Origin: Flavobacteriales bacterium
GTDB lineage: Bacteria > Bacteroidota > Bacteroidia > Flavobacteriales_F > PHOS-HE28
Assembly: GCA_016710685.1 (NCBI GenBank)
Contig: JADJVC010000001.1
Span: 72,948-136,947, forward strand
DNA: 64,000 nucleotides
Direction of reading: 5' to 3'
Shown here in pieces: positions 1 through 64,000 of the stretch. Position 1 is the first letter of the stretch. The number at the start of each line of letters is the position of its first letter. A program made the translations under genes and the position numbers. The notes under the pieces are model-generated. The model had not been told where the DNA came from, searched no databases, and was given only the letters and a program-made list of their open reading frames with translations.

Positions 1-370
1 TTGGAACAAAGTAGCGGAACTCGATGACCTGCGCGCCATGGACATCGGCATTATGCCCTTGCCGGATGATGATTGGGCCAGGGGCAAGTGTGGGCTGAAG
101 GGCCTGCAATACATGGCACTTGGCATTCCTTCGCTGATGAGCCCTGTAGGTGTGAACTGTGACATCATTCAGCACGGGATCAACGGTTTTTTACCAAGCA
201 ACGATGCCGAATGGGTGGCCGATATCTCCCGTTTGGTCGAAGATGCCGAGCTTCGCAGCTCCATTGGCCAGGCGGGACGCAACACCGTGGTGGAACAGTA
301 CAGCCTTCGCGCTTGGCAACAGCGCTACGTGGGCTTTTTCAATGAACTGATCGAACAACGCAAGAAATGA
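1..370 (+). CDS. glycosyltransferase family 1 protein, C-terminal part (5' end outside window)
   Basis: ORF runs to the window edge; the tail ([21 protein letters not shown]) resembles the GT1/GT4 C-terminal Rossmann domain. Confidence 0.55.
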
Positions 371-1482
371 CCGAAACCAATCCTCCGAAAGAAATCGAGC
401 TGTCCAACATCCATGAAGCCCTCGGTGCCAAAATGGTGCCCTTCGCCGGCTTTCTCATGCCCGTGCAATATTCCGGCGTGAACGATGAGCACCTCACCGT
501 GCGCAAAGCCGTCGGCGTGTTCGACGTTAGCCACATGGGCGAGTTCATCGTACGTGGACCCGGCGCACTGGACCTCATTCAAAAAGTGACCAGCAACGAT
601 GCCTCCAAGCTCACCACCGGCAAGGTGCAATACAGCTGCCTGCCGAATGACAAAGGCGGGATCGTGGACGACCTGCTGGTGTACAACATGCAGCACGGCG
701 ACGACACCCATTACGTGTTGGTGGTAAACGCCGGTAACATCCAAAAGGACTGGGACTGGATCAATGCGCGCAACACATTCGATGCTCAACTGGAAAACAT
801 CAGCGACCACATGTCGCTGCTGGCCGTGCAAGGCCCCAAAGCCACCGATACGCTGAAAGGCCTGTTCAAGGAAGACATTGGCGCCATGCCATATTACACC
901 GCCATGTACGCCGAGATGAAGGGCGTGGGCCTGGTGCTCATTTCTTCCACGGGCTACACCGGCGCTGGCGGATATGAGATCTACATGCCGAATCCGCTCG
1001 CGGAAAAAGCATGGAGCGCCATTTTCGAAGCTGGAAAGCCATTTGGCATCAAGCCTGCTGGCCTCGCTGCCCGCGACACCCTGCGCCTGGAAATGGGCTT
1101 CTGCCTCTACGGGAACGACATCGACGATACCACTTCGCCGCTGGAAGCCGGACTGGGCTGGATCACCAAATTCACCAAGGAATTCACCAACTCCGCTGCG
1201 CTGAAGGCTGAAAAGGAAGCGGGAGTGAAGAACAAATTGGTGGGCTTTGAACTGCTCGATCGCGGCATTCCGCGCCATGATTGCGCCATAGTGGATAGCG
1301 ACGGAAAAGTAATCGGCAGAGTGACCAGCGGCACCATGAGCCCCAGCATACAAAAGCCCATCGGCATGGCCTACGTGCCCAAGGAAATGAGCGCGCCGGG
1401 CACCGAAATTCTCGTGGACGTGCGCGGCAAAATGCTGAAAGGAATTGTGGTGAAAACGCCGTTTATTGAGGTCGCGAAGTGA
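367..1482 (+). CDS. gcvT: glycine cleavage system aminomethyltransferase T
   Basis: 371 aa; GcvT motifs ([29 protein letters not shown]) and typical length. Confidence 0.9.
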
Positions 1483-1586
1483 GAGTGGTGTTGGACATTG
1501 CAAGACTCAGACTCAAGCTCAGCTAGACCTGACTCAAGACTCACGACTCAAGACTCTGCTCTCTGTGCCTCTGTGGTGAATAAAAA

Positions 1587-2336
1587 ATGAAGGCTGTCTC
1601 CCGCAACACCGACTACAAATTCCGCGTGGAAGTGTGCTACACCCCCGGCCAGTTTCCGCTGTACAAGCAGGACATGGGCATCGTGGTGGTCATCGACATC
1701 CTGCGCGCCACCAGCGCCATGGTCGCAGCTTTTGAGCATGGGGTGAAGGACATCATTCCAGTGGCCACCATTGAGGAAGCGAGGCAGTACATCGGCCGCG
1801 AAGGCTACATCGCTGCCGCTGAACGCAACGGCGAGATCGTAGAGGGATTTCCTGTAGGCAATTCGCCGCTCGCCTTCAAGGCCATGGACCTGCGCGGAAA
1901 AACCATCGTGATCAGTACCACAAATGGAACACAGGCCATCAACACCGGACGCGAAGCGCGGAAGCTCGTGATCGGCTCGTTTCTCAACCTCAGTGCGCTT
2001 AGCAATTGGTTGCTTCAGCAAGACGATAACATCCTGTTGCTTTGCTCCGGCTGGAAGGACAAATTCAGTTTAGAGGACAGTGTTTTCGCCGGTGCGGTGA
2101 TGGAACGCTTGCTGGAAAGCGGTAAATTCGGCGTGGAAGAGGACAGTAGCATCGCTTCCAAATACCTGTACATGGCAGCCCGAGACAACTTTATGAGCAT
2201 CCTGAAAGCGGCGCCCCGCCGCAAAAGGCTTCAGCAATTGCACTTATTGGAAGACGTGAAGTACTGCCTTACGCCGGACCAAAGCAAAGCCATTCCTATT
2301 CTTCGCAACGGCCGGTTGGTCCTGCTCGAAAACTGA
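1587..2336 (+). CDS. 2-phosphosulfolactate phosphatase (ComB) family protein
   Basis: 249 aa; IDILRATSAM and TNGTQAI motifs typical of the ComB family. Confidence 0.65.
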   Translation: MKAVSRNTDYKFRVEVCYTPGQFPLYKQDMGIVVVIDILRATSAMVAAFEHGVKDIIPVATIEEARQYIGREGYIAAAERNGEIVEGFPVGNSPLAFKAMDLRGKTIVISTTNGTQAINTGREARKLVIGSFLNLSALSNWLLQQDDNILLLCSGWKDKFSLEDSVFAGAVMERLLESGKFGVEEDSSIASKYLYMAARDNFMSILKAAPRRKRLQQLHLLEDVKYCLTPDQSKAIPILRNGRLVLLEN

Positions 2337-2339
2337 ACC

Positions 2340-3353
2340 ATGAACCGTAAAACCGCGCTGCGCGCATTTGCCTTGTTCCTTGGCCTCGCCGTGGCGTGGC
2401 CGTTCTTCATGCAGCGCGATGCCGAGGCCTGGGGCTTCTATGGCCACCGCCGCATTAACCGCATGGCCGTCTTCACCCTGCCGCCCGCCATGTTCGGCTT
2501 CTACAAGCGCCACATCGATTATGTCACTGACCATGCCACCGACCCCGACAGCCGTCGCTATGCCGTAGCAGCCGAGGCTCCGCGTCACTACATCGACATT
2601 GATCATTACGTGCCGGCAGGGGAGGATCCCTTCAAGGAAGTGCCCAAAAAATGGGACCTTGCCGTGCAGAAATTCACTGAGGATACCTTGCAAGCTTATG
2701 GTATCGTGCCATGGCACATTCCGGTGATGTACGGCAGGCTCGTGAATGCATTTAAACGCGGCAGCGTGGACCGGATCCTCTACTACAGCGCGGAAATCGG
2801 CCACTACATTGGAGATGCCCACGTGCCCCTCCACACCACGGAGAACTACAACGGTGACATGACCGGCCAGCACGGCATCCACGCATTTTGGGAAACGCGT
2901 ATTCCGGAACTAAATGCCGATAGTTACGACCACTTCACCGGCCGCGCCCAGTACATCGCCGACCCGTTGGAAGCCGCCTGGGACGCCGTGATCGGTAGCC
3001 ATGCAGCATTAGACACCGTGTTCAGCAAGGAAAAAGAACTGCAGGCCACCTTCCCGGAAAGCGAGAAGTATGTCTACGAACAACGCGGACGCGGCAGCGT
3101 GCAGCTCTACTCCAAAGAATTCACGGCAGCGTACGAGCAAAGCATGGGCGGCATGGTGGAGCGCCGCATGAATGCCGCCATCATATCAGTGGGCAGCTTT
3201 TGGTACAGCGCGTGGGTAGATGCCGGCCAACCCGACTTGGACCACTTCGACCAAAAGGACGTGAGCGACAGCTTGAAACAAGTGCTGAAAGCCGAAGACG
3301 AGGAGCGCAAGAATTCCTCTAAGGCGTTCGGTAGGGAGGAGCCGAGTGAGTGA
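2340..3353 (+). CDS. S1/P1 nuclease family protein (zinc-dependent phospholipase C/nuclease superfamily), secreted
   Basis: Signal peptide followed by a WGxxGH N-terminus (WGFYGHRRIN) and His/Asp-rich metal ligands. Confidence 0.6.
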   Translation: MNRKTALRAFALFLGLAVAWPFFMQRDAEAWGFYGHRRINRMAVFTLPPAMFGFYKRHIDYVTDHATDPDSRRYAVAAEAPRHYIDIDHYVPAGEDPFKEVPKKWDLAVQKFTEDTLQAYGIVPWHIPVMYGRLVNAFKRGSVDRILYYSAEIGHYIGDAHVPLHTTENYNGDMTGQHGIHAFWETRIPELNADSYDHFTGRAQYIADPLEAAWDAVIGSHAALDTVFSKEKELQATFPESEKYVYEQRGRGSVQLYSKEFTAAYEQSMGGMVERRMNAAIISVGSFWYSAWVDAGQPDLDHFDQKDVSDSLKQVLKAEDEERKNSSKAFGREEPSE

Positions 3354-3359
3354 ATGTAT
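3224..3359. repeat. direct repeat copy 1 (136 bp), comprising the last ~43 codons and stop of the S1/P1 nuclease gene
   Basis: Near-identical to 4626..4761 with about 3 mismatches. Confidence 0.85.
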
Positions 3360-3401
3360 GCTCCTCAGGGGTCTCTCGAAAAGACCTGAAAATATAAATT
3401 T

Positions 3402-4590
3402 CTACTTCAGGAAAAGCTTCCCGGTCAGCGACGTCCCGTACGCGTTATCGATCCGGTACACATAGCTTCCGGCCACAAGATTCTTCCGCAGGAATACGCA
3501 CGACGGACCGTGGAATTCCTGCTGGCTCACGACTCTGCCGCTCATGTCGCTTACCGTGAGTTTGTGCGTGGCCGGTGATGTTTCGCTCAATTCAATTGTG
3601 GCTTGGGATAACACCGGGTTGGGGTAAACCCGCACTGCAGTTCCTGTATTGGCCATGTCGTGCGTGCTCAAATTTGGATTTTCCAAAATGGTGCGAAATT
3701 GTTCGAATGTGCCAGCGTCCATCAACGTGTGGCGGTACCCTCCAGCCCAGGTGTCTACGCCTAGAACATTGTAATTCACGTTGTCCGTTACCAAAATGCC
3801 ACTGCCACTCTCCCCGGGAACTCCAACCCAATTCTGTACGCCTACATAATTGGCGATACCAGCACTGCTGAGCACCACAGGCGTGGAGAAATGGTAAAGT
3901 GTGTCCCCGTTGTAAATAATGCTCGGGTCACCTGCAACATTGTCTGCCGGATAGGAGAACTTGTGGACAATTTTATCGTTGAAATAGGTGGAATCCGTGG
4001 TAAAGCCTAAGCCGATCCATCCGAGTTCTTCACCTAACGGATGTTCCAGCTCAATCAAAGCATTATCTCGTTCCCACTCCAATGGTACGTAGTAACGGAC
4101 CGCGCGAGCTCACCCGTAAATACACCGGATTCCGTTGTCAAAAAACTGGATTAAAGTCTATCTGCCCGGTGCGCCATTCCCCGCTGAACATATCCCGCAA
4201 GCAATGGGATGCGGTAAGGACATGCCAAGGCCCAACTAACTGTCCAGAGCATCGCGCCCAACTCGAATCAGCTTCAATCCTCCTTAATGCGCCAACGGCC
4301 CGTATGGGGTAGTCTGTCAACGAATTCATACTTGCGGCGGTTGGTGGCAGTTGATTTCCCGGACCGAGGTAGCCCGCAGGGGCGGCCATATTATCCAACG
4401 TTATCAAACCGGGCAGTGTGCCGATGCCATTTGATAAAAAGCCCGAAACCGAATCCGTGACAGCCACGGGATGGATCGTGTCCACTTCCTCCGTTACCGG
4501 GTTGTAGACTAAAATGGTGTTGTCCTGTGCCAATAGCGACAGTTGAAAGAGAGCGAAACCAAAAGAAATCAGTGCGCAACGAATTTGCAT
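3402..4590 (-). pseudogene. trypsin-like (S1) serine peptidase with T9SS C-terminal sorting domain, disrupted
   Basis: Signal peptide plus TASHC (His) in ORF 4138..4590; Asp region, GESGSG (Ser) and Por/T9SS CTD in ORF 3402..4082, which is in another frame. A TGA after a T6 run at 4138 and a second in-frame TGA mean at least 2 lesions are needed to join the parts. Confidence 0.7.
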
Positions 4591-4625
4591 TGACGATGAA
4601 CGAAGAGCAGGGGATTTTAGTACGT

Positions 4626-4761
4626 CGGCCAACCCGACTTGGACCACTTCGACCAAAAGGACGTGAGCGACAGCTTGAAACAAGTGCTGAAAGCCGAAGA
4701 CGAGGAGCGCAAGAATTCCTCCAAGGCGTTCGGGAGGGAGGAGCCGAGTGAGTGAGTGTAT
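4626..4761. repeat. direct repeat copy 2 (136 bp), an orphan duplicate of the nuclease gene 3' end
   Basis: Aligns to 3224..3359. Confidence 0.85.
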
Positions 4762-4789
4762 TCGGATTTCAGTTGCCCTCTGTCATTTC

Positions 4790-6238
4790 CTATTGCCGCG
4801 CCACTACCACACGTTGCAGTTGCCTGCTGCCGTTCTGCTCAAGCTCCAATAAGTACATGCCATCTGCAACGGCATTAAGGTCCATGCGGTGCACCGCAGC
4901 CATGGGCAGCACAGTTTTTACCAATGCGCCTTGCACTGAGTATAAGCGCAAGGTGCTGCCGGGTTGTACGCCGTCCAAGGAAATGTTCAGGAAGTCATTG
5001 GCAGGGTCGGGCCAAACACGGAACCGGCCTTCTTCATTTTCTGTGATCGCATTGAATTCGCCGATTTGGAAATCCGTGCTGTAGGTGGTGCCGGCGTAGT
5101 CCACCTGAAATTGCCAGTTGCCCGTTGGCCAAGTGGAGTTCACCACGTTGACCCATTGCGTATATGCCGTGGCGTAGTAGGGCCAAGGCGAAGTCCAGCT
5201 CCATTCTTCGAACAGCCCGTCGGGGCTGATGTTACGCATGGTATGAACGCTGGCCGAGTCGAGGTCGCGGTAGTAGATCTTGAAGATGATGGAGTCCCCG
5301 ACGTTGAAGCCGGTCTGCTCGTACGTGATCTCGGGCGTGGGACAATTGTAGTTGTCCAGTGTGGAATAGTGTGTGGAGATGTGGTTGACCTGCGGAATTG
5401 AATAGGCCGGTTGGACCGCCCACCAACTTTCGGTGCCATTCATGCTGTTGCACGGCCCCGCATAAGGGTCCACCACATTGTTGTTGGCGTCCATCACTTG
5501 AAAATGCAGGTGGGGATAGCTGCTGCTCCCACTGCTGCCGGCATTGCCGAGAAATTCCCCGGCCACTACCGTTTCGCCGATGCCTTTCGCGGTAACCGTG
5601 CCGGACTTCATGTGCCAATACCACGATTCGGAACCGTCGGAATGTTCCAGCACGATACCGTTCCAATCGGGACTTCCCGTGTTGCTGCACATCCGGTCGA
5701 AGTATCCGTCGCGCTTGTTGATGATCACACCGTCCGCTGCGGCGATGATCTCCATGTTCTCCTCGTCCATCTGTTTCCATCCATAGGGCCAGTAGACCAC
5801 GTCCGTTCCCGCATGGTTCCCGCTCGCCCAATCGTACGTGCGCGTGCCACAATCGTAATCCAGCACATGGTTGTTGGGCAACGGATCATGGTCCACCCCG
5901 AAACGCACGGCACTGTATCCGTAATCGTCAAACCCCGCGCGGGCCTGCGTTGGCCAGATGAACAGCGGGTGGTTACCGCCTCGGTCCACCTGCGGAAGTT
6001 CCGGGTGCTCGGCATGTACATGCTGGGCGTTCCGCTGATTTTCCAATGAAACCTCCTGCTGTTGTTCCAGCGAAATGCACGGTGCGTTTTCCACGGAAGG
6101 CGTGCCAAGGAAGCCTTTCCACCCGCTCGTACCGCTCGGTTCAAGGGGCTGAAGGTTTTGTGCCTCGGCGCCTTTCCATGCAGTGAGCACCAACAAAGTG
6201 CAGGCGGTCATGCGCCAAAATGCAGTTTTCCGTTTCAT
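4790..6238 (-). CDS. M23 family metallopeptidase with T9SS C-terminal sorting domain
   Basis: Signal peptide (MKRKTAFWRMTACTLLVLTAW); LytM/M23 motifs (HSDGSESWYWHM, GNAGSSGSSSYPHLHFQV); C-terminal CTD (LRLYSVQGALV..YLLELEQNG). The ORF's upstream ATG at 6295 is less likely. Confidence 0.75.
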   Translation of the reverse strand: MKRKTAFWRMTACTLLVLTAWKGAEAQNLQPLEPSGTSGWKGFLGTPSVENAPCISLEQQQEVSLENQRNAQHVHAEHPELPQVDRGGNHPLFIWPTQARAGFDDYGYSAVRFGVDHDPLPNNHVLDYDCGTRTYDWASGNHAGTDVVYWPYGWKQMDEENMEIIAAADGVIINKRDGYFDRMCSNTGSPDWNGIVLEHSDGSESWYWHMKSGTVTAKGIGETVVAGEFLGNAGSSGSSSYPHLHFQVMDANNNVVDPYAGPCNSMNGTESWWAVQPAYSIPQVNHISTHYSTLDNYNCPTPEITYEQTGFNVGDSIIFKIYYRDLDSASVHTMRNISPDGLFEEWSWTSPWPYYATAYTQWVNVVNSTWPTGNWQFQVDYAGTTYSTDFQIGEFNAITENEEGRFRVWPDPANDFLNISLDGVQPGSTLRLYSVQGALVKTVLPMAAVHRMDLNAVADGMYLLELEQNGSRQLQRVVVARQ

Positions 6239-6332
6239 TTCGGCGAGTTTTATCCGCCGAAAGTAGACTTTCTGATAGTCTCTGTCCATCCCCAAAAGGG
6301 GGGATGTGGTATTTTCTGCAAATCATTCCGGC

Positions 6333-7004
6333 CTAGAACCGGCCGATCTTCAACGTTACCCCGGCATTGAAGCCTCGCAGCGCGTCCTTCGGAGTTTCCG
6401 GTAGGGTGATGTCCGAAGTGTAGCGGTACGAAACTCCAAGGCCCAACCGCACCAGCTTGATCATGCTGAGCTCTAGCGCGATGCCTGGTTCAATAACGAA
6501 AAAGGCCTGTGCATCGCCGGTATTATACCGGGTTGGGCCGTTCGGTCGTCCCAAGCGGCTTTCGTAGGTCTCGTAAACCGCTCCACCAGCGCCGATGATC
6601 ACCGGTAAGGTAACGTGTATGGCACTGCGGTAGGCGATCACCGGCTCGATCAACAAGCCGCCATAGCCCATGCGGAATTGGCTGGTGTGCCGGACGAAAA
6701 TGCCTTCCTCCGCAAGATGTGAATCGTAGGCCGTGTTCGGTACGTCCGTCACCAGGCCAAAACCGGCGAATCCGAGTGTCACCCGATGGTCGATGATCCA
6801 GCCGCCACGCACGCCGGTGAGCAGCGCATCTTGGTCCATCACGCGTGTGTAATGCGCCGAAAGACCGCCCCAACCTCCGTTCGAGCGGCCGCTACCGGAG
6901 CCGATAAGCGTGTGCATGGGCAAGGTGTCGGTCTGGGCGTTCAGAAGGACCGGTAACGCAATTGCAAAGAGGAAAGCGGCGAAGGGAAATGGTTTGTGTC
7001 GCAT
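6333..7004 (-). CDS. hypothetical secreted/outer-membrane protein
   Basis: Signal peptide (FPFAAFLFAIALPVLLNAQ); Gly-rich with alternating hydrophobics, suggesting a beta-barrel. Confidence 0.5.
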   Translation of the reverse strand: MRHKPFPFAAFLFAIALPVLLNAQTDTLPMHTLIGSGSGRSNGGWGGLSAHYTRVMDQDALLTGVRGGWIIDHRVTLGFAGFGLVTDVPNTAYDSHLAEEGIFVRHTSQFRMGYGGLLIEPVIAYRSAIHVTLPVIIGAGGAVYETYESRLGRPNGPTRYNTGDAQAFFVIEPGIALELSMIKLVRLGLGVSYRYTSDITLPETPKDALRGFNAGVTLKIGRF

Positions 7005-7066
7005 GGTGCGGTGTTGTTTGCCCATATGACAAACACATCGCTGGAAACCCCTATGCGGTCGAAAAA

Positions 7067-7639
7067 TTAATTCTTCCCATGCCCCACCAATGCTCCTTCC
7101 AGCACCAGCAACTGCACCTTCAACACCGCTGCCACCGTGAGGCTGTCCCGCACTTCACCCCGCTGCACCATGGCGTACAGCTCCGCGAACGGCAATTTGC
7201 GCTGCTCCAGCTCCTCGTCATGATCCGGCTCCGGAGCATGAAAGGTGAGGCCCTGTGCCACGAAGATGATGGCCTGCTCGTCGCTGGCGCTGTTGCTCAG
7301 GTCCATTTGCAGGATCTCCGTCCATTGGTCCGCCTCAATGCCCACTTCTTCACGCAGCTCGCGCTTGGCACTTTCCATTGCCGGGATGTTGCGGTCTCCG
7401 CCGCCTTCGGGCATTTCCCAACTGTAAGCTTCCATGGGGTAGCGGTACTGCCCCACGATCCAGGTGTTCATGTCCTCATCCAGCGGGATCACGCCCACGG
7501 CGAGATTCTTGAAGTGGATCACGCCGTATACGCCCTGCTTCCCGCCGGGGTCGATCACTTCGTGGTGCGCCACGGAGATCCAGGGGGTTTCGTACGCCAA
7601 TTTCTCGCTCAGGGTGGTCCACGGACCGCGCTTCTTCAT
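7067..7639 (-). CDS. NUDIX hydrolase
   Basis: Nudix box GGGDRNIPAMESAKRELREEVG. Confidence 0.8.
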   Translation of the reverse strand: MKKRGPWTTLSEKLAYETPWISVAHHEVIDPGGKQGVYGVIHFKNLAVGVIPLDEDMNTWIVGQYRYPMEAYSWEMPEGGGDRNIPAMESAKRELREEVGIEADQWTEILQMDLSNSASDEQAIIFVAQGLTFHAPEPDHDEELEQRKLPFAELYAMVQRGEVRDSLTVAAVLKVQLLVLEGALVGHGKN

Positions 7640-7782
7640 GCGGCAAAGATGACAACGGGCTTTGTTTTACCGCAGAGGGCGCGGAGAACACAGAGGATCG
7701 TCATGGTGCTCTCCGGATTTTACCCCGTCCCTCGCGCCCGGCATTTCTCAGCGCTCTCCGCGCCCTCCGCGGTTTCACTTCG

Positions 7783-8547
7783 TCATCTCCGCGAGGGATC
7801 CAGCCGGAACATGATGTCAAGCTTCATCACGCTGCGTACCAATTGGCCGTCTTTCACCGCCGGTTGCCAGCAGAGCATGCGCACCAGTCGCATGGCCTCC
7901 GCATCACAGCCACCGCCCAGGAAATTCAAGGTACGTAGATTGCTCACACTGCCGGTGGTCTCCACCGTGAATTCGATCGTGACCTTGCCCTGGATGTCCA
8001 AGCGGAAGGCTTCCGGTGGGTACTTCAGGTTTTGCCCCAAATAATTCGGCAATTGGCGAAGCCCACCTTCGATCCGCGGGGTGGCCAAGGTGTCCGTTTC
8101 GCGATCGGTGTACAGCTTGTTCGATGCATCCTGGGGCAACGTGCTTTCCAGCGGCGGACAAGCTTTTTTCTTCGCTTGCAGCTTGGTGTACTTCTTCGCG
8201 TTGAAAGGGATCATGATGCTATGGTCCTTCTCGAAGACCGTGCCGTTCGCCGAGGCGGGCCTCCAGCGGAGCATGCGCGCCAAACGGAGTGCTTCCGCAT
8301 CGCAGGCGGGGTCCAACGGCAGGCTTACGCGCGCGTTTTGCACGGAACCGTCCTCCAGTATTTTGAAACTAATTCCCACCTCGCCATTCAGCCCAGTGGC
8401 TAATGCTTCCTGCGGAAAATGCTGCTCCTGCTCCAGGAACCAGTTCACGGCATCTTTGCCGCCCAACGGTTCGGGCGGGGTGAAGTCCTGCGCGGAAGCA
8501 AGCGTTGCCAGAAGGAGGAAAAAGGGGGGGAGAAGTATTCGCGCCAT
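7783..8547 (-). CDS. TonB C-terminal domain-containing protein (two TonB_C-like repeats)
   Basis: Signal peptide; two copies of the YP.EA...G.EG.V...F.V...G.V motif ending CDAEA(L/M)RL(A/V)RML(R/C)W(R/Q)PA. Confidence 0.55.
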   Translation of the reverse strand: MARILLPPFFLLLATLASAQDFTPPEPLGGKDAVNWFLEQEQHFPQEALATGLNGEVGISFKILEDGSVQNARVSLPLDPACDAEALRLARMLRWRPASANGTVFEKDHSIMIPFNAKKYTKLQAKKKACPPLESTLPQDASNKLYTDRETDTLATPRIEGGLRQLPNYLGQNLKYPPEAFRLDIQGKVTIEFTVETTGSVSNLRTLNFLGGGCDAEAMRLVRMLCWQPAVKDGQLVRSVMKLDIMFRLDPSRR

Positions 8548-8566
8548 GGTCCCGTAAATTTGCAGC

Positions 8567-9157
8567 ATGGCCGCCAAACCAACATTCGTCCCCGGTGATG
8601 AAGTTTCCTTCCTGAACGAGGTGGGCGGCGGCATGGTGTTGTCCCTGGTGGGCAAGGACCACGCCAAGGTACGTACGTTCGATGGCTTCGAGTTCGCAGT
8701 GCCGCTGAAAGAACTTGTGATGCGCGCCCAAAATTCCAGTTATGCCGTAAGCGACCACCACGCCCAGCTTCGCGCCAGCGACGACCGCATGATGGAGCGC
8801 ATTGAGCGCAACAAAGGTCGCGGTGGCTCATCGGCAAACGGCGGAACTGCCCCCAAACCCGTGGCCGACCCGCAAACGGTGGAGGTGGACTTGCATCTCC
8901 ACAAGTTGGTGGAGGACGAAAGCAAGTTGAGCGATGGTGAAAAACTCAGCTTTCAACTCGATTTTTTCGAGCGCCGCTTGAACACGGCCATCCGCGAACG
9001 CAAAAAGCGCGTCATAGTGATACACGGCGTGGGCGAAGGGATTCTGCGCGAAGAAGTGCGGAAGACCCTGCAGTTCTACGAAGGCGTCCGTTTCGATGAC
9101 GCCGACCCGCGCAAATACGGCTACGGCGCTACGGCTATTGAGATTTTGCATTATTGA
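8567..9157 (+). CDS. Smr/MutS2-type small endonuclease domain protein
   Basis: C-terminal Smr motif VIVIHGVGEGILREEV. Confidence 0.65.
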   Translation: MAAKPTFVPGDEVSFLNEVGGGMVLSLVGKDHAKVRTFDGFEFAVPLKELVMRAQNSSYAVSDHHAQLRASDDRMMERIERNKGRGGSSANGGTAPKPVADPQTVEVDLHLHKLVEDESKLSDGEKLSFQLDFFERRLNTAIRERKKRVIVIHGVGEGILREEVRKTLQFYEGVRFDDADPRKYGYGATAIEILHY

Positions 9158-9208
9158 GCGTTCGTTGCGCAGGGGCCCGAAGTGGAGACCTGCGAAGAAG
9201 TTCATTGA

Positions 9209-9643
9209 CATCCTGCGCACTGCTCCGCCGTTCTTTCCGCCGCATGGCGGGGAGGGAGGAAAGTCCGGGCAGCAAAGGGCACCGTGCTTCCTAACGGGAA
9301 GGGGCGCCGCTGGTGACGGTGGCGTTACGGAAAGTGCCACAGAAAGGGAAACCGCCGATCGTTGAAGTTGAAGTGAAGGCCCGCCTTCGCCAAGGCTTCG
9401 GCGAGGCAAGGATGAAAAGGTGGGGTAAGAGCCCACCAGTGCCCCGTGTGAGCGGGGCAGCTTGGTAAACCCCACGGGCTGAAAGACCAAATAAGCTGGA
9501 ACGCCTGCCGCAAGGCAGGCTAAGCGCGGCCCGCGTGATCCAGCGGGTAGGTCGATAGAGGCCGTGCGCGAGCACGGTCCCAGATAGATGGCGGAGGTCC
9601 GCCGCAAGGTGGATACAGGATCCGGCTTATAGGTGCGCAGGCT
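9209..9643 (+). ncRNA. rnpB: RNase P RNA, bacterial type A
   Basis: P4 strands GGAGGAAAGTCCGGGC and ACAGGATCCGGCTTAT; ACAGAAAGGGAAACCGCC, GGTAAGAGCCCACCAG and GGTAAACCCCAC conserved blocks; P1 pairing CCTGCGCAC/GTGCGCAGG. Confidence 0.85.
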
Positions 9644-9649
9644 TTTTTG

Positions 9650-9690
9650 CAAAGGCCCCGGCAGCAATGTTGGGGCCTTTTGCGATTTAA
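9650..9690 (+). terminator. rho-independent terminator after rnpB
   Basis: GGCCCC..GGGGCC hairpin followed by TTTTGCGATTT. Confidence 0.6.
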
Positions 9691-9857
9691 AGCCTTACCA
9701 CGCGCTCAGGTTTTTGCAGAGCATGCGTGCCGTAGGGATGTGCGATCTGCATAGGGCCTCTGGCCCGCCTCAAACGCTGTGAATCTAATTCCGTGTTTTG
9801 GACGGGAGCTCAATTCTTTAATGGGTTGTATAAAAGTGCGGAGGGAGTGGCTAGGGT

Positions 9858-11192
9858 TTAATTCCTATTGAACACCAGAGGCTTTGCAGGTGTAGTCTCG
9901 CGGATGTGGATCATTCCATTGAACTGCTCTTTGGCGATAATCCGGTCGGAACATCTCTTGTAATTCATGAAGACTGCTCCGATATCATAGGTCCGCTGTG
10001 GCGTTGTAAAAATGGGGTCATCAGTAGCGGAGAGGTCCATGAAGAACGCTACTTCCTTGGTTGTGTCAAAAGAGTTCGTCAACGTGTTCCTTTTGGATGG
10101 CGGTACCGTGCATGCCATCCGTCCTTTGTACATGTGCTTCCGCCGGAACACGTATTTGTAAGCCGTGCCATAAAGCGTGTTAGGTCCCTTGAAGGCTTGG
10201 AAGGAACCTTCGCTGAAGGTGAACCCGACCGCGTAATACTTCTCGTTGTAATCGTCCTTCAAGTATCCACCCATGGGGCGCATCACGGAGTTGTTAACGA
10301 TGGACTGGTTGATATGTCCGTTGTGCGCCCAAATGAACATTTTCGACTTCCGCTCCTGCTGGATCTGATGGATGTTGGCGGCCATGCAACTGTCGCGGAA
10401 GTTGTAGCCGGGGGAGAGGTTCTTTACCGCTTGGTCGAAGTTGTCAGAGCAGTGTTGCATCGTCAGGAACCGCGCGCTGGACGAGCTGGTTCGAATGGCC
10501 TCTTCATTCGTATTCAGCCAAGCCTCAAGGAGGGAATGCATCTGGTTCAACGTGTCGGAATAGTGCTGGTCCTTGTCCTGAAGTTTGTGGTAAAGTTCCA
10601 GTTCGGAATGTTGGACCACCGGGCTGATGATGGCTTGCAGTGCTTCCTTGTTCCCGATGTTCAACTTGCCGATGGACCGGCTCAAATACTGGATGGGTGT
10701 ATAAAAATTCTGCATGTCAAAGCCGTAGAACAGAACCTTGTCATCCTGCGCCCTTCCGGCGTTAAAGTCCTTGATCCAAAGTACAAGCTCCTTCATCTCT
10801 GCGTTCTGCCAAGTCCAGAAATCGAAATGCCTTAGAACGGAATCGATGTCACCGATGCCGGAATCGACATAGTCATTGATGGAACTGCATCCTCCGAACG
10901 AGTCTTCGATCCCGAAAATCCTATATCCGTGGTTCTGCACCAAATATTTGAAGGACTCCCGCTTGATGTCGAAGAACTCCTTTGTCCCATGTGTTGCTTC
11001 CCCCATGCCGAACACCAGCACATCGTCAAAACCGGCTTTAGACCGGAAGAAGTCGAAATAGAGGTTGGGGGCGCTTTTTTCGAAAGTATAGATTGTTTCA
11101 TCGGAGGATCCGATCTGCACTACCTCTTGGGAATCGGCCTTGCCAAAAAGGCATGCCATGAATAAGATGGAAAGGGGAGGTGCGATGGTCAT
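9858..11192 (-). CDS. erythromycin esterase (Ere) family protein
   Basis: 444 aa; family-typical N-terminus (VFGMGEATHGTKEF); lower GC than the flanks. Confidence 0.7.
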   Translation of the reverse strand: MTIAPPLSILFMACLFGKADSQEVVQIGSSDETIYTFEKSAPNLYFDFFRSKAGFDDVLVFGMGEATHGTKEFFDIKRESFKYLVQNHGYRIFGIEDSFGGCSSINDYVDSGIGDIDSVLRHFDFWTWQNAEMKELVLWIKDFNAGRAQDDKVLFYGFDMQNFYTPIQYLSRSIGKLNIGNKEALQAIISPVVQHSELELYHKLQDKDQHYSDTLNQMHSLLEAWLNTNEEAIRTSSSSARFLTMQHCSDNFDQAVKNLSPGYNFRDSCMAANIHQIQQERKSKMFIWAHNGHINQSIVNNSVMRPMGGYLKDDYNEKYYAVGFTFSEGSFQAFKGPNTLYGTAYKYVFRRKHMYKGRMACTVPPSKRNTLTNSFDTTKEVAFFMDLSATDDPIFTTPQRTYDIGAVFMNYKRCSDRIIAKEQFNGMIHIRETTPAKPLVFNRN

Positions 11193-11223
11193 GCAGGTGT
11201 GAAGGCGAGTCTTGGGTATTGTT

Positions 11224-11297
11224 ACAGTTGGACAGACTTCGCAAGTCTACTCCCCATACCGATAATGCCCAATCACCTTGTAGCCGAACAAACAATC
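11224..11297. repeat. 'A' repeat copy 1: palindrome AGACTTCGCAAGTCT plus duplicated DUF1287 3' end (encodes ..YKVIGHYRYGE)
   Basis: 74 bp with about 5 mismatches to 11482..11555. Confidence 0.85.
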
Positions 11298-11362
11298 GCT
11301 CGGCCTCCCGCAAGTGTTCCAGCCTTCCACATCGTGCGTTTCCACTTGGCTGGATCCCCAAT

Positions 11363-11485
11363 CTCTACCGCAAGTCTTCCCAGCCAACCAGAGATGGGGT
11401 TCCAGCATACTTAGCTGGGGCGACTTGTGGCAGCTCAGTCGTAGCGTACGGTCGCGTACCTGGAAGTCTTCAGACTTCAACACAG
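11363..11485. repeat. 'B' repeat copy 1 (123 bp)
   Basis: About 80% identical to 13223..13345; ends in the GGAAGTCTTCAGACTTC palindrome. Confidence 0.85.
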
Positions 11486-11555
11486 TTGGACAGACTTCGC
11501 AAGTCTACATCCCATACCGATAATGCCCAATAACCTTGAAGCTGAACAAACAATC
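11482..11555. repeat. 'A' repeat copy 2, covering the true 3' end of the DUF1287 gene plus 23 bp downstream
   Basis: See copy 1. Confidence 0.85.
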
Positions 11556-11933
11556 CTCAAGCACTTGCCCCGCACCAATGTTGTGGACCATCAAATGCCT
11601 TTTGCCATCCGCAGCCTTCCGGTTTGACACAATGCCAATGTGCGTGATGCCGCCTCCCAAGTTCCAACAAACAAGGTCTCCCGGCAGGTAGGTTTTCGGA
11701 TCTTGGAGAAGGTCCAGCTTCCTGTAGGCGCGGATCACAACATCGGTACACACGCCCTTGCTTGCCGGCACATCACCGTTCGGGTAGTCCAGCTTGAAGT
11801 AGGATGGATCGTAATGCACCGTTTGCTTCGTGAGCACTTCCGCAGAATCTGCGAGCTGGGTGTAGAAGTCAGTTTGACCTGAAACCGGAATGAGGGATAG
11901 TGACCAAAGCGATAGGAAGAGCAGAATTCTCAT
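11505..11933 (-). CDS. DUF1287 domain-containing protein, secreted
   Basis: Signal peptide; VHYDPSY..PNGDVP..GVCTDVVIRAY motif typical of DUF1287. Confidence 0.65.
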   Translation of the reverse strand: MRILLFLSLWSLSLIPVSGQTDFYTQLADSAEVLTKQTVHYDPSYFKLDYPNGDVPASKGVCTDVVIRAYRKLDLLQDPKTYLPGDLVCWNLGGGITHIGIVSNRKAADGKRHLMVHNIGAGQVLEDCLFSFKVIGHYRYGM

Positions 11934-12022
11934 CGTGCAGGAGTTATGCTACCCCCCTGTGTAATGGGTAACGGGCAAGGACACCGGAGCGTATTCACTC
12001 AAGTCCCGGTGTTGTCTTACCC

Positions 12023-13174
12023 CTAAAGCACAATGAACCTGATCTGTTCTGATGCATGATCCGTGATCACGTTCATCAGGTACACCCCGCTGGGTAGATC
12101 TTGAACATCAATGTTCGTCGTTCGCGCCTCAACACTTCCACTGGAGACCTTTGCACCAGTAACCGACAGGATCTCATAGGTTGTTCGCTCGCTGATCCGC
12201 GCAACGCTGAGGGTAATGCTTCCTTCACAAGGACTGGGGTATAGCTGATAGGAGACCTTGCTATCTAGAGCCATGGCATTGATACCGGTAGAGATATCCG
12301 GGCACGTGACATTGGTGAGGTAGTTGGACGCCACGGACGGAGTGTCCAGCAACAACGGGCAATAGCACGCATCGTCAATCAGGAAATGCTTCAGCCAGGA
12401 GAGGCCGATCTTGCCGACATATCCTTGGCCTCCTGTTGGACTGTTGGCTACTTCATGATCTCCATTCTCAATTTCAAAGATCAACTTGCTCGTTGTTTCC
12501 GGTGTCAGGTTGTAATGGATATCGGCATGTTGTGCCGGTGGTGCAATTACATCGTTCTCCGCACTGAAGATCAATACAGGGACAGGGTGGTCCAGTTCAG
12601 CAGCGGTGGTCTGGCTATCCAGCCAAGGACAGAGCGCCATAACGGCCTTTAAGGTCGGGTCTGCGGTCGCGGCAAGTTGTGCGCCGCCGCCACCCATGGA
12701 CCAACCACCAACTGCCATCCTATCGAGGTCCAGGTTGCCGACGAGCGGAGAACCGGATCTCGTGTTCTCCTCCGTTATGGTTACGATCGCATCCAGGAGG
12801 GCATCTCTTCTATCGTAAGGATCATCAAAGAGGCTATTGGTGCCTAAGGTCATGGCCACAATGCCATGCGAGGCCAAGAACGGACCCCAATCTTGGATCG
12901 ATGATTGAAAGGATATGAATCCGGGAACCATCGCAATGCTTGCAAAAGGGGGTGTTGCGTCCGTTGGGTAGTAGAGGGTGGCCCCCGAATAGTCCGGGCC
13001 ATTCCTCAAGCCGTTGGACTCGGTGAGGATACCTACGCTGTAAATTCCCGGGTCGGTAATGGAGTCCAGTGTCAACGGATCGCAGCTCTGTGCTTTGCTG
13101 GAACCAGCAAACATGGACAGACAAAGGAGCAGGTACATTCCTTTTGCGTGGACACACTTCTGGGTTCTGTTCAT
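12023..13174 (-). CDS. PETase-like polyesterase / dienelactone hydrolase family esterase with T9SS C-terminal sorting domain
   Basis: Collinear with IsPETase/cutinase-like enzymes: YYPTDA..IAMVPGF.SFQSSI.WGPFLASHGIVAMT, nucleophile elbow GWSMGGGG, FSAENDVIAP (Asp), FEIENGDHEVANS (His). C-terminal Por CTD (LYPSPCEGSITLSV..GVYLMNV). Alternative start at 13138. Confidence 0.8.
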   Translation of the reverse strand: MNRTQKCVHAKGMYLLLCLSMFAGSSKAQSCDPLTLDSITDPGIYSVGILTESNGLRNGPDYSGATLYYPTDATPPFASIAMVPGFISFQSSIQDWGPFLASHGIVAMTLGTNSLFDDPYDRRDALLDAIVTITEENTRSGSPLVGNLDLDRMAVGGWSMGGGGAQLAATADPTLKAVMALCPWLDSQTTAAELDHPVPVLIFSAENDVIAPPAQHADIHYNLTPETTSKLIFEIENGDHEVANSPTGGQGYVGKIGLSWLKHFLIDDACYCPLLLDTPSVASNYLTNVTCPDISTGINAMALDSKVSYQLYPSPCEGSITLSVARISERTTYEILSVTGAKVSSGSVEARTTNIDVQDLPSGVYLMNVITDHASEQIRFIVL

Positions 13175-13222
13175 TGCTCTTTGTTGAATGGGTCGAAGAT
13201 ATCGAATGCAAACGCGACCATG

Positions 13223-13345
13223 CTCTACCGCACGTCTTCCCAGCCAACCCGATCTGGAGTTCCAACAAACAGAGCTGGGGCGACTTGTGGCACCTCAGTC
13301 TTGATGTACGGTTGTTCTGCTGGAAGTCTTCAGACTTCAACACAG
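13223..13345. repeat. 'B' repeat copy 2 (123 bp), 48 bp upstream of the PETase-like gene
   Basis: Aligns to 11363..11485. Confidence 0.85.
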
Positions 13346-13532
13346 ACCGGTAACTCAGCAATAGCTTTGGATTTCAGAAGCCCACAAGTCGCTCCGGCCT
13401 GTACTTGGCAAGAACACACTTTATTACTGGGCCGGGAAGGCTTTAGGGAGGGCTGGAGAGGGTGGGTAACATTGTGCTCCCGACAAGCAACCCGTTCAAC
13501 GGAACATACTGCACCGGAGGAGGAAATCTCGT

Positions 13533-14441
13533 TCAAGCAACGGCTTTGATCACCGCGCCGATATGGTTCATGGCTTTGCCGTAGGTCTCTATGCCATGTC
13601 CCACCTGATGGAAGACCTTCACATCCTTAAGCGTCTTGATGTGCTTTTTCGCATTTTCAATGGACCTTTGGAACGGAAAGAGCAGGTCCTTATCCCCTTC
13701 AAGTAGGTAGGTGTCCACTTTAACCTCTCCCAACTGACCGTTCATATAATATGGCTTTTGCGTCTTGTCCTTATAGCGACTGATGGCGAACAACTCATAG
13801 TCGACCAACAAGTTCTCGCTCGCTGTGGACAGGGTGTGTTCCGGTTTTGAGAATACTGCTTTGTCCAGGAATTTTCGCACGTTTGCTGCAGTTGGTTGGA
13901 TGATCGGGAGCAGATTATAATAGAGGTTTTTCGGAGTCATTGAAAACGGCTGCAAGCAGCCGGGGTTCAAGAGGAAGGCGGCTTTCACCTTTTCAGGCTG
14001 TACAATACCAAGCTTCATGCAGATCAGCCCACCGAACGATGCGCCTGCAACAAAAGTCTTCTCGACCCCTAAATGGTCCAATATTTCAGCTGCCCAAATT
14101 CCGTAATCCAATGAATGAATGTCCGGCGTGTCCCCATGGCTCAGATTGGGCAGTCCGTTGGTCTCCACCATAAAGATGCGCAATTTGCTGTTCAAGTTGT
14201 CCAGCCCTCTATCCAGGTCCCAGATCAATGAGGTCGTTCGTGCACCAGGAAAAATAACGAGCGTTTCAACATCGGGCTCCGCCGTGTTCAGGCCCCAAAC
14301 ATGTGTCTTGCCAAGGGAGGACGGGACTTCAAAGCGTTCGTAGTTTCTCGCGTTATGTGCCTCCAGCTGTTCCACCCATTTTTCAAAGGAGCGAACGTCC
14401 GCTTTCTCATCCTTGAACTTCGATTTGCTCTTAATCTTCAT
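13533..14441 (-). CDS. alpha/beta hydrolase fold protein
   Basis: 302 aa; GASFGG nucleophile elbow, C-terminal His; lower GC. Confidence 0.65.
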   Translation of the reverse strand: MKIKSKSKFKDEKADVRSFEKWVEQLEAHNARNYERFEVPSSLGKTHVWGLNTAEPDVETLVIFPGARTTSLIWDLDRGLDNLNSKLRIFMVETNGLPNLSHGDTPDIHSLDYGIWAAEILDHLGVEKTFVAGASFGGLICMKLGIVQPEKVKAAFLLNPGCLQPFSMTPKNLYYNLLPIIQPTAANVRKFLDKAVFSKPEHTLSTASENLLVDYELFAISRYKDKTQKPYYMNGQLGEVKVDTYLLEGDKDLLFPFQRSIENAKKHIKTLKDVKVFHQVGHGIETYGKAMNHIGAVIKAVA

Positions 14442-14598
14442 TTGCGCTCCTCGTCTGGTTCGGTTTCCTTCAAAGCTGCGAATTTATCGGCCATCTCAAT
14501 TAGTGCATTTACCAATTGGTGTCAGTACCAATGAAACCTAGCAATTTAATGCTGTGCCCAGTTTCTCCGCCGTTCTGGTGGAAGACACTGCGAGGAAC

Positions 14599-17166
14599 TC
14601 AATACAACAACTCATTCCCACCCCCAAAAGGCTTCCGCAGCTCGTACTTCAGATCGTGCAGCACACTCGCCTTCACGTTGATCCGGAACGTAAAGCTTTT
14701 CCGCACGCCCAATGGGATCACGTTCGCGTTGAATTCCCAGCAGTGCAGGTCCCAGTAGAGGTTGAGCGAGGTGGGCGTCCATTCGCCGGCTTCCATGTCG
14801 TAGCCGCTGCTGAAGCCGAGTTTCCAGTATTTGAGGATGTTGAGGTCGCCGCTGAAGAGCACGCTTTGCGTTTGCTGTTCGGTGTATTCGGCTACTTGGT
14901 ACGCCCGCGCCATGGACCAGCTGTAGTTGACGCGCACATGCCACGGGATGCTGAAATTCACCTTCGCGCCTTTGCTGGGGTCGGCTTCCGCTACGACTTG
15001 GTCGTCGCTGCTGCTTCCCGCGAGGGGCTTGCCGTAGCGCTTGCTTTGCAGCTCGAAGCCCAGGGCGGCGTTGGCGTTCGTTAAATGCGCGAGCGCGCCG
15101 TCCGCCGTGCGTGCGGAGCGGTTGATGCGCTGGCCCAACGCGTTGGTGGCATACGGGTCGAAGGCTGCGGCAACGTTCAGGTCCAGGAAGTTGAACAGGC
15201 GCGTGCGGGCAGCGGTGCTCACGGGCGACCAGCGCACGGAATCCTTCAGCAGGTCGTAGTTGGCGTTGATGCCTAAGTAGTCCAGCAATTTCAGCTTTTT
15301 CATTACCGCTTCACCTTTGGCATCGGGCTTTTTGGACAGCACTTTTCCTTCGAGGCTTTGCACAAGGCCTAGTGAAACAAGCCCGCTGGCGTTGGGGTTT
15401 GGCGTGCCGTAAATGCCGATGTCGTAGGGCGAATAGGAACTCTCCGCTCCGCTTGGGCCGTAGGGGCCGAAGATGCGCGTGTCGTTTCCCGGCAGATAGG
15501 TGAGCGCGGCGCTGGGCGTAATGACGTGGCGGATCTGTTTCAGCCTTCCGCCGCGGAACACGTACATGCCGTAAAGCTTGCTGGTGGCGGTGGCGCCGAT
15601 GCTCCAGTCGAAGGTGTTGTTGATGCCGGCAACGGTGTCGGTGAGCAGCGTGTCCGTGGCCTGCACGTAGGTTTTTCGCAGGGCATCGAAGTAGGTGCGG
15701 TCGGTGATGTTGAGCTGCGGATTCAGCGTGAAGGCGCGCGTTTTGAACGAGGTGCTCACCGTGCCGGTATGCCGCACACCGTTGCGCATGCGGTCCAGCA
15801 AATTCGGGATGTTGGCAATGCTGATCTGGTCTTCCGTGGTGTTGAGCCGGTTCTCGAAAACGCTGCTCCACGTTACGCCGATGTTCTCGTACCACTTCGG
15901 CGCACCGGCCGCAGGCTTGCCGAACCACGTGCCGGGGAAGAAGCGCTGCACGTTGAAATTCACCGAGGGCAGCGTTACGTCGAAGGTGCGGTTAAGCGTG
16001 TTCTGGCTGTGCCGCGCGCCCACGCTCAGGCTGTACGGTTTGCCCGTCCACAGGTGGTTCCAGGTGATGTTGCTCTGGAAGGTGTTGCTCAAATAATCCT
16101 GCGTGGTGCTGTTGAAGTTGTTGGTGAAATTCTGGCTGGAACCCGCGTTCACGCTGGCGTTAAAGCGGTCGGTGAGGCTGGCTTTGGGGTCGAGCAAATG
16201 GTTCCAGCGGATAAAAAACGTACGCTGCTCGCTGAAATCCGGGTATTCCTGAATGCTGTTGAGCTTGTCGCTGTACTGCAGGTCCATGGAGCCGCTGAAG
16301 CGGTAGCGCTGCTTGTAGCGCGTTACGGAGCGCAGGCCCCAACTGCCCCGGCTGTAGATGTCCGCCGTGAGCTGCTCGTCGAAGTTGTCGCCCAGGGGCA
16401 GATAATAGCCGCCGTTCAGCAGGTACAAGCCGTATTGGTCGCTGGTGCCCCAACTGGGAATGAGCAGGCCCGCGCTGCCGCCCTTGTGGTTGGGGAAGAG
16501 GCCGAAAGGCACCACCAACGGCGTGGGAATTTTGCCGATCTTCATGTACGCGGGCCCCGCTACGATCTTGTCGTCCGGTATCACGATCATGCGGCTTACG
16601 GCGAACTGGTAGTGGGGGTGGGGCCGGTCGCACGTGGTGAGCCTGCCGCCCAAGCTGTGTATTTCGCCGTTCGCGTGGCGCTTGCTTACGCGGGCCAGCG
16701 CATAGAGCTGCGATTCCTGCGTGCGCACTTCCTTGATCAAGCCTTCCTTGGTGTCGAAATTGTAGCGGATGCTGTCCGCCGTTACGTCTTGACCGCCTTG
16801 CGTGAACGTGGGCGCGCCCGCTGGGTTTCCGGTGCTGTCCAAGGTGCCGAATGCCTGCACTTCGTTCTTCGCCAAGTCCAGCAAAATGCGGTCCGCCTGC
16901 AGCACCACATCCCCGTATTCCACCTTGGCGGCACCAAAGAGGTACACGGTTTGCAAGGCCACGTCGTATCGCATGCTGTCGCGCGCACTGTACTTCACTT
17001 CATCCCCCAAGCCTTGCGCCTGTGCGGACATCCCCGCCATTCCTAACAATACCGTGATGAAAATGCACCTCGCCACGCTGGAAAGCCTCACCACGGTGGG
17101 GCTACCTTCGCGCTCGCCGCTGAAAAGGGCGGCACGGATCGCGGTTATGCGGGGTGAAAAAATCAT
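14599..17166 (-). CDS. lptD: LPS-assembly protein LptD-like (OstA N-terminal domain plus large beta-barrel)
   Basis: 855 aa; OstA-like N-terminus (YDVALQTVYLFGAAKVEYGDVVLQADRILLD); typical Bacteroidota LptD length. Probable true start near 17040 (MAGMSAQAQG). Confidence 0.7.
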   Translation of the reverse strand: MIFSPRITAIRAALFSGEREGSPTVVRLSSVARCIFITVLLGMAGMSAQAQGLGDEVKYSARDSMRYDVALQTVYLFGAAKVEYGDVVLQADRILLDLAKNEVQAFGTLDSTGNPAGAPTFTQGGQDVTADSIRYNFDTKEGLIKEVRTQESQLYALARVSKRHANGEIHSLGGRLTTCDRPHPHYQFAVSRMIVIPDDKIVAGPAYMKIGKIPTPLVVPFGLFPNHKGGSAGLLIPSWGTSDQYGLYLLNGGYYLPLGDNFDEQLTADIYSRGSWGLRSVTRYKQRYRFSGSMDLQYSDKLNSIQEYPDFSEQRTFFIRWNHLLDPKASLTDRFNASVNAGSSQNFTNNFNSTTQDYLSNTFQSNITWNHLWTGKPYSLSVGARHSQNTLNRTFDVTLPSVNFNVQRFFPGTWFGKPAAGAPKWYENIGVTWSSVFENRLNTTEDQISIANIPNLLDRMRNGVRHTGTVSTSFKTRAFTLNPQLNITDRTYFDALRKTYVQATDTLLTDTVAGINNTFDWSIGATATSKLYGMYVFRGGRLKQIRHVITPSAALTYLPGNDTRIFGPYGPSGAESSYSPYDIGIYGTPNPNASGLVSLGLVQSLEGKVLSKKPDAKGEAVMKKLKLLDYLGINANYDLLKDSVRWSPVSTAARTRLFNFLDLNVAAAFDPYATNALGQRINRSARTADGALAHLTNANAALGFELQSKRYGKPLAGSSSDDQVVAEADPSKGAKVNFSIPWHVRVNYSWSMARAYQVAEYTEQQTQSVLFSGDLNILKYWKLGFSSGYDMEAGEWTPTSLNLYWDLHCWEFNANVIPLGVRKSFTFRINVKASVLHDLKYELRKPFGGGNELLY

Positions 17167-18385
17167 TCAATTCTTTGGCGGCGCTGCGGCGCCGAAAGTA
17201 GCTGTTGCACGCTGTGCGGGCCTGAACGCGCCGATGGGCGCAGCATTGCGTGCGGTGGTTTTTCCGGCGATTTTTGTTTTCGGTATGGCGCAAATTTTCG
17301 CTCAGGGGTCGCCGAGCGGAGTCGAGGCGCCCCCTAAGGACGCCAACTACGTAGGCACCGTGGTGCTGGACGCAGGCCACGGCGGCAAAGATCCCGGCAA
17401 CCTCGGCACCAAACGCTACAAGACCACCGAGAAGGATGTCGCGCTGGCTGTTACGCTCGCGGTGGGCAAGTACATCAACGAGAATTTGCCCGACGTGAAG
17501 GTGCTCTACACCCGGGAGGACGACCGCTTCATCGAACTGATGGAGCGCAACAACATCGCCAACCGCAACAAGGCCGACGTCTTCATCAGCATCCACTGCA
17601 ACGCCAACAGCAACGCGGACCCGCACGGTTGCGAAACCTATGTGATGGGCCTGCACAAAACCGAGGCCAACATGAAGGTGGCCATGAAGGAGAACGAATC
17701 CATCCTGCTGGAAGCGGACCATGCATTGAAATACGACGGTTACGACCCGAAGGACCCCGAGAGCATGATCGCGTTGAGCCTGCGCCAGAACGCTTACATC
17801 GACCACAGCCTGCTGCTGAGCTCACTCGTACAAGAACAGTTCAAAGAGCGCGTGGGCCGCGTGAACCGGGGGGTGAAGCAGGCCGGTTTCCTTGTGATCA
17901 GCTACACCACCATGCCTGCGGTGCTCATCGAGCTGGGTTTCCTCACCAATGCCAACGAGGAAGACTTCCTGCAAAGCAAAAAAGGGCAGGATTACATGGC
18001 TTCCGCGATCTACCGCGCCTTCAAGGACTACAAGAACCAGATAGAGCACAAGGACGTTTCCTTCGCACCCGCCAAGCCCGACAGCGCAGCCGTGGATTCG
18101 GCGAAAGCCGCTGCCAGCAAGGGTTCCGGCGTGGTGTTCAAAGTCCAGATCATCACCAGCAGCAAGCAGATCCCGAAGGGTTCGTCCAAGTTCAACGGCC
18201 TGGATGCGGAGGAAATGAAAGCCTCCGACCTGTGGAAATACAGCGTGGGTGCCGAACCAACGCTGCAAGCTGCGCGTATTGTCCAGGAGAAATGCAAGGC
18301 CAAAGGCTTCACCGGCGCTTTCATCACGGCGTGGAAGGACGGAAAACGCATCGAACTTCAACAAGCCGTTAACTTGGGCCGGTAA
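17147..18385 (+). CDS. N-acetylmuramoyl-L-alanine amidase (Amidase_3) with C-terminal SPOR domain
   Basis: VVLDAGHGG..DPG, ISIHCNA and GFLTNANEE motifs; C-terminal SPOR-like fold; alternative start 17234 with a cleaner signal peptide. Confidence 0.8.
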   Translation: MRGEKIIQFFGGAAAPKVAVARCAGLNAPMGAALRAVVFPAIFVFGMAQIFAQGSPSGVEAPPKDANYVGTVVLDAGHGGKDPGNLGTKRYKTTEKDVALAVTLAVGKYINENLPDVKVLYTREDDRFIELMERNNIANRNKADVFISIHCNANSNADPHGCETYVMGLHKTEANMKVAMKENESILLEADHALKYDGYDPKDPESMIALSLRQNAYIDHSLLLSSLVQEQFKERVGRVNRGVKQAGFLVISYTTMPAVLIELGFLTNANEEDFLQSKKGQDYMASAIYRAFKDYKNQIEHKDVSFAPAKPDSAAVDSAKAAASKGSGVVFKVQIITSSKQIPKGSSKFNGLDAEEMKASDLWKYSVGAEPTLQAARIVQEKCKAKGFTGAFITAWKDGKRIELQQAVNLGR

Positions 18386-18421
18386 TTTCCGGACCGCGAA
18401 CACTTAGCACCCCCCATTCCT

Positions 18422-19444
18422 TTGCCAGCTTTCAAACGCCAGTATTCCATTGCCCTCATGGTCCTCGGGGGCATTGTGCTGCTCATCTTCGGCATTAACT
18501 ACCTCAAGGGGTTGGACCTGCTGCAGCGCCGAAACATTTACCACGCGGTGTATCCCGATGTTTCGGGCATCAACGATGCCACGCCAGTGGTGTACCACGG
18601 CTATAAAGTGGGTCAGGTGATCGGTACGGAATTGATGCCCGACGGCAGCGGTCGCATCGATGTTTCCTTCCAGATCAATGAAGACCGGCTGAAGATCACC
18701 AAGGACTCCAAGGCCGAACTCTTCAGCGCGGACCTGTTCAGCCGCGCTGTGCGCATACAGCTTGGCACAGGAGCACTTGCCGAACGCGGAGATACCCTGC
18801 ACGGCGGTGCGGAAATGAGCCTTACGGAATCGGTAAGCTCGCAGATCGACCCGCTGAAAAGGAAAGCCGAAACCATGCTCGCCAACGTGGATTCTGTGCT
18901 AACTTCCTTCCAGTTGATCCTGAATGAAAATGCGCGCGGCGATATTGATGCCAGCTTCACCAACCTGCGCGGCACGCTGGAGAACATCAACGCCACCACG
19001 AAGAAACTGGATGACCTGGTGGGCAAGGAAAGCAACCGCATCAGCAGCATCATGGCCAATGTGGACAAGGTGAGCGGGAATTTGGCCGCGAACAATGAGC
19101 ACCTTACCAACATCCTCGCCAACGCGGACAGCGCCACCGCGGCGCTCGCCAACGGCCGCCTGGAACGCATGATGGCCAACCTCGAAGGCACTTCCAATGA
19201 GCTAAAGGCCACCATGGACAAGATCAACGGTGGCGAAGGCACGCTGGGCAAGTTGATGACCGACGACAGCCTCTATGTGAACCTCAACGCCGCCACGCAT
19301 CAGATGGACCTGTTGATGGAAGATCTCCGCTTAAACCCGCACCGCTACCTCAGCATTTTCGGTCGCAAAGACAAATTGCCCAAGCTGAGCGGCAGCGACG
19401 TTGAACGCATCCGCGAAGCCTATCCACCGAAGACAACGCCATGA
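18422..19444 (+). CDS. MlaD/MCE family protein
   Basis: N-terminal transmembrane helix plus Mce domain, followed by a long coiled-coil tail. Confidence 0.7.
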   Translation: MPAFKRQYSIALMVLGGIVLLIFGINYLKGLDLLQRRNIYHAVYPDVSGINDATPVVYHGYKVGQVIGTELMPDGSGRIDVSFQINEDRLKITKDSKAELFSADLFSRAVRIQLGTGALAERGDTLHGGAEMSLTESVSSQIDPLKRKAETMLANVDSVLTSFQLILNENARGDIDASFTNLRGTLENINATTKKLDDLVGKESNRISSIMANVDKVSGNLAANNEHLTNILANADSATAALANGRLERMMANLEGTSNELKATMDKINGGEGTLGKLMTDDSLYVNLNAATHQMDLLMEDLRLNPHRYLSIFGRKDKLPKLSGSDVERIREAYPPKTTP

Positions 19445-20766
19445 GCCTTGCGTCGATCGTCTTTTTGCTCGTGTTTATCGCCGCCGCATGGTGGTTCGCC
19501 CGCAACGTGCAACGCATCCGCCGCAACATTCTGCTGGGCCGCGATGTGGATCGCACCGACCGCCCCGCGGAGCGTTGGGCGCTGATGGCGAAAGTGGCGC
19601 TGGGCCAAAGTAAAATGGTGGTGCGGCCCGTCGCCGGATTGCTGCACATCGTGGTGTACGCTGGCTTCGTCATCATCAACATTGAAGTGCTGGAGATCAT
19701 CATTGACGGCATCTTCGGAACACACCGCGTGCTGAGCTTCTTGGGTGGTTTCTACAACTTCCTCATTGGCAGCTTTGAGATCCTTGCCGTGCTCACGTGG
19801 TTGGGCTGCGCAATTTTCCTCGCACGCCGTTTCATCATGCGCATCAAGCGTTTCTGGAGTCCGGAAATGACCGCGTGGCCCCGCACGGATGCGGCACTGA
19901 TCCTCACGTTCGAGATCTTGTTGATGTCTGCCTTCCTGCTGATGAACGCCGCCGACCACACCTTGCAGGGCATGGGCGCGGAGCATTACGTCGTTGCCGG
20001 CGCTTTCCCCATGAGCGCGCACCTCGCGCAGCTTTTCAACTTTGGCAGCCTTTCACCCTCAACCCTTATCGGCATTGAGCGTTTCTGCTGGTGGTTCCAC
20101 ATTATTGGTATCCTCGGTTTCCTCAATTACCTGCCGTACAGCAAGCACTTCCACATTCTGCTGGCATTCCCCAACGTGTGGTACAGCAAGCTGAAGCCGA
20201 AGACGGAAATGTCGGAAATGCCGCGTGTAACAGGGGAGGTAAAGAGCATGTTGGACCCGTCCATCGCGCCGCCCACGCCGCCCGCGGAACCCGTGAACGG
20301 CCTGCCGCCCGAGCACTTCGGCGCCAAGGACGTCTTCGACCTATCGTGGAAAAGCCTGATGGATGCGTACACCTGCACCGAGTGCGGGCGCTGCACCAGC
20401 GAATGCCCGGCCAACATCACCGGCAAGCTCCTCAGCCCGCGCAAGATCATGATGGACACCCGCGACCGCTTGGAGGAAGTGGGCAAGGTGATGGACGCCA
20501 AAGGCAAGTGGGAGGATGATGGCAAGAGCCTCTTCAGCCACATCAGTGAAGAAGAATTGTGGGCATGCACAACGTGCAACGCCTGCACGCAAGCCTGTCC
20601 GGTGAATATCGATCCCGTGGAAATTATTCTGGACATGCGTCGCTTCTTGGTGATGGAAGAAAGCAAAGCCCGCCAAGAACTGAATGCCATGTTCACCACG
20701 ATTGAAAATAACGGTGCTGCTTGGGCTTTCGGGCCTGATCAACGCATGAAGTGGACGGAAGAATGA
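19441..20766 (+). CDS. (Fe-S)-binding protein: membrane domain plus 2x[4Fe-4S] ferredoxin-type domain
   Basis: CTECGRCTSECP and CTTCNACTQACP cluster motifs; N-terminal transmembrane helices. Confidence 0.7.
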   Translation: MSLASIVFLLVFIAAAWWFARNVQRIRRNILLGRDVDRTDRPAERWALMAKVALGQSKMVVRPVAGLLHIVVYAGFVIINIEVLEIIIDGIFGTHRVLSFLGGFYNFLIGSFEILAVLTWLGCAIFLARRFIMRIKRFWSPEMTAWPRTDAALILTFEILLMSAFLLMNAADHTLQGMGAEHYVVAGAFPMSAHLAQLFNFGSLSPSTLIGIERFCWWFHIIGILGFLNYLPYSKHFHILLAFPNVWYSKLKPKTEMSEMPRVTGEVKSMLDPSIAPPTPPAEPVNGLPPEHFGAKDVFDLSWKSLMDAYTCTECGRCTSECPANITGKLLSPRKIMMDTRDRLEEVGKVMDAKGKWEDDGKSLFSHISEEELWACTTCNACTQACPVNIDPVEIILDMRRFLVMEESKARQELNAMFTTIENNGAAWAFGPDQRMKWTEE

Positions 20767-20812
20767 ACTGCGTTAGTCCAAGTTTTTCATTTTTCCTTTT
20801 GCATTTTTCATT

Positions 20813-21612
20813 TTGCATTCGATGAGCGACCCCATCAAAATCCCCACAATGGCCGAATTCGCGGCCAGCGGCGAAGTGCCTGAAGTCCTCTTTTGGGTAG
20901 GCTGCATGGGCAGTTTCGACGACCGTGCACGCAAGATTTCCAAGGCCTTTGTCCGCATCATGACTGCCGCGAAGGTGAAGTTCGCTGTGCTGGGGCAGGA
21001 GGAAGGTTGCACCGGCGACCCTGCGCGTAGGGCCGGCAACGAGTTTCTGTTCCAGATGCAAGCCTTGCAGAACGTCACCGTGCTGAACGGCTACGGCGTG
21101 AAGCGCATCGTAACCGCGTGCCCGCACTGCTTCAACACCATCAAGAACGAATACCCGCGCTGGGCGGCCAGTATGAGGTGATGCACCACACGCAGTTCAT
21201 CAACACCCTGCTGAAGGAAGGCCGCATCACCGTTGACGGTGGCAGCTTCAAGGGCAAGCGCATAACCTTCCACGATCCGTGCTACTTGGGTCGCGGCAAT
21301 GCTGAGTATGAGGCTCCGCGCGAAGTGCTGTTGAAACTGGATGCCGCACTGGTGGAAATGAAACGTAGCCGCGCAACGGGCCTTTGCTGCGGCGCAGGCG
21401 GCGCACAGATGTTCAAGGAAGCCGAACCCGGCAAGAAGGAAGTGAACGTGGAACGCACCGAGGAAGCCATTGATACCGGCGCGACCATTGTGGCTGCTGG
21501 CTGTCCTTTCTGCAACACCATGCTCAACGACGGCGTGAAGCACTTCAACAAGGAAGGCACCGTGGTGGTGAAGGACGTCGCGGAGCTGATCGCGGAGGCT
21601 GGGGATCTGTAG
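20813..21612 (+). CDS. CCG (cysteine-rich) domain (Fe-S)-binding protein, interrupted by a -1 frameshift near 21150
   Basis: Two CCG motifs (CPHCFN, CPFCN) split between ORFs 20813..21181 and 21118..21612. One base appears missing after 'gaatacccg', which would otherwise read ..NEYPALGGQYEV.. Confidence 0.65.
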
Positions 21613-21624
21613 TTTCCTCAGCGA

Positions 21625-21652
21625 TCTCACGAAGCGGGGCCGATCCATATCG
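21625..21652 (+). terminator. hairpin terminator after the CCG gene
   Basis: GGGCCGATCCATATCGGCCC. Confidence 0.5.
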
Positions 21653-21959
21653 GCCCTGAGGTCAGGTGATAAAGTTTTTGTCCACAGATTACGCGGATGG
21701 ACACAGATGTTTGCCCGCGTTGCGGGCGGTAAACGACCTTCACCGGACCCGGCCGAATGCCGAAGGCATTATCTGTGAAATCTGTGTAATCTGTGGACGA
21801 ATTGTCGCCACTCCCGGTTTTCAATGAATCCGGAATTTCGGTGGACGGCAAAGCATAGATCCATAGCTGGACTCGAAAGAAATCTGCTTCATCCATCATT
21901 ATTTTATCGCCGATCCGCTTTTTTCCCGTTCCTTTCCAATAGGTAACAGGATAAAGTAG

Positions 21960-24026
21960 ATGCGCAAGCACGACGACCTGGCCAGTGCAATTACCCGGTC
22001 GCCGATGATCCGTGTGGTCGTGCCGTTCATTTTCGGTTTGCTGATCGCGCAATTATTCCCGTTTTCGTGGGGCTGGTACTGGGGTTTCTTGGTAGTTGCT
22101 TTTGCCGTTGCCTACTGGCTTTGGGCCACTGGGCTGAGTTATGCCTCGCGCTGGATGCCCGGAGTTGGCTTTATGCTGCTTTTCGTGGCCATGGGCGGAT
22201 TGCGGCAACGCTTGGCATACGTGCAGTTGCGACCAGACCACATCCAAAATATCGGGCAGGATGCCGAAGGATTCGAGGTGCAGATAGCCGAACTTTCCTC
22301 CGTGAAAGAGCGCACATTCCGCGCATGGGCCGATGTGAAAACCGCGCTGGTGCAAGGGAAACCGGTGCCTGCGGAAGGCCGTGTGCTGCTCACGTTGATG
22401 CGCGACAGTTTGCACGCCGTTCCAGCCCAAGGGGACCGGCTGCTTATACGTGGCCTGCTGGAACCCATAAACCGCACACCGGATCCCGGTGGGTTTGATC
22501 AACGCCTTTGGGCCGCGTACCACGGAGCTGCCTTTGCACTTTTCGCGCCGGCGGAAAAATGGCAACTCGTCCACGCCAACAAGCTCGGCTCCGGCTTCTT
22601 TGCGGATGCGCGTACCAGCGTTGCCGTTTGGCTGCGCGATGCCGGACTACCGCCGCGCGAAAGGGCATTGGCCAAGGCGATCCTGCTGGGCATGCGCGAC
22701 GAGCTGGAGCCTGAGCAAAACCAAGCCTTCGTGCGCAGTGGCACCATCCATGTGCTGGCCGTGAGCGGAACACACGTGGGCATCATCTACATCGCCGTGT
22801 TGTGGGCCATGATGCGCCTGGGGAAGGGGAAGCGGGCACGCCTTGTGCGCGGCGCAATCGCCTTGTGCGCGCTCTGGATGTACGCGGGGATCACCGGGTT
22901 TACGCCATCCGTGCTTCGCGCCACCACCATGTTTTCCTTGTTCACCATCGCGGAAATGGTGCAATGGCGCATTGAATCCATCAACAACCTTGCTGCCGCT
23001 GCTTTCCTGCTCTTGATGTGGGACCCGGCAATGCTCGGCCAACTGGGCTTCCAGCTTTCCTTCTTGGCCGTGCTGGGCATCGCGGTGTTCTATAAACCGA
23101 TCAATTTGGCTTGGACACCACCCAATTCCGTCGCGGCCTTTTTCTGGTCCTTGATAGCGGTGAGCCTTGCCGCACAGGCATTCACAATTCCACTTTGCTT
23201 GTATATGTTCCATGCATTTCCCGTGTGGTTCCTGCCGGCGAACATGGCCATCGTGACCTTGGTGGGCTTCGGTGTTTACGGCGCCATTGCTGTGGTGGTG
23301 TTGCACGCAGTACCAGTGCTCGGCCCCATGCTTTCGGTGGCGCTGAAATGGCTGCTGATGCTGCTCGGTATGTCCACGGGTTTTTTCGCTTCCCTGCCGG
23401 GCGCATATCCCGCCGTGCGCATCGGCTGGTGGGGCATGGTGGGCATGTACGCGTTGCTCGTGTTCTTTGCATCGTGGGTGTTGCAAGGCCGAAAAGAATC
23501 CCGCAGCATCACCTTGGGCTTGTTGGCGGTTCTGCTTTGCGGTTGGGCATGGACGGCGCATATACGCAATGAGCAAACGGTGTTCACCGTGTACGATGAC
23601 AGGGATGGAACGATGTGCTCCGTGCTGGAAGGGCGGACCTTGCACGTATACCGCACCATGGCCAGCGATCGCTCGGATGCCAAGATCGAGGCCCACGCGC
23701 GCAATGCCGGTATAGCGCATGTCGTGGTCTGCGACAGCCTGCCGGAATGGGTCAACGTGCAAGGCCGGAAAGTTGCGCTGCTCTCCGCAACACGAATACC
23801 CGCACCATGGGATTCCGCGAGCAACGTCGTTGAAGTTGTGCTCTATGGCGATGGCCGCATGGCCAAGCGTTTCTCCGAAAATCTTCAACCGGACAGCACT
23901 TCGAAATGGGTCTTCGCATCAAGTCTGTCTTCCTACGCCCGCCGGGACTTGCGCAAATGGACGGAGGAAAATGCCCTCGGTTCTTTCGACATGCGCGCAG
24001 CCGGTGCGTATGTTAGTCCCAGATGA
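21960..24026 (+). CDS. comEC: ComEC/Rec2 family DNA internalization channel protein
   Basis: 688 aa polytopic membrane protein with a competence domain (HVLAVSGTHVGII). Confidence 0.8.
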   Translation: MRKHDDLASAITRSPMIRVVVPFIFGLLIAQLFPFSWGWYWGFLVVAFAVAYWLWATGLSYASRWMPGVGFMLLFVAMGGLRQRLAYVQLRPDHIQNIGQDAEGFEVQIAELSSVKERTFRAWADVKTALVQGKPVPAEGRVLLTLMRDSLHAVPAQGDRLLIRGLLEPINRTPDPGGFDQRLWAAYHGAAFALFAPAEKWQLVHANKLGSGFFADARTSVAVWLRDAGLPPRERALAKAILLGMRDELEPEQNQAFVRSGTIHVLAVSGTHVGIIYIAVLWAMMRLGKGKRARLVRGAIALCALWMYAGITGFTPSVLRATTMFSLFTIAEMVQWRIESINNLAAAAFLLLMWDPAMLGQLGFQLSFLAVLGIAVFYKPINLAWTPPNSVAAFFWSLIAVSLAAQAFTIPLCLYMFHAFPVWFLPANMAIVTLVGFGVYGAIAVVVLHAVPVLGPMLSVALKWLLMLLGMSTGFFASLPGAYPAVRIGWWGMVGMYALLVFFASWVLQGRKESRSITLGLLAVLLCGWAWTAHIRNEQTVFTVYDDRDGTMCSVLEGRTLHVYRTMASDRSDAKIEAHARNAGIAHVVVCDSLPEWVNVQGRKVALLSATRIPAPWDSASNVVEVVLYGDGRMAKRFSENLQPDSTSKWVFASSLSSYARRDLRKWTEENALGSFDMRAAGAYVSPR

Positions 24027-24385
24027 TCGTCGAAGGAATCCGCTGGAAGCGCGTGGAAGGCGGAAGCCCCGATACGCTGGGCGACGGTGAATTGATGCGC
24101 GCCAACGTGGCCGGAAAGACCTTGTGCATCGTGCGCAACGGGGGCAAACTGCACGCCCTGTTGGACCGTTGTCCGCACCAAGGCAGCAGCTTTATCGGCG
24201 GATGGTGCGAAGGCGGCGACATCATTTGCCCGTTGCACCGCATGGGATTCAACTTGGCAACAGGCCGCAACCGCGGAGGTGGCACGGACAGTGCAGAAGT
24301 ATTCCCCGTGGAAGAGCGCCCGGACGGTGTTTACATCGGCTTCGCCTACACCACCTTCAAGATCTTCGGGGTGGAGCTGTGGTAG
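24023..24385 (+). CDS. Rieske [2Fe-2S] domain protein (NirD-like)
   Basis: CPHQG...CPLH motifs; start overlaps the comEC stop (ATGA). Confidence 0.75.
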   Translation: MIVEGIRWKRVEGGSPDTLGDGELMRANVAGKTLCIVRNGGKLHALLDRCPHQGSSFIGGWCEGGDIICPLHRMGFNLATGRNRGGGTDSAEVFPVEERPDGVYIGFAYTTFKIFGVELW

Positions 24386-24392
24386 TGGTGAA

Positions 24393-25256
24393 CTATAATT
24401 CGTCTAACCGGAACGTCTCTTTCACGCGCACACCTTTTTCCGTCTGTTCCACGGTGGCGCATTCCGTTACGCTGTCGTGCTCGAAGAACAGGATGTGCCC
24501 TTCCGCCGCGGCTTTCTCCAGCACCGGCACTTTTTCCTGCATGCTCAACAGCGGCCGCGTGTCGTAGCCGATCACCCACGGAACGGGGATGTGGTGCTTG
24601 CTCGGCATCAGGTCCGCGAGGTAAACCAACGTTTTGCCTTTGTACTGAATGTGCGGCACCATCATCGCGTCCGTGTGGCCATTCACCATCAACACGTCAA
24701 AGCCCGGAAAAAGCGCTTTCACGTATGGCGTTTCCGTTTCGCCTTTCCGATCCGCGTTAACGAATTTCAACTGGCCACTTTCTTGGATGGGCAGGATGTT
24801 CTCCTTCAGAAAACTTGCCTTTTCGCGGGCGTTCGGCTTGGTGGCCCATTCCCAATGGAACCGGTTGCTCCAGTACGTTGCGTTCTTAAAAGCGGGCACC
24901 AATTTGTCGCCCACGCGTTTGATGCTGCCACCGCAATGGTCAAAGTGCAGGTGCGTCAAAAAAACGTCCGTGATGTCGTCCGGTGTAAAGCCTTTTGCTT
25001 TCAACGATCCTTCCAACGTGGCATCGCCGTGCAGGTCGTAGTGGCCGAAAAATTTCGCGTCCTGTTTGTCTCCGAGTCCATTGTCGATCAGGATCAACCG
25101 GCCCTCGTCTTCCACCAATAAGCAGCGCATCGCCCATGAACACATGTTGCGCTCGTCCGCCGGATGCACCTTGCTCCACAACACTTTAGGCACCACGCCG
25201 AACATGGCGCCACCGTCCAACTTGAACAATCCGGTATCGATCGTATGCAATTTCAT
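24393..25256 (-). CDS. MBL-fold metallo-hydrolase
   Basis: THLHFDHCGG motif. Confidence 0.75.
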   Translation of the reverse strand: MKLHTIDTGLFKLDGGAMFGVVPKVLWSKVHPADERNMCSWAMRCLLVEDEGRLILIDNGLGDKQDAKFFGHYDLHGDATLEGSLKAKGFTPDDITDVFLTHLHFDHCGGSIKRVGDKLVPAFKNATYWSNRFHWEWATKPNAREKASFLKENILPIQESGQLKFVNADRKGETETPYVKALFPGFDVLMVNGHTDAMMVPHIQYKGKTLVYLADLMPSKHHIPVPWVIGYDTRPLLSMQEKVPVLEKAAAEGHILFFEHDSVTECATVEQTEKGVRVKETFRLDEL

Positions 25257-25350
25257 GTAGGGTCGGCGCGGGTTTGGCTGCGCCGGTGTTGGCCAAAGGT
25301 CGGGATTTATTTAGCGCCGACTGTTCGCAAACCCCTCTTCTCCGGTCACC

Positions 25351-27153
25351 TTAGACCATAAAGTAATAGCCTTGGTCCTGCATTTCGCCATGCTTGCGGG
25401 GACAATGCGTACACACGTCGCTGCCCACGATCTCATAGGCGCGCTTCACGGCCATCATGGTGCTGCTGTAGCGCACCTTTTGCTCGCGGAAAACTTCCGC
25501 CCGCAGCAGGTCGGCGCCGGTGCGCTGCATCATTTCGAACAAATCGTCGTTCACCCCGCACAACAGGACCTCTATGCCGCGGTCTTCGGTGCGTTGCACC
25601 AGGTCGCTGAGCAAATGCAGGCATACGGCATCGGGGTTGCGCGCCCTCTTAAGACGCAGGACGAGCACACGCGTTTGTGCGGTCAATCGGCTTTCAATGG
25701 TGCGGAAGTGTGCTTCCAATGTGGTCGCGCTGCTGAAGAACATCTCACCTTCCAGCCCGAAAATGAGGATACGGCTGCATTCGGGGTCGTCCGCCATGCG
25801 CTCGGCGATCACGCGGTCCTTGGTAACTGTGAATTCGGTGAGCAACATGCGGCCTGCGCGCGGCACGGCGAGCAGGAAGGAGAGGAACACGCCGATCAAT
25901 ACGCAGAATTCAATGGAAATGAACATTGCGCTTAACGCAGTTGCCAGCACGATCCCCGCATCAAATTTTGAGGCCCGCAAGTGGTAGCGCAGGGCTTTAG
26001 GGTCGATCAGCCGAAGGCCGGTTAGAATGAGGATGCCGGCCAAGCAGGCTTTGGGGATGAATTGCGCATAGGGCGCGAACAGCACCACGATCAAAGCCAC
26101 TGCCGCCGCGGAGAAAATGCCCGACCATTGCGTGCGCGCGCCGGCCTGCACGTTGATGGCGCTACGCGTGATGGACCCGGAACCCGGGATGCCCTTGAAC
26201 AGGCCTGCGCCCACGTTGGCTAAACCTTCGGAGAGGCAGATCTGGTTGAGGTCCAATTGCTGCCGAGTTGTGGTGGCAATGCTTTTGGACATGGCGATGG
26301 CTTCCAGCAGGCCCAATGTGCCGATAGCCAAGGCGGACGGGCCAAGGCTCTGTAACAGGGCCTCGTCGAAATGCGGCATGTGGAAGGAGGGGAGCTTCGC
26401 AGGGATATGCCCCACAACGCCCACGCTACCTTGATGCCACAGCCATGTGACGAATGAAACGCCGATCACTGTGACCAATAGTTCCGGAAATAATTTCCAG
26501 CCCACCATCTTCTTCAATTTCCGCAGGCCCAGCAAGAGTCCGATGGACCCCAGACCAACAGCAAGTGTGGACGGGTCAACGCTGCCGCCTTGCGTCATGG
26601 AATGCCAGAAACGCATCACGAAAGGTTCATGTACATCGCCCTTGTAACTCAGGCCCAGCAGGTGTTTCATCTGGTCCATCACCAGCAGTACGGAGGCCCC
26701 TGCCGTAAAGCCCACCACCACGGAATGCGAGATGTAGCGCGTAAGGTCACCGATTCGGAGCACGGCGATTACCACTTGCAATACGCCGATCATCAAGGCC
26801 AGCACCAGCACCGCGTTGATCTTGTCCTCCATCAAAGGGATCATGGCCGTGGCCGAGAGCACCGCGATGGAAATGGCGTTGGTGGGGCCGTTGATCAATT
26901 GCCGGCTGCTGGCGAAGAACGCCCCGATGGCCGTCATCACAACGGCGGTGTATAGCCCGTATTCCGCCGGAACGCCCGCCACCAGTGCGTATGCTACTGC
27001 TTGTGGCACCGCGACCGCGGCTACTGAAAGACCAGCCAACAGGTCGGCGCGCGCAACGTGTCCATTGTATTTCCGCAAGCTGTCCAAAGCCGGGAAGTAC
27101 CGCCACCACCCTTGGGGGAACTCGTCGATTTTCCGGGCGGTAGCCTGAGCCAT
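25351..27153 (-). CDS. SulP family inorganic anion transporter with STAS domain
   Basis: Sulfate-transporter transmembrane core plus C-terminal STAS; the ORF's upstream ATG at 27192 is also possible. Confidence 0.8.
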   Translation of the reverse strand: MAQATARKIDEFPQGWWRYFPALDSLRKYNGHVARADLLAGLSVAAVAVPQAVAYALVAGVPAEYGLYTAVVMTAIGAFFASSRQLINGPTNAISIAVLSATAMIPLMEDKINAVLVLALMIGVLQVVIAVLRIGDLTRYISHSVVVGFTAGASVLLVMDQMKHLLGLSYKGDVHEPFVMRFWHSMTQGGSVDPSTLAVGLGSIGLLLGLRKLKKMVGWKLFPELLVTVIGVSFVTWLWHQGSVGVVGHIPAKLPSFHMPHFDEALLQSLGPSALAIGTLGLLEAIAMSKSIATTTRQQLDLNQICLSEGLANVGAGLFKGIPGSGSITRSAINVQAGARTQWSGIFSAAAVALIVVLFAPYAQFIPKACLAGILILTGLRLIDPKALRYHLRASKFDAGIVLATALSAMFISIEFCVLIGVFLSFLLAVPRAGRMLLTEFTVTKDRVIAERMADDPECSRILIFGLEGEMFFSSATTLEAHFRTIESRLTAQTRVLVLRLKRARNPDAVCLHLLSDLVQRTEDRGIEVLLCGVNDDLFEMMQRTGADLLRAEVFREQKVRYSSTMMAVKRAYEIVGSDVCTHCPRKHGEMQDQGYYFMV

Positions 27154-27425
27154 GGTGCAAGTATCGCGAATTTCCAGCCGGGGGGTGGTCAACCAAGGCC
27201 CGATGCTGTTTGCGAAATAAGTCGTTTACGATAGTTTGGACGACAACGTTCCAGCGGTGAAGTGGTTCATTCCCGTCTCGCGCAAGAATGAAATGCCCAG
27301 GACTGGATTGGCTTCGCCGGACCAGGTTTAGCCGTGAAGTGGATCAAGCCCATTCGCTTCGCTCACGGGCATTTTTCATGCCCTTCCCAGTTCAAGCTTC
27401 GCTTGACTGGTCGGTCATGAAAAAA

Positions 27426-27452
27426 GCCCTGCCGCTTCGCGACAGGGCTTGA
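27426..27452 (-). terminator. terminator hairpin downstream of tRNA-Leu
   Basis: AAGCCCTG..CAGGGCTT followed by a T-run on the minus strand. Confidence 0.55.
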
Positions 27453-27460
27453 TCATCAAG

Positions 27461-27544
27461 TGCCCAGGACTGGACTCGAACCAGCACAGCCTTTCGGCCA
27501 CACGCCCCTCAAGCGTGCGTGTCTACCAATTTCACCACCTGGGC
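27461..27544 (-). tRNA. tRNA-Leu (anticodon GAG)
   Basis: GCCCAGG acceptor, D-arm, anticodon loop TTGAGGG, long variable arm, GGTTCGAGTCC T-arm; CCA not encoded. Confidence 0.85.
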
Positions 27545-27587
27545 AAGGGGGCGCAAATATAGAAGTCTGAAGCATTGCTGAAACCCT

Positions 27588-28946
27588 TCACTCTTTCAGC
27601 AGTTGCGCCACGAGCCGTCGACCGCCGACCTGTGCCACCACCGTGTAGTGGCCGGGTGCCAATTGGGCTACGGAGATCCGTTCTGCGCCAGTCACCTTTA
27701 AAACTGGCCGGCCTGTGGCGTCCAAAACTGTGATCTGCGTTATGCGCACATTCTCCGGAAGGCGCAATTCCACTTGGTCTTCCGCAGGATTGGGCACCAA
27801 CACCAAACCGGTTCCGTTCAGGTTCACTTTGGAAATGCCGACTGAGCAATCCAGCGCATTGATGTGCGCCCAGATCTGGTCATTGAGCACCGTGGCTACG
27901 GGCACGGGGCCGCCAGCGGCATTGCCGAGCCGCACCAAAACCATGTCCCGGCTGGGCACCACGTTGATCAGTTGGTCGTCCTTGCCCAAGCCGTTGTATG
28001 CGTCCGCAGGCTCATTTGGCATCAACGGACCCTGAAAGACAAATTGCGTTTGCGGCAGCATGTATGTGGGCTGCCCGTTCAACCACCAGAGGTAGCCGTA
28101 GCTCTGGTTCAATGCTTGCGAGGGTGTGGTGGCCGTTTGAAAATACGCGGAGTCGTGCATAATGGTGTCCGTGTCCCACACCATGCGGTTCAACGCCAAC
28201 AAACCAAAGCGGGCTGCGCTGCGGGCCGTGCTCCAAAACACTTTATTGTAATCAGTCGGCAACCAGAAACCGTCCATTCCGATGGGGTTGCGCAACCGGT
28301 TGTTGAAATATAGGCTAAAGAATTGGCCGGTCGCATCAGCCACCACATCGTGCAATAAGGTGTACGGCGCATTGTGGTAAGCCCAACGTTCGCCGGGGTC
28401 CGCGAGGTAGGAAAGGCACGCGGGGTCCGTGCAATACACATCCCCGGCGCCATCGTCCAAGCCGGTTGTCATATTGAGTTGGTGACGTACCGTAATAGCG
28501 GCTTCCTGTGCCGGGGTTTCTGCCGTCCAGCCCGAGCCGAGATATAGTTGCGTTGGATCGTTGATGTCCAAGTAGCCGTCTTCTTGCGCCAAGCCGACGA
28601 TGGTGCTTGTGAGCGTTTTGCCCGCGCTGGCCCAATACCACAAGCTGTCCTGCGTGAAGGTGCCGCTGTAATGCTCCAGCAAAATGCGGCCGTGGTAAAG
28701 CAGAATGAATGCTTTGGTGCCGTTGGTGTCCAGAAAATTGTACAGCGAGTCGATGCGGTTGTTGCACCAGCCCAGCTCAGCGGGGTCGGTGGTTTCCCAA
28801 GTGCTTCCTGCCACGGGTGGCGGGAAGTAGGAGGTTTGGGCGTTGGATTTTTCCGCGTGTGATAGCAGCACGAAAAGCAGCAACGCGCTTAACAAGCATG
28901 GCACTTTCCGGAACGCTTCGGTAGCTCGCCGATTTTCAATCCTCAT
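27588..28946 (-). CDS. serine hydrolase (class C beta-lactamase/PBP-like family) with T9SS C-terminal sorting domain
   Basis: SxxK (ASAGKT) motif and CTD (VLVPNPAEDQVEL..GHYTVVAQ). Confidence 0.7.
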   Translation of the reverse strand: MRIENRRATEAFRKVPCLLSALLLFVLLSHAEKSNAQTSYFPPPVAGSTWETTDPAELGWCNNRIDSLYNFLDTNGTKAFILLYHGRILLEHYSGTFTQDSLWYWASAGKTLTSTIVGLAQEDGYLDINDPTQLYLGSGWTAETPAQEAAITVRHQLNMTTGLDDGAGDVYCTDPACLSYLADPGERWAYHNAPYTLLHDVVADATGQFFSLYFNNRLRNPIGMDGFWLPTDYNKVFWSTARSAARFGLLALNRMVWDTDTIMHDSAYFQTATTPSQALNQSYGYLWWLNGQPTYMLPQTQFVFQGPLMPNEPADAYNGLGKDDQLINVVPSRDMVLVRLGNAAGGPVPVATVLNDQIWAHINALDCSVGISKVNLNGTGLVLVPNPAEDQVELRLPENVRITQITVLDATGRPVLKVTGAERISVAQLAPGHYTVVAQVGGRRLVAQLLKE

Positions 28947-29430
28947 TTTCCTGTATCGTTAACTTCTTGATCCGCACCAACGGCCCCGGACACATTAGCC
29001 CGTGGCACGCCGCGCAGGTTTGCACCAGGCTATTGAACACCTCGTTACGTTCTGATGCCGGCGCGGCATACAAAGCGTCAAGCTGGCCCAGCCACGCCTG
29101 TGCATACGGGTCAAACGTGCGGTGTTCCACCATGCCCGGTGTGGCTTCCGCAGTCATTATGGCCTTGAATCGAACCGGATAGACGGGCAACTCTTTCCCT
29201 GCGGAAACAAGCTTTCCGGTGGAATCGGCGAAGGCTGTCATGTCACGCATCAAAAGGGCCAATTGGCTCGTAGGCGGCGGATCGCCTTTTACCACGCGCA
29301 CGCTTTTCGCCGGTGGTGGCGCAGGCGCAGCTTCGGCCATGCGGCTGGTACAGGCGTGCAGCACCATCGCGGTCGCGACCAGGCCGAAGTAGAAGGTGCT
29401 TCTCACTTTTGAAGGTTGGTTGGTGTGCAT
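28936..29430 (-). CDS. hypothetical lipoprotein with CxxCH motif (possible c-type haem site)
   Basis: Lipobox-like signal (LHACTS); CAACH near the C-terminus; start at the internal ATG at 29430. Confidence 0.45.
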   Translation of the reverse strand: MHTNQPSKVRSTFYFGLVATAMVLHACTSRMAEAAPAPPPAKSVRVVKGDPPPTSQLALLMRDMTAFADSTGKLVSAGKELPVYPVRFKAIMTAEATPGMVEHRTFDPYAQAWLGQLDALYAAPASERNEVFNSLVQTCAACHGLMCPGPLVRIKKLTIQENED

Positions 29431-29507
29431 GTTCGGTCGTTCTTTGTTCACCTGCCAAGCTGGCCGATTAGGTATCACGGCCCGAAGTTCGCGTATCCGC
29501 ACCGAAA

Positions 29508-30269
29508 ATGCACCGAATTGAATCGCTCCCCGTCGACCATGACCGGCGAAGGCTGCTAACGGCCCTGCTTCCGCCCGCCATGGCGGTGGCGCTGATGTGG
29601 ATCGTGCTGGGATTCGACCTCGTGTACCATCTCGGTCTTTCCCGGTTCGGCATTCTGCCGCGCACGTTGGAGGGCTTGCGCGGCATCCTATTCGCACCGT
29701 TCCTGCACGGCGGCGTGGACCATTTGCTCAGCAATAGCATGCCTTTGCTTGTGTTGGGCTGGTTTACCGTGTACTTCTATCCGAAGGCCAGCGGCAAGGT
29801 GGTCCTTGTGAGCTGGTTGGCCACCGGGCTTTGGGTGTGGGTGTTTGGCCGCGACAGCCACCACATCGGTGCCAGCGGCGTGGTGTACGCCTTGGCAGGC
29901 TTCGTGTTTTTCAGCGGCTTGTTCCGCAGGCGCATCGCTTTGATGGCCGTTTCGTTGATCGTTGTATTCCTCTACGGAAGTATGTGGTGGGGCATACTGC
30001 CCATCCAGCCGGGAGTGAGTTGGGAAAGTCACCTCTTCGGCGGCATAGTGGGCAGCATCATGGCCTGGTTCTACCGGAAAGTGCCGCCGGCACACGTGCC
30101 GCCACCACGCGTATATGACGACGAGGAAGAAGAGGACGGTGAAGTTGAACTAGCCGCATTCAATGATCCGGGAGACGAGCAACCTCTAACACCGGACCTG
30201 GGCCCTCAGGAGCGACCTGATCCCATGTATGATCCTTCGCGGACGAGCAGCACTTATCCTTGGGAGTGA
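29508..30269 (+). CDS. rhomboid family intramembrane serine protease
   Basis: GASGVVYAL (Ser) and HLFGGIVG (His) motifs in transmembrane segments. Confidence 0.75.
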   Translation: MHRIESLPVDHDRRRLLTALLPPAMAVALMWIVLGFDLVYHLGLSRFGILPRTLEGLRGILFAPFLHGGVDHLLSNSMPLLVLGWFTVYFYPKASGKVVLVSWLATGLWVWVFGRDSHHIGASGVVYALAGFVFFSGLFRRRIALMAVSLIVVFLYGSMWWGILPIQPGVSWESHLFGGIVGSIMAWFYRKVPPAHVPPPRVYDDEEEEDGEVELAAFNDPGDEQPLTPDLGPQERPDPMYDPSRTSSTYPWE

Positions 30270-30405
30270 GCAGGAAATTGCGGTTGGCGGTAGTAGGATG
30301 TCGGCAGTAATAGCACTGACCGGTGCATCGGTGCTCGATACTTCTTACTCACAACTGCGAACGAGAATCACTTACCGGATCAATGTTTAACATTAAATAT
30401 CTATT

Positions 30406-33400
30406 TTGGCATTGAATTGGTCAACAAATACCCGACAGCAGATGCAACTCCATAACCCCCTGAAGCGTTTCGCATTTTGTCTATTGCTCATTGCCCCGCT
30501 GCATGGACTCTTCGCCCAAGGCTGTACCAACAGCATTAAAAACCCCAATGGCTTTACCACGCCGGACACGTTGGGAAACGTGAAGGTCATCTCGAACTGC
30601 TCCTACACGAACGAGTATTCCGCAGTGGGGCCGAGTATTGCCGGACGGAGCTATAGATTCACGCTGAGCGGAAGCAGCGCGTACATTACCGTGCATGAGG
30701 GCACATCAGACGGGCCCATTATCGCGTATGGCCCTTCTCCAGTCACAGCGACGGCCACAGTGTCGGACTTTCTGTTCGCTCATTGGACATGGGATTCAGA
30801 ATGCACCTTTGTAGTGGGTTGCAAAACCTCCAAGGTAAAATTGCTGCTGGACTGCACCCCGCCGGCGGCCACGGTAACTGTAGAGGACAGTTGCAGCATC
30901 AACGCATTCTTTCTTAGTGTGAACATTTCGGACTACGGCGATGGCACCGGCTCGGATATCATACATACCGTGGACAACGGAACACCGGACACCCTGTTTG
31001 CCGCGCCGCTCGGCGTTTCTTTAATTGGTCCTTTCCCCCTGGGCAATCGGTGGATGTTACCGTAACGCACAGCAGCAACCCCTTGTGCAATGCCCAATTC
31101 AACGAAAACCACTCGAACGAGTGCCCCGAGCCCATCAGTTGCGGCGAGCCAACGCTAGTGGACAGCTATTGCTTCGGCCTCCATGACTACCATGAATGGC
31201 GTTGGCAGAACACCGACCCCGGCGGCACCGTGGCCTTGTTGTTCAATTCCGGCACGCTCTACGCGCCTGGATCCACCCAGCTTACCATTTATGACGGGAA
31301 CGACAATACCGGAGCGATCTTGTTCCAAAACCAAGTAGCAATGGACCTGTCCGACACGCTAATTCAAACCACGGGTCCGAACATGTACATGGAGTTGGAC
31401 GCGTTGCCCAACTATTTCGGCAGCTGTCAAGATGGTCTTTATGTCCCGTGGAACTGGACCGTGGGCTGCCTTGATTGTATTCCTGCAACTGCGAAGTATG
31501 AAGTGGTCACCGACTGTAACGCACAGACGTTCCAAGTGGACGTGCACCTCACCGACTTGGGAAGCCAGGCCCTGGTGCAATTGACCAATGATGCCGGTGC
31601 GCCCATGTTAACGGCCACCACACCGGGCACCTACACGGTGGGGCCGTTCCCGAATGACGCACCAGTAATTATTTCCATTCCGAACAACATCAATAGCCTG
31701 TGCAGCACGCATTCACCGGTGCTCACCAATCCGCTTTGCCCCACCTATATTCCGTGCGGTGCTCCCCCGGTGGACATGGCCTATTGCTACCACAACTTCG
31801 ACGAGCACTCCTGGCATTGGCAGTCCAGCGACGAAATGAGTTCCTTATCCATCGCCTTTTCGGCAGGCACGATTCAAAGTGCGATATGGGACAGCTTGTT
31901 CATTTATAACGCTGCGGATGATTCGGATCCGAGTACGCTGCTGTACATGCACACCATGATAAGCCAAGAGGATCTGGCCGGCTTACAATTTACTGCCGGT
32001 AGTGGCCATATGTTCATGAAGGTCATCTCTGATTGGATCGGTAGCTGTGACCAAGGAAGTGAGACCGAATGGGCCTGGCAGGTCGCCTGCTTGGATTGCA
32101 TCCAACCGCAGGCTGACTTCACGGTAAACACCGATTGCGACGCACAGCAGTTTACCGTGGACGTGCATGTGGGCGTGCTGGGTACCGACAGCACGTTGGA
32201 CATCACCAACGATTATGATCCACTAATGGTCACCACGGCCACGGACACCGGCGTATACACCATCGGGCCATTCCCGATCACCACTGAGGTTGTATTCACG
32301 TTGGTGAATGATTTCAACAGCCTTTGCAACTTGGTTTCCGATGTGGTCACCAATCCGCTTTGCCCCAGTTTTATCAATTGTGGCGAGCCAGCACTCAACC
32401 TGAGCTACTGCTATGGCAACTATGATCTCCATACTTGGCATTGGCAGAACACCATTCCCACCGGTTCCCTTACGGTGAACTTTCTTTCAGGAACAATAGG
32501 CGCACCAGGTACTTTCGGTGATAATCTGAAAATTTACGATGGGGTTGACAACACCGCACCGTTACTGGCCCAAAACTCGTCCCCACTGAACCTCGCCGGG
32601 GTTACAGTTCAATCCACCGGCCCGGACATGTACATGGAGTTGAATTCCTTGAACAGTCAAGTCCTGAGTTGCGCCGATGGACAAAATGCCCCATGGGATT
32701 GGACCGTGGGCTGTAATGATTGTGCGCCGGCCACGGCAACTTTTGCCGTATTGCTGGAATGCGATTCCAACAGGTACTATGTGGATGTCGACATCACAGC
32801 AATGGGTAGTGCTCCGGTACTCGAGATCATCAACGACAATGGCGCGCCACCTGTCAACGCCAACAGCACCGGTACCTATTCCGTGGGGCCGTTCGACAAT
32901 GGCACCAATACCGTGGTGACTGTACAGAATAATTTGAACCACGTGTGCAATTTGCTGTCGGCAGTGCTAACGGACGCGCTCTGCCCGGACACCTTGGAAT
33001 GTGAAGATGCTCCGGTTACAGAGACCTACTGCTATACAAACCACGACGATCACACATGGCATTGGTATTGCGCGTGCGGCAATAACCTGCTATTGGATTT
33101 TTCCGCAGGAACCATCGAGAGCTACTCATACGATCCTTTTTGGATTTACGATGGGCCGGACAATAACGCGCCAGTATTGTATCACAACTTCGGCGGTACG
33201 GACGATATTGACCTGTCCACCTTGTCGTTCCTATCCACGGGAAGCGACCTATACATGGAAATGTCATCCGATTATGTCGCGAGCTGCGAAGACGGACTAC
33301 AGGATGAATGGGTATGGACGGTGGGCTGCGATGGTACCACCGTGGTCAATGAAGGTGGAGCAGTGGATTTCGTGATGTACCCCAACCCGGCAACAAACGA

Positions 33401-33611
33401 ACTCTACTTACGCCTACCCGGCGATACAAATGGAACTACGGAGATCAAGATCCTGGATGCGGCTGGCCGGATAGTCCTTCTGGACAAATTCACTGCCAAA
33501 GGAGCGAACCTGAACACCTTCGACTTACATGGCTTGCAAAATGGGACCTACAGTGTGATAGTAACCGCCTCGAACTGGGTGAAAGCCCAGCGTTTGCAGG
33601 TAATCCATTGA
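30406..33611 (+). CDS. large Cys-rich tandem-repeat surface protein with T9SS C-terminal sorting domain (frameshifted at ~31036)
   Basis: Signal peptide; 5 repeats of ~210 aa (CGEP..YCY..H.W.WQ ... SC.DG..W.WTVGC.DC ... TDC.AQ.F.VDVH ... GPFP ... NSLCN...TNPLCP); Por CTD at the end. ORFs 30406..31065 and 31050..33611 join if the ccccc run at 31034-31038 gains 1 base. Confidence 0.7.
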
Positions 33612-33822
33612 GTGGCGGACGAACCGTCCGTTCGACCACTCCGAAGCAGCGTCAAATTGGAATGCTGCTGAAAATATAGTGTAGCAGTCGGTAGCAGCAG
33701 TTGTAAGCAGTATCGGGAGTTTCCGGTACCCGATACCCTGTACCAGAATCACCAATCAACAATCCGCATTTCTCCGCGCCTCTGCGCCTCAGCGTCAAAA
33801 AAAACTCAGCGCCTCTTTGGCT

Positions 33823-36744
33823 TCACTCGCACTCGATCAAAACCTCATCCGTGAAAATGAACGAAGCATCACCCTTTCCAGGATGCCACGCCGGACAAGG
33901 CCCCGGATTCTTAGCGATCACCTTGATGTAACGGGCGTGCTTGTCGAGCAATTCCGTCATCATCTCCATCCTTTGGGAGCCGCCGGAATCACGGGGCACG
34001 GTGTTTTCAACCGTTGCGCTGCTCCATGTGCGGCCGTTGGTACTCCACGCGAACTGCACGCTTTCCGGGTACCAGATCCACGACCAAGCATCCTGCAGCA
34101 CGCTAAGGCCTAAGCGCTTGATCACCTTCACGCTGCCGAGGTCCATGGTGGCCACAACATCCTCGCCCAAGTAGCCCTGCCAGCCGCCGGTGCGCCAATC
34201 CTGCGCGCCGCGCACGCCATCGATCAAAGCGATCTCGCCAGCAGCTGCGTATTGAGTACTCCATTTGCTCTCCACGGTCATGGTGCGCGCCGGGTCCAGC
34301 CATGCGTAATGCGCCGTGATGACGGGACTTTTGTTGACCCCGTTCACCGTGATGGCTTTCAAGGTCGTAGTCGTGTCAATGGTGAAAGGCTCCCAGTAAA
34401 TGATGCTGTTTGGCGTAGGCTGGCTGCCATCCACCGTGTAGAAAATGCTGTCGCTGGGCCGCAAGGTGCTCAAGCTGATCGCCATCGGGCCGGTGAATCC
34501 TTCCGAAGGTGCCGTGATCACTGGAGAATTCGGGGGATACTTGCGGTCGTTGTCGCTCAATACTTGCATGGTCGGTCGCAGCATCGGGTGCACAGGCCGG
34601 TCGCTCGGGCGCCATTCGCTGGTGAGGTCCAACTTCAAGTCCATCCCTTTCATCAAGGTGGAATAGGAGATTTCCTCTATCAGCCCTTTTAATTCGTTCA
34701 GTTCGGTGGAGCCGATATACCGCGCGCCGTCCTGGCCGCCGAAGCACCGCACATTCACCTCGTTCCCGTTGGACAAGTGGATGCGGTACGCGTGGAACAA
34801 TGGCGCGTGCAGCTCGAAGCGCGGGTCGCCGGGCGCGATCTGGTAAAGGCCCAGTGCGCCTATCACGTACCAAGCGCTCATTTGGCCGCAATCCTCGTTG
34901 CCGCTCAGCCCGTCGGGGTCGTCGTGGTAGAGTTCGTTCAGGATGCGGTCAACCATCCGCTGCGCCTTGTCCGGCCGGCCCACCTGGTCGTACATCCAGG
35001 CCATGGCGTGGCTGGGTTCGTTACCGTGCGCGTATTGTCCGATCAAGCCCGTGATGTCGCTCTGGTCGCGGCCATGCGTTTGGTCTTTCGCGCTGAAGAG
35101 TTCGTCCAAACGCTGTTCAACACCGCCTTTGCCCGCATTTTTCAAAGCACGGTCCAAGCCTGCCACGTCCTGTGGAACGAAAGTGCTGTACTGCCAAGCA
35201 TTGGCTTCGGTGTAATCGAAGTTCACCTCGAAGGGATCGAACGGGCCTTTGAAACCGCCGTTATAGCGGGCTTGGAAAAAGCCCGATGCCGGATTGAAAA
35301 CGTTGCGCCAATTGCTGGCACGATCGAAGAACACGGTGGCCACGCTGTCCTTGCCCATGGCCTTCGCCATCTTCGCGATGCACCAGTCGTCATAGGCGTA
35401 TTCCAGCGTGCGGCTCACGCTTTCGCTCTGGTCTTCGCTGCTGATGTAGCCCTTTGCGCGCAAGGCGTTCAGGCCGGGTTCATCGCGGTCCGCGCTCGCC
35501 GTCATGGCCTTCAGCGCCAGCTCCGCATCGAAGCCGCGAATGCCTTTCAAATATGCGTCGGCGATCACGCTCACACTGTGGTAGCCGATCATGCAATCCG
35601 TTTCATTCCCCCAGAGCTCCCACACCGGCAAACGGCCCGTCTGCGTATAGATATCGAGGAAGGTTTTGATGAAGTCCACCGTGCGGTCCGGTTCCAGAAT
35701 GGTGAACAGCGGATGCTCGGCGCGGAAGGTGTCCCACAGGCTGAAAACGGTGTAAACATCGTGGTCCGCCGTATGCACTTTGCCGTCGTTGCCACGGTAT
35801 TTGCGGTCCACGTCATTGAAGAGGTAGGGGACGAGCAAGCTGTGGTAGAGCGCCGTGTAGAAAATGCGTTGTTGCTCGCGCGTGCCACCTTGCACTTCAA
35901 TGCGGCCCAGTTCCTTGTTCCATGCGGCTTCGGCGTTTTTTTTCACGGCATCAAAATCCCACCCACTTATTTCCGCTTCCAAATTCTTGCGCGCACCTTC
36001 TACGCTCACCGCGCTGATGCCCACTTTCACCAGTGTTTCCTTGCCATTGCCCAATTGAAGAATGGCCTTGGTGCTGTCGGAATGGTCCTTCAACAACGTT
36101 ACGTTTTCGCTGAACTGGATGCAGTAGAACAGCCGCTGGTCGCGGGCCCAGGAAGAACTGCTGCGCTCCCCGCAGATCTCTTGCGGACCGCTCTGCCGGA
36201 TGGAACTCCGCGTCAGCCGGTCGCGGTGCCGAAGATCCAGCACAAAGGAGCGCTCCTGCGGATTCGTGAAGCGATAACGGTGCATGCCCGCACGGGCAGT
36301 GGCCGTGAGTTCCACGTCCACATCGGGGTCGTCCAAATGCACCTTGTAGTAGCCGGCATGCGCTTCTTCGCGCCGGTGCGAAAAGTGAGAACGGTACTCC
36401 TCCGGCTTCGTGGTAAGGCCGCCGCTCAACGGCATCAGCAGCACATCGCAAAGGTCCGAAACGCCGGTGCCGCTCAAGTGCGTGTGGCTGAATCCGTAGA
36501 TCAGGCTGTCGCTGTAGTGATAGCCTCCGCAGCCGTCCCATTCCTGCGGATCGGTGCGCGTATCGGGGCTTAACTGCACCATGCCGAAGGGCACGCAAGC
36601 GCCGGGAAACGTATGCCCATGGCCGCCGGTGCCAACGAAGGGGTTCACTAGTTCGGTGGCGAAGTTCGTGGCCCATGTGGTGGTGTCCTGCGCGTGAAGG
36701 ATCGCGGGGGAGAAGAGGAGCGCGATGAGTGTCCTTTTGAACAT
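33823..36744 (-). CDS. GH92 family alpha-1,2-mannosidase with C-terminal F5/8 type C (discoidin) domain
   Basis: GH92 N-terminal and catalytic blocks (GGHGHTFPGA, GYHSVSVIADAY); C-terminal ~200 aa discoidin-like. Confidence 0.8.
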   Translation of the reverse strand: MFKRTLIALLFSPAILHAQDTTTWATNFATELVNPFVGTGGHGHTFPGACVPFGMVQLSPDTRTDPQEWDGCGGYHYSDSLIYGFSHTHLSGTGVSDLCDVLLMPLSGGLTTKPEEYRSHFSHRREEAHAGYYKVHLDDPDVDVELTATARAGMHRYRFTNPQERSFVLDLRHRDRLTRSSIRQSGPQEICGERSSSSWARDQRLFYCIQFSENVTLLKDHSDSTKAILQLGNGKETLVKVGISAVSVEGARKNLEAEISGWDFDAVKKNAEAAWNKELGRIEVQGGTREQQRIFYTALYHSLLVPYLFNDVDRKYRGNDGKVHTADHDVYTVFSLWDTFRAEHPLFTILEPDRTVDFIKTFLDIYTQTGRLPVWELWGNETDCMIGYHSVSVIADAYLKGIRGFDAELALKAMTASADRDEPGLNALRAKGYISSEDQSESVSRTLEYAYDDWCIAKMAKAMGKDSVATVFFDRASNWRNVFNPASGFFQARYNGGFKGPFDPFEVNFDYTEANAWQYSTFVPQDVAGLDRALKNAGKGGVEQRLDELFSAKDQTHGRDQSDITGLIGQYAHGNEPSHAMAWMYDQVGRPDKAQRMVDRILNELYHDDPDGLSGNEDCGQMSAWYVIGALGLYQIAPGDPRFELHAPLFHAYRIHLSNGNEVNVRCFGGQDGARYIGSTELNELKGLIEEISYSTLMKGMDLKLDLTSEWRPSDRPVHPMLRPTMQVLSDNDRKYPPNSPVITAPSEGFTGPMAISLSTLRPSDSIFYTVDGSQPTPNSIIYWEPFTIDTTTTLKAITVNGVNKSPVITAHYAWLDPARTMTVESKWSTQYAAAGEIALIDGVRGAQDWRTGGWQGYLGEDVVATMDLGSVKVIKRLGLSVLQDAWSWIWYPESVQFAWSTNGRTWSSATVENTVPRDSGGSQRMEMMTELLDKHARYIKVIAKNPGPCPAWHPGKGDASFIFTDEVLIECE

Positions 36745-36881
36745 TGGACGAAAATACGGGTTGGGGGTTCACCGCCAAGACGCTAAGCACGCCAAGGGAA
36801 CGCCAAGAAATGCAGCCGGTGAAATTTCAGAACGTTGCGGAGACGTTGCGTCCGTTGCGAGCGTTGCGGTTCAAATTCAAA

Positions 36882-37802
36882 TCAGATGGCGGTAAGCGCC
36901 GCAGCCCCAAGTATCGCCGAATCATCTTCCGGCAACGCCGATGTAACCAAGTCCACACGGCCGTGGTAGATGTTCAGCAGAAATTCGTTGAAGCGCTCCT
37001 GCAAGGGCACCATAAGCAAGTCACCGCTGCGCGCGATGCCACCGAAGAGCACGATGCGTTCCGGCCCCGTGATCGCCACCGCGTTTGCTAAGCCCACGCC
37101 GAGCCAACGTGCTGCATGGCGGAAGGTCTGAAGTGCAGCCGTGTCGCCTTTTTCCGCGGCGCGTGCAATGCAAAGCACACCTTCCTCCTTCAATACATCG
37201 GGATCTCCATCAAGCTCCTTGTACGTTTCCCGAAGCCCGCGAATGCTCACATACGCTTCCAAGCACCCTTTTCTTCCGCAGGTGCAATCGCGTCCGTCCA
37301 TCACGATGGTGGTGTGCCCGAGCTCGCCGGCATTGCCGCTGCTGCCCAGCATCAATTTGCTGTCCACGATGAAGCCGCTTCCAATGCCCGTACCCAGCGT
37401 TACCACAAGCAGGTCGGTCATGCCCTTGCCCGCACCATAGCACCATTCACCCAATGCTGCCGCATTTGCGTCGTTGCCTAACACACTGCGGATGCCGGTG
37501 CGTTCTTCAACCATACGCGCCAAGGGCACATCGTTCTTCCAAGGCAGGTTCGGTGCCTTTTCGATGATGCCGCTGAGCTGGTTGGCGTTGGGCGCACCGA
37601 TGCCGATGCCTTGCAACTGGTTATTGGTGGAAGGTGACTGGTGATTGGAACTGAGCCGCAGCGCTTCATTGGCCAGCGCATCCGCGAATGCGAATTCATC
37701 CGCGTGGCCCGTGGTGGGGATGCGCGTAGTGGCCGTCACTTTACCGTTCTCCACTAGGCCGATCTTGGTGGTGGTACCGCCGATGTCTATTCCGATGCGC
37801 AT
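36882..37802 (-). CDS. ROK family sugar kinase (glucokinase/mannokinase-like)
   Basis: IGIDIGGT at the N-terminus; Zn motif CTCGRKGC. Confidence 0.8.
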   Translation of the reverse strand: MRIGIDIGGTTTKIGLVENGKVTATTRIPTTGHADEFAFADALANEALRLSSNHQSPSTNNQLQGIGIGAPNANQLSGIIEKAPNLPWKNDVPLARMVEERTGIRSVLGNDANAAALGEWCYGAGKGMTDLLVVTLGTGIGSGFIVDSKLMLGSSGNAGELGHTTIVMDGRDCTCGRKGCLEAYVSIRGLRETYKELDGDPDVLKEEGVLCIARAAEKGDTAALQTFRHAARWLGVGLANAVAITGPERIVLFGGIARSGDLLMVPLQERFNEFLLNIYHGRVDLVTSALPEDDSAILGAAALTAI

Positions 37803-37957
37803 GGGTGAAGGTGGTGAACCGCAAATTGTTCTACCACTAAGGACGCGAAGAACGCTAAGAAAGAGTTAACCGCAGAGGGCGCGGAGAGCGCGGAGAAAAC
37901 AACAAGAAAATCGAGTGTGCCCAGCATTATCATCAATAATCATAACAATCATCAGTA

Positions 37958-39367
37958 TCAGCGTTCCATACCCAACGCCTTTCTACTTCCCGCAAAGCCG
38001 AACCAAGCCAAGTACACATAGCACAGCAGCGGCAACACAAAACTGATGTGCATCGCCGCGTCGCCCATGCTTTGCGACTGCAGGCCATCGATCAACAAGC
38101 CTTGGGCCAACGGGATCAATGCGCCGCCCAAGATCATCATTACCAACAGTGAGCTGCCTTGGCCGGTATCGCCTTTCAAGCCATCTATCGACAACGTGAA
38201 AATGTTGCTCCACAAAATGGAATTGAACAAGCCGATGGCCAAGATCGCCCATAGCGCCACCGCACCGCCCGTGGACATGGTGATGAGCAACAGCGCACCC
38301 GCTGCACAAGCAAAAATGCCGGTAACTCTGCCCGGCTTTCGCCCAGCGAAAATGAAGACGGCCATGTTCGCCGCGATCAAGACCGCCAATGGCCATAGGT
38401 GCTGTAAATTCAGTCCACCGCTTAGCCGGTTCACCAACCAAAGCAACGCGAACATCGCCGCGCCAACCAAGGCCAACATGCCATAACGCTGGATGCCGCT
38501 GAACCGGTCGCTTAGCGCCACCGCACCCAGGAAGCGGCCACACATGGCGCCGCCCCAATACAAGCTCAGGTAGTTTTTCGCGTCGCTGTGCGAAAGGCCA
38601 AGCACGCCTTTCATGCCTAAGAAGCCGATGATGAGGCTGCCGATGGCCACTTCAGCGCCCACGTAGCAAAAAATCGCGCCCATGCCATTGCGCAATTGGC
38701 GGTGCCGCAAAGCGTTCTGGCGGGCTTCCGTTGCTGCATGCGGCGGTTCGGGAAGCGCCGTGAAGTACACCCACACCGCCTGAAACACCAGCAATAAAGC
38801 GAAGAACGCATAGGGCCACCGCACCGCCGCATCGCCTTTGAACAGGTCGAAGATGAGCGTGCCTCCGATCAAAGGTGCCAGCGTGGTGCCCAGTGAATTG
38901 AAGCCCTGAGCGAGGTTCAGGCGACTACTGGCACCTTCGGCCGTGCCGATGATGGCGACAAATGGGTTGGCGGCGATCTGCAACAGCGTAAAGCCCAAGC
39001 CCAGCACGAAAAGCGCGGCGAGATAGAGCCCGTAAATGTGGACATATGTGGCCGGGACGAAGAGCGCACTGCCAACGGCACTCAACAGCAGGCCCGAGAT
39101 AAGTGCCCGTTTGTAGCCGATCTGCTGGATGGGGTCGCCATTCCTGCTGGAGTAAAGATAGTAGCCGAGCGAACCCAGGAAATACGCGCCGAAAAAGCAG
39201 AACTGCACCAGCATGCTCTGCCACCAGCCCAAGGTGAATACCGCCTTCAGGTGCGGTATCAGTATGTCGTTCATCACCGTCATGAACCCCCACATGAAGA
39301 AGAGCGTGGTGAGCACCGCCATGGGTTTGGCGATGGAGGGGGAGGGCGAACTGTTATGGTAAGACAT
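37958..39367 (-). CDS. MFS sugar:H+ symporter (FucP / glucose-galactose transporter family)
   Basis: 12-transmembrane-helix MFS with FucP-like N-terminus. Confidence 0.75.
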   Translation of the reverse strand: MSYHNSSPSPSIAKPMAVLTTLFFMWGFMTVMNDILIPHLKAVFTLGWWQSMLVQFCFFGAYFLGSLGYYLYSSRNGDPIQQIGYKRALISGLLLSAVGSALFVPATYVHIYGLYLAALFVLGLGFTLLQIAANPFVAIIGTAEGASSRLNLAQGFNSLGTTLAPLIGGTLIFDLFKGDAAVRWPYAFFALLLVFQAVWVYFTALPEPPHAATEARQNALRHRQLRNGMGAIFCYVGAEVAIGSLIIGFLGMKGVLGLSHSDAKNYLSLYWGGAMCGRFLGAVALSDRFSGIQRYGMLALVGAAMFALLWLVNRLSGGLNLQHLWPLAVLIAANMAVFIFAGRKPGRVTGIFACAAGALLLITMSTGGAVALWAILAIGLFNSILWSNIFTLSIDGLKGDTGQGSSLLVMMILGGALIPLAQGLLIDGLQSQSMGDAAMHISFVLPLLCYVYLAWFGFAGSRKALGMER

Positions 39368-39453
39368 GTTATCGGGGGGATGGCAAGGATAGTTCGTTTG
39401 GCGATTAGAAGGTCACGTGCCTAACTTTCGGCCCAAATCCTAACCCAAACAAC

Positions 39454-40437
39454 ATGAAACACATTACACTTCTGGCCGCGATGGCCGTAACTACCGCAGC
39501 GGTCGCACAGCGCGAAGCTGCTCCGATGGGCCATTTCACTGCCCCGCACTTCCAGTTTAACGCGGACCGTACTCCCACGGACACTTTGGTGCCTGCCAGC
39601 TTTATGGATGCAGGGTCCACATTGACCGTGTACGGTGTAACCGATGGTGGTTATGTCGCTGGGACGAACGCATATGGCGATTTGGCCAAAGTGCAAAATT
39701 TCGAAACCACGGGTGCCGTCTTTGTTGAACAGATCCTGCTCGGTTTTGGCGCGAAAGACGAGAATGGCAGCCCGAACTCCTTGCTGCATGTCCGTGTATA
39801 CGGATTGGACGGTCCTGGGACCAACAGCCTTGGTGACGCGACCAATGCGCCCAGCACCATCATGGCCAACGTGGATATCCCTGTGAGTTCCTGCGACACC
39901 GCTGGCATCACCGTAGCAACCTTCAATCCCGCTGTTGCTGTCAACGGAGCCTTCGGAGCCGGTATTGACTTCACCGCTCTGGCAGCAGGTGTTGAACTTG
40001 GATTGATCACTACCACCGATGGAGACATGGGTACCGCGGACGACCAGAACTGGGAGCTGTGGAGCGATAACACTTGGTTCACGCTCACCGCAGCTTGGCC
40101 ATTGAACCTTGACATGTTAATCTGGCCAGTGATCGGTGACGGCATCGCCGGCATCAACGACAACGCCACCGTGAACAACATGCGCATGAGCTTCATCGGC
40201 AGCAACCCTGCGGACAAGAACATCACTGTTGCTTACGAAATGCTTCAGGCTGCCAATGCACGTTTGATCGTGCTCGACGGCAAAGGCGCGAAGGTGGTGG
40301 ATCAGAAATTTGGCCAAACCGCTACCGGCATGCACCAGTCCGAGTTGAACGTGAGCGAGTGGAGCAATGGCACGTACTACGTGTCCATCCTCGCCAACGG
40401 CAACCCTATCACCAAGAAATTGGTTGTGCAGCACTAA
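39454..40437 (+). CDS. hypothetical secreted protein with T9SS C-terminal sorting domain
   Basis: Signal peptide; CTD (ITVAYEMLQAANARLIVLD..GTYYVSIL). Confidence 0.6.
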   Translation: MKHITLLAAMAVTTAAVAQREAAPMGHFTAPHFQFNADRTPTDTLVPASFMDAGSTLTVYGVTDGGYVAGTNAYGDLAKVQNFETTGAVFVEQILLGFGAKDENGSPNSLLHVRVYGLDGPGTNSLGDATNAPSTIMANVDIPVSSCDTAGITVATFNPAVAVNGAFGAGIDFTALAAGVELGLITTTDGDMGTADDQNWELWSDNTWFTLTAAWPLNLDMLIWPVIGDGIAGINDNATVNNMRMSFIGSNPADKNITVAYEMLQAANARLIVLDGKGAKVVDQKFGQTATGMHQSELNVSEWSNGTYYVSILANGNPITKKLVVQH

Positions 40438-40461
40438 GCTTCACTTCTGAACTTTGGAAAA

Positions 40462-40492
40462 GGCTCCCTCGGGAGCCTTTTCTGTTTTTGGG
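40462..40492 (+). terminator. rho-independent terminator
   Basis: AGGCTCCC-TC-GGGAGCCT stem followed by a T-run. Confidence 0.6.
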
Positions 40493-40663
40493 ACAACTGC
40501 TAAGGCTTGTTTTGAACCGCAACGGCACAGGTGCGCAACGGACGGACGGATACAGACGTGCTTGACATCCTAACCGCAGGACGCGCCGGACGCTGGAGTG
40601 GTTCCGAACGTCGCGTGCGTTGCGGTAAATATTCAACAGTCCGGCAGACGGGCAACGAACGCT

Positions 40664-41626
40664 TCACCAAGCAGCCCGCAACAAGCCCAGCAGCTCATCT
40701 TCCTTGGGTGCTGTGGCCACTAATTTCTTGTCGGAATTTTTGCTCCCATCATACGTCCCGCTAGTAGTGGCCTGAGTCGGCATCGGGGGAGGGGTGGCCT
40801 TTTCCAGCTTAGGCGACGCTTTGGCAAGGTCATCCTCGGCTTCATCGGCTATGGCGGGGTTTTGCAATACGGCACCACCTGCCGGTTGTGTGCGCTCCCT
40901 TTCTGTGGTCTTGGCCCGAGCGGTTTCGTTCGATTGGACGTTATCGTATTTCTGCGTTTCAACTAACTCTTCGACTCGACCAATTGCGGAGGCATCTTGT
41001 TCATGGGAAGCTGGTTCAACAACCGATGCCGTTGCGTTTTGCTTGGCTTCTGAATCATATTGACCCGGTGCTTGAGCAGGCTCCATCGGCGCGCTTTCGC
41101 TTGCCGTAGTGCGCGTGTCAACGCTCGCACTATTCGTGTCCATCAGCCCGCCGACCGTTTCAGTCGCAGCAGGAGCAACGGGTTCTGCCGGAGCTTCCTT
41201 CTTCACCTCTTTCAATTCCGCCAACACTTTGTTTCCATCCGTTTCCATGTTCCGCAAGGTGAGCAACGATGCGAACACCAGCACGGCCACCGTTCCCAGG
41301 GCCAGTGCGGGCCGCCAGTACTGCGCGGGCTGTTTCGGCATAAGGAAACCGCCCACGCTGTTCAACCAGATCTGCCATTGCGGCTTTTGCTGATCGCGGA
41401 ACGCTTGCAACACATGCGCGCGCACTTTCGGGGGGGCATCCATCGTGCCTTGCGCCGTGCGGTCTTCGCGCACATGCAACAGCAGCGCGCGCATCCGCTC
41501 GTATTCCGCGCGGTCGGCGAGGTGGCGCAAGGCGTAAGCACGCTCTTCCTCCAGCAGCTCGTCGAAGCGCCGCTCCAGCATCAAATGCTCCAGGTCTTCG
41601 GGGTCGTATCGTTCCGTGGGTTCCAT
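40664..41626 (-). CDS. putative anti-sigma factor (single transmembrane helix, Ala/Pro/Glu-rich periplasmic tail)
   Basis: Immediately downstream of the ECF sigma factor; central transmembrane helix (LALGTVAVLVFASLL); low-complexity tail. Confidence 0.55.
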   Translation of the reverse strand: MEPTERYDPEDLEHLMLERRFDELLEEERAYALRHLADRAEYERMRALLLHVREDRTAQGTMDAPPKVRAHVLQAFRDQQKPQWQIWLNSVGGFLMPKQPAQYWRPALALGTVAVLVFASLLTLRNMETDGNKVLAELKEVKKEAPAEPVAPAATETVGGLMDTNSASVDTRTTASESAPMEPAQAPGQYDSEAKQNATASVVEPASHEQDASAIGRVEELVETQKYDNVQSNETARAKTTERERTQPAGGAVLQNPAIADEAEDDLAKASPKLEKATPPPMPTQATTSGTYDGSKNSDKKLVATAPKEDELLGLLRAAW

Positions 41627-41637
41627 GTTACAATGCG

Positions 41638-42246
41638 CTACCGGCGTGCGGTGGGCGCGGTTTCCGTGGGGTTAGGGTTGAATTCGGGCATGCGTTCCGC
41701 CAGCTTCTTCACGGTATAGAAGAGGCGGCTTTTTACGGTGCCTTCGCTGATGCCGAACACGTCGGCGATCTCTTTGATCGACATGTCCTCGTGGTGCCGC
41801 ATCACGAAGGTGGCCTTGTGGTCCGGGTCGATCTTTTCCAGTTCCTCCTCCAGCCGCAGGCTGAAGCGCGCCCGGTCCACTTCCACGCCAGCATTGGGCT
41901 GCACGTGGCCGTTGTGCTCGGCCTTCAGTTCCGGCACCGCCGCCGTGCGCGTGGCCATGCGGCGGTATTCGTTCTTGCACATGTTGTTCGCCACGCTGTA
42001 AAGCCACGTGCGGAAAGGCCGCTCGGGGTTGTAGCTGCCCGGCTTCTGTGCGATCTTGGTGAAGAGGTCCTGCAAGAAGTCCTCGGCGCGCTCGCGGTCG
42101 TGCCACAACATCCGGTGGAAGTAGGTGAGCAGCTTGCGCTGGTAGCGGTCGTAAAGCACGGTGAAGGCCCGTTCGTTGCCGCGCACCACAAGCTCCATCA
42201 GGCGCTCGTCGCTTTGGTCCACGGGGTCGGTGCGGAAAAGGCCCAT
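41638..42246 (-). CDS. RNA polymerase ECF sigma factor (sigma-70 family)
   Basis: Region 2 (FLQDLF..TWLYSVANN) and region 4 helix-turn-helix (MSIKEIADVFGISEGTVKSRL). Confidence 0.85.
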   Translation of the reverse strand: MGLFRTDPVDQSDERLMELVVRGNERAFTVLYDRYQRKLLTYFHRMLWHDRERAEDFLQDLFTKIAQKPGSYNPERPFRTWLYSVANNMCKNEYRRMATRTAAVPELKAEHNGHVQPNAGVEVDRARFSLRLEEELEKIDPDHKATFVMRHHEDMSIKEIADVFGISEGTVKSRLFYTVKKLAERMPEFNPNPTETAPTARR

Positions 42247-42250
42247 GCGT

Positions 42251-43357
42251 TTAGCGAAGAACGCCCGCTTTTTGTAGGTCTTTCAAGGCTCCGGTGGCCT
42301 TTGCCATTCGCTCCAGCTCGGCCTCCAACGCTGTGGCCTTGGCTGTTTCGCCCGCTGCGCGATACTGACCGAGGAGCACAGCGCCCGGCAACAAATAGTT
42401 GTGGCTGAGCGGACCGGCATCCATCGGCTTTTTCATAGCGGCCCAATGCTGCGCGAGCAGGGCATCATCGTCAAGTTTGGCAGGACCAACACGGAATGCC
42501 GCGCCTACTGCATGCAGTTGGCCGGGAAAAGCATCCAGCCAAGTTCTGTCCAAGCTCAGCGCGAAGTACACCGGACGTGTGCTGGAGCGCAGCAGACCCT
42601 TGGCGAAGTCAGGGCCAGCGGCAGAAACCGGGCCCGTGGCACCGGCCTGCTGCCAAGTGCGTTGCCGGTAGCCGAGGTCCGCCAGCAGGCGCCGGTCCAC
42701 GATGAGCAAGCCCGGCTTCGCAGCGCTCTGCACCTGTTGCACCACCGCGGGCTGCGTGTCCATGTCGCCGTTGGTGAAGAGGATGCCGTCCGCAGGCAGG
42801 CTCAACAATACATCCGCAGCGGCGGCCTTCAACGCAGGTGCGACTTCGCCGCGCCTTTGCATTTCGCCCGTCCACTTTTTTAACTCCGTGGCATCGCCGT
42901 CCAGCATCGCCTTGGAGAGCATCGGCGCCAGCAACTCCGTGCGCTCCGGGGCCAAGTTGTAGGCCGTATGCAGCTCGCTGAACGCAGTGGCCTTTGGGAA
43001 GTCCACAAAGTAGTCCGCCAAGTGCTGCTCGAAGCTGCCCGGTGCGGTGGCCTTTATCTCATCCGCGATCTGGTTCAATTGGACTTGGTCCGAAGGCTTC
43101 AAAACCCCATTGTTGTTGCTGATCATGGCATTCTGCTCACTGCGCAGCCAGTTCAACTGGATCAGTGCATTGCTCGGCACATCGGTGTTGGCATCCTTCC
43201 ACTGGGCGGCCTGCGTGTTGGCCACGTTGTTGTCCCAGCCGCCCTGCAGCACGTTCACCGGCGGTGGAGGCGAGGGAGCCGCTTCTTTATCTTGCGCTTG
43301 GGCCGCGCCCAGCAAGGGCAGCAGTGCCAGCAGGAAGATCAGGGAGAGCCTGTTCAT
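42251..43357 (-). CDS. hypothetical secreted protein
   Basis: Signal peptide (MNRLSLIFLLALLPLLGAAQA); no recognisable domain. Confidence 0.5.
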   Translation of the reverse strand: MNRLSLIFLLALLPLLGAAQAQDKEAAPSPPPPVNVLQGGWDNNVANTQAAQWKDANTDVPSNALIQLNWLRSEQNAMISNNNGVLKPSDQVQLNQIADEIKATAPGSFEQHLADYFVDFPKATAFSELHTAYNLAPERTELLAPMLSKAMLDGDATELKKWTGEMQRRGEVAPALKAAAADVLLSLPADGILFTNGDMDTQPAVVQQVQSAAKPGLLIVDRRLLADLGYRQRTWQQAGATGPVSAAGPDFAKGLLRSSTRPVYFALSLDRTWLDAFPGQLHAVGAAFRVGPAKLDDDALLAQHWAAMKKPMDAGPLSHNYLLPGAVLLGQYRAAGETAKATALEAELERMAKATGALKDLQKAGVLR

Positions 43358-43582
43358 GGTTCGGGTTTCGTGGGGCTGTACACGCAAATTGGGGATGGGT
43401 TCAAAGTTCGTTAGGAATTAATAGGGGTGTCAGGTTCCCCGCCAAAGCGCCTTGGCGACGGCGGGTTGTCAATTGTGAGACGGCTATGGAGTAACTTCAA
43501 CACCTGATCATTGCTCGTCATAAAATTCGGCGTTGTCAGCGTTCCAACATTCAGCGTTCCAACCCAGCCCTACCTTTGCCAC

Positions 43583-43859
43583 CATGGAACACGATGAAGC
43601 CCGCGACCGCATGCGCAAGGCCCTCGACATGGTCCACAAATGGCCTGCGGTATATATGTTCAAGTTCATCTTCGAACCGGAGCAGGAGCGCCTGGACGCT
43701 GTGTTGGCACTTTTCCCACCTGAAGCAGAAATCCTCCGCAAGTACAGCAAAGCCGGCAAGTACCTCAGCCTTACAGCCCGCGAAGTGATGCTGAGCGCCG
43801 ATGAAGTCGTAGCGCGCTACGACAAGGCCGCCAAGATCAAGGGCGTTATCGTCCTTTAG
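43583..43859 (+). CDS. DUF493 (YbeD-like) family protein
   Basis: ~92 aa with WPAVYMFKFI motif. Confidence 0.55.
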
Positions 43860-43865
43860 TGCCCC

Positions 43866-44243
43866 ATGTTCGACACCTTACGTACCACCTTGCTCATCAC
43901 GCTGGCCATTCTCGTGGTCGCCGTTGCCATCCGCCGCTACAAGCAGTATATCCGCGAGCAACATACGCCCGTGCCCCGCCATGCGGAACTCCTGAACGTT
44001 GAGGTGGTCTACCATCCATTGCGCGTGCATGTGCTGGTGCGCCTTCCGCGCGAAGAGGAGGTGTTCCCAGCAGTGTTGGGGGCAGACCATTCCCAATTAA
44101 CGAGTTGGCCAGCCATGCGCTTGGGCGCCGGTTCGCACGAACTGGAATTTCCCCTCGCCGCGGATGCCGATGGCGATCTTCACTTTGAACTGGGCAGTTC
44201 CACTCAACGTACGGAGCGCCGCTTCACGGTGCGCAACGCATGA
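43866..44243 (+). CDS. hypothetical membrane-anchored protein
   Basis: N-terminal transmembrane helix; ORF only. Confidence 0.35.
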   Translation: MFDTLRTTLLITLAILVVAVAIRRYKQYIREQHTPVPRHAELLNVEVVYHPLRVHVLVRLPREEEVFPAVLGADHSQLTSWPAMRLGAGSHELEFPLAADADGDLHFELGSSTQRTERRFTVRNA

Positions 44244-44887
44244 AACGCGTGCTGACGGCTTTAATGGTGTTGGCGGTTTCAGCAACGGCATACGCGCAAC
44301 GCGTGCCCGACCCCAAGCCGGCGGCGCAGGGATTCTTGGTACTTCCAGTCGCGCTGGGAAACCCCGTTTTCTCCAATCTCACTTCCGTACTGGCCCAAGT
44401 GGACGGCTGCTTTCAACTGCCCGTTTACAAAGGCTTAGGCCTCGGTGTTGGGGTGAATGCCAGCTTCTTCGAGTTGAACGAGTTCGGCTTGGGGGCGCAG
44501 ACACAGACCCAGGGCTTCGTGAACCGCATTCTCTACTACGGAAAGCTCAATTACGTGCATTACACCGGCCCAGTGACTTTCGTGCAATTGGATGCCAAAT
44601 TCGGCCCCAGCTCGTGGAACTGGAACTGCAGCACCTGCACGGAAAGTGCCCGCCAGCCGGGCTTTCATTGGGGAGTTGATGCTGGATATTTCGTGCACGC
44701 CTCGCCCAACCTCGCCTTCGGCCTTACCGTAGGATACGATGCCGACAACACCAGCTTTGGCCCGGACGTGATCGGCCTGGAGCGTTTTCCCGGTCGCACG
44801 GATACGGGGTCGCCGTACCGTTTCCTCACTGTGGGCTTGGGTTTCAGCACGGGCTTCGCGAAGGCGAGCGGGGAGGGGATGTGGTGA
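44240..44887 (+). CDS. hypothetical outer-membrane beta-barrel-like protein
   Basis: Signal peptide; alternating hydrophobic pattern; terminal aromatic residue. Confidence 0.45.
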   Translation: MKRVLTALMVLAVSATAYAQRVPDPKPAAQGFLVLPVALGNPVFSNLTSVLAQVDGCFQLPVYKGLGLGVGVNASFFELNEFGLGAQTQTQGFVNRILYYGKLNYVHYTGPVTFVQLDAKFGPSSWNWNCSTCTESARQPGFHWGVDAGYFVHASPNLAFGLTVGYDADNTSFGPDVIGLERFPGRTDTGSPYRFLTVGLGFSTGFAKASGEGMW

Positions 44888-44888
44888 G

Positions 44889-45290
44889 TTAGTTGTTAGT
44901 TTTTAGTTGTCAGTTGTCCGGCGTGCTGCCGACGGCGCGCGGGCACAGCGGCCGTTGAGCAAATAGCACATGAGCAACAAGCCCTACTGAACAAGCAGGT
45001 ATAGTCACCCCTTCTCCTTGGGAGAAGGGGCCGGGGGATGAGGGCATTGAGGCCGTAGTGCAAATATCACGGCACGGAAGGTCCCGCTGAAGAAGCAGGA
45101 CGGGTCACCCCTTCTCCTTGGGTGCGGTTCGAGCGCAGCCGAGAACGGGGCCGGGAGATGAGGGCAATGCTACTAAGCGCCAAAGGCGCGCACCTCGCTA
45201 CGCCCGCACTACAAGAGTGACCGGGCCTTCGGCCACTGAGGCCTGACGAACGAACGTCTAACAACCGATAATCGACAACTGAGAACTATG
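44889..45290. repeat. structured intergenic element: ~30-bp terminal inverted repeats flanking two ~110-bp tandem units, each with a CCCCTTCTCC/GGAGAAGGGG hairpin
   Basis: TTAGTTGTTAG..AGTTGTCAGTTGTC versus TAACAACCGATAATCGACAACTGAGAAC; internal units 44970..45080 and 45081..45190. Confidence 0.6.
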
Positions 45291-47886
45291 CCTCAGAATC
45301 AGCCCCACCATCTTCACCCTTGCCAACTTTCTTCTTGGCCTTGGTTACTTTGATGGTTACGTCGCTCTTGTCCTTGTTCAGGCCAACCACGATTTTGTCG
45401 CCATCTTCAACGTGCTGGTTGATGATCTCCTCGGCCATGGGGTCTTCGATGTACTTCTGGATCGCGCGCTTCAATGGGCGTGCGCCGAATTTCTCATCGT
45501 AGCCTTTTTCCGCAAGGAAATCCTTGGCCTCATCGGTGAGCTTCAGGTCGTAGCCCAGTTCGCTGATGCGCTTGTACACATAACCCAACTCGATGTCGAT
45601 GATCTTGTGGATGTCCTCCCGTTTCAGGGAGTTGAACATGATGATGTCGTCGATCCGGTTCAGGAACTCGGGTGCGAAGGCTTTCTTCAACGCTTTTTCC
45701 ACAATGCTGCGGTTGGCGTCCGTGGTGCCTTCCACCTTGGCCTTCGTGCCGAAGCCTACGCCTGCGCCATACTCCTGCAGGTCGCGTGCACCGATGTTGG
45801 AGGTCATGATGATGATGCTGTTCCGGAAGTCGATTCTGCGGCCCAGGCTGTCGGTCATCTGGCCATCGTCCAGCGCTTGCAGCAGGAGGTTGAATACATC
45901 GGGGTGCGCTTTTTCGATCTCATCCAGCAGGATGATGGCGTAAGGCCTGCGGCGCACTTTTTCGGTTAGCTGGCCGCCTTCTTCGTAGCCCACGTAGCCG
46001 GGAGGCGCACCAATGAGGCGGCTCACGGAGAATTTCTCCATGTATTCGCTCATGTCGATGCGGATCAACGCATCGTCCGTGTCGAACATGTAACGCGCCA
46101 GTTCCTTGGCGAGCTGCGTTTTGCCCACGCCGGTGGGACCCAGGAAAATGAAGCTGCCGATGGGGCGGTTGGGGTCTTTCAGCCCGGCACGGTTGCGGCG
46201 GATGGCTTTCACCACTTTGGTGACGGCCTCTTCCTGCCCGATCACTTTGCCCTCCATTTCCTCCTTCATCCGCTGCAGCTTGCCACTTTCCTTTTCGGCG
46301 ATGCGCTGCACGGGTATGCCGCTCATCATGGCCACTACCTCAGCCACGTTGTCCTCGCTTACCTCGGTGCGGTTGCTGCGGCTTTCTTCTTCCCATTTTT
46401 TCTTGGCGGCTTCCAGCTCTTCAAGCAGAATACGCTCGCGGTCGCGCAGCTTGGCGGCTTCTTCGTAGCGCTGGCTGCGCACCACTTTGTTCTTTTCCTC
46501 TTTTACTTCTTCGATCTTCGCTTCCACGTCCAAAATGGCCTGCGGCACCACGATGTTGCTGATGTGGACACGGCTGCCCGCTTCGTCCAAGGCATCAATG
46601 GCTTTGTCCGGCAGGTGGCGGTCGGTGATGTAGCGATTGGTGAGCTTTACACAAGCGGCTATGGCTTCCGGCGTATAGTCCACGTTGTGGTGCTCCTCGT
46701 ATTTCTCCTTGATGTTGTTGAGGATCTGGATGGTCTCATCCACGCTGGTGGGTTCAACGATCACCTTCTGGAAGCGACGCTCCAAAGCGCCGTCCTTTTC
46801 GATGTACTGGCGGAATTCGTCCAAGGTGGTGGCACCGATGCACTGGATCTCGCCACGCGCCAACGCGGGCTTGAACATGTTGCTGGCATCCAGCGATCCG
46901 GATGCGCCGCCCGCGCCCACGATGGTGTGGATCTCGTCGATGAAAAGGATAACGTCAGGGCTGTTTTCCAACTCGTGCATTACGGCCTTCATGCGCTCTT
47001 CAAACTGGCCACGGTATTTCGTTCCCGCTACCAAGCTGGCAATGTCCAACGCTACGATCCGCTTGCCAAACAGCACGCGGCTCACTTTGCGTTGGATGAT
47101 CCGCAGGGCCAAGCCTTCGGCGATGGCGCTTTTGCCCACACCGGGTTCACCGATCAACACGGGGTTGTTCTTCTTCCGGCGTGAAAGGATCTGGCTTACA
47201 CGCTCGATCTCTTTTTCCCGGCCCACAATGGGATCGAGCTTGCCGTCCTCTGCCATTTTGGTGAGGTCACGACCGAAATTGTCCAGCACGGGCGTCTTGC
47301 TCTTGCTGTCTCCGGGCTTCTTCGCGGCGCCGCCGGCACCGCCGCCGCTGAAGCCTTGTCCGCCGCTCTCCTCATCGTCATCGTCGGTGCTTTGCGGACC
47401 TTGTGCCTTTGGCCGTGGACGGGGTGCGATGGAGGTGGGGCCGTCGCCAGCAAGGATAGTCTCCACTTCATGCTTCACGCCTTCATAGTCCACATGGAAC
47501 TTGTGCAGGGCGCGCGTGGCGAGGTTGTCTTGGTCTTTCAGCATGCTCAATAAAACGTGCTCGGTGTCGATCTGTGGGCTTTTGAAGAGCTTCGCTTCGA
47601 GGAAGGTGATCTTCAACATTTTCTCGGCCTGTTTCACCAAGGTGATCTTGTCTTTTTCCGGCGGACGCATGCCACTGGCAGGTTCCATGGCACCTTCCAC
47701 CATTTTGCGCAGGTCCTCCAAGTCCACGTCCATGTGGCGGAGGATCTTCACCGCGTTGCCTTCGCCATCGCGGATCAGGCCCAACAGAATGTGCTCAATG
47801 CCAATGCGGGTGTGCCCCAAGCGCAAGGCTTCTTCACGGCTGAAACCGATGACCTCGCGTACGCGGGGGGAGAATTTTGCGTCCAT
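45286..47886 (-). CDS. clpC: ATP-dependent Clp protease ATP-binding subunit (ClpC-like AAA+ chaperone)
   Basis: Double Clp_N domain, two AAA+ modules, short UVR-like middle domain (QRYEEAAKLRDRERILLEELE). Confidence 0.8.
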   Translation of the reverse strand: MDAKFSPRVREVIGFSREEALRLGHTRIGIEHILLGLIRDGEGNAVKILRHMDVDLEDLRKMVEGAMEPASGMRPPEKDKITLVKQAEKMLKITFLEAKLFKSPQIDTEHVLLSMLKDQDNLATRALHKFHVDYEGVKHEVETILAGDGPTSIAPRPRPKAQGPQSTDDDDEESGGQGFSGGGAGGAAKKPGDSKSKTPVLDNFGRDLTKMAEDGKLDPIVGREKEIERVSQILSRRKKNNPVLIGEPGVGKSAIAEGLALRIIQRKVSRVLFGKRIVALDIASLVAGTKYRGQFEERMKAVMHELENSPDVILFIDEIHTIVGAGGASGSLDASNMFKPALARGEIQCIGATTLDEFRQYIEKDGALERRFQKVIVEPTSVDETIQILNNIKEKYEEHHNVDYTPEAIAACVKLTNRYITDRHLPDKAIDALDEAGSRVHISNIVVPQAILDVEAKIEEVKEEKNKVVRSQRYEEAAKLRDRERILLEELEAAKKKWEEESRSNRTEVSEDNVAEVVAMMSGIPVQRIAEKESGKLQRMKEEMEGKVIGQEEAVTKVVKAIRRNRAGLKDPNRPIGSFIFLGPTGVGKTQLAKELARYMFDTDDALIRIDMSEYMEKFSVSRLIGAPPGYVGYEEGGQLTEKVRRRPYAIILLDEIEKAHPDVFNLLLQALDDGQMTDSLGRRIDFRNSIIIMTSNIGARDLQEYGAGVGFGTKAKVEGTTDANRSIVEKALKKAFAPEFLNRIDDIIMFNSLKREDIHKIIDIELGYVYKRISELGYDLKLTDEAKDFLAEKGYDEKFGARPLKRAIQKYIEDPMAEEIINQHVEDGDKIVVGLNKDKSDVTIKVTKAKKKVGKGEDGGADSEA

Positions 47887-48144
47887 GCTCTACAGTTCGT
47901 TCTATGCGCCTTCCGGCGGATTGTTCATTGATAACGCAGAAGGCAAGCACAAGTTACACGCCTTCTTGGGCGGCAAGCTATCCCTGCCGATCGTCCGCGC
48001 ACTTTCCAAAGGTTGCGGTTTTTTCCACAAAGTTGTTCCCGTTGTGGAAAAACCGGTGGTTCCGGATCGTGCTTTAAGGGTACCTTCGGGGCCGCTTTCG
48101 CAAGGCATGTCCAATAACCGTGCGAGACCTGACAACAGAACATA

Positions 48145-50727
48145 ATGGCAGAAGGAGGAGAAAAGATCATCCCGATCAACATTGAAGACGAAATGAAGAC
48201 CGCCTACATCGACTATTCGATGTCGGTGATCGTGGCAAGGGCATTGCCTGACGTGCGCGACGGCCTGAAGCCAGTACACCGCCGTGTGCTCTTCGGCATG
48301 GAAGGGCTTGGCATGTCCAGCGGCCGTCCGTACAAGAAAAGCGCCCGTCTGGTGGGTGAAGTGCTCGGTAAGTACCACCCCCACGGTGATCAAAGCGTAT
48401 ACGATGCCATGGTGCGCATGGCCCAGGAGTGGAGCATGCGCTACCAGCTCGTGGACGGCCAAGGCAACTTCGGCAGCATCGATGGTGACAGTCCGGCAGC
48501 GATGCGTTACACCGAGGTGCGCATGCGCAAGTTTGCCGAAGAGGTGATGGCCGACCTCGACAAGGAGACGGTGGACATGCGCCCCACCTTCGACGATACG
48601 CTCGAAGAACCCACGGTTATGCCAACGCGCGTCCCCAACCTGCTGGTAAACGGCGGGTCAGGCATCGCCGTAGGTATGGCCACCAACATGCCGCCGCACA
48701 ACCTCACCGAGGTCTGCAACGGCATTATGGCCTACATCGAGAACCGCGACATCGACGTGGCGGGTTTGATGGAGCACATCAAAGGTCCCGACTTTCCAAC
48801 AGGCGGCATCATCTACGGAACCGATGGCGTTCGGGAAGCCTACGAGACCGGCCGTGGTCGCGTGGTACTGCGTGCAAAGTGCCACATTGAAGAAGATCCT
48901 AAGACCGGCCGCGAAACGATCATCGTAACCGAGATTCCCTTCCAAGTGAACAAAGCTGTGCAGCTCTACAAAGGTGTTGCGGACTTGGTTAACGACAAGC
49001 GGATCGAGGGCATCAGCGACGTGAACGACTACAGCGACCGTAAGGGTATTCGCTTAGCGTACGACGTGAAGCGGGAGGCCATGGGTACCGTGGTACTCAA
49101 CCAGTTGTACAAGTACAGCTCACTGCAAACCAGCTTCAGCGTAAACAACATTGCGCTGGTGCATGGCCGCCCGGTTCTGTTGGGCCTCAAGCCTATGATC
49201 CACCACTTCGTGGAACACCGGCATGATGTGGTAGTGCGCCGCACGAAGTTCGATCTGCGCAAAGCGGAAGAACGTGCCCACATCTTAGAAGGTCTGTTGA
49301 TCGCGCTGGACCATTTGGACGAAGTGATCAAACTGATCCGCGCCAGCCAAACACCAGACATTGCTCGCGAGGGATTGATGAGCACCTTCGGCCTCAGCGA
49401 GATCCAAGCCCGCGCCATTCTGGACATGCGCCTGCAGCGCCTCACCGGCCTGGAGCGCGACAAGATCCGTGAAGAGCATGCCGAGTTGATGAAGCTCATT
49501 GACCACCTCCGGGCGATCCTCGCCAACGAGAGCATGCGGTATGACATCATCAAGGCGGAGACCTTGGAGATCCGCGACAAATACGGCGACGAGCGCCGCA
49601 CCCAGATCGTGCATTCCAGCGGTGACATGAGCATGGAAGACCTCATAGCGGATGACGCCGTGGTGGTCACCATCAGCCACTTGGGCTACATCAAGCGCAC
49701 CAGCCTGAACGAATTCCGCACACAAGGGCGCGGCGGCGTGGGCAGCCGTGGCAGTACCACCCGCGATGAGGACTTCCTGGAGCACCTCTTCGTGGCAACC
49801 AACCACAATTACTTGCTCATCTTCACCCAGAAAGGTCGCTGCTATTGGATGCGCGTCTTCGACATTCCGGAAGGCAGCCGCCAAAGCAAGGGCCGCGCCA
49901 TCCAGAACATGGTGCAGCTGGAAGGCGACGACAAAGTGCTCGCCTACATCAACGTGACCGACCTGAAGACCGAAGAATATTTGGAGAACCATTTCGTGGT
50001 GCTCGTAACCAAGAAGGGCGTGATCAAGAAGACAACGCTGAAAGCCTACAGTCGTCCGCGTTCCAACGGCATCATCGCGGTGAACATCCGCGAAGGCGAC
50101 GAACTGCTGGAAGCCAAGCTCACCAGTGGAACCAGCCACATTGTCATTGCCAGTAAAGCGGGCAAGGCCGTCCACTTTGAAGAAGATCGCGTGCGGCCCA
50201 TGGGCCGCAATGCCAGCGGCGTGCGCGGTATGATGCTCGCCGACGACAAGGACGAAGTAGTAGGCATGGTGACGTTGGACGGGGAGGAGTCCGCCACCAC
50301 ACAAGTGCTCGTTGTAAGTGAAAAGGGCTACGGAAAGCGCAGCCCTGTTGACGATTACCGAATCACCAACCGTGGCGGAAAAGGCGTGAAGACCATTCAG
50401 GTCACCGACAAGACCGGACCGCTCATCGCCATCAAGTCCGTGAAAGAGGACGACCAGTTGATGATCATCAACCGCAGCGGCATTACCATCCGGATGAACC
50501 TGACTGAAATGCGCGTGCTGGGCCGTGCCACACAAGGTGTGCGCCTCATCGAACTGCGCAAAAACGACTCCATTGCTGCCGTAGCGAAGGTGGACAGCAG
50601 CCTCGCGGAAGATGAAGAAAGCGAGAATGGTGAGGGCGCCGAGGGAGCTGAAGGCAGCGGAGAAAACCCCGGCCAGAGCGGAGAAAGTGAGAATGGCACC
50701 GAAATTGAAGGTACCCCGGAAGCATGA
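48145..50727 (+). CDS. gyrA: DNA gyrase subunit A
   Basis: Full-length GyrA with active-site Tyr region (AMRYTEVRM) and C-terminal beta-pinwheel repeats. Confidence 0.95.
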
Positions 50728-50744
50728 CCCAAGTAACACTTAAC

Positions 50745-51917
50745 ATGAAACAGTTTTTCATTGCGGCCGCATTGGCCGTCCCGTTCGCCCTGCACGCGCA
50801 GAACAGCGCCGTGGTAAGCGCCTATAACTACATGGGCGACGGCGACTACGACAAAGCCGCCGAGTACATTGAACCGGCAGTTACCAATGAAACCACGGCC
50901 GGTAAGGAAAAGACCTGGCGCTACCGCGGTGCCATCTATGCCCACATCGCAATGGGTACCGACGAGGCACTGAAGGCCAAGTACCCCAATTCGGCAGACA
51001 AGGCCGTTGAAAGCTACATCAAAGCTAAAGAGCTCGACACCAAGGACAGCTACAAGGAAGAGAACGACCGCGCTTTGCTCAATTTGCAGATCACAGCGCT
51101 GAACGGTGGTAACGACGCTTTCAACAAGAAAGACTACGACAAGGCCATCGCCGGTTACATGCAAAGCGAGAAGATCGCCAAGGCTTTCGGGCAGGTGGAC
51201 AGCAACGCCGTGTTCAACAGCGCACTGGCCTACGAAGCCAAGGGAGACACCAGCATGGCCATGCAGCAGTACGAAAAGTGCATCCAGATCGGTTACGACA
51301 AGCCCGAAGTGTACCGCTACCTCGCCACCATGAAGAAGCGCACCGGCGACTTGGATGGAGCTATCGCCACCACCAGGGCCGGCTTGGCCAAGTACGGCGA
51401 AAACAAGGAAATGATGCTGGACCTCGTGGCCTTCCTGCTGGATGCTAACCGCATGGATGAAGCGGAGACCAGCGTGAAAGCCGCCATTGATAAGGATCCC
51501 ACCAACCCCGTGCTCTACTCCGTGCTCGGCAGCCTGTACGACGGCAAGGCCAACCCGCAAGAAGGCACTGTGGCCGAAGCCGACATGGTAAAATGGTACG
51601 ACCTGGCGGAAGCTGCTTACAAAAAGAGCATTGAAGTGGATCCAACCTTCTTCGACAGCTACTACAACATCGGTGTGCTCTACAACAACCGCGCGGCCTT
51701 CGAATACGAAAAGTGCAACGCCATCAAGGACGACGCGAAGTACAGCGCTTGCAAGAAAGCCGCAGACGAGATCTACCTCAAGACCATTCCATACTTCGAA
51801 AAGGCCCACGAACTGAAGCCTGACGACCGCGCCAGCATGGAGCAACTGAAGAAACTCTACGCCAAAACCGCCGACACGGAAAAGTACAACGCCATCAAAA
51901 AGGAACTGGGCGAATAA
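50745..51917 (+). CDS. tetratricopeptide repeat (TPR) protein, secreted
   Basis: Signal peptide followed by multiple TPR-like helices. Confidence 0.7.
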   Translation: MKQFFIAAALAVPFALHAQNSAVVSAYNYMGDGDYDKAAEYIEPAVTNETTAGKEKTWRYRGAIYAHIAMGTDEALKAKYPNSADKAVESYIKAKELDTKDSYKEENDRALLNLQITALNGGNDAFNKKDYDKAIAGYMQSEKIAKAFGQVDSNAVFNSALAYEAKGDTSMAMQQYEKCIQIGYDKPEVYRYLATMKKRTGDLDGAIATTRAGLAKYGENKEMMLDLVAFLLDANRMDEAETSVKAAIDKDPTNPVLYSVLGSLYDGKANPQEGTVAEADMVKWYDLAEAAYKKSIEVDPTFFDSYYNIGVLYNNRAAFEYEKCNAIKDDAKYSACKKAADEIYLKTIPYFEKAHELKPDDRASMEQLKKLYAKTADTEKYNAIKKELGE

Positions 51918-51936
51918 GCTTTTGCTCCTTCATCAT

Positions 51937-51968
51937 AGAAAAGCCCGGCCGCAAGCCGGGCTTTTCTG
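51937..51968 (+). terminator. rho-independent terminator
   Basis: AAAGCCCGGC-CGCA-GCCGGGCTTTTCT. Confidence 0.65.
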
Positions 51969-51974
51969 TAAGCA

Positions 51975-52105
51975 CCTGTATGCTTGCGGCACGCGGGCTC
52001 GGCTTTTTGCCGAGTGGACTCAGCTTAGGGCTTCCAGCATGCCTCCGGCACGCAGGCCCGCTTTTACGCACGCACCCGCTCGGGTTTTTCCCGAGTGGGC
52101 TCAGC
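51975..52105. repeat. two tandem ~65-bp hairpin-containing repeat units
   Basis: CGGCACGC(G/A)GGC..CTCGG(C/G)TTTTT(G/C)CCGAGTGG(A/G)CTCAGC(T/G)TAGGGC(T/C)TCC repeated. Confidence 0.6.
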
Positions 52106-52216
52106 GTAGGGCCTCCGGCCCGTCTCAACTGCATCTTTTTCATTTCCAAACAACTGTCACCTTTCCCGGTTGATACATTTGCGCCCCTAAATTCCTTTTC
52201 AGGAAAACGAACACCC

Positions 52217-53209
52217 ATGACTTTTAACCCCATTGACGCTTGGCTGCAGATGAAAGAGCAGCTGCCCCCGTTGGCCATCGAGGGCATCGGCATCAAGTAC
52301 GTGTATCCCATTTTCCTTGGTCTCTTGCTGTTGGAATACTTCAACGCCAAGGACCTTTACAACATCAAGGAAACGTGGGCCAGTTTCGTGATCTTGGTAG
52401 GTGCCACGGTGATCCGGGTGCTCACGAACGTCTTCGAGATCACGCTCTATTTCTTCCTCTTCCACTTGGCTGAGCCGTTGCGTGAACAATACTTGGGCTA
52501 CAGCACGTTGGGCTTTGCTTGGTACGTCTGGATCATTTGCCTGTTCGCGGATGACCACAACTTCTACTGGCACCACCGGCTTAGCCACAACATCCGGGTG
52601 CTCTGGGCGGCACACTTGCCGCACCATTCTGCGAAGACCTTCAACCTCACGGTAAGCATCCGCAACGGTTGGTTCATCACCTTGTTCAAGCCAATTTACT
52701 GGCTGTGGTTGCCACTATTGGGCTTTGAGCCGATCATGATCGCCACCGTCCTCATCGTCAATTCCTTTTACCAGTTCTTTTTGCACTCGCAATTGGTTCC
52801 GTCGCTGCCACTTTACGAGCGGATTTTCAACACGCCCTACATCCACACCGTACACCACAGCAGCAACACGGAATACTTGGATAAGAACCACGGCGGCATC
52901 TTCAGCTTCTGGGACCGCATTTATGGCACTTGGCAAGCACCGATCAAAGGGTTGAAACCCAAGTACGGCATCAGCCACGATCCCGGCACGGACAACCCCA
53001 TAACCCACAACCTATTCGAGTTCCAAGAGATCTGGAAGGACGTGAAGAAGGCCCCCGGCTTGAGGAATAAGCTCATGTACATCTTCGGCCCTCCCGGCTG
53101 GAGCCACGATGGCAGCAGCATGACCAGCAAGCAGCTACAGAAGGAGCTGGCAGCGGCCAAGGCCGCGGGAACTGCAGTGCCTGAGCACACGTTTATCCGT
53201 TCGAATTGA
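52217..53209 (+). CDS. sterol desaturase / fatty acid hydroxylase superfamily protein
   Basis: His boxes HHRLSH, HLPHHS, HTVHH in a membrane protein. Confidence 0.75.
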   Translation: MTFNPIDAWLQMKEQLPPLAIEGIGIKYVYPIFLGLLLLEYFNAKDLYNIKETWASFVILVGATVIRVLTNVFEITLYFFLFHLAEPLREQYLGYSTLGFAWYVWIICLFADDHNFYWHHRLSHNIRVLWAAHLPHHSAKTFNLTVSIRNGWFITLFKPIYWLWLPLLGFEPIMIATVLIVNSFYQFFLHSQLVPSLPLYERIFNTPYIHTVHHSSNTEYLDKNHGGIFSFWDRIYGTWQAPIKGLKPKYGISHDPGTDNPITHNLFEFQEIWKDVKKAPGLRNKLMYIFGPPGWSHDGSSMTSKQLQKELAAAKAAGTAVPEHTFIRSN

Positions 53210-53422
53210 GCGGGCATTAGGCGATAAGGCGCTGATTACGGCTTGTCTTAAGTCGGAATTTAAGATTCTGAGGGTAGTGGAGAAAAACCGCATGGAGATG
53301 TGACGGGCCGCTTTACCCTGCGCGATCTGTTGATGATTGGGATACGGCAACCGCAGTCCCGACCTTTGTACCCTCGCCTCCGCAGAATAGAACATCTCAT
53401 CAACCGCTACGGCGGAACAAGC

Positions 53423-54469
53423 ATGTCCCAAACAAAAGCCTACGCCGCAAAAAGCGCCACTTCAGACCTTGGACCGATCACCATTGAGCGCCGCGCCCCC
53501 GGCCCGCACGATGTCGCCATTGACATTGCTTTTTGTGGTGTGTGCCACTCCGATGTGCATTCGGCCCGTAACGAATGGGGCGGCACGCGCTATCCGATCG
53601 TTCCCGGACACGAAATTGTGGGCACGGTTACAGCTGTGGGCAGCGAAGTTTCTCGCTGGAAGGTGGGCCAACAGGTAGGCGTGGGCTGCATGGTGAACAG
53701 CTGCCGGACCTGTGCTTCCTGCATAGAACACGAAGAGCAATTCTGCGAGAATGGCATGACGGGCACCTACAATTCCGTAGACCGCTACGGTGACGGAACG
53801 GTGACCAACGGAGGCTATTCAACCGGCATCACCGTGAATGAAGATTTCGTTTTGCGCATTCCCGAAGGCATGCCGCTGGACCGTACCGCACCGCTGTTAT
53901 GCGCGGGCATCACCACCTATTCGCCCTTGCACCGTTTCGGGGTGAAAGCAGGCGATAAGGTGGGCATTGTGGGCCTCGGTGGCTTGGGCCACATGAGCGT
54001 GAAGATCGCCAAGGCCATGGGCGCGCACGTCACCATGATCAGCCATTCCGCAAGCAAGCAGGCCGATGCCGAACGTTTGGGCGCCGATGATTTCCTGCTC
54101 TCAAAGGATGCTGATGCCTTCAAGAAGAACGCGAAACGTTTCGACTTCATCCTCGACACCGTTTCCGCGCCGCATGACTACAACGCTTACCTCGGTATGC
54201 TGCGCCGGGGCGGCACCATGGTGCTGGTAGGCATGCCCGATGCATCACCCATCCATGCCGGGTCTTTGGTGCTCCAACGCCGTCAACTGGCCGGTTCGCT
54301 TATCGGGGGCATTAAGGAAACTCAGGAAATGCTGGATTTCTGCGCCAAGCACAAGGTGCTCAGCGACATTGAGCTGATCCCCATGGACCAGATCAACACG
54401 GCTTACGAGCGCATGCTGAAAAGCGATGTGCGCTACCGGTTTGTGATTGATATGAAGTCGTTGGGGTAG
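53423..54469 (+). CDS. NAD(P)-dependent Zn alcohol dehydrogenase (cinnamyl-ADH/YahK-like)
   Basis: GVCHSD..PGHE catalytic Zn site, CxxCxxC structural Zn site, GLGGLGH cofactor motif. Confidence 0.85.
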   Translation: MSQTKAYAAKSATSDLGPITIERRAPGPHDVAIDIAFCGVCHSDVHSARNEWGGTRYPIVPGHEIVGTVTAVGSEVSRWKVGQQVGVGCMVNSCRTCASCIEHEEQFCENGMTGTYNSVDRYGDGTVTNGGYSTGITVNEDFVLRIPEGMPLDRTAPLLCAGITTYSPLHRFGVKAGDKVGIVGLGGLGHMSVKIAKAMGAHVTMISHSASKQADAERLGADDFLLSKDADAFKKNAKRFDFILDTVSAPHDYNAYLGMLRRGGTMVLVGMPDASPIHAGSLVLQRRQLAGSLIGGIKETQEMLDFCAKHKVLSDIELIPMDQINTAYERMLKSDVRYRFVIDMKSLG

Positions 54470-54475
54470 GGGGGA

Positions 54476-56929
54476 TTAAACGCTCACCTTCACTTTTCTC
54501 CCAGCGATCTTCTTCTCCACCTCCGCAATAGCCCGCTTCGTCTTCAACAAACTGTCCGGCGTTACGCTGATGGAGTCGATGCCCAGTTCCACCAAGAACT
54601 GCGCGAAGTCTGGAAAGTCGCTGGGACCTTGGCCGCAAATGCCCACTTTAGTACCGGTGCGCTTGGCGGTTTCGATCAGCATTTTCAGCATGCGCTTTAC
54701 CGCCGGGTTGCGTTCGTCGTAAAGGTGTGATACCAATGCGCTGTCGCGGTCCAGGCCCAGTGTGAGCTGGGTAAGGTCGTTACTGCCGATGGAGAAGCCA
54801 TCGATGTGTGCGCTGAATTCCTCGGCCATGATGATATTGCTGGGGATCTCCGCCATCAGGAAGAGCTCAAGGCCCTCTTTGCCGCGCTCCAGACCGTATT
54901 CCTTCATTACTGCCGTAACGCTCTGCAGCTCTTCCACCGTGCGGCAGAAAGGCACCATTACCACAACGTTCTTCAGGCCCATCTTTTCACGTACACGGCG
55001 AATGGCCTTGCATTCCAGCCCGAATGCTTCTTTGTACGTATCGCTGTAGTAGCGCGATGCGCCGCGCCAGCCGATCATGGGGTTTTCTTCTTCCGGCTCA
55101 AAGTGTTCGCCGCCCAAGAGGTTCTTGTATTCGTTGCTCTTGAAATCGCTGAAGCGCACGATAACCTTGTTGGGGTAGAAGGCCGCAGCGATCTTGGCAA
55201 TGCCGTAGCTGAGGCGCTTGATGAAGAAGGTCTCTTCGTCCTGATAGCCGTTGATCAAGTAACTGATCTTGCCGCTGAGCGCCACATCGCCAAGCTCTTT
55301 GTGCTGGAGCAGGGCCAGCGGGTGCGCTTGAATGTAGTTGTTGATGATGAACTCCTCACGCGCCAAGCCTACGCCGGCGTTGGGAAGGCCCGCGAACTTG
55401 AAGGCCAAGTCCGGGCTGGCCACGTTCAGCATGATCGGCGTTTTAGTGGTCGGGATGTCGGACAACAGCGTTTCTTCCACCGTGGAAGGAATGAGGCCGT
55501 GGTAGATGATGCCGACGTCGCCTTCGCAGCAGCTCGCTGTCACTTCCATGCCGGTATCCAGCAAGTCCGTGGCATTGTTGCAACCTACAATGGCGGGCAC
55601 GCCCATTTCACGTGCTACAATGGCCGCATGGCACGTACGTCCGCCTTTGTTGGTGATGATTGCGCTGGCCTTTTTCATGATCGGCTCCCAATCCGGGTCG
55701 GTCATGTCGGTTACCAGCACGTCGCCTTGCTGAAAATCTTTGCCGTCGCCATCGCCACCGCGACCGTCCAAACTGTACAGAATGCGGACCCGACCACTGC
55801 CTACGCGGTCGCCAATGGCGATGCCGCGCGTTACTTCCTTGACGCCCTCGGGCTTGTCGATCTTGTATTCCACCACGCGGTCGCTTGCCTTGTTGCTGTG
55901 GATGGTTTCCGGGCGCGCCTGTACAATGAAGAGCTCCTTCGTCAATCCGTCCACGGCCCATTCCACGTCCATAGGGCACCAATGGCCCTTGAGGTCGCTG
56001 TAGTATTTTTCAATGGCGGCCACGCTGCGCGCCACTTCCAACGCCTGCTCATCGGTAATGCAGAAGCGGTTGCGCTGTGCACGTTCCACGGGAATGGTGA
56101 GCGTGGGCTTGCCCGGCTCCACTCCGTAGACCATTTTGCGGTCCTTGTGGCCGATCTTTTTCTCAATAATGCTACTGAAGCCTTCCGCCAACGTGGGCTT
56201 GAAGACGATCCATTCATCCGGATTTACAGCACCCTGTACCACCATTTCCCCCAAGCCGTAGCTGCCGTTGATCAGCACCACGTCCTTGAATCCGCTCTCG
56301 GTGTCGAGGCTGAAGGCCACGCCGCTGCTGCCCACATCGGAGCGCACCATTTTCTGGATGCCCACGCTGAGGCCCACCTGAAAATGGTCGTAGCCTAAGC
56401 TTTCGCGGTACACGATGGCACGGTCGGTGAAGAGCGATGCGAAACAGTTGCGCACCGCGCTGATGAGGTCTTGGTGGCCACGGATGTTGAGGTAGGTCTC
56501 TTGCTGCCCCGCGAATGAAGCATCCGGAAGGTCTTCCGCGGTGGCGCTGGAACGCACGGCCACGTCGGTGGCTTCCTGCCCGTATTTCAGCGACATTTCA
56601 TCATAGCGGGCCATGATCCCTTTCCAGATCTCCTCCGGGAATTTCCCGTTCTTGATCAGTGTACGGACCGCCAATCCCGTGCGGCGGATGTTCTCCACGT
56701 CGTCCACGTCCAAGCCCGCCACGATGTCCCGGATCTTCTGGTCCAGCACGTTGTGCGCGATGAAAGCTTCGTAACTGGCCACTGTTACCACAAAACCGCC
56801 GGGTACTTGCACGCCGAGCTTCCCGAGGTTTTGGATCATCTCCCCGAGGCTGGCGTTTTTGCCACCCACAGTGGGGATGTCGCTCAATTCAACTTCATGG
56901 AGCCACTTGAGGTAGGGTGCTTTGGCCAT
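54476..56929 (-). CDS. ppsA: phosphoenolpyruvate synthase
   Basis: Collinear with PpsA (VGGKNASLGEM, AVRSSATAEDLPDASFAGQQETYLN, phosphohistidine and PEP-utilising domains); the upstream in-frame extension to 57157 is unlikely. Confidence 0.9.
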   Translation of the reverse strand: MAKAPYLKWLHEVELSDIPTVGGKNASLGEMIQNLGKLGVQVPGGFVVTVASYEAFIAHNVLDQKIRDIVAGLDVDDVENIRRTGLAVRTLIKNGKFPEEIWKGIMARYDEMSLKYGQEATDVAVRSSATAEDLPDASFAGQQETYLNIRGHQDLISAVRNCFASLFTDRAIVYRESLGYDHFQVGLSVGIQKMVRSDVGSSGVAFSLDTESGFKDVVLINGSYGLGEMVVQGAVNPDEWIVFKPTLAEGFSSIIEKKIGHKDRKMVYGVEPGKPTLTIPVERAQRNRFCITDEQALEVARSVAAIEKYYSDLKGHWCPMDVEWAVDGLTKELFIVQARPETIHSNKASDRVVEYKIDKPEGVKEVTRGIAIGDRVGSGRVRILYSLDGRGGDGDGKDFQQGDVLVTDMTDPDWEPIMKKASAIITNKGGRTCHAAIVAREMGVPAIVGCNNATDLLDTGMEVTASCCEGDVGIIYHGLIPSTVEETLLSDIPTTKTPIMLNVASPDLAFKFAGLPNAGVGLAREEFIINNYIQAHPLALLQHKELGDVALSGKISYLINGYQDEETFFIKRLSYGIAKIAAAFYPNKVIVRFSDFKSNEYKNLLGGEHFEPEEENPMIGWRGASRYYSDTYKEAFGLECKAIRRVREKMGLKNVVVMVPFCRTVEELQSVTAVMKEYGLERGKEGLELFLMAEIPSNIIMAEEFSAHIDGFSIGSNDLTQLTLGLDRDSALVSHLYDERNPAVKRMLKMLIETAKRTGTKVGICGQGPSDFPDFAQFLVELGIDSISVTPDSLLKTKRAIAEVEKKIAGRKVKVSV

Positions 56930-57153
56930 TTTGTTCTCGATTTGCTTGATGGATCGTGGGGCTGCTTGAACGGAAAGTCCGGCGCAAAGGTTGAAATTCC
57001 TTTGGAAAGAATTTTGGCTGTTCTTACGCTGGGGATCCGATCGCGCGGCCCGTAAGCGAATGCCGTGCCACGGTAGGCTGGTGCATCCGCACCGTAAAAC
57101 AACAAGGGCACGGTGTACGCCGTGCCCTCGGGGGAAATTCAAGAAGGAATTTA

Positions 57154-57561
57154 TCACTGCCGGATGAAACGTGAGCGTTGCTGGCGCCCCGTGCGGTCCA
57201 CCACATCTACGATGTACGTGCCCACCCGACCAATGTCGAAGGTGAGGCGCTTGGCACCATTGAGGGCGTTATCGCGCAGGATCAAGCGGCCATTCAGGTC
57301 CCGCACTTCGATAGTCAGCATGCCGTCCGGGCAATCCGCCGTTACGGCGCCGGTAGTGGGTACGGGGTACATGCGCAAGCTGGTGCTGCCCGTTTGCGAG
57401 GAGATCAATGTGGCCATTTCACCCGGTGCTTCCAGGGCCGCTTCAACGGAAGGGGCCGTAGCATTGCGCTCCAAGGCAGGCTGCTGTGTTTCAATGTTCT
57501 GCTGTGCCTGTGCGGTGGCCGTGAATAGTAAGGCGGTTGCGAAGAGTAGGGTTGCTTTCAT
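57154..57561 (-). CDS. small secreted protein with T9SS C-terminal sorting domain
   Basis: Signal peptide (MKATLLFATALLFTATAQA) plus CTD (MYPVPTTGAVT..GTYIVDVV). Confidence 0.55.
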   Translation of the reverse strand: MKATLLFATALLFTATAQAQQNIETQQPALERNATAPSVEAALEAPGEMATLISSQTGSTSLRMYPVPTTGAVTADCPDGMLTIEVRDLNGRLILRDNALNGAKRLTFDIGRVGTYIVDVVDRTGRQQRSRFIRQ

Positions 57562-57653
57562 GGGGGAGTGTTCTTGGTTTAGCCATGCTACGTAGAGGCC
57601 GGGAAAAAGGTTTCGCCCTTCCGAATGACTATCTTTCACGAAACCCGATCGAC

Positions 57654-57872
57654 ATGACAACCAAACGGGCCCGTATCCGCAAGGGCAACAAGAAACCCGC
57701 CACGAAGGCAAGTGCCACAGCCAACACCCGTGCGAAGCGCAAAGCCGTGACCGCAGCGCGAATACAAGCCGAAGCTCGCAAAGCAGCCGCGTTGGTGAAG
57801 GCCGCCGCCAAACCTTCAACCTCAACCAAAGTGGCAAAGAAGAAAACGGCAGCGAAGGCAATTGCAAAGTAG
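57654..57872 (+). CDS. histone H1-like Lys/Ala-rich DNA-binding protein
   Basis: 72 aa, very basic, KKxAxK repeats. Confidence 0.55.
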   Translation: MTTKRARIRKGNKKPATKASATANTRAKRKAVTAARIQAEARKAAALVKAAAKPSTSTKVAKKKTAAKAIAK

Positions 57873-57924
57873 CAACCAGTGTTGGCTTGGCCGCCAAGGC
57901 GAACGGGGGGCCTCCTGGCTGTTA

Positions 57925-58281
57925 TTAGGCCGGCTTGAACAACTCCGGCGTGGGATTCTTCAGCACCACATAGGCACGCCGCCATGGGTCATCGCCCAGC
58001 ATGCGCCATTTGTGAGCGGTGCCCGAGGTGTCCAAGGCCAGCAACACATCGCCGGGCCGAAGGATGAAGGTGCTGCCGTCGTGCATGGTGAATTCCAGCG
58101 TGCCGCATAGTGTGATCACGTACTGCGCTTCCGGTGCCGTATGCCAGTCGTAGCTGCCATGCGCCGGGGTTTCCTTGAAGTGGATGGAGACCACCTTTTC
58201 CGTTGCCAGTTCCTTTACCGTGCCTTCCTCAAAATGGGAATTGCCGTCCGCACCGGTGTATAGCTTGATCGCCTTTATCAT
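57925..58281 (-). CDS. cupin domain protein
   Basis: Small beta-barrel cupin-like sequence (GDVLLALD, HKWRMLGD). Confidence 0.5.
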   Translation of the reverse strand: MIKAIKLYTGADGNSHFEEGTVKELATEKVVSIHFKETPAHGSYDWHTAPEAQYVITLCGTLEFTMHDGSTFILRPGDVLLALDTSGTAHKWRMLGDDPWRRAYVVLKNPTPELFKPA

Positions 58282-58355
58282 GCTGCAAAGTTCGGTTGCG
58301 AAATCAACGGCCTGCCGAAAACCAACAACCAACCGCCTGCAGGGCCGTATCAGGT

Positions 58356-59450
58356 ATGTCCACCAAAGTCCTCAAGCCCATGCGCTCCAGCGCCCATATC
58401 TTTCGCACACCTACCGTGGAAATTCATAGCGACAACCATATCGCACTAAAGAAACCGAATTACCCGGTGGTGGATGGCCTTGCGCGCTATTTGGCCAAAC
58501 ATGGCCGAAATACGAAGATCCCCATTGCCTACGAGGACCTTTTGCGCCACGATGGCCTGATGGCCCAGACCGACCCGGACGGTAAGGAAACGCTGTGGAC
58601 TACCGTGATGCTTCGGCCTTCGGAAATGCAGGATACGCACGACCGTCTTGTGGAACTGTATCAAGTGTTGATCGGATATGGCCGCACTTTACCTTACCTG
58701 CGCGTGGCCAGCATCGATTTCTGCGGATATGGCAACAGCCAGCCGTTCCGCATCAAGATCCTCAATCAGATCAACGACAACCACGACTACTACTACATTA
58801 AAAAAGCTGATGCCAGCCGCGTGTACGGTCTGGAACTGGAGCACCTGCTCAGCCCTAACAAGATCAATTACATCTGCACCGGCACCACTTTGGTGGAGGA
58901 GCACATCATAGGGGTGCCCGGCGACGATTTCATGAAGGACCCACAGAAATACGGTGGCAATTTCAACCCCGTTCGTCTGTGTAAAGAATTCGTGAAGTTC
59001 AACGAACGCTGCTTCGTGCGCCTGCTCGGCGACATGCGTGCCTACAACTTCGTCGTGGACGTCACGCAGGATTTCGACCAGGCGCAGTACCGCCTACGCA
59101 GCATCGATTTTGACCAGCAGAGCTTCGAGGGCCGGCACCGCATTTACCTGCCGCAGTTTTACAAGGAAAACCTCGCTTTCGTGGAATATGCCGGGCAATT
59201 CATAAGCCCGGAAACTGCGGAACAGTATGCCCAAGAAGAGCGTTCCCTGTTAAGGAAACGCTACCAAGTGGCCGCCGATCAAGTAAAGGAACTACTGGAT
59301 GTAATGCGCAACGCAGAGATCAGCCTTCCGGAGCATGTGGAATTACTGCGCAACGAATTGGCCCAGTATCACAACCATCCCGCTTTCAGGAACTGCACCA
59401 CCATGGGCGATATTTTGGCCATGCAGTTGAAGGTGATGTTGGGAGTGTGA
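58356..59450 (+). CDS. hypothetical protein
   Basis: 365-aa ORF with good coding character; no recognisable domain. Confidence 0.5.
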   Translation: MSTKVLKPMRSSAHIFRTPTVEIHSDNHIALKKPNYPVVDGLARYLAKHGRNTKIPIAYEDLLRHDGLMAQTDPDGKETLWTTVMLRPSEMQDTHDRLVELYQVLIGYGRTLPYLRVASIDFCGYGNSQPFRIKILNQINDNHDYYYIKKADASRVYGLELEHLLSPNKINYICTGTTLVEEHIIGVPGDDFMKDPQKYGGNFNPVRLCKEFVKFNERCFVRLLGDMRAYNFVVDVTQDFDQAQYRLRSIDFDQQSFEGRHRIYLPQFYKENLAFVEYAGQFISPETAEQYAQEERSLLRKRYQVAADQVKELLDVMRNAEISLPEHVELLRNELAQYHNHPAFRNCTTMGDILAMQLKVMLGV

Positions 59451-59462
59451 AGCGCACCGCCC

Positions 59463-60476
59463 TCAAAGGCTCACATAAGACCGCCGCACACCGTTGCGCT
59501 TGAACTTGTAGCTGATCTCGAAGGTGAAATAGCTGAACGAGTCCGGCAGCCCGGGATTGCCCCGTCGGCTTGTGAACTTGCCTGCCTTTCCGTTGGAACC
59601 CCAACCAGTGGGGTCGCTGATGTAGCGCGCCAAATATTGTTGCGTGCTATCCGCATACATTTTACCGATTTCGTCATAAGTAGCGTAGCGGTCGCTCACT
59701 CCGTCCAACAGGTCGGTGAAGAACATGTAGTAGCTGAATTCCGCACCCACGGCCAATTCCCGCGTTACCATGTAGCGGATGCCGAAGCCCACCGGGATGC
59801 CCACATGCCAAGGGCTGGGCTTGTCCAGCACTTTCGCTTCCTGACCTAAGCCGTTGCCTTCCGTTGCCCAATCATACAGGTCGGTCTCGTAGTTGCCGTC
59901 CTGCCCGACCACTTGGCCGCTTACATCGCCGCGCGGCTTGTCGCGCACTGTGCCATCTTCCCAGAAAAAATAGCGATTTGAAAGGTCCTGAGAACCGTTG
60001 AACAAGTCCGCCTTCGGCCTGCCGTAAAACAAGCCCACGCCGATGAAGCTGTAAGCGAAGAATTTTTGCTCGTACAAAGGCTGGAACGGCTCACGGTACA
60101 TGTTGAGCACCAAGTGCTGGCTAATGCCGAACAGGTCGTTCCGGAAGTTCAGCCCGCGCCGGTAGTTGCGGAGTTCAATACCTGATTTCCCGCCCGTGGG
60201 GTCTACTTCGTTATAACCCAACCGGTGCCAGCTCAGCCGCGTTTCCGTCGTGAGCGCGCGGGTGATGTAGCGCTTGGGATTGTTCAAGTAGTCCCTGAAG
60301 GTGATGGACATGGCCGGCCGGATCCCGTTCCACTGCACCGCTCCGTCCCAGTTGCCGAGGTCGCCGGAAAAATGGTCCCCGCCCACGGCGAGGCCTACTT
60401 CCAAATTACGTTGGGCGCTAACAGGTTGGGCGAAAACGAGCGCGGCTAAGAAAAAGTAGAGTACGGGTTTGCGCAT
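59463..60476 (-). CDS. hypothetical outer-membrane beta-barrel protein
   Basis: Signal peptide (MRKPVLYFFLAALVFAQPVSAQ); barrel-like periodicity. Confidence 0.5.
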   Translation of the reverse strand: MRKPVLYFFLAALVFAQPVSAQRNLEVGLAVGGDHFSGDLGNWDGAVQWNGIRPAMSITFRDYLNNPKRYITRALTTETRLSWHRLGYNEVDPTGGKSGIELRNYRRGLNFRNDLFGISQHLVLNMYREPFQPLYEQKFFAYSFIGVGLFYGRPKADLFNGSQDLSNRYFFWEDGTVRDKPRGDVSGQVVGQDGNYETDLYDWATEGNGLGQEAKVLDKPSPWHVGIPVGFGIRYMVTRELAVGAEFSYYMFFTDLLDGVSDRYATYDEIGKMYADSTQQYLARYISDPTGWGSNGKAGKFTSRRGNPGLPDSFSYFTFEISYKFKRNGVRRSYVSL

Positions 60477-60556
60477 GGAGACCTGTTTTTTCACAATTCG
60501 GGCAAGTAAATGTAGGACGCAAAAACCCGGCCACGGTTGCCCGCCACCGCAAGTTG

Positions 60557-61231
60557 TCAACGCGGCCCAAAAATGGACGTGCCGACTCGCACCATGGTTG
60601 AACCGGCGGCGAGCGCTTGGTCCAAGTCTCCGCTCATGCCCATGGAAAGCTCCGTGAAGTGCGCCAGAAGCGGTAATCCCAGTGCATTTACGCTGCGGTG
60701 CAACGCCGCCAAGCCGTTGTATTCAGCCTCCACTTGTGCATTGTCCTCCGTGTTGGAGGCCATGCCCATTAAGCCACAAAACCGGATATTTTTCCAGCGT
60801 TCCAAGGGCGTTTCCACCAGCAAGGGCGCAATATCCTCCGGGGAAAAGCCATGCTTGGTTTCCTCCTGGGCAATGTGGACTTGCAAGAGCACGTCGATGG
60901 TGCGCCCAGCCTGTGCAGCACGTTTGTCCAGCTCGTCCAGCAGTGCGCGGCTGTCTGCGCCATGCACCAAATGCACGAATGGCGCGAGGTATTTTACCTT
61001 GTTGCTTTGCAGGTGCCCAATGAAGTGCCAGCGAATGTCTTCCGGCAGTTGTGGCTGCTTGTCACGTAATTCCTGCGGATAGTTCTCCCCGAAATCCCGG
61101 TGGCCTAGATCGTACAGGGCTTTGATCTCCTCCACGGTGCGCTTCTTGCTCACGGCCACCAGCAGTACGCCTTGCGGCAAGGCATCCTTCACCTTATGGT
61201 AGCGCTGCGCTAAGCCAGCGGGATCCATCAA
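60557..61231 (-). CDS. yggS: YggS family pyridoxal-phosphate homeostasis protein
   Basis: AVSKKRTVEEI (PLP Lys) motif; ~224 aa. Confidence 0.8.
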   Translation of the reverse strand: MMDPAGLAQRYHKVKDALPQGVLLVAVSKKRTVEEIKALYDLGHRDFGENYPQELRDKQPQLPEDIRWHFIGHLQSNKVKYLAPFVHLVHGADSRALLDELDKRAAQAGRTIDVLLQVHIAQEETKHGFSPEDIAPLLVETPLERWKNIRFCGLMGMASNTEDNAQVEAEYNGLAALHRSVNALGLPLLAHFTELSMGMSGDLDQALAAGSTMVRVGTSIFGPR

Positions 61232-62448
61232 TTATCCTTCAAGGAATAAATGGTGAGGCCACTGCGCAACTTCGGTTCTACCCAGGTTGTCTTGGGCGGC
61301 ATCATTCCGCGTGCGTCGGCTACTGCGGCTAAGCTTTCGAAGGGAACAGCACACAGGTTGAAGGCCACATCGGCTTTGCCTGAGTCCACGAGCTTGTCCA
61401 ACGCGGCCATTGGGTCGGTGCCGGGGATGAACCGTATGCGCGGATCGGTGCGCAGGTCGGCAATGCCGAGCAGCGGACCCAGAACGGCGCTGCTGAGCAT
61501 GGAGGCATCCAACGCTTCGGTGACGTTAGCCCCGGCGGTTTTAGGCAGTTCAAGCAAGTGCCAACCGACTTGTGTGCGCACCTGGACATGGCCTGCTGGG
61601 GCGCACCGTTCCGGGCCGTTCGGCAAGGCGGTCAATCGGCCCGTCTTACCGAGTGCTTCAAGGAACGAAGCAGGGGAGTGGCCGTTCAAGCCCGAAACCA
61701 CGCGGTCGAAATTGAAGATGTGCAGTTGCGTTTGTGGCACCATGTACGCCAAGCACCAGGCCTTGGGGTCTTCGCCCTGCGCGCCGGTGGTCATGGCCAA
61801 ACGCGCGCTACTGGCACTGCGGTGGTGCCCGTCGGCGATGTAGAGCGCGTCCAATTGCTTGAAGTGCCCTACCAGAGCATCTATCTCGGAAGGGGCGTCG
61901 ACCTTCCAGAACCGGTGGCGAATCTTGTCCGTAGTGCAGAAGTCGTAGAGGGTGTTGCCTTTTGCAAGTTCAGCCAATCGCACTTCCAGATCCGGAGAGC
62001 CGGGTACCGCCAGCAGTACTGGTTCCGCGTTGATCCCGGTATGCTCCAGATACTCCGTGAATATCTCCTCCCGCGCCGTAAGTGTTTGTTCATGGACTTT
62101 TACGCGGCCTTCGTCGTAGTCGGCCACGCTTACCGCGCCGATCAAGCCCATCGATGTAAAAGTCGCACAGCTTTGTTCGTACAGGTAGAAGGCCGGTTTT
62201 TCTTCGCGCTGCAAAAATCCTTCTTGCGTAAACTCATCGAATTTCCGGCGAACGGCATCGAAATGCTCGGCCCGTGTGAGTCCCGCGCGGTCGTGGTCCG
62301 CATGCACGATGTGCAGGAAGGAGTAGGGGTTGCCCGCGAGTTTTTCGCGCAGCTGCTCGGGCGTGTACGTTAGGAAGGAGCGCGAACCCACCAAATGCGC
62401 GGTGTGCGGTGCGGGCCGCCATGCACGGAACGGCCTTACCCGGATCAT
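61228..62448 (-). CDS. DUF1015 domain-containing protein
   Basis: Family-typical N-terminus (MIRVRPFRAWRP); ~406 aa. Confidence 0.65.
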   Translation of the reverse strand: MIRVRPFRAWRPAPHTAHLVGSRSFLTYTPEQLREKLAGNPYSFLHIVHADHDRAGLTRAEHFDAVRRKFDEFTQEGFLQREEKPAFYLYEQSCATFTSMGLIGAVSVADYDEGRVKVHEQTLTAREEIFTEYLEHTGINAEPVLLAVPGSPDLEVRLAELAKGNTLYDFCTTDKIRHRFWKVDAPSEIDALVGHFKQLDALYIADGHHRSASSARLAMTTGAQGEDPKAWCLAYMVPQTQLHIFNFDRVVSGLNGHSPASFLEALGKTGRLTALPNGPERCAPAGHVQVRTQVGWHLLELPKTAGANVTEALDASMLSSAVLGPLLGIADLRTDPRIRFIPGTDPMAALDKLVDSGKADVAFNLCAVPFESLAAVADARGMMPPKTTWVEPKLRSGLTIYSLKDN

Positions 62449-63431
62449 CCGCGGCCTACGGTCACTTCATCGCGAAAGGCCACCAACAACTCCACCAGTT
62501 CGTCGCCGATGCGCTCTTGTGCCTCCAATGTGGCCGCGCCGATGTGAGGGCTCAAGCTTACGTTGGGGTGTGCCAATAGGTCGGCACGTGGGGTGGGTTC
62601 GTTCTCGAACACGTCCAAGGCTGCCGCTTTCACCGTTCCGGAATTCAGGGCTTTCAGCAGTTCTTCCTCGTCGATGGAGTTGCCGCGCGCTGTGTTTATC
62701 ACCAGCATGCCTTTTTTCATCTGCGCGAATTCTTGTGCGCCCAACAAAGGGGCACCGTCTTCCGTGGCGGGAACGTGCAAGGTGATGGCGTCGCAGGAAT
62801 GGAGCAGTTCCTCCATGGGCACCATTTTCACCCCAATGCGCACCGTGTCGCCGTTGAATTGCACTTCAAGATGGTCCGCCGTGGCACTTCGGTCATAGTA
62901 GACCACCTTCATGCCGTTGCCGATCGCGTACCGCGCCACCCATTTACCAATACGTCCGAAACCAACAATGCCCAACGTTTTTCCGCGCAGCTCGGCACCT
63001 TTGCCGTAGCTCTTCTTCATCTCTTTGAAAGCTGCCGCATCGTGGCCTTCCACGCACATGCGGCGATTGGACTTGTACAGGTCGCGAACCAGACCGAAGA
63101 GGTGTGCCATCACCAGCTCAGCCACACTGATGCTGCTGCTGGCCGGTGTGTTCACCACGCGGATGCCCTTGCCCCGCGCGTACGTAACGTCGATGTTGTC
63201 CATGCCAACGCCGCCGCGCCCGATGAGCTTCAGCCCCGGACAGGCATCAATAAGGTCTTTGCGCACCTTGGTGGCGCTGCGCACCAGCAGAGCTTCTACT
63301 TTTTCCTTGTTGATGAAGGCCACCAGTTCTTCCTGCGGCACAAAATTCACCGTGATGGTGAACCCTTGTTCTTTGAAGGCCGCTTGGGCCTGTGCCGAAA
63401 TTCCGTCGTTCGCGTGTACGCGCATGTTCAA
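62445..63431 (-). CDS. serA: D-3-phosphoglycerate dehydrogenase / D-2-hydroxyacid dehydrogenase
   Basis: GIVGFGRIGK NAD motif; catalytic R/E/H; lies next to serC. Confidence 0.8.
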   Translation of the reverse strand: MNMRVHANDGISAQAQAAFKEQGFTITVNFVPQEELVAFINKEKVEALLVRSATKVRKDLIDACPGLKLIGRGGVGMDNIDVTYARGKGIRVVNTPASSSISVAELVMAHLFGLVRDLYKSNRRMCVEGHDAAAFKEMKKSYGKGAELRGKTLGIVGFGRIGKWVARYAIGNGMKVVYYDRSATADHLEVQFNGDTVRIGVKMVPMEELLHSCDAITLHVPATEDGAPLLGAQEFAQMKKGMLVINTARGNSIDEEELLKALNSGTVKAAALDVFENEPTPRADLLAHPNVSLSPHIGAATLEAQERIGDELVELLVAFRDEVTVGRG

Positions 63432-64000
63432 CCGTTCTTTTTTGCAAATTCCTCCATAACGTCAGTCAACGCCTTTACGCTTTCCAACGGCAAAGCGTTG
63501 TACATGCTGGCGCGGTAGCCACCAACGCTGCGGTGCCCACGGATGCCGCTGATGCCGGCTTCTTTCCACATCGCATCAAAAGCGGGCTCCAACGCTGCGT
63601 CCTTCATTACAAAGGTGGGGTTCATTTCGCTGCGGTCTTCTTTGGCGGTGGTGCCTTGGAAGAGGGGCAAGCGGTCAATCGTGCTGTAGATCAATTCAGA
63701 TTTTGCCGCGTTGCGCTTGGCGATCTCCGCGATGCCGCCGATGCGTTTCATCCACTCCAAGGTGAGCATGGTAACGTACACCGGGAATACGGGTGGTGTG
63801 TTGTACATGCTGTCTTTGGCGGCGTGGTTCGCAAGGTCCATCATGGGGCTTAAGGTTTTGCCCGTTTTGCCCACGGCATCCGGATTGAACAGGTACATGG
63901 TGGCACCGGCCGGTCCCATGTTTTTCTGCGCGCCGGCATAGATCATTGCGAAATCCTTCACGTTCACCGGGCGGCTGAAGATGTCGCTGCTCATGTCGCA
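63428..64000 (-). CDS. serC: phosphoserine aminotransferase, C-terminal part (5' end beyond window)
   Basis: Collinear with the SerC C-terminal half (GAQKNMGPAG, GHRSVGGYRASMYNALPLESV). Confidence 0.85.
   Translation of the reverse strand, partial: CDMSSDIFSRPVNVKDFAMIYAGAQKNMGPAGATMYLFNPDAVGKTGKTLSPMMDLANHAAKDSMYNTPPVFPVYVTMLTLEWMKRIGGIAEIAKRNAAKSELIYSTIDRLPLFQGTTAKEDRSEMNPTFVMKDAALEPAFDAMWKEAGISGIRGHRSVGGYRASMYNALPLESVKALTDVMEEFAKKNG

Follow-up and report, generated by a model that had tools for sequence, protein, structure and literature searches.

Two overlapping open reading frames (ORFs) lie in different frames on the forward strand of the window (the whole 64-kb stretch of DNA analysed here), one at 30406–31065 (219 aa) and one at 31050–33611 (853 aa), and a single base added within a run of Cs joins them. 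Together – as 30406 or 30442 to 31065 plus 31050 to 33611 – they constitute one gene, encoding a 1056-aa T9SS cargo protein. The ATG at 30442 is likely the true start, which gives the length of 1056 aa. This is the form of the product called in other assemblies; it is intact in four short-read (Logan) assemblies, and the NCBI MAG GCA_049290415.1 has a partial copy that is intact at its N-terminus and spans the frameshift site. Only one 429-kb MAG contig has the two halves on record, as products of 193 and 853 aa, and the coding sequences deposited as MBK8580361.1 and MBK8580362.1 are best treated as a single gene. A first-pass annotation of this DNA had described a protein of about 1,070 aa split by a frameshift; the single gene and the 1-nt break stand, and the length is corrected to 1056 aa. 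Scans for sigma-70 promoters and for terminators gave no excess over shuffled sequences.

Domain organization

The protein is composed of a putative signal peptide, an N-terminal domain (N0), four modules of about 207 aa – each an Ig-like domain (B) followed by a CUB-like domain (A) – and a type A Por C-terminal sorting domain (CTD). The internal repetition far exceeds chance: when the protein was searched with HMMs derived from its own units, A and B were each found four times (E 1e-40 to 1e-55), with a repeat period of 205–208 aa. Eight cysteines are conserved per ~207-aa unit, and the whole protein contains 39. The first-pass annotation had counted five repeats of ~210 aa with about ten conserved cysteines each; tandem repetition is confirmed, but the five equal copies give way to N0 plus (B-A)x4, and the cysteine count was too high. 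The motifs that it listed (W.WQ, W.WTVGC.DC, TDC.AQ.F.VDVH and NSLCN..TNPLCP) are all present.

All of the features are on the forward strand. The putative Sec signal peptide (30442–30516; residues 1–25, MQLHNPLKRFAFCLLLIAPLHGLFA, followed by QG) was read from the sequence: it has a basic n-region, a hydrophobic core, and A-Q ahead of the first cysteine, and the AQ/QG-C junction is also found in homologues, in keeping with the signal peptide proposed earlier. The mature N-terminus is probably Gln. N0 (30517–30852; residues 26–137) is a beta-sandwich of ~112 aa with five cysteines, as modelled with AF2. B1 (30853–31124; residues 138–228) is the domain cut by the frameshift, and the B HMM matches it in two frames, at 30856–31047 in frame +0 (HMM positions 1–62) and at 31032–31124 in frame +2 (positions 58–88).

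The first CUB-like jelly-roll, A1, follows at 31140–31478 (residues 234–346; A HMM E 4e-53), and then the Ig-like beta-sandwich B2, which the AF2 model contains as its second domain, at 31479–31739 (residues 347–433; B HMM E 7.6e-42). The alternation continues with A2 at 31755–32099 (residues 439–553; E 8.5e-55), B3 at 32100–32363 (residues 554–641; E 2.8e-42; also matched by Pfam InlK_D3), A3 at 32379–32723 (residues 647–761; E 6.3e-53), B4 at 32724–32984 (residues 762–848; E 1.6e-40) and A4 at 33000–33332 (residues 854–964; E 1.7e-52). The CTD, together with the stop codon, occupies 33375–33611 (residues 979–1056); residues 979–1052 match both PF18962 (E 7.6e-11; 42.6 bits, cut-off 27) and TIGR04183 (E 1.7e-9; 37.5 bits, cut-off 23), which bears out the Por CTD of the first-pass annotation.

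Relationships of the A, B and N0 domains

The repeat had been described as unrecognised and perhaps belonging to an undescribed family. A profile search and a structure model now point to a well-known domain for the A half, which we assign, from profile similarity and predicted fold, as a divergent CUB domain. The A-B AF2 model has a pLDDT of 95.1, and Foldseek aligns A with the CUB domains 4gza_H, 2wno, 6gh8_A, 1spp_B and 3pob_A at target-normalised TM scores of 0.66–0.71 and a probability of 1.00; the best scores for A1 (0.70–0.71, target-normalised) are with CUB domains of neuropilin, TSG-6 and spermadhesin. The A profile matches cubilin (E 7.7e-8) and neuropilin-2 (E 2.8e-3), and also pulls out canonical Pfam-CUB arrays (PF00431, E 1e-175 to 1e-227), one of which has a Por CTD. 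In the 1056-aa protein itself no PF00431 match reaches the threshold; 2 of the 58 units of the family are matched at E<0.01, and some homologues have faint precomputed matches. Acidic residues at the positions aligned with E, D and D of the cubilin CUB domain, which we take to be its Ca2+ ligands, are kept in 67%, 90% and 74% of family units respectively, and A4 is the only A copy of the window with the full triad.

An Ig-like sandwich makes up the B half, with seven strands after A in the AF2 model. It has four conserved cysteines, and one of the four B copies matches a Pfam model (B3, residues 558–608, against InlK_D3 at 26.3 bits; cut-off 25). Proteins with long B arrays have no Pfam domain besides the CTD. 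N0 is modelled as all beta with a pLDDT of 95.9. Its sequence has no match in Pfam or the PDB, and its fold matches are weak: PliG at TM 0.55, then CBM6, the C-terminal domain of Clostridium perfringens enterotoxin, and collagen-binding/PPC domains of collagenase. In 95 related proteins N0 is conserved at the N-terminus, and some other T9SS proteins carry it in duplicate. The suggestion of an undescribed family is not supported for A or B, and survives in so far as neither N0 nor B has a dedicated Pfam model.

The frame break

The break maps to the CCCCC at 31035–31039 on the forward strand, where five other assemblies read CCCCGC; the G missing from the window belongs between 31038 and 31039. 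These five independent assemblies are 99.2–99.8% identical to the window in DNA sequence, all five have CCCCGC, and the frameshift is the sole indel falling in a gene over the up to 7.8 kb compared. Across the six assemblies there are two alleles, one with the G and one without it; it is not the number of Cs that separates them, the homopolymer being C5 in the window and C4 in all intact alleles. The frame break is a 1-nt deletion, loss of the G from CCCCGC, that is private to this assembly. The first-pass annotation correctly saw a break in a C-run, which it placed at 31034–31038 instead of 31035–31039; its arithmetic, that one extra C fuses the ORFs, is also correct, but the real intact allele has a G and no sixth C.

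A second 1-nt deletion private to the window lies at about 21153, where it splits the unrelated gene of a CCG-domain Fe-S reductase. After repair, the reductase (263 aa) aligns unbroken with residues 482–741 of PDB 9ojn_A (E 4e-75), and a short-read contig (L012) has the gene whole. Because of this second deletion we infer that error, as opposed to real mutation, is the most likely explanation at 31035–31039: the frame break is probably a consensus indel error in this MAG, so that sequencing or assembly error is the best supported of the options raised by the first-pass annotation.

The MAG is presumably the output of a Nanopore project. The supplements of Singleton et al. 2021 (PMC8012365), when searched, showed no related accessions or locus-tag prefixes. 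The motif GCTGGGC, found beside both deletions, was considered as a context for systematic error; since it occurs 28 times in the window, mostly intact, it is uninformative in this respect. Other pairs of adjacent ORFs were screened for frameshifts, with no Pfam evidence for any. No apparent frameshift in this MAG should be treated as biology unless it has read support.

If the deletion is real, the strain carries a pseudogenised copy and has lost the surface protein by ordinary mutation, which we regard as possible though rather unlikely. The N-terminal fragment would then be exported without a CTD, the C-terminal fragment would have no signal peptide, and the loss might perhaps have been selected by phage or grazers. 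The lost base is a G beside the C-run, with no change of homopolymer length as such; it is not a pure homopolymer-length error, which runs contrary to the error reading. The assemblies compared are from the same species-level population and none is exactly the same strain. Elsewhere in the family, two deletions, one of 9 nt and one of 2 nt that breaks the frame, are found in a paralogue from another species (CP065018.1). They are the sole indels in 17.5 kb relative to three other assemblies, a hint that genuine disruption may happen within this protein family. The member P0056, as read by eye, seems to lose frame near its C-terminus. Against pseudogenisation, the gene is intact in all five of the other assemblies of the population, and the second private deletion lies within the same 64 kb in a gene that is probably important; two such deletions are more simply explained as residual consensus errors. 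Both are also 1-base deletions in a G+C-rich context, a typical type of long-read error.

The first-pass annotation had also raised slipped-strand switching, in which the C-tract is a contingency switch and gain or loss of a C turns an adhesin on or off. One base added to the C5 run does restore the frame, and phase variation typically affects surface proteins; here the likeness to the poly-G/poly-C contingency loci of Neisseria, Haemophilus and Campylobacter is that a surface-protein gene is broken at a C-run. Phase-variable homopolymers within ORFs are typically 7 nt or more. The window differs from those loci in that its run is just 4–5 nt – five Cs in the window, four in every intact allele – and its alleles differ by the G with no tract-length series, no 6-C allele being found among the six assemblies. 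An exact-pattern scan of JGI metagenome contigs returned no matches to either allele. The search for an invertible promoter found only one imperfect inverted pair of 12 nt, spanning the 5' end of the gene, and hence no inverted repeats that suggest one. Because the intact allele, CCCCGC in five assemblies with only four Cs, lacks a long homopolymer, the break is not a regulatory device; slipped-strand switching is highly improbable, and the suggestion is not upheld.

Restoration of the frame during expression, by -1 ribosomal frameshifting on U_UUC_CCC (31032–31038) or by transcriptional slippage on C5, would still yield the full-length protein. T_TTC_CCC in the frame of the first ORF formally fits X_XXY_YYZ, and slipping by -1 at this point gives GPFP-PGQSVDV, in the frame of the second. 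To our knowledge CCC is not an efficient slippery triplet in the YYY position. Folding of the 93 nt that start at the site is no stronger than that of shuffled sequences (z -0.19), and every relative has the whole protein in a single frame, with a G that breaks the heptamer; the arrangement is therefore not conserved. We find recoding barely credible, and even taken together phase variation and recoding are very improbable.

Secretion, gene neighbourhood and function

We conclude that this is an ordinary gene for a large, presumably secreted cell-surface protein whose repeat has no new fold. At least one other ORF of the window (39454–40437) has a CTD, and an orthologue of the beta-lactamase-like ORF at 27588–28946 has a weak Por CTD match, which is consistent with a T9SS organism. 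The NCBI name of the second ORF, and of most named relatives, is 'T9SS type A sorting domain-containing protein'. Known T9SS cargo loses its type A CTD and becomes anchored through the C-terminus. By analogy, the Sec signal peptide would carry the protein to the periplasm, where the eight conserved cysteines of each module presumably form disulfides, and the CTD would direct it through the T9SS to be anchored at the surface by its C-terminus. The four [Ig-like B + CUB-like A] modules would then form a stalk, with N0 probably at the membrane-distal tip.

No catalytic or lectin domain was recognised in a domain search of the protein, and its folds and gene neighbours suggest that it most likely acts in binding or adhesion. 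The ligand may be a glycan, since orthologues adjoin GH92/GH2 genes. A GH92 gene adjoins the gene in the window and at two other orthologous loci, P0062 and P0054, which also have CutC and GH2 upstream; the GH92 gene is convergent in the window and at the P0062 locus, and upstream on the opposite strand at the P0054 locus. Three of the six contexts examined have no glycoside hydrolases.

At 50% identity the family falls into ~3000 clusters, all of them within Bacteroidota-type T9SS proteins, and among 93 relatives most full-length members have the order signal peptide-N0-(B-A)n-CTD, with n = 2–6. A scan of GTDB genomes with the protein confirmed no relatives. A bolder interpretation is that N0-(B-A)n-CTD proteins are an uncharacterised, lineage-specific ligand-capture or adhesin family of activated-sludge Flavobacteriales, with N0 as a new binding head and a functional tie to neighbouring GH92/GH2 genes for mannoside degradation, and that the deletions in two species (those of the window and CP065018.1) are genuine loss-of-function variants, at the population level, of an exposed antigen or receptor and not errors of assembly; we consider this improbable as a whole. 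The main value of the analysis is housekeeping, and it opens no long-standing question. It places a tandem CUB-like and Ig-like module in a large set of T9SS proteins that share an N-terminal beta-sandwich without a Pfam model, and the annotation of Bacteroidota surface proteomes would gain from family models for N0 and B.

Comparison with known systems

The A domains share with CUB domains (PF00431; as in cubilin, the neuropilins, C1r/C1s/MASP, TSG-6 and spermadhesins) the jelly-roll fold and a profile similarity that includes the 'xIYDG' strand. They differ in the placement of their four cysteines, at unit positions 5, 15, 100 and 114, and in their bacterial setting, where they are fused with Ig-like domains and a Por CTD. 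The B domains resemble Ig-like domains of bacterial surface proteins (InlK_D3, PF18981; the NOMO1-like beta-sandwich, PF22902) in their sandwich fold and in the InlK_D3 score of B3, whereas the four conserved cysteines, and the match of a single copy of the four, set them apart. With T9SS type A cargo of Bacteroidota, such as the Porphyromonas gingivalis gingipains and the Flavobacterium johnsoniae proteins RemA and ChiA, the protein has in common a CTD and a large, beta-rich, multi-domain passenger, and its putative signal peptide would be a further likeness; its own passenger is distinguished by a strictly alternating array of Ig-like and CUB-like domains behind N0, a domain with no family model.

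Gene model of the surface protein

The surface-protein gene is present in the window as two overlapping plus-strand ORFs in different frames—30406..31065 (219 aa) and 31050..33611 (853 aa)—and insertion of one base at a run of Cs joins them into a single continuous ORF. The first-pass annotation correctly saw this run but placed it one base too far left; its true coordinates are 31035-31039. The start is likely the ATG at 30442, the biologically sensible choice, which gives a 1056-aa product with the N-terminus MQLHNPLKRFAFCLLLIAPLHGLFAQG. The break interrupts a domain midway: positions 1-62 of the HMM for domain B, the Ig-like half of the repeat, match 30856-31047, and positions 58-88 match 31032-31124 in the other frame. 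The window as written thus encodes an N-terminal piece without a sorting domain and a C-terminal piece without a signal peptide. Exact look-up identifies the 853-aa ORF as NCBI MBK8580362.1 and the fragment before it as MBK8580361.1 (193 aa, locus tag IPL86_00545); the two are on a 429-kb contig of a 'Flavobacteriales bacterium' MAG.

Elsewhere the surface protein is encoded by one gene. A protein search recovered a 1056-aa product in short-read (Logan) assemblies, with identity rounded to 100% over the full length, and the split window proteins share a cluster with two intact Logan proteins of 1056 aa and one partial NCBI protein. At the DNA level the window was compared with four Logan contigs, each from a different run, and with the NCBI MAG GCA_049290415.1, to which it is 99.2-99.8% identical. 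Over as much as 7.8 kb, the alignments contain no indel but the one at the frame break, if two gaps that offset each other in a divergent non-genic stretch at the edge of one alignment are set aside. All five assemblies read GGTCCTTTCCCCGCTGGGC where the window reads GGTCCTTTCCCCCTGGGC, which means that a G is missing from the window; translation of the intact allele gives GPFPAGQSVDV, and only four Cs make up its run.

Cause of the frame break

Slipped-strand phase variation at the C-tract had been proposed at first pass, as an alternative to a sequencing error. The intact alleles carry an additional G, which leaves a run of four Cs, and there is no six-C allele among the window and the five assemblies; since a G is lost and the number of Cs is equal in both alleles, the basis for such switching is gone and we regard it as very improbable. 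Programmed recoding is scarcely credible: T_TTC_CCC is formally a -1 heptamer at which a slip would restore the frame, but the RNA downstream folds no better than shuffled sequences (z -0.19), and the relatives are simply in-frame at this site.

A second deletion lies in an unrelated gene. ORFs 20777..21181 and 21031..21612 carry one CCG domain each, in different frames, and one base inserted at ~21155 yields a 263-aa protein that aligns unbroken over the repaired junction with PDB 9ojn_A residues 482-741 (E 4e-75). A 98.7% identical short-read contig (L012) encodes exactly this intact protein, its sole gap relative to the window being at 21153. Window 20777-21612 is a two-CCG-domain Fe-S reductase split by a window-private 1-nt deletion at ~21153. 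Unrelated genes in the 64 kb thus carry two single-base deletions private to the window, each contradicted by every other assembly; residual consensus errors fit this best, and we consider an assembly consensus error the probable cause of the break in the surface-protein gene. Locus tags with the IP prefix and MBK accessions probably mark MAGs from the Nanopore-based activated-sludge work of Singleton et al. 2021. In that study, CANU assemblies were polished with Racon/medaka and with one Illumina round of Racon (PMC8012365). Both deletions (31035-31046 and 21150-21165) lie just 5′ of the common string GCTGGGC, in a CCC(C)GC context. This string occurs 28 times in the window against ~18 expected; most copies are intact, so a connection with some systematic basecalling context is speculative.

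That the deletion is genuine, making the gene a strain-specific pseudogene, is rather unlikely. In its favor, a family member in the complete genome of a different species, CP065018.1 (L013), has a 2-nt and a 9-nt deletion (indels at 7007 and 8135), with no further indel over 17.5 kb against three other assemblies (L006, L007 and L008). The 2-nt deletion separates the signal peptide and N0 region from the rest, leaving a 95-aa ORF followed by a 1158-aa ORF, and the 9-nt deletion is in-frame; given these deletions, real disruptions may occur in the family. Read by eye, homologue P0056 (IPM46_06175, 1145 aa) has a non-homologous tail after '...AGDR' and no C-terminal sorting domain (CTD), where close relatives continue 'IVIYNG...'; from the sequences alone this resembles a further frameshift, and the MAG belongs to the same locus-tag series. 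The useful outcome is a corrected gene model, with the caution that the window's MAG carries single-base deletions.

Architecture of the protein

The protein ends in a type A T9SS sorting domain (PF18962, 42.6 bits; TIGR04183, 37.5 bits; both above cut-off). HMMs built from the protein's own units recover four copies each of A and B (E 1e-40 to 1e-55), and the order between signal peptide and CTD is N0-(B-A)x4, where N0 is an N-terminal beta-sandwich. A/B alternation is strict in nearly all of 93 relatives, and full-length members have the order signal peptide-N0-(B-A)n-CTD, n ranging from 2 to 6. A-B modules are found in further T9SS proteins too, some with a type B (CHU_C) C-terminal domain. 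Each A-B unit has eight conserved Cys—six invariant, one in 98% and one in 76% of an alignment of 58 diverse units. The predicted signal-peptide junction (30514-30522) is A|Q-G-C, and nearly all homologues have a Gln 1-3 residues before the first Cys, a pattern that appears to fit the Bacteroidota 'Q-rule', by which N-terminal Gln is cyclised to pyroglutamate. The gene is single-copy in the window; tandem paralogue pairs are frequent in the family, as in L006/L007 (8001-16302; 1249 + 1416/1453 aa) and L009/L010 (8001-14434; 1042 + 1061 aa).

The initial description of a tandem-repeat protein with a T9SS CTD was largely right, but half of the supposedly unknown repeat is a well-known domain. 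An A-B unit profile matches cubilin (E 7.7e-8) and neuropilin-2 (E 2.8e-3) among PDB sequences. In a confident AF2 model of residues 230-439 (pLDDT 95.1, pTM 0.81), Foldseek matches the first domain to neuropilin-1 a1, TSG-6 CUB_C, neuropilin-2 CUB1, spermadhesins and MASP-1 CUB2 at target-normalised TM 0.66-0.71. Exhaustive profile searching gave 3017 cluster representatives at E<=1e-3 (489 at E<=1e-30), including canonical multi-CUB proteins scoring 1e-175 to 1e-227 on Pfam CUB, one with a Por CTD. The window protein falls below the Pfam CUB threshold. Domain A, as modelled and profiled, is therefore called a divergent CUB domain: its fold and profile are CUB-like, but it is not counted in PF00431. 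The Glu/Asp/Asp residues of cubilin CUB are Ca2+ ligands; at the columns aligned to them the family consensus has Glu/Asp/Asp, kept in 67%, 90% and 74% of family units, and in the window protein only A4 has the full set.

Domain B has an Ig-like sandwich fold, with one copy above the InlK_D3 cut-off; proteins with long B arrays have no Pfam domain besides the CTD. N0 is confidently modelled as all-beta (pLDDT 95.9) and has no Pfam or PDB sequence match; its fold loosely matches (TM ~0.5) PliG, CBM6, the claudin-binding domain of C. perfringens enterotoxin and collagenase collagen-binding/PPC domains, the predicted shape being that of a generic binding module. Overall this is a T9SS surface protein composed of known folds, and for two of its module types, out of three, no curated family model exists.

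Genomic neighbourhood

A rhomboid gene lies upstream. Downstream, a minus-strand cluster (33823-39367) faces the 3′ end of the surface-protein gene and codes in turn for a GH92 alpha-mannosidase-type protein (973 aa, CHB_HEX_C/Fn3_assoc), a ROK-family kinase and an MFS transporter. At two other orthologous loci, CutC-GH2 precedes the gene and GH92 is close by; three more loci are surrounded by housekeeping genes, some of them being tandem paralogue pairs, and a link to glycans is thus only a weak lead. GH92 with GH2 and CutC adjoins orthologues in comparison DNAs L009-L011 and L014. Probable T9SS cargo genes in the window also include a 327-aa ORF with a Por_Secre_tail domain (39454-40437, plus strand) and a 452-aa serine beta-lactamase-like protein (27588-28946, minus strand), whose L005 orthologue has a weak Por CTD match.

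Proposed mode of action

No catalytic family came up in the domain searches of the surface protein. Type A T9SS cargo is exported by Sec and folds in the periplasm, after which the CTD is recognised and cut off, and the new C-terminus serves as the anchor point of the protein. By analogy with such cargo, the (B-A)4 array would form a disulfide-stiffened stalk with N0 as its exposed tip. The modelled combination of CUB and Ig arrays with a CBM-like head points to ligand binding or adhesion rather than catalysis.
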